Part shown: in pieces, positions 1-64,000 of the stretch
How the letters are laid out: every line of letters begins with the position of its first letter
How positions within the stretch are numbered: the first letter of the stretch is position 1
Assembly (NCBI GenBank): GCA_047602405.1
Contig: JASGHJ010000002.1
Location: 1,760,001-1,824,000 of the forward strand
Origin: Anaeromyxobacteraceae bacterium
GTDB taxonomy: Bacteria; Myxococcota; Myxococcia; Myxococcales; Anaeromyxobacteraceae
Length of the DNA: 64,000 nucleotides
Direction of reading: 5' to 3'
Notes under the pieces: generated by a model
Database searches by the model: none
What the model was told of the DNA's origin: nothing
What the model saw: only the letters and a program-made list of their open reading frames with translations
Translations under genes and position numbers: made by a program

Positions 1-165
1 CGCTTGCCGCTCGAGGTGCCGATCCCGGCCGGCGGCGACAGCCCGTACGAGGCCGCCGCGAAGATCCTCCTCGAGCGCCCCGGCGGCGGGGCGCGCGAGG
101 TCCCGGTGCGGCTGCGCGCGAACGTCGAGACCACCGTGGTCGCCGCCGGGGAGGCCGCACCGTGA
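1..165 (+). CDS. 3' end of a CDS running in from the left edge (function unknown)
   Basis: Frame 1 is open with GC3-rich codons (RLPLEVPIPAGG...AAP*). Its TGA at 163-165 overlaps the next GTG (GTGA coupling). Confidence 0.6.
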   Translation, partial: RLPLEVPIPAGGDSPYEAAAKILLERPGGGAREVPVRLRANVETTVVAAGEAAP

Positions 166-1017
166 TCGCCCACGTCGCCCTGGTCCTCGCCCTCGCGCTC
201 GGCGCGCCCGCCGAGCTGAAGCGCGCGCGCGACCGCCTCGAGTTCGGCGCCTGGGCGGACGCCGCGGGCGCCATCCGGCAGCTCGTCGCCCGGGTCCCCC
301 AGCTCTCCGATCCGGACGCGATCGAGGCCTACCGGATCCTCGGCATCGCCGAGTTCAACCTCGGCGACCAGGGCCAGGCCCGCACCGCCTTCGTGAACCT
401 GCTCGCCCGGGACCCCGACTACGCCCTCGACGCGTTCCTCGTGCCGCCCGCCATCGTCGAGTTCTTCGATTCGGGTGAAGCGCGAGAGCGAACCCTCGCT
501 CGGGCCCATCCGGGAGCGAAAGCGCGCCGTCCGCGAGCAGGAGCGGCTCGCCGAGGAGGCGCGCCGCAAGCTCCTCGCCGACGAGCAGCTCCGGGCCGGG
601 CCGCCCACGAAGATCATCCGCGTGCAGGAGCGGCTCTACCTCTTCAACTGGATGCCGCTCGGCGCCGGGCAGTTCCAGAACGGCCAGCGGGCGAAGGGCA
701 CCGCGCTCGCCGCCGGGCAGGTCGTCACCGGGCTCGTGAACCTCACCGCGATCCTGCTCCACAACCAGATCGCCGGCGACGCGAGCCGCGCCTGCGTCTC
801 CGGCCGGCCCGGGTGCTCGCAGCCGCCCTACTCCGACTCCGACCGGCGCCTGCTGAGGCAGATCGACTGGGTGAAGTACGGCTCGGCGGCCGCGTTCTGG
901 GGGCTCTACGGCTGGGGGGTCTGGGACGCGCACCGGAACTACCTGCCCGTGGTGGAGACGGGAGATCGCGCCCACGAAGGGCGGCGGCGCGGCGATCAGG
1001 CTGGAGTGGAGCTTCTA

Positions 1018-1018
<1 letters not shown>
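162..1018 (+). CDS. Exported TPR-containing protein with a C-terminal hydrophobic region (2 apparent indels, about 470 and 961)
   Basis: Signal-peptide-like start and TPR-like [22 protein letters not shown]. Continues in the 475 frame ([13 protein letters not shown]) and ends ...IRLEWSF* at TAG 1016-1018 after a second shift. Confidence 0.7.
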
Positions 1019-2837
<1,819 letters not shown>

Positions 2838-2841
<4 letters not shown>

Positions 2842-3458
2842 AGAGAGCCGCCCCGCTCGCGCTCCTGACCCTCGGCCTCGCGGCCTGCCCGCTGCCGCAG
2901 CCGCTCCCGGACTACAGCGTCGGCCAGACGGTCACGCCGCCGCGCATCGTCGTCGACGACACGGTCCACAAGGTCACGCCCTACGAGGCCGTGGTGGAGG
3001 TCCCCGCCGGCTGCACCGGGAAGAAGCCGACCTACGACCTGCAGGTGTACCTGCGCGACTCGAACACCACCGAGACCATCGTCGGGCGCTGGTTCGTGAA
3101 CTACACCGGGGTCGCGCTCAGCCCGAGCGTGGTCATCCAGCAGGCGGACGACATCCCGGCCCCGCCCACGAACGCGACCGAGCCGGACCTCCGCCAGTCG
3201 AACGTCTTCGTGTTCTCGCCCTACGACCGGGCGCCCTACGGCGCGACCGGCGCCGGGGACTCCCGCTCGGTGGGCGCGCTCAACGTGGTCGAGTACGTCG
3301 TCTCGAACGGCTTCGACACCAACAACGGCAACGCCGACGTCGACCGGCCGAACCGCCGTCCCGCCGAGGCGACGAAGACCACGCCCGCCTTCGAGGTGCA
3401 GGTCTACCGGTGGGTGTTCCTGACCGTGACGCCGAGCGCGACGACGGCCTGCCCCTGA
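2838..3458 (+). CDS. Putative lipoprotein
   Basis: GTGA coupling with the activator stop; lipobox [17 protein letters not shown]. Confidence 0.75.
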
Positions 3459-3462
3459 GCCC

Positions 3463-3993
3463 TCAGCGCCGCTCGGCGGACCGCAGGAGCGCCATGCGGG
3501 CCTCGCGGAGCGCGTCGGTCGCGTGCCGGGAGAGCTCGTAGCCCTCCTGCGCGAACCGGTTCACCTGGGCCCGGTACGCCCGGTGGACGGCCAGCACCGC
3601 GTCGCGCGCCTGGGCGAGCTCCTCCCGGCCGCCGAAGCCCTGCGGATCCGGGTCCGAGGCGTCGAGCCGGCAGCGGTCGGCGAGATCCTCGACGCGCTGC
3701 TCCCACTCCCTCGACCAGACGTCCCAGCGTCCCACCGCGTCGGCCTCGCCGATCTCGTCGGCCAGCCGCCAGGCCCGCTCGTTCTGCTCGCGGTGGAGCG
3801 CCTCGAGCTCGTTCACGCAGACCCGGAGGGCGGCGCGGGTGGGCAGCGCACCGACTGCGGCGGGCCGATGGGGCCCGCGCAGGTTCTTCACCACCGAAGC
3901 GATCGTGAGCCCGACCGAGACCGCGATGACGAGGAAGTACAGGACCCACAGGGCCATGCGGTACGGCCGGTAGCGGGGATCGCGGGGGGCCAC
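3463..3993 (-). CDS. Hypothetical membrane-anchored helical protein
   Basis: Single N-terminal TM segment (LWVLYFLVIAVSVGLTI) and typical codon bias. Confidence 0.75.
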   Translation of the reverse strand: MAPRDPRYRPYRMALWVLYFLVIAVSVGLTIASVVKNLRGPHRPAAVGALPTRAALRVCVNELEALHREQNERAWRLADEIGEADAVGRWDVWSREWEQRVEDLADRCRLDASDPDPQGFGGREELAQARDAVLAVHRAYRAQVNRFAQEGYELSRHATDALREARMALLRSAERR

Positions 3994-4049
3994 GGGGCGC
4001 TGACTTTAGCCCGAAACCGGCCGGAAGGCCGGTGGATCCGCCCTCGGCC

Positions 4050-4235
4050 TCAGCGCGCCTGCGAGGCCAGCACCTCGAGGAACGTGCAGCGCCGGCCGCT
4101 CGCGATCGCGAGGAGGCAGCGCGCGTAGAACCCCGGACCCCAGAGGCGGACGATCGTCACCGTATGGCGGAGCACGTCGCGGGTGGTGATCGTTCCCTGC
4201 ACGACCACCGGGAGTGCATATCCGGTGCCGCTCAC
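4050..4235 (-). CDS. Small hypothetical protein (61 aa)
   Basis: GC3-biased ORF with a protein-like composition (VVVQGTITTRDVLRH...TFLEVL). Confidence 0.55.
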   Translation of the reverse strand: MSGTGYALPVVVQGTITTRDVLRHTVTIVRLWGPGFYARCLLAIASGRRCTFLEVLASQAR

Positions 4236-4320
4236 GAACCGCCCGTCCCTTCGCAGGAGGACGCCGGGCCGACCCCCGCCACCCTGCAGAAAGGATAGCC
4301 TCCCGCCCCTTGGGCGGCCT

Positions 4321-4358
4321 GCGTTTCAGACCTGAAACGCGACCTTGCAGGCCTGAAA
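4321..4358. promoter_or_regulatory. Two tandem dyad operator/UAS sites, TTTCAG-N2-CTGAAA
   Basis: Perfect palindrome gcgTTTCAGacCTGAAAcgc at 4321-4340, and TTGCAGgcCTGAAA at 4345-4358, offset by 21 bp. Confidence 0.6.
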
Positions 4359-4433
4359 GCCGGGCCTCCCACCTCGGCACCACCTTCCTTCCAACCCCCT
4401 GTCGGGACGGGCACTTCCGGAACCCAGGGTCCA

Positions 4434-4449
4434 GGGCACGACCGTTGCG
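4434..4449 (+). promoter_or_regulatory. Sigma54 (-24/-12) promoter
   Basis: gGGCACGaccgTTGCg has GG-N10-GC spacing and matches TGGCACG-N4-TTGC except at the first base. Confidence 0.7.
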
Positions 4450-4459
4450 ATGCAGCGCG

Positions 4460-4594
4460 GCAGGAGGCGCGACCGGCGCCGGCGCACCCCCCCGCGCCGC
4501 GCACCGGTCCCGCGCCTCCGGCAGTGGGAGGGGCTCTCGGCGTCGCACGCATCCCAGCCACGCTCACCGAGGCGGCGTCGAGAGTCTCCCTTTT
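4460..4594 (+). ncRNA. Candidate sigma54-dependent small RNA (two hairpins, intrinsic terminator)
   Basis: Starts about 12 nt after the -12 GC. Hairpin 1 (4463-4519) has loop ACCCCCCC. Hairpin 2 (4526-4590) contains G-U pairs and is followed by TTTT. Confidence 0.6.
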
Positions 4595-4648
4595 CGTGTC
4601 CCGCGGGCCCGCTCCCCCGGCCACCCACCTGACGTTCCTCGTCAGCCG

Positions 4649-6491
4649 TCAGCGGCGCCCGACCCGGCGCTCGAGGTCGGCGAGCGGCAGCTCGAACACG
4701 ACCGGGCGCCCGTGCGGGCAGCGGGCCTTGAAGTCGATCCCGTCGAGCGCGTCGAGCAGCGCGCGCGCCTCCTCCGGGGAGACGTCCTGGTTCGCCCGGA
4801 CCGCCGCGTGGCAGGCCATCGTGGCGAGGAGGTCGTGGAAGGCATCGTCGACGGCCGAGCCCCGGTCGAGGTGCTCGAGCTGGCCGGCGAGATCGACGAG
4901 GAGCCGCTCGAGGTCGACGCCGCCCAGCGCGGCGGGGGCGCCCTTGACCGCGAAGCTCTCGCCGCCGAACGGCTCGACCTCGAGGCCGATCCGGGCGAGG
5001 TCCGGCAGGGCCGCCTCGAGCGCCCGGGCCGTGGCGGGCGGCACGGTCACCACCCGCGGGATGAGGAGCGGTTGCACCGGGAGCGCCCGCGCCGCCCACG
5101 CCACGCGCAGGCGCTGGAAGAGCAGGCGCTCGTGGCTCGCGTGCTGATCGATGACCACGAGCGAGCCGCCCGGTGCCTCGCACACGAGGTAGGTGCGGGC
5201 GTGCTGCCCCACGTACCGCAGCGAGGCGAAGTAGCCCTCCGGGCGCGACCCGCCGTCGTCCGAGGCGACCGGGAAGGCGAAGCGCGTGTTGTCGCCGGGC
5301 GCGTCCCCGTGGCGCGCGCGGGCCCAGGCGAGGACGCCGGCGACCTCCTCGCCGGAGGCGGCCCCGGTGCCGGTGACCGGCTCCGCCGCGAGCGGCAGGC
5401 CCGCGGGACCGCCCACCGGCCCTCCCGCGACGGCGTCCGCGGGCGCCGAGGGGTACCCCGACGAGGCCGCCCCGCCGGGCGCGCCCACCCGGCCGAGCCA
5501 CGGCGCGGTGCGGAGCACGCCGGCCACCGCGTGGAAGAGCGCGTCCTGGACCTCGCGCGCCTCGGCGAACCGCACCTCGAGCTTCTGCGGGTGCACGTTC
5601 ACGTCGACCCGGTCGAGCGGCAGCTCCACGAAGAGCACGCCCGCGGGGTGGCGCCCCGGCGGCAGCGTGCCCGCGAACGCGCGCAGCACGGCGTGGGCCG
5701 CGTTGCGGTCCCGCACGTAGCGGCCGTTCACGAACAGGTAGAGCGAACGGGAGGTCGCCTCGGAGTGGTCCGGGCCGCAGATGGCGCCGTGGACCCGGAC
5801 GTGGCCCCGCCGGTGGTCGACCGCGTGGAGGTGGCGAGCGGCCTCGCGGCCGAGCGCGAGCGCCACCCGGTCGGTGATCGGCTCTCCGGCGCGCGCGGAG
5901 ACGACGGAGCGGCCCCCGGAGCGGAGCGTGAAGCCCACGTCGGCGCGCGCGAGCGCGAGGCGCACGATGGCCTCGGTGACGTGCCCGGCCTCGGTGGGAC
6001 CGGCCCGCATGAACTTCCGGCGGGCGGGCGTGTTGAAGAACAGATCCCGCACCTCGATGGTGGTGCCGCGCGGCCGCCCGGTGCCCTCGGTCGCGACGAG
6101 CTCCCCGCCCTCGACCTCGAGGCGGGTCCCGGCCCCGTCCTCGGCGGGCGCCGTGTCGAGGCGGAAGCGCGAGACCGACGCGATGGCCGGGATGGCCTCC
6201 CCGCGGAAGCCCATCGTCGCGATCGCCGCGAGCCCCTCGGCGTCGGCGAGCTTCGAGGTCGCGTGCCGCTCGAGCGCCAGGCGCGCGTCGTCGGCGTCCA
6301 TGCCGCAGCCGTCGTCGGCCACCCGCACGAGGGCGAGCCCGCCCTCCTCGACGTCCACGGCGATCTGCCTCGCCCCGGCGTCGAGCGCGTTCTCGACGAG
6401 CTCCTTCACGACCGACGCGGGGCGCTCGACCACCTCGCCCGCGGCGATTCTGGTTCACGAGCCCCGGGGGCAGGAGACGGACGCGGGCCAT
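4649..6491 (-). CDS. mutL: DNA mismatch repair protein MutL (endonuclease type; apparent +1 indel at about 6447)
   Basis: [59 protein letters not shown] and CPHGRP. Confidence 0.95.
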
Positions 6492-6598
6492 GGGAGGAGC
6501 GTCCTACCATGCCGGTACGACTGCGCTCTTCGGCCGCGAGGGGGTGGCCAACGTGAACGTTTGACCCCGGGGCGGTGCCGCGTCTATGACGGGCACCG

Positions 6599-7760
6599 AT
6601 GCCAAAGGGAAAGCGCGACGCCCGGCGGGCCCGTCCCGCCCGGAAGAAGCCGGCCGCGAAGGCCGGGCGCGCGCTCCTCGGCAACGACCCGTTCCAGCGG
6701 GGCGCCGCGCCACGAGACCCGCTCGTCGGCGCGCGCCCCGAGCCGGAGCCCACGCCGCCTCCCCCCCGCCAGGCCGGGGCGGCCGCTCCGCCTGCGGCCG
6801 GCCTCGCCGACGTGGAGCGCAAGGTCGCCCACGCCCTCGACGGCATGGAGAAGCGCCTCGAGGATCTCGCCGGGCGCGCCGGATTGCCGGAGGCCGGGCG
6901 GGACCTGCGCGAGGCCGCCGACCGGCTCCTGCCGCGCATCGGCGACGCCCTCGCGAGCCTCGTCGATCTCGCCCGGCTGCTCGAGCCGCCGGCCCGGCTC
7001 GACCGCCACGGGATGGACCCCGACTTCGCCCAGCGGGCGGAGCCGCTCCTCGAGCTCCTCTACCGGGTCTTCTGGCGGACCGCGGTCCGCGGGGCGGAGC
7101 GGATCCCCTCGACCGGGCCGGTCATCGTGGTCGCGAACCACGGCGGCGCCGTGGCCTGGGACGCGCTCGTGCTCCGCCGGGCGCTCTTCCTGGATCACCC
7201 CGCCCGCCGCGACCTCCGGCCGCTGCTCGACGACCGCGAGGCCGACGCGGCGCCGTTCGGGCCGCTCGCGATCCGGCTCGGCGCCGTGCGGGCCGCGCCC
7301 GAGCCCGCCGAGCGCATCCTGAAGGCCGGCGGCGTGCTGGGGGTCTTCCCCGAGGGCAGCGCCGTCCAGCGCCGCCCCTGGCGCGACCGCTACCGGATTC
7401 CAGCACTTCGGCCGCGGCGGCTTCGCGAAGCTCGCGCTCCGCACCGGCGCCACGATCGTGCCGTGCGCGATCGTGGGCAGCGAGGAGGCCTCGCCGCCCA
7501 TGGCGCGGTCGGGCTGGCTGGCCGAGAAGCTCGGCGTGCCGGTCCTCTCGCTGACGCCCGCCCTGCCCATCGGGCCCGCGGGGCTCGTGCCCCTGCCCTC
7601 GCGCTGGACGCTGGACTTCGGCGAGCCGGTCGCCGTGGCGGGCGGCCCGGAGGCGGCCGAGGACGCGGGGCGCGTCGCGGCGATCACCGACGCGGTGCGG
7701 ACGACCCTGCAGGCGATGCTCGACGAGGCCGTGAAGGCCCGCGGCAGCGTCTTCCTCTGA
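6599..7760 (+). CDS. PlsC-family (lysophospholipid) acyltransferase (apparent indel at about 7398)
   Basis: VVANHGGAVAWD (HX4D-like) and VFPEG. The C-terminus IVPCAIVGSEEA...LPSRWTLDFGEP is in the next frame. Confidence 0.85.
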
Positions 7761-7797
7761 GCCGCGGCCGCGGGCAGCACGCCCACGCCCGCGCCGC

Positions 7798-9180
7798 TCA
7801 GCGCAGCACGAACGCCGGGTCGGTCTTCGCCGCCGCGACGAGCTCGTCGCGGTAGGCCTCGTAGCCGGGGCGCCCGAGGAGGCCCTGCGCGTACTTCTTG
7901 CCGGCCTCCACGCCGGGCTGGTCGAAGGCGTTCACGCCGTAGAGCCCGCCCGCGTAGGCGGTCGCGAGCTCGAGGAGCATGAGGAGCTCGCCGAGGGCGC
8001 GCGCGTCGAGGCGCGGCACCGAGATCCCGATGGTGGGCCGGCCGGCCTTGCGGATCGCGGCGTCGGTCGCGCGGCGCTCGGCCTCGATGAGCTCGCCCAT
8101 CGTGTGGCCGCCGAGGTACGCGACCTCGGCGTGCTTCGCGTAGACCTCCGGCACCGAGAGGGCGAGGTCCGCGCGCGGCTTCTCGACCTGCACGATCATC
8201 ATCACCTTGTCGTGCGGCCCCTCCATCATGAGCTGCATCGACGAGTGCTGGTCGGTCGCGCCCACGGCCCGGAACGGCGTCGGGCCGACCTTCGGGTTCT
8301 TGCCGAGCGACTCCGCCCAGAGCTGCACGAACCAGTCGCCGAGCTCGCGCAGGCCGTCGGCGTACGGCATGAGCACGTGCACGTGGCGGCCGCGCTTCAC
8401 GTCGAGCAGGTGCAGCGCGGTGGCGAGCAGGAGCGCCGGATTCGCGGTGAGCTCGCCGGTGCGGCAGCGGGCCTCCATCGCGGCGGCGCCGTCGAGGAGC
8501 GACTGCACGTCCACGCCCGCCGCGGCGGCCGGCAGGAGGCCGACCGAGGTGAGCGCCGAGAACCGGCCGCCCACGCTCGGCGGCACCGGGAGCGCGCGGA
8601 GCGCCTCGTCCTTCGCGATCTGGCGCAGGATGCCCTTCGCCGGGTCGGTGACGAGCACGCAGCGATCTCGGTAGCCCGCCTCGCCGAACCTCGCGAGGCA
8701 GCGCTCGCGCAGCACGAGGTGCTGGCTCATGGTCTCGGCGGTGCCGCCGGACTTCGTGACGACGGCCCAGGCGGTGTCGGCGAGGTCGACCGTGCCGAGC
8801 AGCGCCTCGAAGGTCGCCGGGTCGGAGTTGTCGGGGAAGAAGACCCGCATGCCGCCCCGCCGCTCGCGCGGGAGGAGGTCGTGGAACGGGTGGCAGAGCG
8901 CCTTCAGGATCGCCTTCCCGCCGAGCGAGCTGCCCCCGATCCCGAGGAGCAGCAGGTTCTCGTACCTCGCGGAGAGCTCGCCCGCGAGCGCCAGCGAGGC
9001 CTGCGCGGCGGCGCGGTCGGCCGGCAGATCGGCGAAGCCCACCTCGCCGGACCTGCGGCGCGCCTCGAAGGCCTCGAAGGCGGCGGTCGCCAGCGGGGCG
9101 GCGGCGGCCAGCTCGGCGCGGCCGAGGCCACCGGCGGCGGGGTCCAGGCTGCCGTTGAGGTCGAGGGCGAGGCGATCCAT
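7798..9180 (-). CDS. pgi: Glucose-6-phosphate isomerase
   Basis: GIGGSSLG, TKSGGTAET, GGRFS, QLWAESLGK and FDQPGVEAGK. Confidence 0.95.
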   Translation of the reverse strand: MDRLALDLNGSLDPAAGGLGRAELAAAAPLATAAFEAFEARRRSGEVGFADLPADRAAAQASLALAGELSARYENLLLLGIGGSSLGGKAILKALCHPFHDLLPRERRGGMRVFFPDNSDPATFEALLGTVDLADTAWAVVTKSGGTAETMSQHLVLRERCLARFGEAGYRDRCVLVTDPAKGILRQIAKDEALRALPVPPSVGGRFSALTSVGLLPAAAAGVDVQSLLDGAAAMEARCRTGELTANPALLLATALHLLDVKRGRHVHVLMPYADGLRELGDWFVQLWAESLGKNPKVGPTPFRAVGATDQHSSMQLMMEGPHDKVMMIVQVEKPRADLALSVPEVYAKHAEVAYLGGHTMGELIEAERRATDAAIRKAGRPTIGISVPRLDARALGELLMLLELATAYAGGLYGVNAFDQPGVEAGKKYAQGLLGRPGYEAYRDELVAAAKTDPAFVLR

Positions 9181-9277
9181 GCGAGCTCCCGTGAGGCCTG
9201 CCGGAGCGGTGCCCCGGCCTGGTTGAGGGCCCGCACTCTACTGCAAGGCAGGCCCCGGAGCCGCGAGAACAGCCGGG

Positions 9278-10144
9278 TCACCCCGCGGCATCGGCCGCGG
9301 GCTGCACCTCGGGTGCGCGGCCCCCGTCGAGGTGCGCGAACTTCACCTTGAGGGGCGGCGTCCGGAGATCCCACACGAGCCCGAGCGCGGCGAGCCCGCG
9401 CAGGACGTAGTACGACGGGTCCCACTCCCACCAGAAGAACCCCTGGTTCGCGGTGCCCGGGTAGAAGTGGTGGTTGTTGTGCCAGCCCTCGCCCATGGTC
9501 ACGAGGGCGAGCACGAAGCTGTTCCGCGAGCCGTCGCTCGTCTCGTAGCGCCGCGACCCGATGACGTGCGCGAGCGAGTTGATGACGAAGGTCCCGTGCC
9601 AGAGGGCGGTCGTCGAGAGGAAGAAGCCCCACAGGACCCACGCCCAGCCGCCCGCGAGGAACAGGCCCACCGCGAGCGTCGCGGGCGGCACCCACCAGTT
9701 CCGCTCGATCCACAGGAGCTCGGGGTACTTCGTGAGGTCCTTCACCCGGTCGTGGTTCGTGCCCTCGTAGCCCCGGTCGACGATCCAGCCGACGTGCGAC
9801 CACAGGAACCCGCCCACGAGCGGCGAGTGGATGTCGTCCTCGGTGTCCGAGTAGCGGTGGTGGTCCCGGTGGTGCGCCGCCCACCAGAGCGCGCCCTTCT
9901 GCGAGGCGGTGGCACCCAGCCAGGCGAGCGCGAACTGGAACGCCCGCGAGGTCCGGTAGGCCCGGTGCGCGAAGTAGCGATGGTAGCCGGCGGTGATGCC
10001 GAACATCCGCACGTAGTAGGCGCCGACCGCGAGGGCCACGAGGCCCCAGGTCGGCGCGACCAGGAACGGCGTCGCGAACCCGACGAGGTGGACCGCGATG
10101 AACGGGATGATGCCGGGCCAGTTGATCCCCTGCGCTCTCTTCAT
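9278..10144 (-). CDS. Acyl-CoA (delta-9) fatty acid desaturase
   Basis: His boxes GYHRYFAH, HHRDHH and GEGWHNNHH. Confidence 0.93.
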   Translation of the reverse strand: MKRAQGINWPGIIPFIAVHLVGFATPFLVAPTWGLVALAVGAYYVRMFGITAGYHRYFAHRAYRTSRAFQFALAWLGATASQKGALWWAAHHRDHHRYSDTEDDIHSPLVGGFLWSHVGWIVDRGYEGTNHDRVKDLTKYPELLWIERNWWVPPATLAVGLFLAGGWAWVLWGFFLSTTALWHGTFVINSLAHVIGSRRYETSDGSRNSFVLALVTMGEGWHNNHHFYPGTANQGFFWWEWDPSYYVLRGLAALGLVWDLRTPPLKVKFAHLDGGRAPEVQPAADAAG

Positions 10145-10324
10145 GGTCGGGCAGGTTGGTTGATCGAGGTCATGGGCGTGTCACGAGCGGATCGGCCCTC
10201 GCCCCCGGTCCGCGAAACGCTGCCGCTCCGCGGACCTGCGCGCGCGACGCGCGGTTCGGGGTGCGTCCCGGCACCACCGGGTGCACCCTTCGAGGAGGCA
10301 CCGAGGTCGGCCGGGAGGTCCTAG

Positions 10325-10729
10325 ATGCAGGTCGAGACGGCGGCGGCGACGGGCGAAGGGGACGCGAGGAGGCAGGCGCTCATCCGGCTGATGGCGGAGA
10401 CCCTCCCGCTCGCCGGCTACGCGGGGGTCCAGGCGGATCTACCGGGCTGGGAGGCGCCGGAGCTGGTCCGGGGGGCGGTGAAGGACCACCGGCCGAGCCT
10501 CTTCTGCGAGGCTCCCAAGCCGGTCTTCCTGGACGTGCTCGCCGCGGGCGCGCTCGCCATCGAGGAGATCGCGAGCCGCTGGCAGCTCTTCGCGTCGGCG
10601 GCCGAGCTCACCGAGGGCGAGTTCCACGTGGTCATCCCCCGCTGGATCGCCGGGCGCGACGGCCGCGCCGTGGCGCGCCAGATCGCCAATCTCGTCGGGG
10701 TGCGCCTGCATTACGTCTGGGCGGTCTGA
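10325..10729 (+). CDS. Hypothetical protein
   Basis: GGAGG RBS upstream, GC3-biased, globular alpha/beta pattern. Confidence 0.75.
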   Translation: MQVETAAATGEGDARRQALIRLMAETLPLAGYAGVQADLPGWEAPELVRGAVKDHRPSLFCEAPKPVFLDVLAAGALAIEEIASRWQLFASAAELTEGEFHVVIPRWIAGRDGRAVARQIANLVGVRLHYVWAV

Positions 10730-10926
10730 GTCCGTCCAATCCCGAGCGTAGCGGCGCCCGCAGGCGCCGCGGAGTCGAGGGACTGGGCGGTCTGACTCCG
10801 TCCAATCCCGAGCGTAGCGGCGCCGCAGGCGCCGCGGAGTCGAGGGACCAATCCCGAGCGTAGCGTCCTTCGACTTCGGTCCGCGGGACGCTGCGCGTCC
10901 GCGGACCTACGCTCAGGATGAGCGGA
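10718..10926. repeat. Cluster of REP-like palindromic elements: two tandem units of about 65 bp, a partial third and an inverted copy
   Basis: 10718-10783 and 10784-10848 are nearly identical. A partial unit lies at 10849-10864. The opposite-orientation copy TCCTTCGACT-hairpin-CTACGCTCAGGATGAGCGG is at about 10865-10926. Confidence 0.85.
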
Positions 10927-10941
10927 CCGGTCGAGCTGGCG

Positions 10942-11829
10942 TCACCCGCCCCGGCGGCCGCCGCGCCGGCCGCCCTCGCCCTCGTCCTCCTCGGGCGGCT
11001 TCGCCGGCTTGCCGTCCTTGTCCTCGGCGGGCAGCGGCGGGAGCGGCCCCGCCTTCGTCATCGACGTGAGGTAGGCCTGCAGCGGCGCCACGAAGTCCTG
11101 CTCGAGATCGCCCGGCAGGCGCCCCGGGTGCTTCGCGAGCTTCGCCGATAGCGCCGTGCCGTCGTGCGCCTCCGCCCAGGCGGTCAGCTCCGGTCCGCGC
11201 GTCCCGCCCGCCCCGCGCATCGCGTGGCAGCTGACGCACCGCTCCACGAAGAGGCCGCCGCCGCGGCGCGCCTCCGCAGGCTGCCCGCCGGGGAGCGAGA
11301 GCGCGCGTCCGTAGACGCGTGGCCAGCGCACGACCTCGATCGCGACCGGCTTCTCCGCCCACCAGGCGCGGTGGCGCGGGTCGCGAAGCAGGCCGGGCTG
11401 CTCGCCGTTGGGCCACGCGAGGCGCGGCTCGTCGAGCGCGGCGCCGTCGGCGCGCGTCGCGAGGGCGGGCCGGTACTGGACGAACTTGCCGAGGTTGATC
11501 GGCACGGCCTCGCCGGCGGCGGTCCGCACGACCACCGTGTCCACGCCGGGCCGCACCTCGGCCACGTTCTTCACGATGACCGAGAGGTCGGCGCCCTCCC
11601 ACTCGGCGGCGCGGCCGGTGACGGGATCGGTCCCCTTCACCGCGACCTTCGGCAGCGCGGCGACGTCGTCCGCGCCGAGGGCCCGCGGGCTGCCCTTGAA
11701 GTCTCCGCGGACCTCCAGCACGACCTTGCCCCGGGGCTGCGCCGGGAGCTTCAGCGCGGCGCCGCCGCAGGCCGCGAGCAGGAGGAGGGCCGCCGCCACC
11801 GGGGTGCGCCAGGCTTTTCTCGCCGTCAT
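10942..11829 (-). CDS. Lipoprotein with a C-terminal monoheme cytochrome c domain
   Basis: Lipobox LLLLAA-C and CVSCH followed by GPEL. The N-terminal domain resembles a molybdopterin-oxidoreductase fold. Confidence 0.75.
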   Translation of the reverse strand: MTARKAWRTPVAAALLLLAACGGAALKLPAQPRGKVVLEVRGDFKGSPRALGADDVAALPKVAVKGTDPVTGRAAEWEGADLSVIVKNVAEVRPGVDTVVVRTAAGEAVPINLGKFVQYRPALATRADGAALDEPRLAWPNGEQPGLLRDPRHRAWWAEKPVAIEVVRWPRVYGRALSLPGGQPAEARRGGGLFVERCVSCHAMRGAGGTRGPELTAWAEAHDGTALSAKLAKHPGRLPGDLEQDFVAPLQAYLTSMTKAGPLPPLPAEDKDGKPAKPPEEDEGEGGRRGGRRGG

Positions 11830-11871
11830 GGGTACGATATCTTGCTGCTCCTCCACCCTGGAATCCACACA

Positions 11872-12087
11872 ATGCCGCGCGCCTTCAACGGGTCCATCGA
11901 GTACCGGGTTCGGGCCGACCGCGACCTCGGCGACAGCTGGGCGGTGTCCGTCGTGCCTCCCGAAGGGGCCGATCCGGGCCTGCCTCCGCACGTCGTGAAG
12001 CTGCAGGGCAACGACCGCGACGCGGTGATCCGCGGCGCGCTCGAGATCCTGCGCAAGGCGGGCCGCATCGAACGCTGGGAGCCGTAG
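11872..12087 (+). CDS. Small hypothetical protein (71 aa)
   Basis: MPRAFNGSIEYRV...ERWEP is GC3-biased and lies just upstream of the TPR gene. Confidence 0.65.
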   Translation: MPRAFNGSIEYRVRADRDLGDSWAVSVVPPEGADPGLPPHVVKLQGNDRDAVIRGALEILRKAGRIERWEP

Positions 12088-12098
12088 CCAGGGCCCCC

Positions 12099-15000
12099 AT
12101 GGCGGACGACGACCCCGCCGCTGCCCAGGAACGGGCCCCCGCCGACGGGAGCCCCGAGGCCACCCCCGTCGCGGCGCGCGACGCCGCGGCGGAGGTCGCC
12201 GAGCTCGTGCGCGAGGCGGCTGCGGCCGGGGGCGCCGCCGCCGCGCCCCTGCACCACGCCGCGGCCCGGCTCCTCGAGGACCGCCTCGGCGATCTCGCCG
12301 GCGCCGCCGAGCAGTGGCGCCGGGCCGCCGCCGCCGACCCCGGCTTCCTCCCTGCGCGCACCGCCCAGCGCCGCCTCGCGCTCGAGCAGGGCGACGACGC
12401 GCTCGCCGCCGAGGCGCTCGCGGTCGAGGCCGCGGCCGCCCGCACCCCGGCGGATCGCCAGGCGCTGCTCCTCATGCGCGGCCGGCTCCTCGCCGCGCTC
12501 GGGCGCGCCGACGAGGGGCGCCCGCTGCTCGCCGAGGCCATCTCGATCGACCCGATGCGGTTCGCGGCCGCCGAGGAGATCGCCGCCCAGGCCGCCGCCA
12601 CCGGCGACCGCGCCGCCCTCGCCGACGCCTACGCCCGCTGCGCGGCGAGCGCGGCCGACCCCATCCTCTCGGCGCATTACCTCTCCGCGTGCTCGGCCCT
12701 CCTCGAGGAGGCCCTCGGGCGCCTCGACCGCGCCGGCGCGCTCGCGCTCGAGGCGTTCCACCTCCTGCCCTCCGACCGGCTGCTCAGGGCCGGCGCGCGC
12801 CGCCACGCCGAGCGCCTCGCGCAGACCGCGGCGCTCTCCCCGATCCTGCGCGCCGAGGCCGAGGCCCTCTCCGGCGCCGCCTCCGCCGAGACCTGGCACG
12901 CCCTCGCGCTCGCCGAGGAGCGGCTCCGCCGCCTCCCGGAGGCCGCCATCGCCCTCGAGCGGGGCCTCCTCGCGGCGCCGGGCGATCTGAAGCTCCTCGC
13001 CGGGCTCGCCCGGGTCCTCGAGAAGGACGGCCGCTGGAACGAGGCGTCCGCGGCGCTCGTGGACGTCGCCGCGGCCCACGCCGGCCTCGACGGGCCCCAG
13101 CACCGCGCCGAGGCGGTGGGCGCCCTCCTCCGGCGCGCCGAGATCGAGGAGCTCGAGCTCGACCGGCCCGACCAGGCCGTCGAGGCCTGCCAGGCGGTGC
13201 TCGCGCTCGACCCGGGCCATCGCGCCGCGCTCTCCGCGCTGGGCCGGCTCTGCGCCCGGATGGGCGACGCCGAGGGGCTCGCGAAGGCGTTCGAGGGCGA
13301 GGCGGCCGCCGCCCGCGACGACCGGGAGCGGGCGCAGCGGCTCTTCCGCGCGGGCGAGGTGCACGAGGAGCGGCTCGGGAGGCCCGAGGTCGCCGCCGAG
13401 CGGTACCGCGAGGCGCTGGCCCTGGACCCGGGCCTCACCGTGGCGCGCGAGGCGCTCGAGCGGCTCCTCGAGAAGCTCGGGCGCTACGGCGAGCTCCTCG
13501 CGCACGTCGAGGACGACCTCGCCGCCCCGTTCGCCCCCGACCGCGGGAAGGCCTGGGGGCTCGCGCGGCTCGTGCGCCGCGCCGAGCTCGTCGAGTCGCA
13601 CGGGGACGACGCCGCCCGCACCCGCGCGGCGTGGGAGGCCGTCCTCGAGCACACGCCCGGCCACCTCCCGGCCGTGCGCGCCCTCGGGCGCCTGCACGCC
13701 CGCGCCGGCCGCTGGGAGCAGCTCGCGGCCATGTTCCGCCAGGAGGCGCGGGACGCGGACGGCCCCGCGGGCGCGGAGCTCCTCCTGCGCGCGGGCGAGT
13801 TCCTCGAGCGGCGCCTCGACCGGCCCGAGGAGGCCGCGGTCGCCTACCGCGAGGCCCTCGAGAAGGATCCCGGGCTCGCCCCCGCCGAGCGCGCGCTCGA
13901 GCGGCTCTTCCGGGAGCGCAGCGAGAACGAGGCCCTCGTCGCGCTCCTGCGCGAGCGGGCGCTCCGGTCGCCCCCCGAGGTCGCGGCCGCGGTCTTCGAC
14001 GAGAATCGGCCGCGTCCACGAGGAGAAGACCTGGGACCGGCCCCGCGCGGTGGCCGCCTACGAGGAGGCCCTGCGGTTCGTGCCCGGCCACCCGCCCTCG
14101 GTCCGGGCCCTCGACCGGCTCTACGCGGAGACCGGGCGCACCGAGGAGCTCGAGCGCCTGCGGAACGAGGCGCTCACCGACGAGGACGCGCCCGCGCGCG
14201 GCGAGCGGCTGCTGAGGCTCGCGCGCCTGCGCGCCGACCGGGTGGGCGACCTGAGGGGCGCGCTCGGCCTCGTGGACGCGCTCGACGAGGTGCTCCCCGG
14301 CGATCCGTCGGTGCTCCTCCTGCGCCTGCGGCTCGCGCCCGAGGCCGCCGAGCGCGCCCGCGCCCGCGGCGCGCTCGCGGGCGCCGCGGCGAGCGCGGAG
14401 GTCGCCGCCGCGCTCCAGGCGGCCGCGGTCCCCGACCTGCGCGACGGGGCCCGGCGCCGGGCGCTCGAGGTCGCGGGGCGGAATGCACCGGCGAGCGCGC
14501 TCCTCGCCCCGCACGCCGCGCGGGCGCTCGAGGCGGCGGGCGACCACGCCGCGCGGGCGGTCTTCTGCGAGCGCCTCGCCGGCGACGCCGTGGACCCGGC
14601 CGCCCGCAGCAATCTCTGGCTCCGCGCCGGCGAGGCGCGCGACGCCGCCGGCCAGCCCGAGCGCGCGTTCGCGGACCTCCGGGCGGCGGTGGAGGCCGTG
14701 CCCTCGAACCTCCCCGCCCTGCGCGCCCTGCGCGCCCACCTCGTCCGCAGCGCCGACTGGCCCGCCGTGCGCGGTTCGCTCCACGCCGAGGCCGCCGCCC
14801 TGCGGGACCCCGGCCTCGCGGCCGCGGCCTGGCTCGAGGCCGGCGCGCTCGCGGAGCACCGCCTGGGCGTGCGGACCGCGGCCGCGGACGACTACCGCCA
14901 CGCGCTCGAGCGCCGCCCGGAGGATCCGGTGGCGAAGGCCCGGCTCGAGGCGATCGAGGCCGGCCTCTCGGCCGAGGCCCTCGCGGAGGCGCACGCCGCG

Positions 15001-16836
15001 AAGGCGCGCGAGGCCTCCGACCAGGCCGCCAAGGTCGAGGCGTGGCTGGCCGCCGCCCGGCTGGGCGCCGCCGGACCGGAGGAGCGCGAGCGGGCGCTGG
15101 CGGCCGTCGGGGAGGTCCTCGCCCTCGAGCCCGCCCACCCCGAGGCCCACGAGCTGAAGGCGCGCCTCCTCGCCGAGGCCGATCGGCCGGCCGACGCCTT
15201 CGCGGAGGTCGAGGTGGCCGCCGCCGCGCAGGCCGACCCGGCGCGCCGCGCCGCGCTGCACCTGCGCGCGGCCGAGCTCGCCACGAGGGCCGGGCTCGAG
15301 CCTGCCCGCGCCCTGCCCCACCTCGAGGCCGCGGCGGAGCTCGCGCCGGACGACGCCGTCGCCCTGGAGCGCGCCGCGCGGGCGCACCTCCAGGCCGGCG
15401 CCGAGGAGGAGGCCCTGGGCTACCTGCGGCGGCTCGCCGAGGTCCCCACCGGCGACCGGCTCCTGCAGGCCGAGCGCCTCGCGCACCTCGCCGAGGTGGA
15501 GGAGCGGCGGGGCCGCCCCGACGCGGCGCTCGAGGCGCTGCGGCGGGCCCTCGACCTCGACCCCGGCAACACCGGCGCGTTCCGGCGGCTCGCCCGCTTC
15601 GAGGCCGAGCGCGGCGACCCGGCCGCCGTGGCCGAGGCGCTCGCCGAGGCCGCCCGCCGCGCCCCCGCGCCCGGCATCGCGGCCGAGGCCCACCTCGAGG
15701 CGGCCCGCCTCCTCGCCGGGCCGCTCCAGGCCGGCCCGCGCGCCGTCGAGCAGCTCCGCGCCGTGCTCGCCGTCGACCCCGGCCGCGACGAGGCGCGGGC
15801 GCTCCTCGCGGAGCAGCTGCAGGAGCTCAGCCCGGGCGCCGCGGTCGAGGAGCACCAGGCGCTGCTCGCGCGCGACCCGTTCCGCGTCGAGAGCTGGCAG
15901 GCGCTCTGCCGCCTCTTCGAGCGCATGCGCGCCCACGACCGCGCCTACGTCTGCGCGACGGTGCTGCGCTTCCTGGGTGCGCCCTCCCCCGGCCCCGCGG
16001 CCGCGCAGCTCCTTGAGGAGGGCGACCGGCAGGCCCTGCGCCCGCCACCGGCCCTCTCGCCCGACGACTGGGACCTGCTGCGGGATCCGCGCGAGCCCGA
16101 CACGCTCGCCGCGCTCCTCGCGGTGGCCGGGGACGCGCTCGCGGAGGTCCTCGCGCCGAGCCCCGCCGAGCGGGGCCCGGCCGCCCGCGACGACCACCCG
16201 TTCCGCCCGGTGCTCGAGGAGCTCTGCGCCGCGCTCGACGCGCCCGCGCACGCGCTCTACCCTGCCTCGCGCTGCGTCGTCCGCGTCGAGCCGGGCGCGC
16301 CGCACGCCGTGCTCGTCGGCGACGGGCTGGGCCGCGGCGTGCCGCTCCGCGAGCAGCGGTTCCTGCTCGGGCGCGCCGCCGCGCGCCTGCGGGGCCGCAC
16401 CGGCCTCCTCGACGCCCTCCCCGGCCCGGTCCTCCTCGAGGGCCTCGCCGCGGTGGTGGCGCTCGTCGTCCCCGGCTGGAAGGGGGCCGCCGCGCCGCCC
16501 CCGGAGCTGCAGCGGCGGGTCGCGAAGGCGCTGCGCGGCAAGGCCAGGAAGGCCATCGAGGCGCCGGCGCGGGCGCTCGCCGCCGAGCGGGGCGAGCACG
16601 ACCTGGCGGCGTTCCGGGTCGCGGCCGCCGCGACCGCCAACCGCGCCGGGCTCGTCCTCTGCGGCGACGTCCCGACCGCGCTGACGCTCCTCTTGCGCGA
16701 CCCGGGCGCCCCGGTCGACCGGGAGGGCCTGGTGGACGAGGCGCGCCGGAGCGACGAGGCGCGCGCGCTCCTCGCGTTCGCCGCGGGGGAGAAGCACTTC
16801 CTCCTCCGCCAGCGGCTGCGGGTCGCGGTGGCCTGA
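12099..16836 (+). CDS. Very large TPR-repeat protein, myxobacterial type (apparent indel at about 14003)
   Basis: Many YREALALDPG-type repeats and C-terminal TANRAGLVLCGD. Two overlapping ORFs join on removing one base. Confidence 0.85.
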
Positions 16837-16861
16837 CCCTCGTCGGCGCGCAGCGCGGCGG

Positions 16862-18664
16862 CTACGCTCGGGTGGAGCGGCCCTGCTCCGGGTACTTCTG
16901 GATCACGCCCTCCGCCACCCGGCGCGTGAGCGCGTGGTAGGTCGGCGCCACCTTCTCGAAGAGCTCGCGGGCGACCCCCCGGCCCGCCTCGGACTTCCCG
17001 AGCGCCTGGTAGAGCGGGCGGACGTACTTCATCCGGCCCACCCGCGACAGCACCTCGCGGATGCGAGGGAACACGCCCGGGTAGCCCGCGGCCGCCGCGA
17101 GGCAGAGCCACGCGACGAGGATCTCGTGGTTGCCGCGGTCGGTGAGCCGGAGGTTCGCGTCGAGCCAGGCGCACTCCTCGTGCGTGAGGTCCTGCGGCAG
17201 CTTCTGCAGGTAGACGAGGAGCTCCGTCGGGTGCCAGCCCGCCACCTCGGCCGGGACCGGACGCTGCCCGGCCTTCCAGCCGGCGGCGAGCGCGGTGAGG
17301 GCCTCGAGCCGCGGCGAGACGAAGCGCGGCGCGTCGGCCGGCGTGCCGGGGGCGTCGAGCCAGGCGCCGGCGTTCACCTTCGCGAGCGCCCCGGGCAGCT
17401 CCTGCTCGACGAAGGCGCAGAAGGCCTCCGTCGTGATGCTCTGGAACCGGAACTGCTTCAGGTAGGCGCGGATGAAGCCGTCGAAGCGGGCCTCGCCCAC
17501 CGCGCGCTCGATCGCGACGAGGAACCGCGCGCCCTTCTCGTAGGGGATGCTCGAGAAGGCGTCGTCCGGATCGATGCCCGCGAGGTGGGTGCGGAGCTTC
17601 GTGAGGTCCGGCTGGTCGTGGAAGCGCGCGAGGGACTCGTCGAGATCCCGCTGGCCCACCGCCCAGGCGATGGAGGCCGCCTCCTCGCCGCGGATCGCCC
17701 GGAGGATCCGGCGCTCGGCGAAGACGGTCCAGCCCTCGTTCAGCCAGAAGTGCTCGGCGGTCGCGTTCGTGACGAGGTTGCCGGTCCAGCTGTGGGCGAG
17801 CTCGTGGGCCACCACGTCGACGAGGCTGCGGTCGCCCGCGAGCAGGGTCGGCGTGAGGAACGTCATGCGGGGGTTCTCCATGCCGCCGTACGGGAACGAC
17901 GGCGGGAGCACCAGCATGTCGTAGCGGTCCCAGTCGTACGGGCCGAAGAGCGCCTCCGCCTTCTGGATGAACGTCTCGGTGTCGGCGAACTCCCAGGCGG
18001 CCTTCTCGACGGTGGCCGGCTCCGCCCAGACCCGGGCGCGGGGCGAAAGGTCGCGCCCCTCGAGCTCGCCGACCGCGAGCGCGAGCAGGTAGCTCGGGAT
18101 CGCCTGCGGCATCCGGAAGCGGAAGGTGCGCCAGCCGGGCCCGTGCACGCCCTCACCCGCCGGCCCCGCGCTCATGACCGCCGTGAGCGCCGCGGGGACG
18201 GTGATCTCGGCGTCGTAGGTGACGCGGGCGACCGCGCAGTCCTGGCAGGGCACGAGCGTGCGGGCGTGGATCGCCTGGCACTGGCTGAAGAGGAACGGGT
18301 GGGTCTTCCCCTCGGTCTGCTCCGGGGAGAGCCACTGGAGCCCGAGCGCGTCGGGGCTCGTCTCGTAGCGCACCACCACGCCGAGCGTGCCCGGCGGCAG
18401 CGTGAGCCGGAGCCGCCGGCCGAGGATCGGCTCCTCGGCGCCGAGCTCGTGCGGGATCGGCGTGGTGCCGTCGAGCCCGGTGACCGCCCGGACGGAGAGC
18501 CCCTTCGTGTCGAGGTCGAGGACCCCGCCGGCGGGCGCCGTGAAGCGGAGCTCGGCCGTGCCGGAGAGGACCCGGTGCGCGAAGTCGACCCGCAGCTTCA
18601 GGTTCCAGTGGCGGCTGCGGGGCTGGGCGTCGTCGAAGTACGAGTGCGGGTCGATGCGGGCCAT
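16862..18664 (-). CDS. M1 family aminopeptidase (leukotriene A4 hydrolase-like)
   Basis: GGMEN, HELAH-X18-E (WLNEG), PYEKG and GRMKYVRPLY. Confidence 0.95.
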   Translation of the reverse strand: MARIDPHSYFDDAQPRSRHWNLKLRVDFAHRVLSGTAELRFTAPAGGVLDLDTKGLSVRAVTGLDGTTPIPHELGAEEPILGRRLRLTLPPGTLGVVVRYETSPDALGLQWLSPEQTEGKTHPFLFSQCQAIHARTLVPCQDCAVARVTYDAEITVPAALTAVMSAGPAGEGVHGPGWRTFRFRMPQAIPSYLLALAVGELEGRDLSPRARVWAEPATVEKAAWEFADTETFIQKAEALFGPYDWDRYDMLVLPPSFPYGGMENPRMTFLTPTLLAGDRSLVDVVAHELAHSWTGNLVTNATAEHFWLNEGWTVFAERRILRAIRGEEAASIAWAVGQRDLDESLARFHDQPDLTKLRTHLAGIDPDDAFSSIPYEKGARFLVAIERAVGEARFDGFIRAYLKQFRFQSITTEAFCAFVEQELPGALAKVNAGAWLDAPGTPADAPRFVSPRLEALTALAAGWKAGQRPVPAEVAGWHPTELLVYLQKLPQDLTHEECAWLDANLRLTDRGNHEILVAWLCLAAAAGYPGVFPRIREVLSRVGRMKYVRPLYQALGKSEAGRGVARELFEKVAPTYHALTRRVAEGVIQKYPEQGRSTRA

Positions 18665-18748
18665 CGAGGCTCCCTTTCCGGTCCTGGAGTGCGCGGCATC
18701 TTGCCGTCAGACCGGGCGGAAGGGAAGGTCCGCGCGCCGCCGCCCCGG

Positions 18749-19489
18749 CTACTCCTCGCGCAGGAGCGCCCCCTCGGGCAGCGCGGCCCGGAGCGCCGCC
18801 ATCACCGCGCGCACCCGCGCCGGATCCTCGCCCTCGACGGTGAGCTTCACCCGGTACTCGGCGTCGTCCTCGAAGCGCGGGTAGCTGCCGATGTCCACGT
18901 CGGGGTGCTCGTCGGCGATGCGGGCCATCGCGTCGGCGATGGGGTCCTCCCCGATCGAGAGGAAGAGCTGCCCGAGGTGGAGCGGCACGCCGCCGAGGAG
19001 GTGCGCCACCTTCTCGAACTGCCAGCGGAAGAAGCGCGGCACGCCGGCGAGCATGAAGACGTTCTCGAGCCGCATCGTCGAGAAGTCGGCGTCGCCCTCG
19101 AGCACGGTGCCGACCGGCACGTCGGCCATCCGGAGCGAGGCCTCGTGCGGCTCCCGCCCGTACCGGCGCAGGTGGTGCCCGCGGATGACCTCGACGATGC
19201 GCGCGCTGCGCTCGAGCGGGCGGCCGAAGGCGAGCCCCACCGCCCGGATGGTCACGTCGTCGTGCGTCGGGCCGATGCCGCCCGAGGTGAAGACCCACGT
19301 CGACCGGCGCGCCTCGCGCGCCACGGCCTCGACGACGTCGTCCACCCGGTCCGCCACCGTGGCGATCGCGCGGAGCCGCACCCCGAGCTCGCGCAGCCGG
19401 CGGGCCGCCCAGGGGCCGTTCTCGTCCACGGTCTTCGCCGAGAGGACCTCGTTCCCGACGACGACGAGCGCGGCGGTCGGCGCGGCCAC
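18749..19489 (-). CDS. CinA/molybdopterin-binding-domain protein (COG1058-like)
   Basis: GNEVLS and TSGGIGPTHDDVT. Confidence 0.9.
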   Translation of the reverse strand: MAAPTAALVVVGNEVLSAKTVDENGPWAARRLRELGVRLRAIATVADRVDDVVEAVAREARRSTWVFTSGGIGPTHDDVTIRAVGLAFGRPLERSARIVEVIRGHHLRRYGREPHEASLRMADVPVGTVLEGDADFSTMRLENVFMLAGVPRFFRWQFEKVAHLLGGVPLHLGQLFLSIGEDPIADAMARIADEHPDVDIGSYPRFEDDAEYRVKLTVEGEDPARVRAVMAALRAALPEGALLREE

Positions 19490-19491
19490 GG

Positions 19492-20127
19492 TCAGCTCCT
19501 GCGGTCGAGCTCGAGCACCGCGCGGTGGACGGCGCGGGCGACCTCCTCGACCGGCCGCTCGCCGTCGAGGACCACCACGTGCTGGCCGGACGCCTGGATG
19601 CGCTCGAGCGCTCGCGCGTAGCTCTTCGCGACCTTCCGCTGGAAGGCCGAGACCTCGTACAGCTCCGGCGCGTCGGACGCGGCCTTGCGGCGCGCGAAGG
19701 CGACGGCGGGGCGCACCTCGAGGAAGATCGTGACGTCCGGCAGCGCGGCGCGCGCGTTCACGACCTCCACCCAGCCCATGTCGTCCGTCGTGACGCCCTG
19801 GTAGGCGAGCGACGAGAGCGTGAACCGGTCGGAGACGACGTCCACGCCCTTCAGGACCCGCGGCGCGATCTCGGCGCTCACGTGGTCGAGGCGGTCCGCC
19901 GCGAACAGGAGCGCCATCGCCGCCGGATCGACGCCGCCGCCGGGGCCCGCCACGCGGTGGGTGAGCACCTGGCGCACGAGCGCGCCGACCGGCCCGCCGG
20001 ACGGCTCGGCCGTGACGTGGACCCGCCGGCCGTCGGCGCGGAGCCGCTCGCCGAGCAGGCGCGACTGCGTGGTGGTCCCCGCCCCGTCCAGCCCCTCGAG
20101 GACGACGAAGCGGCCCCGGCGCCTCAC
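19492..20127 (-). CDS. tmk: Thymidylate kinase
   Basis: FVVLEGLDGAGTTTQ, LLFAADR and SDRFTLSSLAYQG. The GTG overlaps the upstream TGA. Confidence 0.92.
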   Translation of the reverse strand: MRRRGRFVVLEGLDGAGTTTQSRLLGERLRADGRRVHVTAEPSGGPVGALVRQVLTHRVAGPGGGVDPAAMALLFAADRLDHVSAEIAPRVLKGVDVVSDRFTLSSLAYQGVTTDDMGWVEVVNARAALPDVTIFLEVRPAVAFARRKAASDAPELYEVSAFQRKVAKSYARALERIQASGQHVVVLDGERPVEEVARAVHRAVLELDRRS

Positions 20128-20504
20128 GCGTCGTACCCCAGCGCGGCCCGGACCTCCCGGAAGCGGGCGAAGAGCGCGTCCTCCTCCTCGAGGAGGCGCT
20201 TCGCCCGGCGGTAGTACCGGATCGCGTAGAGGAGCACGCCGATGGTGACGAGGGCGGCGAGCCAGATGTGGAGCGGCGGGCCGACCTGCTTCTCGGGCCT
20301 CACCTCGCCGGGCTTCCAGATGCCCCAGCGATCCCAGGACAGCTTGCCGGTGAGGCCGACGCCGAGCAGCCCCACGAAGAGCGCGACCGAGCCGCGCCGC
20401 ACCTCGAGGATCGAGGTGCGGGCCTCCAGGCGCGCGGCGAGCGCGGCGTGCTCCGCCTCGAGGGCGGCCCGGTCGGCGGCGGGGGCTGTTGCGGTCTCTG
20501 CCAT
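20124..20504 (-). CDS. Hypothetical two-TM membrane protein
   Basis: MAETATAPAADR... with two hydrophobic segments; coupled to tmk. Confidence 0.75.
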   Translation of the reverse strand: MAETATAPAADRAALEAEHAALAARLEARTSILEVRRGSVALFVGLLGVGLTGKLSWDRWGIWKPGEVRPEKQVGPPLHIWLAALVTIGVLLYAIRYYRRAKRLLEEEDALFARFREVRAALGYDA

Positions 20505-20515
20505 GGCCGGGCGTT

Positions 20516-21874
20516 CTACGACCTTCCGAAGCGGGCGGCAATCGCGTCCTCCACCGCCCCCAGGGTGGCGCCCACGCGGACGCCCGGGTTCCGGTGCCGG
20601 GAGCCGATCCCGGGCAGCGTGCCGTCGTGGTAGCCGACCTTGAAGTCGGCGAACTTGAGCCCGTGGGCGGTCGAGAGCACCACCACCCGCTCGTCCGGCC
20701 GGACGACGCCCCGGGAGGCGAGCTTCTCGAGCGCGGCGAGCGCGACGGCGGTGTGCGGGCAGGTGAAGAGCCCCGCCCGATCGGCCCGGGCGGCGGCGTC
20801 GGCGAGCTCCTGCTCGCTCGCCTGCTCCACCACCCCGTCGAGCGCCTCGAGGGCCCGCAGCGCCCGGCGGGCCGAGACCGGCGCGCCGATCTGGATGGCC
20901 GAGGCGAGCGTGGACCGCGCCGGCACGGCCTTCACCTCGAGCTCGGACACCCGGCGCGCGCCCCGGCCCTCGTACGCGAGGAAGAGCGGGTTCGCCGCCT
21001 GGGCCTGCGCCACGAGGAGCCGCGGCAGCCGCGCCACGAGCCCGAGGTCGCGGAGCATGAGGAAGCCCTTCGCCACCGCGCTCGCGTTGCCGAGGTTGCC
21101 GCCCGGGATCACCACCCAGTCCGGGCTCTCCCAGCCGAGCTGCTGCGCGACCTCGAGCGAGGCGGTCTTCTGCCCCTCGATGCGCAGGGAGTTCATCGAG
21201 TTCGCGAGGTAGACGTCGCCGGAGGCGGCGAGCTCCTTCACGACGTTCATGCAGCCGTCGAAGTCGGTGTCGAGCTCGAGGACGAGCGCGCCGTTCGCGA
21301 TGGGCTGCACGAGCTGGGCGGTCGAGATCTTCCCGCGCGGGAGCAGCACCACGCAGGGGATGTCGGCGGCGGCGCAGTAGGAGGCGAGCGCCGCCGAGGT
21401 GTCGCCGGTCGAGGCGCAGGCCACGGCGCGGAGGCGGGTGCCCTGCGCGCGCATCCCCTTCACGGCCGACACGAGCACCGTCATGCCGAGGTCCTTGAAG
21501 GACCCGGTGTGGGAGACGCCGCACTCCTTCACGAGCACCTTCGAGAGGCCGAGCTCCCGGGCGTAGCGATCGACGGAGAGGAGCGGCGTCGCGCCCTCGG
21601 CCATCGAGACGACGTGCGCCTCGTCGAGGCCGGGGTGCACCCACTCCTTCTTGCCCCACACGCCCGAGGCGAGGACGCCCGGGCCGGCCCGGTAGCGGGC
21701 CTCGAAGAGCGCCTTCCACTCCGCCGCGGACCGGCCGCGGAGCGCCTCCAGGTCGTGCGCCACCTCGAGGAGCCCGTCGCAGCGCGGGCAGCGGTAGACG
21801 ACCTCGTCGAGCCCGGCCCTGAAGTCGCAGCCCTCGGCGCAGCGGAACCAGGCCGTGTACGGGGCCGCGCTCAT
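20516..21874 (-). CDS. thrC: Threonine synthase
   Basis: HTGSFKDLGM (PLP lysine), CASTGDTSA, NSLRIEGQKT and PGGNLGN. Confidence 0.95.
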   Translation of the reverse strand: MSAAPYTAWFRCAEGCDFRAGLDEVVYRCPRCDGLLEVAHDLEALRGRSAAEWKALFEARYRAGPGVLASGVWGKKEWVHPGLDEAHVVSMAEGATPLLSVDRYARELGLSKVLVKECGVSHTGSFKDLGMTVLVSAVKGMRAQGTRLRAVACASTGDTSAALASYCAAADIPCVVLLPRGKISTAQLVQPIANGALVLELDTDFDGCMNVVKELAASGDVYLANSMNSLRIEGQKTASLEVAQQLGWESPDWVVIPGGNLGNASAVAKGFLMLRDLGLVARLPRLLVAQAQAANPLFLAYEGRGARRVSELEVKAVPARSTLASAIQIGAPVSARRALRALEALDGVVEQASEQELADAAARADRAGLFTCPHTAVALAALEKLASRGVVRPDERVVVLSTAHGLKFADFKVGYHDGTLPGIGSRHRNPGVRVGATLGAVEDAIAARFGRS

Positions 21875-23074
21875 CCGCGCCCCGGCCCCTTCTTCAGGAA
21901 CGCCGCGATGCGCTCGGCGGCGAGCACGATCCGCGGCTCGTCCACGAGCAGCGCGAGCCGCACGTGCCCGTCGCCGGCCTGGCCGAAGCCGATCCCCGGG
22001 GCCACGCAGACGCCGGCCTCGTCGATGAGCCGCTTCGCGAACTCGAGCGAGCCGAGGTGCCGGAACGCGTCCGGGATCGGCGCCCACGCGAACATCGAGG
22101 CCGCCGGCGGCGGCACCGCCCACCCGGCCGCGCCGAAGTGCCGGACGAGCGCGTCCCGGCGGCGGCGGTACTTCTCGCGGATCGCGGCGACGTCGTCGTC
22201 GCACTCGTCGAGCGCGGTCACCGCCGCCAGCTGGATCGCGCCGAAGAGCCCGTAGTCGAGGTCAGCTCTTCACCCGGGCGGCCGCGGCGACGAGCGCCGG
22301 CGCGCCGGCGGCGAAGCCGACCCGCCAGCCGGGCATGTTGTAGCTCTTCGAGAGCGACATGAACTCGAGGGTCCGCTCGCGCGCGCCCGGGATGGCCAGC
22401 ATCGCCGGCGCCCGGCCCTCGAACACGAGGTCCGAGTAGGCGAGGTCGGAGACGATGAAGAGGTCCCGCGCCTCGGCGAAGCGGACGATCTTCTCGAAGA
22501 GCTCCGGGGTGGCGACCGCGGCGGTGGGGTTGCCGGGGAAGTTCACGACGAGGCCGCGCGGGCGCCGCTCGGACTTCTCGGTCGCCTCGACGAGCGACTC
22601 GAAGAAGTCGACGCCGGCGCCGACCTTCACCGGGATGGTCTCCGCGTCGCCGATGACGGCGGCGTAGGCGTGGATCGGGTACGTCGGCGACGGCGCCAGG
22701 ATGGCCTCGCCCTCGCCGAGCAGCGCGATGATGGCGTGCCCGATGCCCTCCTTCGAGCCGATGGTGGCGAGGACCTCGCGGTCCGGATCGAGCTCGACGC
22801 CGTACCGCCGCCTCCACCAGCGGGCGGCGGCCTGGCGCAGCTCCGGCAGGCCGCGGGGGTTGAGGTAGCGGTGGAGCCGGGGCTCCGCGGCGGCGGTCCG
22901 GAGCCGCTCGACCACGCGGGCGGGCGTCGCGCCGTCGGGGTTGCCCATCGAGAAGTCCACGACGTCGACGCCGCGCGCGATGGCCTCGTCGCGCAGCTTG
23001 TCGGTGATCGTGAAGACGTAGAGGGGCAGCCGCTTGACGCGCGCGAACACCTCGGGCTCGTTGAAGGTCTTCAT
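21871..23074 (-). CDS. Class I/II PLP aminotransferase (AlaC-like; apparent indel at about 22262)
   Basis: GSKEGI, NFPGNPT, DLAY and SLSKSYNMPGWRVG. Continues KSYLDYG after removing one base. Confidence 0.9.
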
Positions 23075-23148
23075 GAGGGTCGAGCAGGATGCCGCCACCG
23101 GCCCTGCTTTTCAAGCTTCGCGCACTCCTCCCGGGCCATGCCAGGAGG

Positions 23149-23679
23149 TCACACCGCCCGGGCGCCGCAGGCCGGGCAGACCGGGCCGCGGATCGGGTTG
23201 CCGCAACCGCAGAGGCGGGCCGCGTCGGGATCGATCGCGCCCGGCGCGGGCGCCGAAGCCGCGACCGGAAGTCGCATGCCGCAGTGGGCGCAGAGGCGCT
23301 CGCCCGGGTGCGCCGGATTCCGGCAGTAGCGGCACGTGATCGCGACGGGGAACGGGGTCGGGGCGTCGCCCGGGATCGCCTCGGAGGTCGGCTCGAGGTC
23401 CGGCACGCCGTCCCCGGGCACGTCCGGGATCGGCGCCGCGAGCGTGGGCTCGAGGTCCGGCACCCGCTCCGCGATCTCGAGCGCCGCCTGGTGATGGGTC
23501 GGCTCGAGCTCCGGGAGGACGCCGACGGTCACGGCGACCGCCTCGAAGCGCGTCGCCTCGAGCCCCTCGGCAGGCGCCACCGGCACCGGCACCGCCACGT
23601 CCGCCGGGAACGGGCGACCGCAGACGTCGCACGCGTCGCCCGCGGGCTGCTGGTTCTCGCAGAGGGGGCAGACGATCAT
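23149..23679 (-). CDS. Zinc-ribbon protein (multiple CxxC) with an acidic Pro-rich linker
   Basis: CPLC, CDVC, CRYC, CAHC, CGC and CPAC; repeated (D/E)LEPT. Confidence 0.8.
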   Translation of the reverse strand: MIVCPLCENQQPAGDACDVCGRPFPADVAVPVPVAPAEGLEATRFEAVAVTVGVLPELEPTHHQAALEIAERVPDLEPTLAAPIPDVPGDGVPDLEPTSEAIPGDAPTPFPVAITCRYCRNPAHPGERLCAHCGMRLPVAASAPAPGAIDPDAARLCGCGNPIRGPVCPACGARAV

Positions 23680-23710
23680 CGGGGCCACTCTACCGCTTCC
23701 GCGCGCGCTG

Positions 23711-24322
23711 CTACAGAAGGGGCACGAACCGGACGGCCAGGAGGTCGGTGGAGGTGAGCGTCCCGTCGGCGGCGCGGTCCACCCGCCGGAGCACCTGCGA
23801 GCCCTCGTCCGGGCCGACGGGGAGGAGCATCCGGCCCCCCGGCGCGAGCTGGGCCTCGAGGGCCGCGGGCACCGCGGTGGCCGCGGCGGTGACGAGGATG
23901 CGGTCGAAGGGCGCCGCCTCCGGCCAGCCGCGTGCGCCGTCGCCCTCGGCGAGCTCGACGTTGGCGAGGTGGAGCTCCTCGAGGAGCAGCGCCCGCGCCC
24001 GCTCCGCGAGCGGCCCGAGCCGTTCCACCGACCAGACGCGCGCGGCGAGGCGCGCGAGCACCGCGGTCTGGTAGCCGGACCCCGTGCCCACCTCGAGCAC
24101 CCGCTCCAGCCCCGTGAGGCCGAGCTGCTCGGTCATGTACGCGACGACGAACGGCTGGGAGATGGTCTGGCCGAGGCCGATGGGGAGCGGCCGGTCGAGG
24201 TCGGCTTCGCCGCGCAGCCGGCCGGGCACGAACCGCTCGCGCGGGACCTCGGCCATGGCCCGGAGGACCGCGGGGTCGCGGATCCCCTTCGCCCCCAGCT
24301 CCCGTGCGAGCGCCTCGCTCAC
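23711..24322 (-). CDS. pcm: Protein-L-isoaspartate O-methyltransferase
   Basis: GQTISQP, VLEVGTGSGYQ, APFDRILVTAA and VRFVPL. Confidence 0.95.
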   Translation of the reverse strand: MSEALARELGAKGIRDPAVLRAMAEVPRERFVPGRLRGEADLDRPLPIGLGQTISQPFVVAYMTEQLGLTGLERVLEVGTGSGYQTAVLARLAARVWSVERLGPLAERARALLLEELHLANVELAEGDGARGWPEAAPFDRILVTAAATAVPAALEAQLAPGGRMLLPVGPDEGSQVLRRVDRAADGTLTSTDLLAVRFVPLL

Positions 24323-24331
24323 GCCGGGATC

Positions 24332-26958
24332 TTACCCGACCTGCGCGAGCGAGAGCCGCTCCTTCCAGCGGGTCTCCACCGCCTCCCGTGCGGCGCGATG
24401 CCCGGGGGCCTCGAGCCGCGGGTCGGCCTCCAGGAGCCCGAACGCGTCCTCGCGCGCCTCCTCCAGGATCGCCTCGTCGCGGTACAGGTCGGCGACGTCG
24501 AGGATGGGCTGGCCGGACTGCCGCGTGCCGAGGAGCTCGCCGTGGCCGCGGATCTGGAGGTCCACCCGGGCGATCTCGAAGCCGTCCTGGGTGCGCTCCA
24601 TGGCCTTCAGGCGCTCGCGCGCCTCCTGCCCCGCCTTCTTCGCCACGAGCAGGCAGAAGCTCTTCGCGGCGCCGCGCCCCACCCGGCCGCGCAGCTGGTG
24701 CAGCTGCGAGAGCCCGAAGCGCTCGGCGTGCTCCACGATCATCACGCTCGCGTTCGGCACGTCGACGCCGACCTCGATGACCGTCGTCGCGACGAGGAGC
24801 CTCGTCTGGCCCGCCCGGAAGCGGTCCATCACCGCCTGCTTCTCGTCGGCCTTCATGCGCCCGTGGAGGAGCCCCACCTCGACGCCCGGGAACGCCCGGC
24901 GGAGTGCCTCGGCGCCGCTGGTCGCGTCGGCGAGGTCGCTCTTCTCCGACTCCTCGACGAGCGGGTAGACGACGTAGACCTGCCGGCCGGCGGCGAGCTC
25001 CTTCCTCGCGACCTCGAGCGCCATCCGCCGCTGGCCGTCCGGGAAGAGCCGCGTCTCGACCGGCGTGCGCCCCGGGGGCAGCTCGTCGATCTTGGACTGG
25101 TCGAGGTCGCCGTAGAACGCGAGCGCGAGCGTGCGGGGGATGGGGGTCGCGGTCATCACGAGGACGTCGGGCCGCTTCCCCTTCGAGATGAGCCGCGCGC
25201 GCTGCAGCACGCCGAAGCGGTGCTGCTCGTCGACGACCACGATGCCGAGCTTCTCGAAGCCGACGACGTCCTCGAGGAGCGCGTGGGTGCCGACCGCGAT
25301 GCGGGCGCGCCCGTCGGCGACCGCGGCCCGGGCCTCCTTCTGGCCCTTGCCGCGGGCGGAGGCCCCGACGAGCGCGATCTGCACGCCGGTGCCCTCGAGC
25401 CAGCGGGCGAGCGTCCGGGCGTGCTGCTCGGCCAGGATCTCGGTGGGCACCATGAGCGCCGCCTGCCAGCCGGACCGAACCGCGAGCATCATCGCGGCGA
25501 AGGCGACCGCGGTCTTGCCGCTGCCGACGTCGCCCTGGAGCAGCCGGTTCATGGGCTCCCGCCGGCCCATGTCCTTCGCGATCTCCCCGAGGACGCGGCG
25601 CTGGGCGCGGGTGAGCTCGAACGGCAGGCGCGCGGTGGCGCGCCCGAGCGCCTCCGGGCCGGCCTCGAAGGCGATCCCGGCCTCCGCGCGGACGCCCTGG
25701 CGGCGCAGCCCGAGCGCGAGCTGCAGGAAGAAGACTCCTCGTAGGCGAGCCGCCGGAAACCCGGCGTCGCCCGGGCGGCGGCGGCGAGGGGGTCCGTGCC
25801 GGGCGACGGGAAGTGGGCCTCCTTCACGGCGAGCCCGCGGCCCGGCAGGCCGCGCTTCGCGCGGAGCTCGGGCGGGAGGTCGTCCACGAGCGCGGGCGCG
25901 AACTCGTCGACGAGCCGCTTCATCATCCGCCGCAGCGCGGGGTGCTGGTAGTCGGCGGGCCCGGGGTAGATGGGCACGATGCGGCCGAAGCTCGCCGAGT
26001 CGCCGGCCTGGACCTTCTCGATCTCCGGCTGGGACATCTGCTTCCTGCCGCCGAAGCCCTCGGTGACCTTGCCCCACGCGAGGAGCACGTCGCCGGCCGC
26101 GAACTGCTTCAGCCGCCAGGTGGGCGGGTTGAAGAAGACGAGCTTCAGCGCGCCGGAGGCGTCGGTCGCGGTGACCTCGAGGAGCGGGCGCCCGTTCCGC
26201 ATGCGCTGCGTGCGGGAGCCCCGCACGGTGAGGTGGACGATGCCCTCGTCGCCCGGCTTCAGGTCGGCGACCCGGCGCACGTGCGTGCGGTCCTGGTAGG
26301 CGCGCGGCCAGAACTCGAGCGCGTCGGCCACCGTGCGTCGCCCGCGGTCCTCGAGGTTCCCGCGGGTGGCCTGGTGGAACCTCAGCGTGTCGAGCGTGAC
26401 CGAGAGGGCGCGGCGGCGGGCGGCGCGCTCCTTCGGGTCCGCGGGGTCCGGGAGGGGGCTGAAGGGGGCGTCGGGCCTGGCGGGCAGCTCCGGCTCCGGG
26501 GTGGGCTTCGACTCCGGGGCGGGCTTCGACTCCGGCCCGACCCCGCTGCGCGGGTCGGGCCTACGCTCAGCCTGAGCGGTGGAGGAAGGGAACGAGCCGG
26601 GAACGGGCTCCTTCGCCTCGATCCGGCCCGCCCTCGCCACCGCCTGGACCTCCGGTGGGACCGGGATGAGCGCGGCGAGTGCGCCGGCGATCGTGGCGAG
26701 GGAGCGCCTCTGACCGTCGAGGGGCAAGGCCTCGAACCCCTCGGCCTCCGCCGCGAGCCGGCGCAGGGCCGCGGAGTCGGGCGCCCCGGCGGCGCGCGCG
26801 CGGACGACCGCGTCGCCGAGCAGCTTCCCGAAGCCCTTCAGGCGCGCCAGCCCGGCGAAGTTGTCCTTCACCGCGAAGCGCAGCGGGCGGACCACGCCCT
26901 CGAGCACCGCGGCGGCGGCCGCCGCGGGCGAGGCGCTGGGCGGGGTGGGTGGCGGCAT
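24332..26958 (-). CDS. recG: ATP-dependent DNA helicase RecG (apparent 1-nt deletion at about 25733; likely original start GTG at 28890-28888, separated by the intron)
   Basis: Wedge/OB region, RLLQGDVGSGKT, DEQHRFG, MTATPIPRTL and QLHQLRGRVGRG. Confidence 0.95.
26503..26579 (+). repeat. REP-like element inserted in frame in the RecG linker
   Basis: GGGCTTCGACTCC-ggcccgaccc..gggtcgggcc-TACGCTCAGCCTGAGCGG, with its head duplicated at 26503-26517. Same consensus as the copies at 10865 and 51882. Confidence 0.8.
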
Positions 26959-28887
26959 TGGTCGATCCTGGCGCAGTACCGGCCGTTAGGCCAGCCTGGT
27001 TCCAGGGCCTCCTTTCAAACCGTGCGTGCGGGTTTCCCGCACACGGCTTAACGATGGTCTTCGCGCGGCAGCTTGCGCGGGGTAGCGGACGCGGCCCATG
27101 CAGCGGTGCAGGCCAAGCTCGAAGAGACGTTCGAAGGGCCAAGCCTCGTACTGATAGCGAGTCCGCTGACCACCGCGCCGATGGAGCCAGCGCGTGATCC
27201 GTTCGTGCACGTACCAGTCGACGCGGTTGAACTCCCGATCCGCTGTTCCGGTCCGGAAGTAGTTGGCCCAGCCCCGGATGACGGGGTTCACGGACGCGAT
27301 GACCTCCTTCACGTCCTTCGCCCCGCTCCTGCGCACGTCCGTCAGCTCGTGGACGCGCTCGCGGACGCGGGTCATCGCCTTCGGTGAGGGCCAGCGGTGC
27401 ATGTAGTGCCGGTCGGGGCGCCGCTGGATGCTGCGCCGCTTCCGGTTCACGCACCCGAGGAAGGTGAAGCCTTCCTTTCCTCGCCTCAGATCGACGATCC
27501 GCGTCTTCTCCGGGTGCAGCGTCAGGCCGAGGCGCGCCATGATGAGCTCGACGCGCCGCCTCGCCTCGTTCACCTTCGACTCCGTCCCACACATCACGAC
27601 GAAGTCGTCGGCGTACCGCACCAGGACGCCGAGGTGCTTGCACCTCTGCGCCCAGATCCGGTCGAGCTCGTGCAGGTAGACGTTGGCGAGCAGCGGCGAG
27701 ATCACTCCACCCTGTGGCGTTCCCGCCACGGGGTTTCTCACCGTGCCCTCCTCCATCACCCCGGCCTCCAGCCACTTCCGCAGGAGCTTCAGCACCCTGC
27801 GGTCCGAGATCCGCTCCGCCACCATCGCCATCAGCTTCTGCTGGTCGATGCTGTCGAAGTACGCCTTGATGTCGGCGTCGAGCACGAAGTTGTGACCCTG
27901 GTTGCCAGCCTCGCGGATGGCCTCCAGCGCCTGCGTCGCGCTCCGCTTCGGCCGGAACCCGTAGCTCGACGACAGGAAGTCGGCCTCGAAGATCGGCTCG
28001 AGCACCAACTTCGCAGCCATCTGCGCCACGCGATCCCGCACCGTCGGGATCCCGAGCGGCCGCTGCTTTCCGTCTGCCTTCGGGATGTACCGCCGCCTCA
28101 CCGGGAGGGGGCGGTATTCGCCTGCCAGGAGATCGGCCTGGATCCCTTCGAGGAACGCCTCGACTCCGCTCTCCTCGATGGCCCGGATGGACTCGCCGTC
28201 CACCCCTGCCGCGCCTCCGTTGCTGCGCACCCGCTTCCACGCTTCCCGCAGGACGTCACCCCTGCAGATCCGGTCGTACAATGCGTGAAAGCGCCGCGTG
28301 CTGCTCCGCTTGGCGGCCACGTAAAGCCGGCGCTGGAGTTCTCGCACTTTGTCGATGGGGGTGTTGGGCCTCACGGCCATGCCCTCGCGCTTACCCCCAG
28401 TGCCGACGCGACCAAAGCAGGGCCCCTTCCCTCCGCGCGGTTATCCCGCGCCTCACCGGTACTACGGGCCCCTCGGACTCCCTTCCGGCTCCTCGCGCTT
28501 TCGACTCCCGTCTTATGCGCTCGGTCTCTGCCCGACGCGGGCTGCCGGCGAGGGTCTCTCGTGTTCCACACCGATCCTTCGCGACGTGCCGCCGCCCCTA
28601 CCCCGGGGAGCCCCAGCGTCCGTTCCGGACCAAGGACGCTGTGCATCGCCTTCGCCGTGGCATGACCGGCTCGGCGCTCCCGAACACCTTTCGGCTGAGG
28701 ATTTGTCGAGGCTGAAGCGTTCACCTTGTTGCGGCCCGCCGCTTCGCTTCCTCCGTACGTGAGGCTTTCGACGCACCGCTCGGCATGCCCGGTCTCCCGG
28801 ACAAGCTGGTGCCTGCTTCCGGGCTCTCCGGCGATTACCCGGACCGGACTCTCACCGGCTGGATTCGGTGCAGCTTCCACGACGCAC
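26956..28887 (-). mobile_element. Group II intron (IIB-like, bacterial class E/F-type) inserted after the recG start codon
   Basis: 5' end GTGCG at 28887; d3/EBS1 hairpin at 28654-28670; D3; D5 AAGCCGTGTGCGGGAAACCCGCACGCACGGTTTG at 27016-27049 (AGC triad); D6 ending GACCAATG; RT ORF in D4. Confidence 0.92.
26986..28380 (-). CDS. ltrA: Group II intron reverse transcriptase/maturase (no HNH endonuclease domain)
   Basis: [61 protein letters not shown] and X-domain GWANYF. The ORF runs through D5 into D6. Confidence 0.96.
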
Positions 28888-28907
28888 CACGCCGGGATCC
28901 TACCGGC

Positions 28908-29410
28908 TCACTCCGACTCTGCGACCTCGTCCTCGACGAACGCGATGGACTTGATCGCGTACTCCCGCTGCCCGCCGGGGGTGCGCACGGTCACCGCGTC
29001 GCCCTCCTCGCGGCCGATGAGCGCCCGTGCGATCGGGCTCGTGACCGAGATGCGGCCGAGCTTCAGGTCGGCCTCGATCTCCCCCACGATGCGGTAGGTG
29101 ACCTCGTCGCCCGAGTCGGTGTCCTCGAGCTCGACCGTGGCGCCGAACACGACGCGGTCGCCGGCGACCTTCGTCACGTCGATGACCTCGGCCGAGGCGA
29201 TCGAGTGCTCGACCTGGAGGATGCGGCCCTCGACGTGGGACTGCTTCTCCTTCGCCGCGTGGTACTCGGCGTTCTCGGAGAGGTCCCCGTGGGAGCGCGC
29301 CTCGGCGATCTCCTTCACGATTCTTGGGGCGCTCCACGGCCTTGAGCCGCTTGAGCTCTTCCTTCAGGCGGGAGAGCCCGCTTCTTCGTCATCGGGACGC
29401 GATCGGACAT
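28908..29410 (-). CDS. greA: Transcription elongation factor GreA (apparent indels at about 29320 and 29382)
   Basis: MSDRVPMT..., [14 protein letters not shown] and [13 protein letters not shown]. Confidence 0.93.
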
Positions 29411-29491
29411 CGGTTACCGGCCTTGTGATTGGTGAGGCGCTGAAAGTGAGCGGCCGGTCCGGGGAACCCGGAACGGCCGCTGCTGTCGCCT

Positions 29492-29516
29492 TCAGTAAAG
29501 CGTACGGGACGCCCTG

Positions 29517-29520
<4 letters not shown>
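29492..29520 (-). promoter_or_regulatory. Candidate sigma70 promoter for greA
   Basis: TTGACA-N17-TACTGA, overlapping the carB stop. Confidence 0.5.
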
Positions 29521-32758
<3,238 letters not shown>

Positions 32759-32820
32759 TGGGGCCGGGAATCTAGCACGCCGGTCCGACCGTGCCAGCGG
32801 CTCCTTCGCCCCGGCCGCCC

Positions 32821-33274
32821 CTAGCCGCCGAGCTTCTCGGCGGCCTCCTTCTCGCGGGCCGCACCGAGCGCCTCGAGGAGCTTCTTCGCCTTGGGGAAGT
32901 TCTCGAGGAGGAGCGCCACCACGGGCAGGGGGAAGACCACCGCCGTGAGCTCCGTCCGGGCCACGAGCGACCAGGCCCGCCCGCTCCCGAGGAACGCCCC
33001 GGCGCCGTGGAACCCGCCGCGCTCCAGGTGGGCCAGCTCGACGGGGCCCGCCGGCGACCCGACCCGCACCGAATCCCGCCCCGTCGACCACCAGGACGAG
33101 CTGCTGATCGTCGCCCTCGGGGGACACGACCTCGCCCGCCTCCCAGGTCGCCGCGCGGGCGACCTTGAGCAGGTCCGCCCGGGCGTCGGGATCGAGGGAG
33201 CGGAAGACGAGGCTCGCCTCGACGAAGGCCGTCGTGGCGAGGTCGCCCCAGACTTCCCGGGCCGGGCTGGCCAT
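32821..33274 (-). CDS. Stand-alone cyclic-nucleotide-binding domain protein (apparent indel at about 33073)
   Basis: LVFRSLD...WEAGEVV...LVLVVDG/SVRV...[12 protein letters not shown]; cNMP-fold pattern with a degenerate phosphate-binding cassette. Confidence 0.75.
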
Positions 33275-33307
33275 GCCCCGGAGGCTAGCATAGGGTCGAG
33301 GGCTTCT

Positions 33308-34024
33308 ATGAACCTTGGCATCGTGCTCGCGGTCGGAATGGTGGTCGTGCAGGAGCAGGAACCGGTGCAGGTGCCGAAGCAGGAGCCGGTTCAGGTGCCG
33401 GTTCAGGAGCAGGTGCAGAAGCAGCCCGGGCAGGATCGGGAGCCGGAGCAGGGTTCCAGGCCGGTCCCGGAACCGAAGCCCGCGCCGCCCGCTACCACCG
33501 CCCCTGCCGCTCCTCCTGTCCGTCGCCCTGCCGCTCCCGCTGCAGCTTCTGCTCCCCCTGCCGCTTCCGCTGCACCACCTGCCCCTGCTCGCGTTCCTGT
33601 TCCTGCACCGGCTCCCGTTCCTGCACCGGCTCCTGCTCCTGCCCGACCCGACCGCGAGCTCGCCGCCCGCGCCGCCCTCGCGTTCCTGGACGCCCTCGTG
33701 GCCGCCGATCCGGTCGCCCTGACCGCCGCGAGCGCGTCCCCCTTCAGCTTCGATGGCGACGTGCGCATCGGCCCCGACGCGGTCCGCCGGGCCTGGCGCG
33801 AGGCCCTCGCGGCGCGCCGGCCCTCGGCCCCCGATCGCCTCGACGACCTCGAGCTCCTCACCGTCGCCGAGGCCACCCAGCGACTGGGCGCCGCGCCCGC
33901 ACGGATCGCGCCCCTGGCCCAGCGCAGCGCCTGGATCGCGATCGCGAACGTGTCGGGGCGCCCGGTCGTCCTCTTCCTCGCCCGGGAGGGCGGGAAGGTG
34001 GTGGTGAGCGGGATGCACGACTGA
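33308..34024 (+). CDS. Hypothetical exported protein with a Q/E/P/V- and P/A-rich low-complexity N-terminal half
   Basis: Hydrophobic start, repeats, then a globular NTF2-like-looking C-terminal domain ([10 protein letters not shown]...PFSFDG...VRRAW). Confidence 0.7.
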
Positions 34025-34045
34025 CCTGCGGCCCTGCGGCCGCGG

Positions 34046-35249
34046 TCAGCCCAGCGACCTCGCCATCTCGAGGATGCGGTCGCAGCCCTTGTCGATCTGC
34101 TCCATCGACGTCGCGAACGAGAGCCGCAGGTGCCCCGGCGCGCCGAACGCGCTCCCCGGGACCACCGCGACCTGGTGCCTGTCGAGGAGGAGGTCGGCGA
34201 GCGCCGAGTCGGTGCCGAGCGGCGCGGCCGCCCCGGGCGCCTTCTTGGCGAGGAGCGCGGTCACGTTCGGGAACGCGTAGAACGCGCCCGCCGGGTCGAA
34301 GCACTTCATCCCCGGCACCGCGTTCAGGCGCTCCACGATGTGCTTGCGGCGCCCGTCGAAGGTGACCCGCATCTTCTCGACCTCGGCCTCGACCCCGGGC
34401 AGCGTGAGCGCCGCGAGGGCCGCCTTCTGCGCGATGGAGGTCGCGTTCGAGGTCGAGTTGTCCTGGAGCTTCTGCATCGCGGCGATGAGCGGCTGCGGCG
34501 CGGCCGTCCAGCCGATGCGCCAGCCGGTCATCGAGAAGGTCTTCGAGGCGCCGTTCACGAGCGCGACCTGGCCGCGCAGCGACGGCTCGAGGTCGAGCAC
34601 GTTCTCGAACTTCCCGCGGTAGACGAGCTTGTCGTAGATGTCGTCGGAGACGAGGAGGACGTCCTTCCCCTTCGCGAGGCGGATGACGGTCTCGAGCGTG
34701 CGCCGCGAGAGCATGGCGCCGGTGGGGTTCGACGGGCTGTTGAGGATGACCGCCCGCGTGCGCGGCGAGAAGGCTGCCTCGATCTGCGCGTCGGACGGGT
34801 CGAAGCCCTGCTCGACGGTGGTCTCGACGACGACCGGCGTGCCGCCGGACACCCGGACCATGTCGGCGTAGCTCACCCAGTACGGCGCGAAGATGACGAC
34901 CTCGTCGCCGTCGTTCAGGAGCGCCTGGAACAGGTTGAAGAAGCGCGTGCTTGCCGCCACAGGAGACGAGCACCTCGTTCGGCGCGTACTTCAGCCGGTG
35001 GTCGCGCTCGATGGAGGCGGCGATCGCCTCGCGCAGCTCGGGGATGCCGTTCGTCGGCGTGTACTTCGTGAAGCCCTGGTCGAGCGCCTGCTTCGCCGCG
35101 TCCTTCACGATCGCGGGCGTGTCGAAGTCCGGCTCGCCGGCGCCGAACCCGACGACGTCGATGCCCTTCGACTTCATCTCCCGCGCCTTGGCGGTGATCG
35201 CGAGGGTCGGCGAGGGCTTCACGGCATCCAGGCGCTTGGCGAGCTTCAT
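34046..35249 (-). CDS. Aspartate aminotransferase (class I; apparent indel at about 34941)
   Basis: FGAGEPDFDTP, NSPSNPTG, SDDIY and SKTFSMTGWRIG. Confidence 0.93.
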
Positions 35250-35329
35250 GGTCCTCTCACGGGGGAACAGGTGGACCCGCGAGTGTACCAGAGCGTGACG
35301 CGCCGCGGCCGGAGCGATTGGCGGGTCGG

Positions 35330-35845
35330 CTACGGCGCGCGTGCGCCGGCCATCTTCTTGCGGAGGCCCTCTGCGACGTTCGGGGGAACGAGACCGGACA
35401 CGTCGCCCCCGAACTTCGCGATCTCGCGGACGAGCCGCGCCGACACGTAGAAGTAGTCCTCGCCGGTCATGACGAAGACGGCCTCGAAGTCGGGCAGGAG
35501 CTTGCGGTTCATGTTCGCGAGCTGGAACTCGTACTCGAAGTCGCTCATCGCGCGGAGGCCGCGGATGACCGTGTGCACGCCGGTCCGGCGGCAGTAGTCG
35601 ACGAGCAGCCCCTCGAACGCGTCCACCTCGACCCGAGGATCGTCCCCGAGCGCCTCGCGGATGAGCCGCTTGCGCTCCTCCACCGAGAAGAGGGGCGACT
35701 TCGCCGGGTTGTTCGCGACGGCGACGACGAGCCGGTCGAACACCTTGAGGCCGCGCTGGATGATCGCGAGGTGCCCGTTCGTGAGGGGGTCGAACGAGCC
35801 GGGGTAGATGGCGGTGCGGGCCATGTGGCGCGGAGTATCCATCAC
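35330..35845 (-). CDS. coaD: Phosphopantetheine adenylyltransferase
   Basis: [13 protein letters not shown] and [12 protein letters not shown]. Confidence 0.96.
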
Positions 35846-36381
35846 TCCTTCGCGTAGATCGAGATGCCCGTGCCGCCGAACTTCCGGCGGTCGACGAGCC
35901 GCAGCGGTCCGGCCTCGTCGGGGGGCGGGTGCTTCGCGTCGTGCTCGGCGATCACCCGGCCCCCGGGGGCCGCGCAGCGGCCCGCCCCCGGGAGCGCCGC
36001 CCCGGGTCCGTCCGCGTAGGGCGGATCCACGAACACCAGCGCGAACGCACCCTCCGGGAGGAGCGGCAGCACCTCCTCGACCCGCCCGCGCCGGACCTCG
36101 ACCCGATCCGAGAGGCCCAGCGCCGACGCGTTGCGCCGCACGGTCTCGGTGGCGTCCCGGTCCGCGTCGACGCAGACGGCCCGCGCGCAGCCGCGCGAGA
36201 GCGCCTCGAGGGCCAGCGCGCCGGACCCGGCGTAGAGATCGAGGACCGCGCCGCCCTCGAAGAACTGGCCGAGCACGTTGAAGACGGCCTGGCGGACCTT
36301 GTCGGAGGTCGGCCGCGTGGCGTCGCCGCGGGGCATCTCCAGGCGCCGCCCGCGGAGGGCGCCGGCCACGATCCGGCTCAT
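35842..36381 (-). CDS. rsmD: 16S rRNA m2G966 methyltransferase
   Basis: [18 protein letters not shown] and DPPY; classic position upstream of coaD. Confidence 0.93.
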
Positions 36382-37376
36382 CGCCGCGCCGACCCCAGCC
36401 GGCGCTCCAGGCTCCGGGCGATCCGCGACGCCGCGCCCGCGACCCCCAGGCGCGAGAGCAGCGCGTGGGTCTCGAGGTACGCGCGCGCCTCCAGGCGGTC
36501 GCGCGTGTCGCCGTCGAGCCGGGCGGCGGCGAGCTCGAGCCGCGTCTCCCCGCGGGGTCCGGACGCGGGGTCCCCGGGGCCTTCCGGCAGGGCGGCCTCG
36601 GCCCGCGCCTCGGCGGCGCCCCCGTCCTCGACGATGCGCACCGGGGTGGCGAGCTGGGCCTCGAGGAACGGGCCGCCGAGCGGACCGCGCCGGGCGAGGG
36701 CCGTGCCGCGGAGCGCGTCGCCGAGCCGGGCGAGCGTGGCCGCCTGGGCCGTGGCCCCCTCCCCGTCCGCGGCGGCGGGGCAGCGGACGCTGAGGATGGC
36801 GGGCGCGGCGTGGGCCCGGCGGAGCTCGTCGACGAGGGCCGGCCCGCGCGCCGCGCGGGGCCCCAGCGCCTCGAGCTCCACGATCACGTCGAGCGCGATC
36901 CCGCGCTCCAGCGCCGGGTTCGCGAGCGCGGCGAGCGTCGCGGCGCGCTCCGCCGGCGGGACCGCGGCCACGTCGACGGCGAGCTGCGTCACCCCCGCGT
37001 CGACGAGCGCCCACGCCTCGGCGAGCGCGGCCTCGAGCGCGGCGGCGTCGCCGCCCGCCGGGGCGACCTCGCCGGCGAGGAAGATTGGCAGGCCCGCCGC
37101 GATCTCGTCGGCGGCCTCCGCCACCGCGTCGAACCAGCGCGCAGGCGCCGGGGCGCCCGCCCGCAGGGCGAGCCCGAGCGGCGCGCCGAGCTCCTTCGCC
37201 GCGACGAGCGCGCCGCGGGCGACCGCGGGCACCGAGGCGCGCACGAGCGGGAGCGGGACGCCGAGCCCGCCCGCGGGGCCGAGCAGCTCGACGGTGGCGA
37301 GCGGGCAAGCCTCGCTGCGGCGCCCCAGGCGCTCGGCCACGCGGGCCGGTCGGAACGCGAGGATGGGCGTGAGCAC
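36378..37376 (-). CDS. Degenerate class II aldolase-like TIM-barrel protein
   Basis: Pattern PIFLAGE...GVTQLAVDV...GIALDV recalls class II FBA without its His ligands; coupled to rsmD. Confidence 0.55.
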
Positions 37377-37396
37377 GCCCTCGCTATAACACAGGG

Positions 37397-39293
<1,897 letters not shown>

Positions 39294-39363
39294 CGACCCT
39301 CCACTCTACCGCTCGCGCCGGCGTGCCGGGAGAGCAGGGATCACGGTGGGTGCGGCGCGACCC

Positions 39364-40342
39364 TCAGTGAGTGTGGACGTCGTCCACGTGCGCGTACCCC
39401 GCCGACTCGATCTGCAGGGTCGTGTGATCGATGCCGAAGGTGCGGCGAAGCGCCGCCTTCACGTCGGTCAGGATGCGGTCGTTGTCGCCCACGCAGTCGT
39501 CGCGGACCACGACGTGCGCCGAGAGCGCCACCATCGAGGTCGATATCGTCCAGACGTGGAGGTCATGCACCGCCACCACGCCCTCCGCCGACTCCATCTG
39601 CCGCAGCACCGCCGCCACGTCGATGTGGGCGGGCACCGCCTCCATCAGGATGTCGGTGATCTCGACCACGATCCGGAGCGCGCCGAGCAGGATCAGGGCC
39701 GAGATGGCGAGCGAGAGCGCGGGGTCGATCCAGGCGAGATTCGGGGCGGAACGCCATCACGCCCGCGCCGGCGAGCACCCCGAACGACGAGATGGTGTCG
39801 GAGAGGACGTGCAGGAACGCCGAGCGGCTGTTGAGCCCGTGCTCGTCGTGGAGGAACCACAGGATGGCCAGGTTCGTGACGAGGCCGATGGCCGCGACCA
39901 CGGCCATGACCCCGAGTGCGATTGGCTGCGGGGGCCCGCGGAGGCGCTCCACCGCCTCCCAGGCGATCCAGCCCGACAGCACGACCAGCGCGCCCACGTT
40001 GAGCTGGGCGCCCAGGACCTCGGCCCGCCGGAAGCCGAAGGTGCGCCGGACGTCGGCGGGCCGGGCCGCGAGGTAGGCGGCGACGACGGCGAGCGCGAGC
40101 GCCCCGGCGTCGGTGAGCATGTGGGCGGCGTCGGAGAGGAGCGCGAGGGAGCCGGAGAGCCAGCCGCCCACGGTCTCCGCGACCATGATGCCGGCGGTCA
40201 GCCCGAGCGAGAGCGAGAGGCGCCTCAGGCTCCGGTCGCTCGCGGTGCGCGGCTGGCCGTGCCCGTGGGCGTGGCCGTGGCCGTCGCCGTGGGCGTGCGC
40301 GTGGCCGTTCGTGCCAGGTCCGTGCGGGTGGACGTGCGACAT
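39364..40342 (-). CDS. Cation diffusion facilitator (CzcD/ZitB-like; apparent indel at about 39740)
   Basis: His-rich N-terminus, SLALLSDAAHMLTD, HVLSD, VHDLHVW and HTTLQIE. Confidence 0.93.
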
Positions 40343-40389
40343 TCCGCTTGCGCCTCCGGGGGGTGCAGTCTACGCCAAAGGTCTCCCCG

Positions 40390-41322
40390 ATGGCGCGCAC
40401 CGCCCACCACGCCACCGCCGCCGACGGCACGCCGATCTACTGGTCGTCGACCGGCCGCGGCTCGCCGGCGGTGGTGCTCACCGACGGCATCGGCTGCGCC
40501 GGCTGGATCTGGCGGGCGCTCCGCGGGAAGCTCGCCGAGGACCGGCGCGTCATCCACTGGAACTACCGGGCGCACGGCGCGAGCGGCGCGCCCCGCAGCC
40601 CGGCCCGCATGACGCTCGTCGACTGCGCCGAGGACCTCGCCGCGGTGCTCGCCGACGCCCGGGAGCCGCGGGCGGTCGTCGTCGCGCACTCGATGGGCGT
40701 GCAGGTCGCCCTCGAGCTGCACCGCCGCCACCCCGGGCGCGTGGCCGGGCTCGTGCTCGCCCTCGGCGCGCCGGGCCGTCTCCTCGACGCGTTCCGCGAC
40801 TCGCCCGCGGCGAAGCTCGCGTTCCCCTGGGCCCGCGACCTCATCCTCCGGCACCCGGAGCTCGCGCGGGTCGCCTTCCGCACGCTCATCCCCACCCAGT
40901 TCGCCGTCGACTACGCGCTCCAGCACGAGGTCGACCGCACCCGCGTCGACCGCGCGGACATGCAGCGGTACTTCGACGACCTCGCGCAGGTCGACCCGAC
41001 CCTCTTCGTCCGCCTGCTCCACTCGGCCTCCGACCACGACGCGACCTCGCACCTCCCGGAGGTGCGGGTGCCGACGCTCGTCATCGGCGGCGAGAAGGAC
41101 ACCTTCACGCCGCTCCGGCTCTCGCGGCAGATGGCCGCGGCGATCCCGGGCGCGCGGCTCCTCGTCATCCCCGGCGGCACGCACGTCGGCCTCCTCGAGG
41201 CGCAGGAGCTCGTGGAGCGCGAGCTCCGCGCCTTCCTCGCCGAGGCGGTGCCGGTCGAGGCCCCCGCGGCCCGCGCCCGCCCGCAGGCCAGGGACACCCG
41301 CAGGACCCGGACGCGCCGATGA
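40390..41322 (+). CDS. Alpha/beta hydrolase
   Basis: AHSMG nucleophile elbow, GEKDTFTP and GGTH. Confidence 0.9.
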   Translation: MARTAHHATAADGTPIYWSSTGRGSPAVVLTDGIGCAGWIWRALRGKLAEDRRVIHWNYRAHGASGAPRSPARMTLVDCAEDLAAVLADAREPRAVVVAHSMGVQVALELHRRHPGRVAGLVLALGAPGRLLDAFRDSPAAKLAFPWARDLILRHPELARVAFRTLIPTQFAVDYALQHEVDRTRVDRADMQRYFDDLAQVDPTLFVRLLHSASDHDATSHLPEVRVPTLVIGGEKDTFTPLRLSRQMAAAIPGARLLVIPGGTHVGLLEAQELVERELRAFLAEAVPVEAPAARARPQARDTRRTRTRR

Positions 41323-44274
41323 CCCTCGCACCGCCCTCGTCGACGGCCCGCCGCTCGATCGCCTGCGCCGCGCTCGCGTGCGCGCTCGCCGCGGGCCCGG
41401 CGGCGGCGCAGCCCTACCCGCCGGAGTACCGGTGGCGGACCTTCGAGACCGAGCACTTCCGGATCCACTTCCCGGAGGGCTACGAGCGCATGGCGGCCGA
41501 GGTGCGCCGCGCCGCGGAGCGCGCCTACGCGCTCCAGGTCCCCGCCATCGGCCACGCCCCGGGGGGGCGCACCGAGATCGTCATCTCCGACGAGGTCGAC
41601 GACGCGAACGGCTCCGCGACGCCGCTCCCCTACAACACCATCCGGCTCTACGCCGTGCCGCCCGCGGCCACCTCCGAGCTCGCCGACGAGCGCGCCTGGA
41701 TCGACGCGATCGTGCTGCACGAGTTCGTCCACATCCTCCACCTCGACACGGCGGGCGGCATCCCGGGGTTCGTCGACCTCGTCTTCGGGCGGCTCTGGTA
41801 CCCGAACGTCTTCGTGCCGGGCTGGATGATCGAGGGGCTCGCCGTCACCCACGAGTCCGGCGGCGAGCCCGGCAGCGGGCGCAACGACTCCGCGCTCCAC
41901 GACATGTACGTCCGCGCGATGGCGGCCGACGGCGGCCTGCCCCGCCTCGACCAGAATCTCGAACCCCTCGCTCGAGTGGCCGCTCGGGCAGATCCCGTAC
42001 GTGCTCGGCGGGCGCTTCATGGCCTGGATCGAGCGCGGGTACGGGCGCACCGCGCTCGTCGGGTACCTGAAGGACCAGGGCTCCTCCATCTGGCCGTACG
42101 CACCGTCCTGGAACGGCGAGGACTGGTTCGGCGGGAAGTCGTTCCGCGAGCTCTGGGACGCGTTCCGCGAGGTCGAGCGCAAGGCCGCCGAGCAGCACCT
42201 CGCCGAGGTCCGCGCCCGGCCCGCCGTCCCGTTCACGAAGCTCACCGCGCTCGGCGGCGGCGCCGAGAACCCGCGCTTCACGCCCGACGGCCAGGCCATC
42301 GTCTTCTTCCACCGGAGCCTCCACGAGCGCTCCGGCCTCTGGCGCGTCCCGGCCTCCGGCGGCGAGGCCGCCCGCGCCGTGAAGGTCGACCAGAACGGCA
42401 CCTTCGCGGTGGCCGGCCCCGGGCGCCTGCTCGTGGCCGCGACCGAGATCCACCGGGAGTTCCGCGCGTGGGACGACCTCTGGCTCGCCGACCTCGCGAC
42501 CGGCGCGCGGCGGCGGCTCACGACCGGCGAGCGCACCACCGAGCCGGACCTGCTGCCGGATGGCACGGTCGTCCACGTCCGGAACGTCGGCGACGGCGGG
42601 AAGGCGCTCGTGCGCCGGCGCCTCGACGGCGACCGGCTCGGCCCGGCCGAGGTGCTCTTCGAGGAGGCGGGCACCGAGGTCTTCAACCCGCGCCTCTCGC
42701 CCGACGGGAAGCGCGTGGCGTTCTCGCTGCAGCGGTCCGGGCGGCTCGACCTCGCGCTCTGGGAGGACGGCAAGGTCCGCCTCCTCACCGACGACGACGC
42801 GCTCGATCTCACCCCGGCGTGGTCGCCCGACGGCGCGACGCTCTACTTCGCCTCCGACCGCCTCGGCGCCTTCGACGTGTACGCGCTGGACCCCGCGACG
42901 GGCGCCGCGCGCCGGGTCACGAACGCGGAGACCGGCGCGCTCTGGCCCGACGTGTCGCCCGACGGGAAGACGCTCGCGTTCCTCACCTACTCGCGCGCGG
43001 GCTACGACGTCGCGACGCTCGCGCTCGATCCGGCCGCGTTCGCGGAGAGCCCCGCCCCGCCCGCCGAGCCACGGCCGGTCCTCCCCGCCCCGCTGGCCCG
43101 CCTCCAGCCCTCCGAGAGCCGCCCCTACTCGGCCCTCGGCACGCTCGGGCCGACCTTCTGGTTCCCGGTGCTCTCGGCCGACGCGACCGGCAACACCTAC
43201 GGCCTCGTGACGGGCGGCGCGGACGTCCTCGTCCGGCACGTCTGGCTCGCGCAGGGCTGGTGGAGCGAGCACGGGCACACCCCCGGCTACTCGCTCACCT
43301 ACCAGGGCCGCTGGTCGTGGCCCTGGCTCGACCTCTCGACGGGCCGGTCGGTCGTGTCGTCGCCCGATCCCGTGGGCCGGGACATGGACGCGTGGACCGT
43401 GGCCGACGCCGGCGCGACCTTCACGTGGTCGAGCATGGAGCGCTCGCTCGCGCTGCGGCTCGGCTGGGCCGGGACGAGCTACGACACGCACGGCACGCCG
43501 CCGGCCGAGCTCGCCCGCCCGGACCTTCGCTTCGGGGACGGCTTCCTCTCGTCCGCGACGGCGACCCTCCAGTACTCCGACGCCCGGCGCTTCGTGCACT
43601 CCGTCTCGCCCGAGGAGGGCCGCACCGCGGTGCTCTCGCTGCGCGTCGCCGAGCCCGGCCTCGGCAGCGACTACACGCTGAACCGGCTGCGGCTCTCGGT
43701 CTCGCAGTACCTGCGCGTGCCGTTCACGCGCCACGCGGTCCTGATGCTCCGGGCCTCCGGCGGCGTCGCGCACGGGCACGCGGGCGACAGCGCGCCGTTC
43801 TCCATCGGCGGGCCGAGCACCGACCTCAACGTGCTCGACTACCTCCTCGGCGCCGTGCCGGACGGCGGCGCGCACGCGCTGCGCGGCTACGCCTCCGGCG
43901 CGCTCGACGGCACGGCGTACTACCTCGGCACCGCCGAGCTGCGCTTCCCCATCGCCGAGACCGCGCTCGGCTTCTCGACCTGGCCGGTGTACCTGCGCCG
44001 GGTCCACGGGGCCGCGTTCGCCGACGCCGGCGACGCCTTCGATCGCCCCGGCGAGCTCCGCTTCGCGGGCGAGACCGGGAACTGGCGGAACACCCGCGTC
44101 GGCGTGGGCGGCGAGCTCCGGCTCGAGGTGGTCTTCGGCTACAACGTGCGCGCCGACGTCCGGATCGGCGTCGCCCGCCCGCTCGGTCCCATCGACGGCG
44201 GCCGCGCGCGGGACCTCCGGGAGCTCGGCGAGGCCCCCGGGGCGCGGTTCTACGTGACGCTCGTCTTGCTGTAG
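41319..44274 (+). CDS. Exported zincin-like + PD40 beta-propeller + Omp85-type beta-barrel protein (apparent indel at about 41955)
   Basis: Signal peptide; ETEHFRIHF; LHEFVH...WMIEGLA; repeated P-x-[FWL]-[ST]PDG; C-terminal LRGY and AELRFP. Confidence 0.8.
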
Positions 44275-44338
44275 GTCAGGGCTGCGGTCGGTCCGGCGGG
44301 CCCGGGGCCGGCCCCGCCCCGCGGGACCCCGGAGATCG

Positions 44339-44368
44339 TTGACGTTCCGGCGCGGGGGAGGCTATAAG
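44339..44368 (+). promoter_or_regulatory. Candidate sigma70 promoter of tRNA-Thr
   Basis: TTGACG-N18-TATAAG, 35 bp upstream of the tRNA. Confidence 0.55.
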
Positions 44369-44403
44369 GGCGCCCCGCTGCGGGGATCCCGCAGCCGAGC
44401 TTC

Positions 44404-44479
<76 letters not shown>

Positions 44480-44498
44480 AAACTTCAACAGGTTGGCA

Positions 44499-44546
44499 GG
44501 CACTGCAGGGCCCCCGTAGAGGGTGCCTTGCGGTGCCCTCTTGTCT
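44499..44546 (+). terminator. Hairpin downstream of tRNA-Thr (possible terminator)
   Basis: GGCACTGCAGGGC pairs with GCCTTGCGGTGCC (with G-U pairs), followed by a pyrimidine-rich tail. Confidence 0.45.
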
Positions 44547-44798
44547 GTCCTCGTCACACCTACGTCACGGTCTGACACTCGATGGCGTCCGTGCGAGGCG
44601 CCGGGTCGCCGCCCGCGTGCAACTGCTCCCAGGCCTCCACCGACTCGCGCGCGTCGATGGGTGTCGGCACCGGGTCGATGCGCATCGACTCGCCGGCAGG
44701 TGGTCGAATCCACCCGGAGTTGATCGACGGGATACCTACGGCAGCCACGAGGACGGCTGTCCCTGCCGGCGGTAGGCTGCCGAGCAAGGGGGAAACGC

Positions 44799-45383
44799 AT
44801 GACTCGATGGCTTGCGGTCGCGCTGAGCTTGCTGATCGCAGGACCTGCCTTCGCCGGGCCCTTCGGATTCCAGCCTGGGCTGACGCGGGCGCAGGTTGAA
44901 GCAAAGGTCGGGAAGATCGAGGAGACGGACAACCCCAGGGTCTACCGGACCAAGAAGGCACCGACCCCGCTCAGAGGAATGGAAGGGTACGCTCTCCTCA
45001 TCAGCAAGCAGTACGGCCTCTGTAAGGTGATGGGCATCGGGCGAGACGTCGAAACCAGCGTCTACGGAACGGAGCTCGAATCCGCCTACGGCGAACTCAA
45101 GCAGGCCCTGATCAAGAAGTACGGCGCGCCATCAACCTCGGCCGAGTACCTGAAGAGCGGCTCGATCTGGCGGGAACCCAAGGATTTCATGATGGGGCTG
45201 AAGCTCCAGGAGCGACAGCTCTGGACCGCCTGGACGGTCTTGACTGATCCCGAGGTGGACGCCATCTCGCTGGAAGCGAAGGCGATCGACGCGAACACGG
45301 GCTACCTGAACCTGTCCTACGAGTTCACCAACTTCACGGAATGTGTCGCCGAGAAGGAGAAGGTGGACAGCGACGCGCTGTGA
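44799..45383 (+). CDS. Exported hypothetical protein in the tRNA-linked islet
   Basis: Signal peptide ending AFA-GPFG; Lys-rich with more A/T-ending codons than its neighbours. Confidence 0.8.
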   Translation: MTRWLAVALSLLIAGPAFAGPFGFQPGLTRAQVEAKVGKIEETDNPRVYRTKKAPTPLRGMEGYALLISKQYGLCKVMGIGRDVETSVYGTELESAYGELKQALIKKYGAPSTSAEYLKSGSIWREPKDFMMGLKLQERQLWTAWTVLTDPEVDAISLEAKAIDANTGYLNLSYEFTNFTECVAEKEKVDSDAL

Positions 45384-45486
45384 TCTTGGAGCGCTTCGAC
45401 GTGTAGGCCCGTGACCTGGCCCGGCCGTTCCACCGGCTTCTCCGTCTCGAAGCCATACGCCCTCGCCAGCTGCGCCGCCCCGCGCT

Positions 45487-45795
45487 TCAGGCCCGCACGC
45501 TCGGCACCGGCGTGTCCTGCTCGGCGATGAGCTCGCTCGCGAGCCGGATGCACTCGTCGCAGATGTGCACCTCGGGGCCGGAGACCATCCGCCCCACCTC
45601 GGTTCCCGACTTCGCGCAGAACGAGCAGGTCAGCGAGGCGCGATCGGGCGGCGGCCGCGGAGGCTCGGCGGTCTTCGCCTTCACCATCACCTGCTCGGCG
45701 AGCCCCAGCACGTCCTCGGACGTCAGCAGGCCCCTCGCCACGTAAGCGCTCACGAGCTCGACGAACATCCCGAGCTCCCGACCGGTCTCGGCCAT
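45487..45795 (-). CDS. Stand-alone ClpX-type C4 zinc-finger protein
   Basis: CSFCAK...MVSGPEVHICDECI matches the ClpX zinc-binding domain; no ATPase domain. Confidence 0.8.
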   Translation of the reverse strand: MAETGRELGMFVELVSAYVARGLLTSEDVLGLAEQVMVKAKTAEPPRPPPDRASLTCSFCAKSGTEVGRMVSGPEVHICDECIRLASELIAEQDTPVPSVRA

Positions 45796-46142
45796 GGGGT
45801 TCCCCCTCGCAAGGTGCTGACAATCCGGCGACAAGCTACCTCGACCGCGGGACAGGGCCTGTGATGGAAATCACAGGGAAACCCACCTGTGAGCGGATTT
45901 GGGCTGGCTGGCGGACCGTGCGGGTGGACCTGGAGTCGTGGTCACCTCGACGACGGGATGCTCGTTCCACCTGCAACGTCGGCCCGGAGCACGGCCCGAG
46001 AATGGGCCCATCCGCAGGTCGGGAGGCCGGGAGGGTGGAGGGAAATGTGGGCGGATCGGGCCGCTCCCACGACCCGGGAACGTCCCGACCGCGAGGCTCG
46101 GGTACGCTGCGCGTCTCCCGCCTCACGGAGTCCTGGAGCACG

Positions 46143-47639
46143 GTGATCGCGCCTCTCCTCCTCGCGCTGGCGCTCGCCGGCGGCCCGTCCCCCGCCGCCG
46201 CGGATGCGCTCGTCGTGCTCTCGCGCCACTCCGGCGAGGTCCTCGCGAGCGAGGGCGCCATCACGTGGCCCCTGCCCGTCGACTTCGCGCTGAAGCCCTT
46301 GCGGCTCGCCGCCTGGGGTCCGGCGCTCCGGGTGCTGGGGCTCGCCGCGCTCCCCGGCGCGGCCGAGGCCACCGGCATGCGGCCGTCGCCGACAATCTCC
46401 GCGCTGGGCCTCGCCGGTGCCTACCGGCTCCTCGCCGACGCGAGGCCGGACCTCGTCGACGTGCGCTCCCGCGACGCCGGCGCGGGCACGCCCGCGGGGC
46501 TCGACGCCGCTCCGGCGCTCGAGGGCGCCGCGCTCGAGACCGGCACGGTGCTCGACGGCGCGGGGAACCCGCGGCTCGGCTGGATCGTGGCGGTGGACGC
46601 CGACGTGGTGCTCGTCCTCGCCCGCGCCGGGCGCACGCCGCGGAGCCTTGCCGGCGAGGCGGCGCGCGCGCTCCGGGCGGCGCGCGGGCCGGCCCGGGGC
46701 GCCGCCCGGGTGCAGGTGTTCGGGCTCGTCGAGGCGATGGGCGTGCGGGCCCGCTGCGCGCGCGCCGGCTTCGCGCTCGCACCGGAGGGGCCGCTCGCGC
46801 TCGAAGGGACGGTCGACCTCGCGGAGGCCGCGCGCCGCGGCCCGCTCGCCTGCGTCGGCGGGCCCTGGCTCGTGGAGGTGCCGGGCTCGAAGGCGGGGCC
46901 GCGGGACAGCCCGCGCGCGTACGCCGGCGTCTTCACGCTCGAGCCCGCGCCGCCGGGGGCACCTGCGGCCGGCGAGGCCGGGGCGGCGGGCGCCACCCTC
47001 CGCGAGGCGCGCGCCCGGCGGGGCTCCGACCTCGTGTTCCGGACGACGCGCCTCCTCTACGCCGCGGGGGTCGTCGCCGCCGAGGACGCCGCGAGCGCCG
47101 GCCCCGCCCGCGTGGCGCTCGCGCGCGTCGCCGACGCGAACGCGCAGCAGGCCCGCCACCCGGGCCGGCCGGTCTGCGACACGACCCACTGCCAGGCGTT
47201 CCTCGGGACGGCGCGTGCCGGCGAGGACAATCGCGAGGCCCTGGCGCACCCGCTCCGCGCGACGGCCTGGCTGCCCTTCTCCCGCGGCGGGCTCGAGCGC
47301 TGGCGAGAGGCCCGCGTCGCCGCGGACGTCGCGCGCGCGCTCGGCGGCGCGCCTCGCGGCCTCGCGTTCCGGGCGGGCCGCGTCACCTGGTCGACGACCG
47401 TGCCGGACGGCCGGGGCGGCGCGCGGGAGGAGCGGCGCGACGCGGGCTGCGAGGTGCTCCGCGGCCCCCTGAAGCTGCCATCGTGCCCCTCCACGGCGAC
47501 CCTCCGCGGGGACGAGGTCGTCTTCGCGGGGCGCGGCGCGGGCCACGGCGAGGGGCTGGACCTCGAGTGGGCGAAGCGGAGCGGGCTCGCGGCGGAGGAG
47601 ATCCTCCGGCGGAGCTTCGGGGCTACCCTGCGGCCATGA
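46143..47639 (+). CDS. SpoIID/LytB-domain protein (YfaQ-like)
   Basis: Signal peptide; YAAGVVAAE, CDTTHCQ and GAGHGEGL. Confidence 0.75.
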   Translation: MIAPLLLALALAGGPSPAAADALVVLSRHSGEVLASEGAITWPLPVDFALKPLRLAAWGPALRVLGLAALPGAAEATGMRPSPTISALGLAGAYRLLADARPDLVDVRSRDAGAGTPAGLDAAPALEGAALETGTVLDGAGNPRLGWIVAVDADVVLVLARAGRTPRSLAGEAARALRAARGPARGAARVQVFGLVEAMGVRARCARAGFALAPEGPLALEGTVDLAEAARRGPLACVGGPWLVEVPGSKAGPRDSPRAYAGVFTLEPAPPGAPAAGEAGAAGATLREARARRGSDLVFRTTRLLYAAGVVAAEDAASAGPARVALARVADANAQQARHPGRPVCDTTHCQAFLGTARAGEDNREALAHPLRATAWLPFSRGGLERWREARVAADVARALGGAPRGLAFRAGRVTWSTTVPDGRGGAREERRDAGCEVLRGPLKLPSCPSTATLRGDEVVFAGRGAGHGEGLDLEWAKRSGLAAEEILRRSFGATLRP

Positions 47640-47703
47640 GGCCCTCCTCGAGGGCGCCGGCCTCGCCCTCGAGCGCTCCGAGACGCCCCCGGACTCGGTG
47701 CCT

Positions 47704-48883
47704 TCAAGGCGCGGGCTGGAGTGGCTGGTCGTGGCGCGCCAGGGCTGACGAGGCCCGGGCGACGCCGGCCGCGATGGCGGCCGCGATGCGGCGGGCGTCC
47801 TTGCCCATCTCGCGCAGGTGGCCCGTCGTGGGCACGGTGAAGCCCGTGAAGAAAGCCCGGGCGCCGTGGGGAGCGTCTCCTCGCCGTGGATCCTCGGGCC
47901 GCCATCCTCGCCGAGGACGCCCAGGTGACCGACGAGCGGCGCGAGGCCGGGCTCGTAGCCCGTCGCCGCGACGACGGCGAATGGCGAGACCGAGCGGCCC
48001 TCCCCGAGCCGCACCTCGGCCCCGTCGAGCGCCACCACCTGGGGCACGACCTCGACGCGCCGGGCGCGCAGGAGCGCGATGAGCCCGACGTCGATGATCG
48101 GGATGTGCCGGTCCCGCACCATCTGCGTGTAGACGCCGCGCGGCGCGGGCGCGAGGCCGTACGGCGTCAGGTCGCCCACCACGAGGCGCGCCGTCGCCCG
48201 GGCGAGCGCGTCGGCGAGCGGGAGCGGCAGGGGCGCGAGCGCGATCGAGATGGCCTGCGCCGGCACCCCGCCCACCGAGCGCGTCACGAGGTTGGGCGGG
48301 GTGCGCACGGACAGCCAGACGCGCCCCGCGCCCTGCTCCACGAGGTCCACCGCGATCTCCGCGCCGGAGTTGCCGGCGCCGACCACGAGCACGTCGCGCC
48401 CCCGGAACCGCGCGCCGCTCCGGTACTGGCTCGAGTGCAGCACCTCGCCCCGGAACGTCTCGAGGCCCGGCCATGTGGGCAGGCGCGGCACCCGGCAGGC
48501 GCCCGTCGCGACCACGAGCGCGGGGGCCCGCACGCTCCCCCGGGCGTCCGCACCGTCCACGCGCCACCCTCCCGGGCGACGGCGAGCGCCTCCGTCCCGA
48601 GCCGCACGTCGATCCGGTGGTGCTTCACGTACGCCTCGAGGTACGCGACGAGCGCATCGCGCGACGGCCACCGCCCGGCGGCGCGCGGGATGGCGAGGCC
48701 GGGCAGGCCGGACAGGCCGCGCGCGGTGTGGAGCCTCAGGCGGTCGTAGTGCCGGCGCCAGGTGGCGCCCACGTCGGCCGCCTTCTCGAGGACGGTCGCC
48801 TCGAGCCCGCGGGCGCGGAGCATGGCCGCCACCGCGAGCCCGGCGGGTCCGGCTCCGACGACGATGGCGTGGGATCCGCTCAT
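47704..48883 (-). CDS. Flavin-containing monooxygenase (apparent indels at about 47852 and 48540)
   Basis: GAGPAGL, GATWRRHYDRLRLHT, FxGxxxHSxxY, GAGNSG and ATGY. Confidence 0.9.
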
Positions 48884-48953
48884 GCCCCGGTCCTGCCCGG
48901 GGGGGCGCGGGGCCGCCCGGCTCCTCGGGGTGGCGGCCCGTCCGGGGCCAGGC

Positions 48954-50870
48954 TCAGCGAGGGAGCCGGACGGTGAACGTCGCGCCGCGCCCGCGGCCCG
49001 CGCTCTCGACCTCCACCGAGCCTCCGTGCAGCCGCGCGATGCCCTGGACGAGCGCGAGCCCGAGGCCCAGGCCGCCCTCGCTGCGCGCGAGGGTCTGCTC
49101 CGCCTGCACGAACGGCTCGAACACCCGGGCGGCGAGCTCCGGGTCGAGCCCGGCGCCCGTGTCGCGCACCGACAGCGCCAGCTCGCGCTCCGTCGCCTCG
49201 AGCGCCAGGTCCACCCGCCCGCCCGGCGGCGTGAACTTGCCCGCGTTGTGGAGGAGGTTGCCGAGCACCTGCGCGAGGCGGGCCTCGTCGCCGTCGAACG
49301 GCACGGGCCCGGCGGGGGCCGCGATCTCGAACGCGAGCCCGCGCGCCTCGAGCTGGGCACGGTGGTCCTCGCCCGCGCGGCGGACGAGCGCCGCGAGATC
49401 GAGCGGGCCCCTTTGCAGCTCGATCTTCCCGCGGGCCACGCGGGTGACGTCGAGGAGGTCGTCCACGAGCCGGGTGAGGTACGCGAGCTGGCGGGCCGCC
49501 ACCTCGCGGGCCCGCGTCCCCTGGGCCGAGCCCGGCGCCGCGCGCTCCAGGATGAAGAGCGCGTTCCGGATGGGCGCGAGCGGGTTGCGCAGCTCGTGGG
49601 AGAGCATGCCGAGGAAGTCGTCCTTGCGGCGGTCCGCCTCCACGAGGCGCGCGTTCGCGGCCTCGAGCCGCGCCTCGGCCGCCTTCTGGTCGGTGAGGTC
49701 CACCACGAACGCGATGCCCTCGCTCCGCCCCTCGTCGAGCATCGCGGAGCCGACGAGCGCCTGGACCCTCGTCCCGTCCTTGCGGACGAGCCGGCGCTCC
49801 CCTGGGCCCGAGACCCGCCGCTCCCGCAGCTCGTCGAAGAGCTCCCGCTGGCTCACCGTCTCCTCGGGCGCGATCAGGCGCGAGGCCTCGATGCCGCCCG
49901 CGACGAGGTCGACCCGATCGTAGCCCACCATCTCGAGGAACCGGTCGTTCGCGCCGACGATGCGGCCGTCGAGCGTGAAGTTGCAGACGCCGATGACCCC
50001 GGAGTCGTGCAGCCGCCGCAGGCTCGCCTCGTGCTCGGCGTGCCGCTCCTGCTCGGCCTGCGCATGCCTGCGCTGGGTCACGTCCTCGACGGTCCCCACG
50101 ACCCGGAGGAGCCGTCCCTCCTGGTCGCGCACCGCCGACACCGCGACGTGGACCCAGAGCGAGCTCCCGTCCTTCCTGAGGTAGCGCTTCTCGTCGTCGT
50201 ACAGGTCGAGCTGCCCGCCGAGCACGCGGCCGTTCAGGTTGCGCGCGCGGTCGCGGTCGCGCGGATCGGTGAGGTCGAGGACCATCCGCCCGAGGAGCTC
50301 GGTGCGCGCGAAGCCGAGCATCCGGCACAGGCGGTCGTTCACCGCCACGATGCGGAGGCACGCATCGATCTCCACGATCCCGAGCGCGGCGCCCTCGAAG
50401 ATGCCACGGAGCCGCTGCTCGCTCTCCCGGAGCTCGCGCGAGGCCCGGCGGCGCTCGGTGAGGTCGATCCCCATGGCGACGACCGTGTGGTCGCCGAGCC
50501 GGAGCGCGGCCCACGAGCACTCCACCTGCCGCCCGTCCCGCGCGGTGACGGGCAGGTCGGCCCAGCCGCCGTCGGCCTCCTCGAGCGCCTCGCGGGCCTG
50601 CCCGCGGATCACGGGATCCGGGTAGCAGAGGGCGAGGAGGTCCCGGCGCGCCGCGTCCTCCTCGGTCCAGCCGAGCACGCGCGTGAACTCCGCGTTCAGC
50701 CGGACGCCGGTCTCCCGGGGATCGTGGATGGCGATGAGGACGGGCAGCCGATCGACCAGCCGCTCGAGCATCTCCCGGTCGCGCCGCGCCGCGCGCACGT
50801 CGCGCAGCCGGTTCATCACCGGCGGCGTGTGCGCGAACGCGTCCGGCCGCTCTTCGTCGAGGTGGGCCAC
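48954..50870 (-). CDS. Multi-PAS sensor histidine kinase
   Basis: Three PAS-like repeats, LSHELRNPL, NLLHNAGKF and GGLGLGL. Confidence 0.93.
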   Translation of the reverse strand: MAHLDEERPDAFAHTPPVMNRLRDVRAARRDREMLERLVDRLPVLIAIHDPRETGVRLNAEFTRVLGWTEEDAARRDLLALCYPDPVIRGQAREALEEADGGWADLPVTARDGRQVECSWAALRLGDHTVVAMGIDLTERRRASRELRESEQRLRGIFEGAALGIVEIDACLRIVAVNDRLCRMLGFARTELLGRMVLDLTDPRDRDRARNLNGRVLGGQLDLYDDEKRYLRKDGSSLWVHVAVSAVRDQEGRLLRVVGTVEDVTQRRHAQAEQERHAEHEASLRRLHDSGVIGVCNFTLDGRIVGANDRFLEMVGYDRVDLVAGGIEASRLIAPEETVSQRELFDELRERRVSGPGERRLVRKDGTRVQALVGSAMLDEGRSEGIAFVVDLTDQKAAEARLEAANARLVEADRRKDDFLGMLSHELRNPLAPIRNALFILERAAPGSAQGTRAREVAARQLAYLTRLVDDLLDVTRVARGKIELQRGPLDLAALVRRAGEDHRAQLEARGLAFEIAAPAGPVPFDGDEARLAQVLGNLLHNAGKFTPPGGRVDLALEATERELALSVRDTGAGLDPELAARVFEPFVQAEQTLARSEGGLGLGLALVQGIARLHGGSVEVESAGRGRGATFTVRLPR

Positions 50871-50918
50871 GGCGGGTGAACATCCCCCGCGCGCCGGCGC
50901 ATTCCCACCTGCCCTCCT

Positions 50919-51098
50919 TCAGTTGTGCGGAGGGAACGCGGCTGGCTCCCCGGTCCCACCGTTGCCGACCGGGGGTTCGCCGGGCCGGCGCTCGGGCGCG
51001 GGCTCCGCGGGGACGCGGATCTTGTCGGGGGCGCCCTCCTCCACCTGGTGCGGCTTCATGGGGCGCTTCGGGTCGGGTCGCTTGGGCTGGCGTGGCAT
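50919..51098 (-). CDS. Possible small Pro-rich protein
   Basis: MPRQPKRPDPK... is GC3-biased but short and low-complexity. Confidence 0.35.
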   Translation of the reverse strand: MPRQPKRPDPKRPMKPHQVEEGAPDKIRVPAEPAPERRPGEPPVGNGGTGEPAAFPPHN

Positions 51099-51374
51099 GC
51101 CCACGAAGGTGATCACGCTGCGACGACTCGGGTGCGCGCCCACCCCGTGGCCCGAGGTCGGGCTCCGGCCGGCCGGTCGCTCCAACCCCGCCTGAGGACC
51201 GGGCTTTCGAGCAGATGCGACCCGGGGCCCCGGTCAGGCCCGACGGCACCGGGGCTGCAACCCTCGCGGCAGGACCTGGAGGGCACCCCTCGCGAGCGCG
51301 AGCGCCCCGCCAGAGGTTGCGTCAGATCAACACGACCCGCCGTCCGGGTCGCTATTCGTGTGGAGGGTTCCCAC

Positions 51375-51864
51375 TTGAACGCCCGCCTGCCCACCTCGAC
51401 GCTCCTCGTGCTCGGCCTCGCCGCGGCGCTCCCGGGGCGCGCGCAGGTCGCGACCGCGTTCCTCGAGCCGGCCGGGATTCCCGTGGACTCGCGGGACGCG
51501 ACCCCGTCGGCGCAGCCGGTCGGGGGCGGACCCATCGGCGGCGGCAGCACGGCCGACTGCCTGCCTCTTCAACCCCTCCACCGACCGCAGGACCGCGTCC
51601 TCGAGCCTCTGCCTCCGCTGCCACACCTCCGGGTCCGGCGCGTTCGAGCACGGCGGCCACCCGGTGGGCATGTCGTACCTGACCTACGGGAAGGACCTCC
51701 GGCAGGACCCGCAGGGCTTCAACCCCGCGGTCGTCCTGCAGGCCAACAACACGGTCGCCTGCCTGACCTGCCACGACCCGCGCTCGCAGCTCGTGCAGCA
51801 CCTCGCGGCCCCGACCGGCGGCGAGGTCGCGAAGCGCCTCTGCGTGGCCTGCCACCCGCACTGA
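51375..51864 (+). CDS. Small exported triheme cytochrome c (apparent indel at about 51563)
   Basis: GGAGG RBS with TTG start and a signal peptide. After the shift come CLRCH, HPVG, CLTCH and CVACH. Confidence 0.8.
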
Positions 51865-51868
51865 TTCT

Positions 51869-51988
51869 TCAGGGGGCGCTCGTCCCTCGACTCCGGGCCC
51901 GCGAAACGGGCCCTACGCTCGGGATGAACGGGCCCCCGGCGGCTCGCCGGGGCCCCACCCCTGGCAGCATCTCAGGGGGCGCTCGTCC
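51869..51988 (+). repeat. REP-like element bracketed by a 17-bp direct repeat
   Basis: GTCCCTCGACTCC-gggcccg cgaaa cgggccc-TACGCTCGGGATGAACGG at 51882-51931; TCAGGGGGCGCTCGTCC at 51869-51885 and 51972-51988. Confidence 0.8.
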
Positions 51989-52004
51989 GCTGGCAGCGGC
52001 CGCG

Positions 52005-52502
52005 CTACCGCAGGCGATCGAGCGCCCCGGTCGCGGCGCGCTGCAGGAGCGACGCGAAGCCCCGCTGGGCGCGCTGCTCCTCGAAGACGATCGCCTTCAC
52101 CTCGCCCACCACGACGGGCTCGAACCGGAGCACGTCCGCGATCTCGGTGATGACCACGAGCTCCGCGGGCGTGAGCTCCCGGTCCGCCGCGGCCACGCGG
52201 TAGGCGTCGCGCAGCAGGCAGAGCGCGAGCGCGCGATCCGGGCTCACCGCCTGGACGAGCGCCTCGAGGCTCACGCCGCGGTCCTCGGCGAGGAGGAACG
52301 CCCGCGCCAGCTGGTCCTCCGCGACGCCCAGGAACGAGGCGATGCGCTCCACGAGCAGGTGCTCGCCCATCGAGATGCCGTCGGCAGCCGCCAGGCGGGC
52401 GAGCGCCGCGAGGTACCGCGTGACGACCTCGGGCTCGAGCCCCGCGTCGTCGAGGCGGCCGTAGTCGCGCTGGAGGATCGCCTGCCGGATGCGCTGGGTC
52501 AT
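52005..52502 (-). CDS. TerB-like helical-domain protein
   Basis: Twin motifs LAAADGISMGE and VAAADRELTPAE. Confidence 0.75.
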   Translation of the reverse strand: MTQRIRQAILQRDYGRLDDAGLEPEVVTRYLAALARLAAADGISMGEHLLVERIASFLGVAEDQLARAFLLAEDRGVSLEALVQAVSPDRALALCLLRDAYRVAAADRELTPAELVVITEIADVLRFEPVVVGEVKAIVFEEQRAQRGFASLLQRAATGALDRLR

Positions 52503-52666
52503 GACGACCCCTCGTAACGCGAGCGGGCCCGGAGCCGCAACGGAGCAGATCGAGTGCTGCGGTGCGCCAGCAGGGCCCAGGTGGGCTCCTGGCATCCCGA
52601 TCGACTTGGGTCTAAAAGGGCGCGGCCCGCCGCCGCACGGACCCCTGGACGAATCCGGAGACCACC

Positions 52667-54192
52667 ATGGCACGCAACGGCAAGAGGAGCCTCTACGAGG
52701 AGGCGATGGAGACGTTCCACCGCGCGGCCGAGCTCATCAAGATGCAGCCCCGCGTCCGGATGGAGATCGAGGAGCCGGACTTCGAGCACGTCTTCCACGT
52801 GACCGCCGAGATCCGGGACCGGCTCCACCCGCTCGACGGCGAGGAGGCGAAGCGGTACCGCGACCTGACGCCCTCCGACGTGAAGGCGCGCGACGCGCTC
52901 GAGCCGCTCGCGAACGGCTCCTTCATCCTGCACCGCCGCGCGCTCCTCGAGGCCGACCTCACGATGCGCGAGGGCGTCATCCACATCCCGAAGCTCGGCC
53001 TCCTCAAGGTCGAGAAGGGTGGCCCGCGGAAGTTCCGAGCCTACCGCGTGCAGCACAACCAGGTGCGCGGCCCGTACAAGGGCGGCATCCGCTTCCACAA
53101 GGAGGTCTCGCTCGACCTCTTCAAGGTCCTCGCCGCCGACATGACCTGGAAGACCGCCATCGCCGAGGTGCCGTTCGGGGGCGCGAAGGGCGGCATCAAG
53201 TTCGACCCGTTCCAGTACTCCAAGGAGGAGATTCGAGCAGATCTCGCTCCGCTACGTCTACAAGGCGAAGAGCCTGATGGGCCCGTTCGTCGACATCCCC
53301 GCCCCGGACGTCGGCACCAACGGGGAGATCATGGCGTACTTCATGCGCCAGTTCACCGACGGCGAGCACGAGAAGCACAAGCTCCGCGGCGTCGTCACCG
53401 GCAAGGACGTGCGCATCGGCGGCTCCGAGGGGCGCGTCAAGGCGACCGGTCAGGGCGTCGTCTACTGCATCGAGGAGTGGGCGCGGGACCGCGGCTTCGA
53501 CCTCAAAGGCGCCCGCGTGCTCGTGCAGGGCTTCGGCAACGTCGGCTCGAACGCCGCCGAGATCCTCGCGGCGCTGGGGGCGAAGATCGTCGCGGTGAAC
53601 GACGCGCACGGCAGCGTGATGAACGACGCCGGCCTCGACGTCCCCGCGCTCGTCGCCCACACCCACCAGAACCCGGCCAACCTCCGCCGCTCGGTGGCGG
53701 GCTTTCCGGGCGGCACCGCGATTCTCGAAGGACGACTTCTGGGGCGTGGACGCGGACATCCTCGTGCCGGCGGCGCTCGGCGAGGAGGTCACCGGCCCCG
53801 TCGCCGAGCGGCTCAAGGTGAAGCTCGTCGCGGAGGGCGCGAACGGCCCCACCACCCGCGAGGGCGATGCCGTGCTGCAGGGCCGCAAGATCGACGTCAT
53901 CCCCGACATCATCTGCAACGCCGGCGGCGTGACGGTGTCCTACTACGAGTGGCTGCAGAACCAGCGGCTCGAGCACTGGACCGAGGGCGAGGTCAACCGG
54001 CGCCTCGAGCAGGCCATCAAGAAGAACTACGCGATCATCCGGGACATCGCGCGGAACCGACCGCAGCGCACGCCGCTCTACGACTCGCGGCCGTTCTGCG
54101 TGGGCGAGGCCGTCGACGTCCGCACCGCCGCGATGATCCTCGCGCTGAAGCGCGTCGAGGCGCACTACCTCATCGAGGGGTTCAGCCAGTAA
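52667..54192 (+). CDS. Glu/Leu/Phe/Val dehydrogenase, probably glutamate dehydrogenase (apparent indels at about 53232 and 53722)
   Basis: YRVQHN..RGPYKGGIRF, MTWK, GGAKGG, DIPAPDVGT, QGFGNVG, EGANGP and NAGGVTVSYYEW. Confidence 0.93.
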
Positions 54193-54195
54193 CGG

Positions 54196-55834
54196 TCACT
54201 GCAGGTCGTCGCCGGCCACGGCCTCGAGGAGCGGCTCCCGCCGCTCCTCGAGCAGCCGGGCGGCGCGGGGCAGCGCGAGCCGGTAGGCCACCGCGCCGCC
54301 GATCCCCACCGCGGCCCAGCTGCCCACGAGCACCGCCGGCGACTCGAGCCGGATCGCGAGCAGCGCCGGCAGGCCGAAGATCGCCGACACGCCGGACATG
54401 ACGAGCACCCCCGCGAGCGCGGAGAGCGGCGAGAGCGAGCCGCCGCGCTGGATGTCGTAGGGGATCGCGCGCGGGTTGAGCACCGACACGAAGTTCCCGG
54501 CGCCGGCGAGCCAGGGCGCCGCCCCGGCGTGGAGCGCGAACGCGGCCGCGAGCCCCCACGCGGGCGGAGCGCCGCCGAACGCGATCATCGCGCCGGCGCA
54601 GAGCACGAAGAAGCAGGAGCGAGAAGGCGTAGGCGACGGCGTTCTTCGCGAGGAGCACGTCCGCCGGCGCGAGCGGGGCGAGGAACCAGACCCTGCCGCC
54701 GCCCCGCTCCCACCCGAACGCGTTCAGGTAGAAGACCTCGGTCACGAGGTGGGCGTAGAGCGCGAACGCCACGAGCGGCAGCACCCGCAGCACCTCGCCG
54801 GAGTCCTGTGCCGTGAGCGTGGGCGCGACCTTCCAGGAGACGAGCGCGGCGAGCATCGGGATGAGCAGGAGGAGGAGCCCGGAGAGCGGGTTGCGCAGCA
54901 GGTACTTCCCCTCCTTCTCGACGAGCCCCCCGAGCCGCCCCGGGAGCCGCCAGCCCGCGCCGACCGCGGCGCCCTCCGCCCCCGCGCCGCCGCCGGAGAG
55001 CGCGGCCGAGAGCGCGAGGCGGTGGGCCACCCAGCTCGTCGCGGCCGCCGCGGAGGCGAGCGCCGCGAGCCAGGGCAGCGACGGCCCGACCTCGCCCCGG
55101 TAGAGCGGCGTGACGACGTTCTCCGCGAGCACCGCCGGGACCGCCACCCAGCGCACCCAGCCGAAGAGCCTGAAGACCTCCCAGACCTGGCGCTGGCCGC
55201 TCGTGCCCCACGCGGCGAGCCCCATCGTCGCGGCGTAGATGCCGGCGATGGCGAGGAGCTTGTGGCGGCGTCCGGCGAGGAAGCGGCTCGCGAAGGCCTG
55301 CAGCGCCGCGATCACCGCCACGGTGAAGAGGACGAAGAGCGCCATCGCGAGGAGGAGCACGAGGAGCCACGCGCCCGGCCGGGCCACCGCCGCGCCGAGG
55401 AAGGCGCCGGTCAGCATGAGCACCCAGAACACCGAGAACGGGTCGCCGGCCACCGAGGCGCCGAGGCCGTAGGCCGTGAGCCGCCAGGGCGCGATCGGGT
55501 AGGAGAGGAAGCGCCTGAGGTCGACCGCGTCACGGTCGGTGACGGTCATGGCCATGGAGGTCCACGCCGCGAACACCCCGAAGAAGAGGCCGCGCACGGC
55601 GAGGGACGCCGAGAGCCCGCCGCCCGCCCGCACGCCGCGGTAGGCCGCGGCGCCCGTGGCCGCCGCGAACACGAGCCCGAGCGGCAGCACGATGAGCCAG
55701 ATGAGCACCCGCGCCACGAGCTCCGGCACGCCGGAGCGGCCGCGGAGCCGGCGCCAGGCGAGGAGGAGCCGCAGCTCCGCGAACGCGAGGAGCACGCTCC
55801 GCGGCGCGGGCCCGGCGCTCGCGCCAGCGCTCAC
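54196..55834 (-). CDS. ABC-2-type permease (apparent indel at about 54610)
   Basis: Many TM helices; coupled to the ATPase gene. Confidence 0.85.
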
Positions 55835-56596
55835 GCGGGCTCCCCCGGGCGGAGCCACGAGAGCGCCTTGTGCTCGCGCTCCTCGCCCACGGTCCGGATG
55901 AACACGTCCTCGAGGGAGGCCTGCCCGCGGACCTCCTCGAGCGTGCCTTGCGCGGCGAGCCGGCCCTGCCGGACGATGCCGACGTGGGTCACGAGCCGCT
56001 CCACGACCTCGAGCACGTGCGAGGTGAGGAAGATGGTCATCGCCCGGCGGGCGACGAGGTCCTGGAGCATGCGCCGGATGCCCGTGACCGCGACCGCGTC
56101 GATGCCCTCGAACGGCTCGTCGAGGAAGAAGCAGGCGCGGGCCGTGGATCAGCGCGCAGCCGAGCGCGAGCTTCTTCTTCATGCCGTGGCTGTAGCTCGC
56201 CACGAGCTTCCCGGCGTGCTCGGCGAGCTCGAGCGCGGCGAGCAGCTCCTCGGCGCGGCGGGCGGCCTCCTTGCGGTCGAGGCCGTAGAGCTGGGCGTGG
56301 ATGCGCAGCTGCTCCACGCCGGAGAGCCGCTCGAAGAGCCCGAGGCCGTCGGGCACCACCCCGACCTGCCGCTTCACGGCGAGCGGGTCCGTGGCGAGGT
56401 CGTGGCCGAGCACGCGCGCGCGGCCGGAGGTCGGCGCGAGCAGCCCGGTCAGCATCTTGATGGTGGTGCTCTTCCCGGCGCCGTTCGGGCCGAGGAAGCC
56501 GTAGAACGCGCCCTCCGGGACACGGAGCGTGAGGTCCTCGACCGCGGGGCGGCCGTCGAACCGCCGGGTGAGGGCCTCGGTCTCGATCGCGAGCAC
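55831..56596 (-). CDS. ABC transporter ATP-binding protein (apparent indel at about 56128)
   Basis: GPNGAGKST, YSHGMKKK, (LF)LDEPFEGID and LTSH. Confidence 0.93.
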
Positions 56597-56606
56597 GCCC
56601 TCCCTT

Positions 56607-56969
56607 CTACTGGAGGTCGGGCGAATCCGCCTCCCCTGCCTCGAAGTACATGAAGCGCACGCCCATGCCGCGCATCGCGACGGGCCCCTCGGCGCCCTGC
56701 ACGCGGCCGAGCAGGTGGCAGACGTAGCGCACCTCGCCGATGGCGCTCATCTCGCCCGCGTCGGAGGGGAACGTGATGCGGACCTGCGAGCCGATGGGGT
56801 GCGGTACGCGGGTCTCCACGAACATGCCGCCCTGGGAGATGTTGCGGGCGACGCCGAGGCCGTGGCCGCGGTCGCCCTCCAGGAAGACCCGGAAGACCTT
56901 GTCGAGGCGTGCGGCGGAGCGCCGCTCCTTGCCGCTCGTGGTCGTGATGTTCTGGGTGGAGCCCGCCAT
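56607..56969 (-). CDS. PilZ-domain protein
   Basis: ERRSAAR (RxxxR) and NISQGG ([D/N]xSxxG); GGAGG RBS. Confidence 0.88.
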   Translation of the reverse strand: MAGSTQNITTTSGKERRSAARLDKVFRVFLEGDRGHGLGVARNISQGGMFVETRVPHPIGSQVRITFPSDAGEMSAIGEVRYVCHLLGRVQGAEGPVAMRGMGVRFMYFEAGEADSPDLQ

Positions 56970-57030
56970 CGCTGCCTCCGGTCGCTGAGGACCGGGCGAC
57001 GATATCCGGTGGGCGCATGTAGGCAAGAAA

Positions 57031-57070
57031 ACGACCTGACCTCACCTTGGATCACCTGGTCCCACCTCCC
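57031..57070. promoter_or_regulatory. Four helically phased (G/C)ACCT direct repeats
   Basis: acGACCTgac ctCACCTtgg atCACCTggt ccCACCTccc, with an exact 10-bp period, in a divergent intergenic region. Confidence 0.5.
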
Positions 57071-57135
57071 AGGAGGCGGTCATCCGCCGGCTCCCAGGCT
57101 AGATTCGGCCCCAGCCCTTCCCTCCCGGAGCCCCC

Positions 57136-57738
57136 ATGAGCCCCCTCCGCACGGCCGTCGTCGCGCTCACCCTCGCCCTCTGCCCGCTCCTCGCCCGCGC
57201 CGGGGACTTCGAGGCCGCCGCGGCCAAGGCCGAGCGCATCGAGCGGCTCGACGCCTTCCTCGAGCGGTTCATCGGGCGCTGCACCGACCCCTACACGCGC
57301 GCCGAGTGCGAGAAGGGCGTCGCGAGCTTCCGCAAGGAGGCGCTCGCGCGCTCCTACGTCGTGAAGATCCAGGAGGCGACCTCGCTCGTGCAGCCGCAGC
57401 GCGAGGGCGAGGGGTTCGTGCTGCTCCTCACCCCGTTCTTCGACGGCGGCGGGCTGGCGCTCACGAACGGCACGCCGACGAAGCAGGACCCGAGCGGCAA
57501 CCCGCTCGTCGCGCTCGTGCCGGTGAAGAGCGCGCTCCCGCCCGGCGCGATGGACCTCGAGTTCCTCTCCCCGTTCCGCACGGGCGCGATCGAGCTCGAG
57601 GTGGTCTTCCAGCCGCTCAAGGCGTGGAAGATGCCGAAGAAGGGCGGGGGCTCGATCGAGGGCGTGGGCGCGAAGCTCGTTGCGGTGCGCGTGCTCGACG
57701 GCCGCACCGGCAACGAGCTCGGCTCACGCCGGATGTAG
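57136..57738 (+). CDS. Exported hypothetical protein
   Basis: Signal peptide ending ARA-G; GC3-biased. Confidence 0.8.
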   Translation: MSPLRTAVVALTLALCPLLARAGDFEAAAAKAERIERLDAFLERFIGRCTDPYTRAECEKGVASFRKEALARSYVVKIQEATSLVQPQREGEGFVLLLTPFFDGGGLALTNGTPTKQDPSGNPLVALVPVKSALPPGAMDLEFLSPFRTGAIELEVVFQPLKAWKMPKKGGGSIEGVGAKLVAVRVLDGRTGNELGSRRM

Positions 57739-57743
57739 CGGCC

Positions 57744-59330
57744 CTACTGGCGGCCGCCGACCGGGACCGGGAAGAACGCGGAGCTGTCGCCGCGGCGCAC
57801 GCGCAGGAGCGCGAACTCGCCGTCCTTCATCGCGCCCACGATCTTCGCGACCTCGGCGGGCTGCTTCACCGGCTTGCGGTTCACCTCGAGGATCACGTCG
57901 CCCTCGCGGATGCCCGCGCGCTCCGCGGGGCCACCCTCGACGACCTTCAGGACGACCACGCCGGCGCCGGCCGCGAGGCCCGCCTCCTTCGCGAGCTCGG
58001 GCGTGATCGGCGAGAGCGAGAGGCCGAGCTTCGGGCTCTTGTTGCCCTGCTCCTCCCCGCCGCCCTCCTCCTCCGGCGCGCCCGCGGCGACCTCGTCGCT
58101 CGGGCGGGCCTCGACGGTCATCGTGATGGTCTTCCTCGCGCCGTTGCGGAGGATCACGACCTCCGCCTTCCCGCCCGGCTGGATGAGCGAGACGGTGCGG
58201 GTGAGCGCGCCGGACGAGTCGACGTCCTTGCCGTTCACCGAGAGGATGATGTCGCCGGGCTCGATGCCGGCCTTCGCGGCGGGCTTGTTCGCGACGACGC
58301 TCTCGACGAGCGCGCCCTTCTGGTTGGGCGGCAGGCCGAACGCCTGCGCGAGGTCCGGCACCATCGCCTGGACCGCGACGCCCATGAAGCCGCGGCTCAC
58401 CTTGCCCTTCTCCTTGAGCTGGGGCAGGAGCGCCTTCGCGATGTTGATCGGCACCGCGAAGCCGATGCCCTGGCCGAGCTGCGGGGAGACGATGGCGGTG
58501 TTGATGCCGACCACCTCGCCCCGGAGGTTGAAGAGCGGGCCGCCCGAGTTGCCCTGGTTGATGGCGGCGTCGGTCTGGAGGAAGTCGTCGAAGGTGTTGC
58601 CGGGCGAGACGCCCTCGCGGTGCTTCGCCGAGATGATGCCCAGCGTGGCCGTGTCGTTGAGGCCGAACGGGCTGCCGAGGGCGAGCACGAAGTCGCCCTG
58701 GCGGATCGCGTCGGAGTCGCCGAGGGTGACGGAGGGGAGATCCTTCGGCGGGTTGTTGAGCCGGATGAGGGCCACGTCGGTGACGGCGTCGGTGCCGACC
58801 TTCGTGGCCCGGAACTCGCGGCCGTCGGTCAGGCGGACGGTGATGTCGGTCGAGTCCTTCACCACGTGGTTGTTCGTGAGGATGAAGCCGTCGGCGTTGA
58901 GCAGGAACCCGGAGCCGAGCGACGAGCCGCGCAGCTCCGGCGGCCCCTCGCCGGGCCCGCCCGGCCCGCCCTGGCCCTGGCCGCGGCCGAAGAAGCGGTC
59001 GAAGTACTGCTGGAACTCGTCGCCGCCGCCGTTCGGGGCGCCGCGGTTGCCGCGGCGGTTCCCGCCGATGGCCGGGTGCTTCACGACGGTGTTCGTCGAG
59101 ATGTTCACGACCATCGGCTTCAGGCGATCGATGAGCGGCGCGAGCGACGTCTGGGCCGGGACGGCCGCCTCGGGCTGCGCGGCGGGCTGGGCGGAGGCTT
59201 CCTTGAAGAGCGGGCTGCTGGAGGCGGTGCGGGGGGCCTCGGGGCCGGTGGCGGCCTGGCCGTCACGCGAGCAGGCCAGGAGGGCCGCGATGAAGGCGAC
59301 GCCGAGGGCACGCTGGAGGAGCTTGCTCAT
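57744..59330 (-). CDS. degP: DegP/HtrA serine protease with two PDZ domains (lipoprotein signal)
   Basis: GSGF, TNNHVV, DVAL, QTDAAINQGNSGGPL, two PDZ domains and LLAC lipobox. Confidence 0.93.
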   Translation of the reverse strand: MSKLLQRALGVAFIAALLACSRDGQAATGPEAPRTASSSPLFKEASAQPAAQPEAAVPAQTSLAPLIDRLKPMVVNISTNTVVKHPAIGGNRRGNRGAPNGGGDEFQQYFDRFFGRGQGQGGPGGPGEGPPELRGSSLGSGFLLNADGFILTNNHVVKDSTDITVRLTDGREFRATKVGTDAVTDVALIRLNNPPKDLPSVTLGDSDAIRQGDFVLALGSPFGLNDTATLGIISAKHREGVSPGNTFDDFLQTDAAINQGNSGGPLFNLRGEVVGINTAIVSPQLGQGIGFAVPINIAKALLPQLKEKGKVSRGFMGVAVQAMVPDLAQAFGLPPNQKGALVESVVANKPAAKAGIEPGDIILSVNGKDVDSSGALTRTVSLIQPGGKAEVVILRNGARKTITMTVEARPSDEVAAGAPEEEGGGEEQGNKSPKLGLSLSPITPELAKEAGLAAGAGVVVLKVVEGGPAERAGIREGDVILEVNRKPVKQPAEVAKIVGAMKDGEFALLRVRRGDSSAFFPVPVGGRQ

Positions 59331-59392
59331 GGGATTTCCTTCGATTCCTCGCTGATGAGATGTCCGGTAGGGGGAGAGACGTCCTCGAGCGG

Positions 59393-59420
59393 TAAGACAG
59401 GCGAAAACGGATTGTATTCC
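59393..59420 (-). promoter_or_regulatory. Candidate ECF-sigma promoter of degP
   Basis: GGAAT-N17-GTCTTA on the minus strand upstream of degP. Confidence 0.4.
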
Positions 59421-59426
59421 AGGGGA

Positions 59427-59966
59427 TCACGCGCGGGCGAGCCGGCCGACGCGGACCCGCGCGGGCCGGAGGATCCGATCCCCGATCCGATAGCCGGCCC
59501 GGACCTCCTGCACCACCATCCCGTCCTGGGCCGGGTCGGCGACCGTCACCGCGTCGACGGCCTCGGCCAGCCGGGGGTCGAAGCGCTGCCCGGCGACCGC
59601 GAGCCGCTCGGCCCCGAGCGCGCCGATGCGCTTCGTGAGGCCCGCGAGCGAGAGCTTCACGCCCTCCACGAGGGCCGCGAGGGCGGGGCCGGCGTCGCCC
59701 GCACCGACGGCGGCGGCGAGCGCGCGCTCGAGGTCGTCCGCCGCCTCGAGGAGCGCCTGCGCCACCGCGGTGCGCTCCGCCTCGATGATCCGGGCGCGCT
59801 CGCGCTCCGCGCGCTGGCGGAAGGCCTTCTGGTCCTCGACGAGCGCGGCGTACGCGCGCGTGAGCTCGTCGATGCGGGCGGCCTGCTGGGCGAGCCTCGC
59901 GTCGCGGTCGTCGGGCGCGGGCGGGTCGGAAGGGACGTCGTCGGGCGTGGGCGTCTCGGGGTTCAC
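59427..59966 (-). CDS. grpE: Nucleotide exchange factor GrpE
   Basis: DDLERAL, FDPRLAEAV and GYRIGDRILRPARVRV. Confidence 0.9.
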   Translation of the reverse strand: MNPETPTPDDVPSDPPAPDDRDARLAQQAARIDELTRAYAALVEDQKAFRQRAERERARIIEAERTAVAQALLEAADDLERALAAAVGAGDAGPALAALVEGVKLSLAGLTKRIGALGAERLAVAGQRFDPRLAEAVDAVTVADPAQDGMVVQEVRAGYRIGDRILRPARVRVGRLARA

Positions 59967-60009
59967 GGCGGCGAACGTAAGCACCCGCCCCGGCGCGTCA
60001 AATGGGTCC

Positions 60010-60234
60010 TCACGGCACGGGGGGCTCGGGGTCGTCGCCCGCAGGGGCGCCGTCCCGGATGTCCACCCCGGCCGCGCGCAGGCTGTAGAAGAGCAGCCAC
60101 CGCTCCGCCGGCGAGAGGCTCCCGGGCGGCAGGGCGCGGTCGATCTCCTCGGCGGTGAGGTGCCCGCGCTGGATCCCCACCTGGAACAGGCGCTTGCGCG
60201 CCTCGTGGCTCTGGGAGACGTACTTCACGTTCAC
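60010..60234 (-). CDS. Small stand-alone sigma70 region 1.1-like protein (74 aa)
   Basis: [23 protein letters not shown]...LRAAGVDI. The GTG overlaps the ftsH TGA. Confidence 0.7.
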
Positions 60235-62252
60235 TCCGGCTTGCGCGCTCCCCAGCCGGGCTGCCCTTCCGCGAGCGCCACCGGCTGGCTCGGGTTCTCG
60301 GGTGGCGCCTCCTCGTGCCCGGGCCCGGCGATGCTGTCCGGCCGGGTGACCTTGGCGCCCCACAGCTGGGTCAGCTCCTCCTCCTCCACGACCTCGATGG
60401 TGAGCAGCCTCGCGGCGAGCGCCCCCAGGAGCTCGCGGTGGGTCCGCACGAGGTCCCGCGCGCGGTCGTGCGCCTCGTTCACCATCGCCTGGACCTCCCG
60501 GTCGACCTCGAGCGCGGTCTGCTCGGAGTAGGTCCGCTGCTCCATCCCCTTCACGCCCAGGAACCCCGGCCCGGAGCTGTCGCCGAGCGCGACCGGCCCG
60601 AGGCGGCTCATGCCGTAGTCCCGCACCATGAGCCGCGCGATGGCGGTCGCCTGCTGGAGGTCGTTCGACGCGCCGGTGGACGGCTCGCCGAAGACCTCCT
60701 CCTCGGCCACCCGGCCCCCGAGCAGGCCGGCCATGCGGTCGCGCAGCTCGGCGCGGGTGAGGAGGTACCGGTCCTCGATGGGGAGCTGGAGCGTGTAGCC
60801 GAGCGCGGCCACGCCGCGCGGGATGATCGACACCTTCGTGACCCGGTCGGCGAACGGGAGCTTCCAGGAGACGAGCGCGTGCCCGGCCTCGTGAAAGGCG
60901 ACGATCTCCTTCTCGCGCTCGTTGATGCGGCGGCTCTTCTTCTGTAGCCCCGCCACCACCCGCTCCACCGCCTCCTCGAACTCGGCGCGGGTGACCGAGG
61001 TCTTGCCGCGGCGCGCGGCCAGCAGCGCCGCCTCGTTCACGACGTTCGCGAGGTCGGCGCCGGCGAACCCCGGCGTCCGCGCCGCGACGACCCGCAGGTC
61101 GACGTCCGGCCCGAGCTTCACCTGCCGTGCGTGGATCCGGAGGATTTGCTCGCGGCCCGCCTTGTCGGGCCGGTCGACCAGCACCTGGCGATCGAACCGG
61201 CCGGGGCGGAGCAGCGCCGGGTCGAGGATCTCCGGGCGGTTGGTCGCGCCCATGATGATGAGCCCGGCGCGGGCGTCGAAGCCGTCCATCTCGGCGAGGA
61301 GCTGGTTCAGCGTCTGCTCCCGCTCGTCGTGCCCGCCGACCATGCCCGAGTTGCGCGACTTCCCGAGCGCGTCGAGCTCGTCGATGAAGACGATGCAGGG
61401 CGCCTTCTGCGCGGCCTGCTGGAAGAGGTCGCGCACCCGGGCGGCGCCGACGCCGACGAACATCTCGACGAACTCCGAGCCCGAGAGCGAGAAGAACGCG
61501 ACCCCGGCCTCGCCGGCGGTGGCGCGCGCGAGCAGGGTCTTGCCGGTCCCGGGCGGGCCGATGAGCAGCACGCCCTTCGGGATGCGGCCGCCGAGCTTGC
61601 GGTACTTCTCGGGCGTCTTCAGGAAGTCGACGATCTCCTGCAGCTCCTCCACCGCCTCGTCGATGCCCGCCACGTCGCCGAAGGTGATGCCCGTGTCGGG
61701 CTCGACGTGCACCCGCGCGCGCGTCTTGCCGAACGCCATCACCCCCGGCGGCCCCTGGCCCATCTGCCCGGACATCCGGCGCATCATCCAGGCCCAGAAC
61801 AGGAGCCCCAGCGCGATCGGCGCGATCCAGATCCAGAACAGGTCGCCCATCCCGCCCCCCGCCACCGCGTCGTAAGGGATGCCCTTCTGCTCGATCAGCG
61901 GCACGAGCTCGGCGTCGCCGCCCGGCACGCGGCTCGCCACGTACGGCAGGGCCGGGCCCCCGCCCCGCGCGCCCTCGGCCGCCGGCTTCGGCACGCCGCG
62001 GACCCACTCCGGCCCGATCACCACGCGCTCGAAGGCGCCCTGCCGGACCATCTCCTTCCACTGCGAGTACGGGAGCCGGCGGACGCCGACGTCCTGGAAC
62101 GCGCGGAAGAGGAAGATCGCGAGCGCCACGAGCACGAGCCACGCGATGGGCGAGGCGAGCGGCAGCTTCGGACGCCCCGGCGAGCGCTCGCCGCGCTGCC
62201 CGCTCGTCTTCCTGTCGTCCGAGGACACGGGTGACGGTTCCTTCCCGGGCAA
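60231..62252 (-). CDS. ftsH: ATP-dependent zinc metalloprotease FtsH
   Basis: Two TMs, [32 protein letters not shown] and GASNDL. Confidence 0.96.
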
Positions 62253-62379
62253 AAGTGCTCACGCGGCCGGGGGGTGGCCACGGCGGGGTGCCGGGAAGGG
62301 TGACGCTGGTGACGTCCTGCGACTTCGGCCAGCCCTCCGGGGCGGCCTCACCGCGGGGCGGACATGCCGGCCCGGGGCC

Positions 62380-62772
62380 TCAGAGCCCGAGCAGCTTCGC
62401 GACGGTCTTCTCGTCGGCGGCCGGGAACTCGTACTGGTCGAGCTCCTCGGGGCGCACCCAGCGGTGGGCGTGCACGCGCAGGTGCTGGATGGGCTCGCCC
62501 GAGACGAGGCGGCACCGGTAGACGCAGAAGTCGATGTCGTAGCCCTCGTAGGCGTGCTCGACGTGGACCACGCGGTCGGCGACCGCCACCTGGATCCGCA
62601 TCTCCTCGGAGAGCTCCCGCGCCAGCGCGGCCTCGTCCGTCTCGCCCGCCTCGACGCGTCCGCCGGGGAACTCCCAGAGCAGCGGCAGCGACGCCGTCGG
62701 GGGGCGCTGGGTGATGAGGTAGCGCCCGTCCTTCTCGATCATCGCCCCCACGACTCGGATCTTCCGGCGCAT
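62380..62772 (-). CDS. MutT/NudG-family Nudix pyrophosphohydrolase
   Basis: WEFPGGRVEAGETDEAALARELSEEM and FPAAD. Confidence 0.92.
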   Translation of the reverse strand: MRRKIRVVGAMIEKDGRYLITQRPPTASLPLLWEFPGGRVEAGETDEAALARELSEEMRIQVAVADRVVHVEHAYEGYDIDFCVYRCRLVSGEPIQHLRVHAHRWVRPEELDQYEFPAADEKTVAKLLGL

Positions 62773-62848
62773 CACGCCTCTCGCTCTCGCCACTGCTCCC
62801 TCGGGGATGCCCCGCGCGGCGGGCGCGCATTGTAGAATTTCAGCCACG

Positions 62849-64000
62849 ATGCCGTCCATCCGCTTCCTCGGTGCCGCCGGGACCGTCACCGGGTCCCGCT
62901 TCCTCGTCGAGGCCGACGGGGCGCGGGTGCTCGTGGACACCGGGCTCTTCCAGGGCCACAAGGAGCTCCGGCTGCGCAACCGGGAGCCCTGGCCCCTCGA
63001 GCCGGCGAGCCTCCAGGCGGTCGTCCTCACCCACGCCCACATCGATCACACCGGGGCGCTGCCGCTCCTCGTCCGCGAGGGCTACCGGGGTCCGGTCCAC
63101 TGCACCCCGGCGACCCGGGACCTCTGCGGCCTGCTCCTGCCCGACTCGGGCCGGCTGCAGGAGGAAGAGTCCCGCTACGCGAACCGGAAGGGCTACTCGA
63201 AGCACGCCCCGTCGGCGGCGCCGCTCTACACCGAGGCCGACGCGGTCAGGGCGCTCCGGCAGCTCACCCCGGTCGCGTACGGGGAGCGGCGGCCGATCGC
63301 CCCGGGGATCACCCTCACCTTCCGCCGCGCCGGGCACATCCTCGGGTCGGCCACGGTCGAGCTCGCGCTCGCGGGCGGCGAGCGGGTGCTCTTCTCCGGG
63401 GACCTCGGCCGGTACGACGCCCCGATCCTGCCCGACCCCGAGGCCGGCGTCGCCACCGACACCCTCGTGGTCGAGAGCACGTACGGCGGTCGGCGCCACG
63501 ACGCCGCGCCGGCGCGGGAGCTCCTGCGGGACGAGGTGCTCCGGGCCGTGAAGCAGGGCGGCGTCGTCGTCGTGCCCGCCTTCGCGATCGGGCGGACCCA
63601 GGAGCTCCTCTTCGAGCTCCGCGCGCTCGAGCGGGCGGGGGAGATCCCCGAGGTGCCGGTCTTCGTCGACTCGCCGATGGCGGTGGACGCGACGCCGCTC
63701 TTCCTCGCCCACCGGGAGGACCACGACGACGAGTTCGCCCGCCTGATCGCGGAGGGCGAGGAGCCCCTCCGCCCGGCGAAGGTCCGGTTCTGCCGCTCGG
63801 CCGAGCAGTCGAAGGCCATCAACGCGGCGAAGGGCCCCTGCATCATCATGTCGGCCTCCGGCATGGCGACCGGCGGGCGCGTGCTCCACCACCTCGCGAA
63901 CCGGCTGCCCGACCCCAGGACGACGGTCCTCCTCGTCGGCTACCAGGCGGCCGGCACCCGGGGCTGGAGCCTCCAGAACGGGGCCCGCACCCTGCGGATG
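62849..64000 (+). CDS. Metallo-beta-lactamase/beta-CASP ribonuclease (truncated by the window edge)
   Basis: FLGAAGTVTGS, THAHIDH, AGHILGS, SGDLG, ESTYG and PAFAIGRTQE. Confidence 0.93.
   Translation, partial: MPSIRFLGAAGTVTGSRFLVEADGARVLVDTGLFQGHKELRLRNREPWPLEPASLQAVVLTHAHIDHTGALPLLVREGYRGPVHCTPATRDLCGLLLPDSGRLQEEESRYANRKGYSKHAPSAAPLYTEADAVRALRQLTPVAYGERRPIAPGITLTFRRAGHILGSATVELALAGGERVLFSGDLGRYDAPILPDPEAGVATDTLVVESTYGGRRHDAAPARELLRDEVLRAVKQGGVVVVPAFAIGRTQELLFELRALERAGEIPEVPVFVDSPMAVDATPLFLAHREDHDDEFARLIAEGEEPLRPAKVRFCRSAEQSKAINAAKGPCIIMSASGMATGGRVLHHLANRLPDPRTTVLLVGYQAAGTRGWSLQNGARTLRM

Follow-up and report, generated by a model that had tools for sequence, protein, structure and literature searches.

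An endonuclease-less group II intron behind start codons and probable -10 boxes, ending in a spare AUG

The window analyzed here is a 64,000-nt stretch of contig JASGHJ010000002.1 of an Anaeromyxobacteraceae bacterium. On its minus strand, a group II intron separates the start codon of recG from the rest of that gene, with the 3′ part of greA immediately upstream (Table 1). The 5′ flank reads TAGGAT-CCCGGC-GTG|GTGCG and the 3′ end GATCGACCAATG|CCGCCA, in which A 26962 lies seven nucleotides from G 26956. An earlier note on this DNA, made from the letters alone, had the element span 26956 to 28902. Its 26956 end is correct, but at 28902 lies the T that opens TAGGAT, and the span given there takes in 15 nt of flank beyond the first intron base (G1). 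The d3 hairpin, the J2/3 sequence, and the flank and end sequences given in that note were all confirmed in the letters.

Table 1. Features of the recG intron and its surroundings (window coordinates)
Feature	Position	Strand	Description
Group II intron	26956..28887	minus	1,932 nt, GTGCG...CCAATG; G1 = 28887
Probable host -10 box TAGGAT, also IBS2-like target	28897..28902	minus	6 nt 5′ of start codon
Original recG start codon GTG (5′ exon end)	28888..28890	minus	G010 empty allele starts GTG; EBS1 covariation
IBS1, CGTG	28888-28891	minus	
EBS2-like segment AUCCU, intron nt 186-190	28698..28702	minus	Complement of box AGGAT; covaries with box positions 5, 4, and 3
d3 hairpin, loop GTCATGCCA	28654..28670	minus	Fold
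EBS1, CAUG	28664-28661	minus	Covaries with exon -3 and -4
EBS3, G, intron nt 290	28598	minus	Pairs first base 3′ of terminal ATG; MI 1.29 bits, 88% Watson-Crick
J2/3 CGA, gamma = C (28475)	28473..28475	minus	Gamma covaries with last intron base
RT/maturase ORF, 464 aa, YADD, without endonuclease domain	26986..28380	minus	Runs through D5, stops in D6, 27 nt 5′ of terminal ATG
Domain 5 with AGC triad	27015..27051	minus	Rfam RF00029, fold
Domain 6, bulged A 26962	26956..27012	minus	Fold; AGGA 7 nt 5′ of terminal ATG (26958-26956)
Leader frame from host start codon across D1-D3	28371..28890	minus	172 codons in the other 7 copies; stop overlaps RT start (ATGGCCGTGA)
recG, in frame with terminal ATG	24332..26958	minus	Split in assembly by 1-nt deletion near 25735 vs. 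G010
greA (3′ part)	28908..29318	minus	Stop codon 5 nt above -10 box

The RT/maturase ORF in domain 4, the D1-D4 core, the D5 triad, and the D6 bulged A of a group II intron retroelement are all present. Rfam RF02003 (D1-D4) matches with 85.9 bits, the D1 match beginning at intron nt 27, and RF00029 (D5) with 39.8 bits, slightly below the 40-bit cut-off. The RT ORF starts 507 nt downstream of G1 and carries RVT_1 and GIIM domains (TIGR04416, 434 bits against a cut-off of 300); the domain profile search gave no HNH match in it. Measured against the boundary consensus GUGYG...AY, as described in PMC4028801, the 5′ GUGCG fits, whereas the 3′ AUG deviates and is accompanied by a compensating C-G gamma pair. 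The AUG-ending boundary is a variant and no ground for exclusion from the group II introns.

The genome holds eight near-identical copies of the intron (>99% identity), 1,932 nt long in the window, 1,931 nt in six cases, and 1,691 nt in one copy with an internal deletion. All of them directly follow a start codon, which is ATG in seven and GTG in one (recG). Each begins with GTGCG and ends with CCAATG, whose ATG is in frame with the host ORF; the base after this ATG (+1) is C in seven of the eight. In a close relative, all five empty alleles have the form ATG/GTG|N, without an extra G, and together with the eight copies they support recent mobility at precise sites. The junctions are neither chance nor read error, since both patterns recur in all eight copies and the G010 recG allele that lacks the intron agrees (GGCGTG|CCG). 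The boundary after ATG, argued for in the earlier note from the recG frame, thus extends to all copies. An AY boundary, which would assign the G to exon 2, was rejected: it puts the host ORF out of frame in 8/8 copies (GC3 in that frame is 0.41-0.61, vs. 0.94-0.99), and the extra G it calls for is missing from the five empty alleles. Duplication of the target codon was rejected because target and terminal codons can differ: GTG targets are combined with ATG ends in the window copy, L224, and L227, and ATG targets with GTG ends in L038 and L043. The remaining copies sit in genes for a LysR regulator and two histidine kinases, in galT, in an MGS-domain gene, and in two unnamed genes, so neither recG nor housekeeping genes are special as hosts.

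The note had also raised the prospect of a read indel near the GATC sites. The junctions are clean in the eight copies and in G010, but intron nt 22-23 of the window copy, at a GATC site, has an extra A that is absent from the other seven. It breaks the leader frame at codon 13 (near 28866) and is probably a read error inside the intron, away from the junctions; the 1-nt deletion in recG is probably another.

Covariation across relatives fixes both splice sites, through a 4-nt EBS1 (CAUG), EBS3 with +1, and gamma C with the last G. Mutual information is 1.29 between +1 and intron nt 290, 0.60 between -4 and nt 227, and 0.29 between -3 and nt 226. The six-base EBS1 pairing proposed earlier does exist in the window copy, but in the family only four positions covary, and exon -5 and -6 show no covariation. 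Gamma C, whose conservation in homologs the note had proposed as a check, accompanies a last G in 118/125 cases, and gamma G accompanies a last C in 18/22. Two members end in AAG (L106, target AAT; L121, target GTG), and the spacing of seven nucleotides between branch A and last base is also found in AG- and AC-ending sister introns. Upstream, box position 5 and intron nt 187 share mutual information of 0.68, and the EBS2-like segment would accordingly pair with the -10 box. Box-EBS2 pairs number 60, 33, and 33 of 78, against shuffled means of 30, 17.5, and 21 (controls that overstate the case because the relatives are not independent), and slid registers give 53-73 pairs vs. 126.

A start codon lies directly 5′ of the intron at 126/128 unique sites (83/85 lineages), and homologs mostly keep both the CAU of EBS1 and the terminal ATG. 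Six to eight nucleotides 5′ of the codon there is a TANNNT at 116/128 sites, in 78/85 lineages, and in 7/8 of the genome's own copies. For comparison, the motif precedes 122 of 17,689 ATG/GTG triplets in the flanks and 352 of 4,866 called starts in the genome (at most 415; ~8%), against which the 7/8 own copies give p ~2e-7. The homing to start codons envisaged earlier thus holds for the codon itself, but the target is one just below a -10 box rather than any start. The strict box is missing at 12/128 sites, including one own copy (GAGGAT); L122, one of the sites without it, is a tandem insertion behind the ATG of another intron. These flanks consist of box plus start codon, and insertion after a terminator hairpin was not seen at these sites. 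Members of the family occur in many phyla.

TANNNT about 12 bp upstream of the start is described as a mark of leaderless genes (PMC3160421). The TANNNT upstream of recG is conserved in relatives, and the host genes probably are leaderless. The upstream motif is not a Shine-Dalgarno sequence, since it occurs as 36 different hexamers in which the inner bases vary and T, A, and T are kept. Nor does D6 supply a promoter of its own, TANNNT being found 5′ of the terminal codon in just 13/94 lineages. The targets L260 (ATG-TAA), L152, and L059 have no long downstream ORF, and therefore rescue of the host would be dispensable at some sites.

The reading frames are conserved in a way that bears on translation. 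The exon (host-start) frame is open through the 5′ ribozyme to the RT in 42/85 lineages, and the other two frames in 0/85. A chain to the RT in several steps exists in 73/85 lineages against 19 and 57 in the controls, the comparison being a weak one, and 12/85 lineages have no chain by the rule applied. At the other end, a frame stops within ~30 nt before the terminal codon in 66/69 lineages (outgroup, 2/18). A Shine-Dalgarno-like word precedes that codon in just 31/94 lineages and sits in the D6 stem. The chain of frames is consistent with the suggestion, already made in the earlier note, that the host gene may survive with or without splicing. None of the RNA runs searched covered half of the 64-kb stretch. 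Four runs contained relatives only, among them an X17 contig (1,927 nt, depth 86, 163 differing letters) spanning 26956-28864, which we do not count as support because a contig does not reveal transcript ends and may derive from DNA.

In the explanation that we consider probable, an endonuclease-less intron inserts behind the start codons of probably leaderless genes, recognizing them by pairing with the start codon, +1, and a portion of the -10 box. It would express its RT from the promoter and start codon of the host, and return ribosomes to the host gene at its spare terminal ATG. The first step is insertion exactly at ATG/GTG|N, without target duplication, as seen by comparing occupied and empty sites. 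In the second, covariation points to pairing of EBS1 CAUG with C-ATG, of EBS3 with +1, and of the EBS2-like segment with the 3′ half of the box. Third, transcription would begin at or near the A of AUG, leaving a 5′ exon of ~3 nt and a box that is not in the RNA, and EBS2 would therefore be a DNA-targeting element only. At the recG locus, where greA ends 5 nt above the box, read-through could also give a long 5′ exon. Fourth, given the conserved frames, ribosomes entering at the host AUG would translate a leader that is either fused to the RT frame or coupled with it, and as the RT or a coupled mini-ORF ends just 5′ of the terminal AUG, they could re-initiate there on unspliced RNA. Fifth, splicing would restore the native message, perhaps poorly given so short an exon. 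Sixth, pairing would not account for the TA of the box, and the remaining specificity would have to come either from a promoter in working order or from the RT protein.

It is in this sixth step only that the strongest alternative departs, by holding that no active promoter is needed. The RNP would enter single-stranded replication-fork DNA by pairing alone, and the promoter bias would reflect recognition of TA by the RT, or else selection for transcribed, harmless copies. Endonuclease-less group II introns are known to use replication-fork DNA, and the RT here has no endonuclease domain. All four copies on contig C2 lie on the leading strand by GC skew (on C1 the skew is too flat for a call), but genes too favor that strand. 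Against the alternative, T occupies the first box position in only 30 of the genome's 267 pairing-competent sites but in 7/8 young copies (p ~2e-6), even though the opposite intron base is C. Selection after insertion would need to be very strong to produce this, and we regard the alternative as possible but rather doubtful.

Another reading is that the terminal AUG serves the ribozyme and not the ribosome. By mimicking IBS1, it would let EBS1 bind the intron end, with hydrolytic release of the lariat once the 3-nt exon is lost. An EBS1 of CAC goes with a GTG end in 3/7 lineages, vs. 2/60 for CAT with a GTG end (Fisher p 0.007, among kin that are not independent); in a 94%-identical G010 copy EBS1 and intron end have changed together, and L106 combines EBS1 AUUA with the end AAAG. 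However, three CAC lineages end in ATG and one in AAG, base -4 is mostly an A that is unable to pair with the G of EBS1, and an AAG end may equally be a reversion to the usual penultimate A. Mimicry also leaves unexplained the conserved frame that stops just 5′ of the terminal codon, and we think it unlikely that it accounts for the AUG.

Much less probable still is insertion between the T and G of the start codon (G-GTGCG...AAT), which would have a canonical AY end and an identical spliced product. The sequence of a single locus fits both parses, the groEL clade provides a precedent for insertion within a codon (PMC12584367), and L051 (ATT|TCGCG with a normal ATG end) could reflect either such a site or a point change acquired later. 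Against it, the base following the G is the one with which EBS3 covaries, the final exon base pairs with the first base of EBS1 both in outgroups and in L106 (T opposite A), and gamma covaries with the last base, from which the branch A keeps its distance in the sisters as well. That the junctions are assembly artefacts, as the single-base errors close by (recG near 25735, intron nt 22) might suggest, is refuted by eight copies, five empty alleles, and >100 concordant sites in other genomes.

Returning to the explanation by start codon and borrowed promoter, we tentatively put forward a stronger version of it, while rating it somewhat below even. The intron would be a promoter-reading retroelement whose RNA, with an anti-start codon and an anti-(-10 box), enters the RNA polymerase bubble at leaderless promoters. 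It would be transparent to translation throughout, with a 3-nt 5′ exon and a host that works without splicing, and would descend from terminator-targeting ancestors, having moved from the end to the start of transcription units. Besides the two targeting rules of bacterial group II introns, for long homing sites and for terminators, insertion at the first codon under a promoter would be a third, and every insertion would also mark a probable leaderless promoter. The family offers natural introns that combine a C-G gamma pair with an AUG end and keep frames open through catalytic RNA. It opens tests of the minimal length of a 5′ exon and of transcription-bubble use by an endonuclease-less intron, as well as of leaderless initiation and re-initiation in phyla with few start-site data. 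Its carriers include named strains (Nannocystis pusilla, Sorangium sp. So ce176, and Embleya sp.), and study in culture is therefore possible.

In the openly accessible parts of the group II intron literature that were searched, we found no description of targeting to start codons or promoter boxes. The lineage lacks an endonuclease and probably belongs with the “unclassified” group II introns; it is not of the groEL-type CL1 clade. In an RT tree of 53 sequences (FastTree), the nearest references are two unclassified introns, one on a Peptoclostridium plasmid (48% identical) and Rh.sp.I1 (45%), and the clade adjoins g2/g3 and g1, all with low support at the relevant nodes. Rh.sp.I1 is likewise reported as an endonuclease-less unclassified intron (Toro and Martinez-Abarca 2013; PMC3552965). 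The unclassified reference introns, unlike the clade here, end in AC or AU, have gamma G or A, and do not lie behind start codons. The FADD motif given as defining g2 (class F; PMC3552965) is replaced by YADD in the window RT. Like the U1/U2 introns of Miura et al. (2022; PMC8919778), the Firmicutes sisters of the clade follow terminator-like hairpins; the words “promoter” and “leaderless” are absent from the accessible text of that paper.

With class C (IIC), as characterized in PMC4028801, the intron shares the lack of an endonuclease, a short EBS1, and a transcription signal as target, and the best PDB matches of its RT are class C RTs (7uim, 6ar1). It differs in having the AGC triad, a full-length D5, an EBS2-like element, and a promoter instead of a terminator as target; its RT is 37% identical to the single class C reference, a sequence placed outside the group in the tree. 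C.te.I1 of Clostridium tetani has annotated downstream start codons in D5/6, and its unspliced RNA is reported to dominate (PMC3919590). Unlike the clade here, it is ORF-less and confined to a single locus, has a shifted 5′ splice site, and does not home to starts. The closest parallel at the level of codons is the specialized IIB1/CL1 clade at initiation and termination codons (Avi.groEL, EcKTE56.groEL; PMC12584367, citing Michel et al. 2007), which the earlier note had named as a known lineage. Its members also insert at or beside start or stop codons and supply a replacement codon (UAA to UAG for groEL). According to the same source, however, they have a CL1 RT with a C-terminal endonuclease and a 300-700 nt 5′-subterminal insertion. 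The window intron has neither, and its RT is 33% identical to the CL1A reference and distant from it in the tree. It is not a member of that clade, and the likeness is one of convergence.

The start-codon intron at recG is a genuine feature. On the minus strand, the greA stop codon is followed by five bases, TAGGAT, CCCGGC, GTG, and then the intron, which begins with GTGCG and finishes with D5, D6, and CCAATG; recG lies directly 3′, in frame with the terminal ATG. On rechecking the window sequence, all coordinates in the earlier note proved correct. The genome carries eight copies of the intron (identity >99%), one of which (contig C1, 1300399-1302089) has a 240-nt deletion in its RT ORF and both ends intact. 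In another genome of the genus (G051), a more distant intron (RT identity 67%, with G as gamma, the J2/3 base opposite the last intron base) is present in eight identical copies.

Features of the intron and frame breaks in the window
Feature	Coordinates	Strand	Remark
Group II intron in recG start	28887-26956	minus	G1 at 28887; last base of CCAATG at 26956
RT/maturase ORF	28380-26986	minus	464 aa, without endonuclease
Break in intron copy	28866		extra A
Break in recG	25735		1-nt deletion nearby relative to closest relative
Split gene	about 29340-29400		
Split carB and aminotransferase genes	29517-35249		

The window contains several genes whose reading frame is interrupted, probably by uncorrected long-read errors.

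All eight copies follow ATG (seven) or GTG (one), begin with GTGCG, and end in GACCAATG, and in each the host ORF continues in frame from the terminal ATG (GC3 0.94-0.99). The argument that only a boundary after ATG restores the frame extends to every copy, as assigning the G to exon 2 leads to a non-coding frame in all eight. In the closest relative (G010), the empty alleles of recG and all four other hosts examined join ATG or GTG straight to the next codon; the extra G, which in an intron-less allele would have counted against this boundary, is absent from all five. Because the native recG start is GTG, the A of the 3′ ATG is an intron base. The alternative parse AT/G...AAT/G, which yields an identical spliced product, is set aside in favor of a boundary after ATG on the basis of three covariations (EBS3 with +1, gamma with the last intron base, and EBS1 with the last exon base).

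For EBS3, intron nt 290 covaries with the base after the terminal G (MI 1.29 bits, 88% Watson-Crick; 101 sites, lineage-weighted). The proposed pair between gamma C and the terminal G is borne out by relatives: C at gamma goes with a final G in 118 of 125 ends, and G at gamma with a final C in 18 of 22 (ends located via D6 pairing; for 24 others gamma could not be called, and several misses reflect wrongly placed ends). Both states occur in Firmicutes sisters (ACTCTAG with C, ACTCTAC with G). A gamma C is also found with AG ends in Paenibacillus-type sisters (L084, L089, L104, L156, L293), which are inserted after terminator-like hairpins; the C-G pair is therefore not confined to the AUG clade. 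In outgroups, and in the homologous locus L106 (target AAT, EBS1 AUUA), the first base of EBS1 pairs with the last exon base. The six-base EBS1 suggested earlier stands in part: exon −3 covaries with nt 226 and −4 with nt 227, but −5 and −6 show no EBS1 covariation across relatives, so EBS1 comprises four bases. Some members, mostly actinobacterial (L049, L061, L078, L094, L102, and others), start with UUGCG or UCGCG rather than GUGCG; a penultimate U instead of A may release G1 from constraint.

The family was surveyed using 160 loci from genome and metagenome collections, with additional copies drawn from 15 of the genomes; 214 RTs were reduced to 150 representatives for a tree. The clade with this intron holds 112 of these (support 0.994) and comprises 173 members, with 128 unique sites having a located 5′ end (found via intron-internal motifs) and 22 nt of flank. 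The expectation that relatives also target start codons was confirmed: ATG, GTG, or TTG precedes the intron at 126 of 128 sites (83 of 85 lineages). Members' records include Myxococcota, Acidobacteriota, Planctomycetota, Pseudomonadota, Actinomycetota, and others. At 96 of 115 sites the downstream frame stays open for 100 codons, versus 20 and 56 for the other two frames; of the exceptions, about five stem from wrongly located ends and a few are genuine (e.g., L260, with ATG-TAA). In four loci (L029, L217, L221, L225 (G056)), D5 is followed not by D6 but by what resembles a second group II intron's 5′ end, and these are possibly twintrons.

At 116 of 128 sites (78 of 85 lineages), a −10-like hexamer, TANNNT, lies 6-8 nt upstream of the codon, compared with 122 of 17,689 flanking ATG/GTG controls. 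Genome-wide, 352 of 4,866 starts (at most 415) carry this box, its spacer length peaking sharply at 6 (starts from a home-made gene caller), versus seven of the eight intron sites (p about 2e-7). The recG box is retained in intron-less relatives. Such a box at this distance is a published hallmark of leaderless genes (PMC3160421), and the host targets look leaderless by sequence. Two loci, L106 (RT 73% identical) and L170, retain the box and are inserted after AAT or AAA, with fitting EBS1 (AUUA, UUUG) and, in L106, a 3′ end of AAAG, suggesting that the promoter association can hold where the target is not a start codon. In L122, one member lies in tandem, immediately 3′ of the terminal ATG of an apparent other member, with no box at the usual spacing.

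Intron nt 186, facing the last T of the box, is A in all 85 lineages. Nucleotides 187, 188, and 189 complement box positions 5, 4, and 3 in 60, 33, and 33 of 78 lineages (shuffled means 30, 17.5, and 21; matched by 0, 0, and 11 of 5,000 shuffles), and slid registers give 53-73 pairs versus 126 in the true register, all pairing figures being inflated by kinship. This covariation points to a putative EBS2-like pairing with the box, which gives no account of the box TA (13 and 5 of 78 lineages). The pairing rules are obeyed at 267 sites in the genome, only 30 with the first T, yet seven of eight copies occupy such first-T sites; a factor beyond pairing therefore appears to favor true promoters, candidates being the open complex, the RT protein, or selection. 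From the observed insertion points, covariation, and frames, we infer pairing, start sites, splicing, and translation: most likely, the RNP would reverse-splice into the top strand at a leaderless promoter, directly 3′ of the start codon. Host signals would then drive transcription and translation of the new copy, and the host product would come either from spliced RNA or from ribosomes re-initiating at the spare AUG. Insertion may instead proceed via the replication fork, as all four copies on contig C2 are on the leading strand by GC skew.

In 42 of 85 lineages, the host-start frame runs through D1-D3 with no stop codon, being fused to the RT in 38 and ending at the RT start in four; the other two frames do so in none. 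In seven copies this leader spans 172 codons, its stop overlapping the RT start; in the window copy it is cut short at codon 13 by an extra A, which is probably a read error because recG is also broken by one base relative to G010. If as many as two re-initiations are permitted, 73 of 85 lineages are linked, but controls reach 19 and 57, making this a weak test. In 66 of 69 lineages, versus two of 18 outgroup introns, the stop codon of the RT, or of a mini-ORF begun where the RT ends, falls no more than about 30 nt from the terminal codon; the window RT stops 27 nt upstream of its ATG. In the 55 lineages that have a mini-ORF, 51 frames with an ATG start stop near that codon versus 10 lacking an ATG. 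Frames stopping just before the terminal codon thus make it likelier that the AUG takes part in a translation relay than that it is purely structural. There is room left for an IBS1 mimic, in that EBS1 CAC accompanies a GTG end in three of seven lineages versus two of 60 with CAT.

The RT tree places the intron, with low node support, among “unclassified” endonuclease-less introns near g2/g3 and g1, and away from CL1 and class C (the latter a single reference). Its clade's nearest sisters sit after terminator-like hairpins, a position also reported for U1/U2 (PMC8919778). The groEL-type clade is likewise placed at start or stop codons (PMC12584367), but two of its defining tests exclude this intron. 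We found no prior description of box/start-codon targeting in the literature searched, subscription papers (including Michel 2007) lying outside its scope. The intron is a known kind of element, and its targeting is new among the literature searched.
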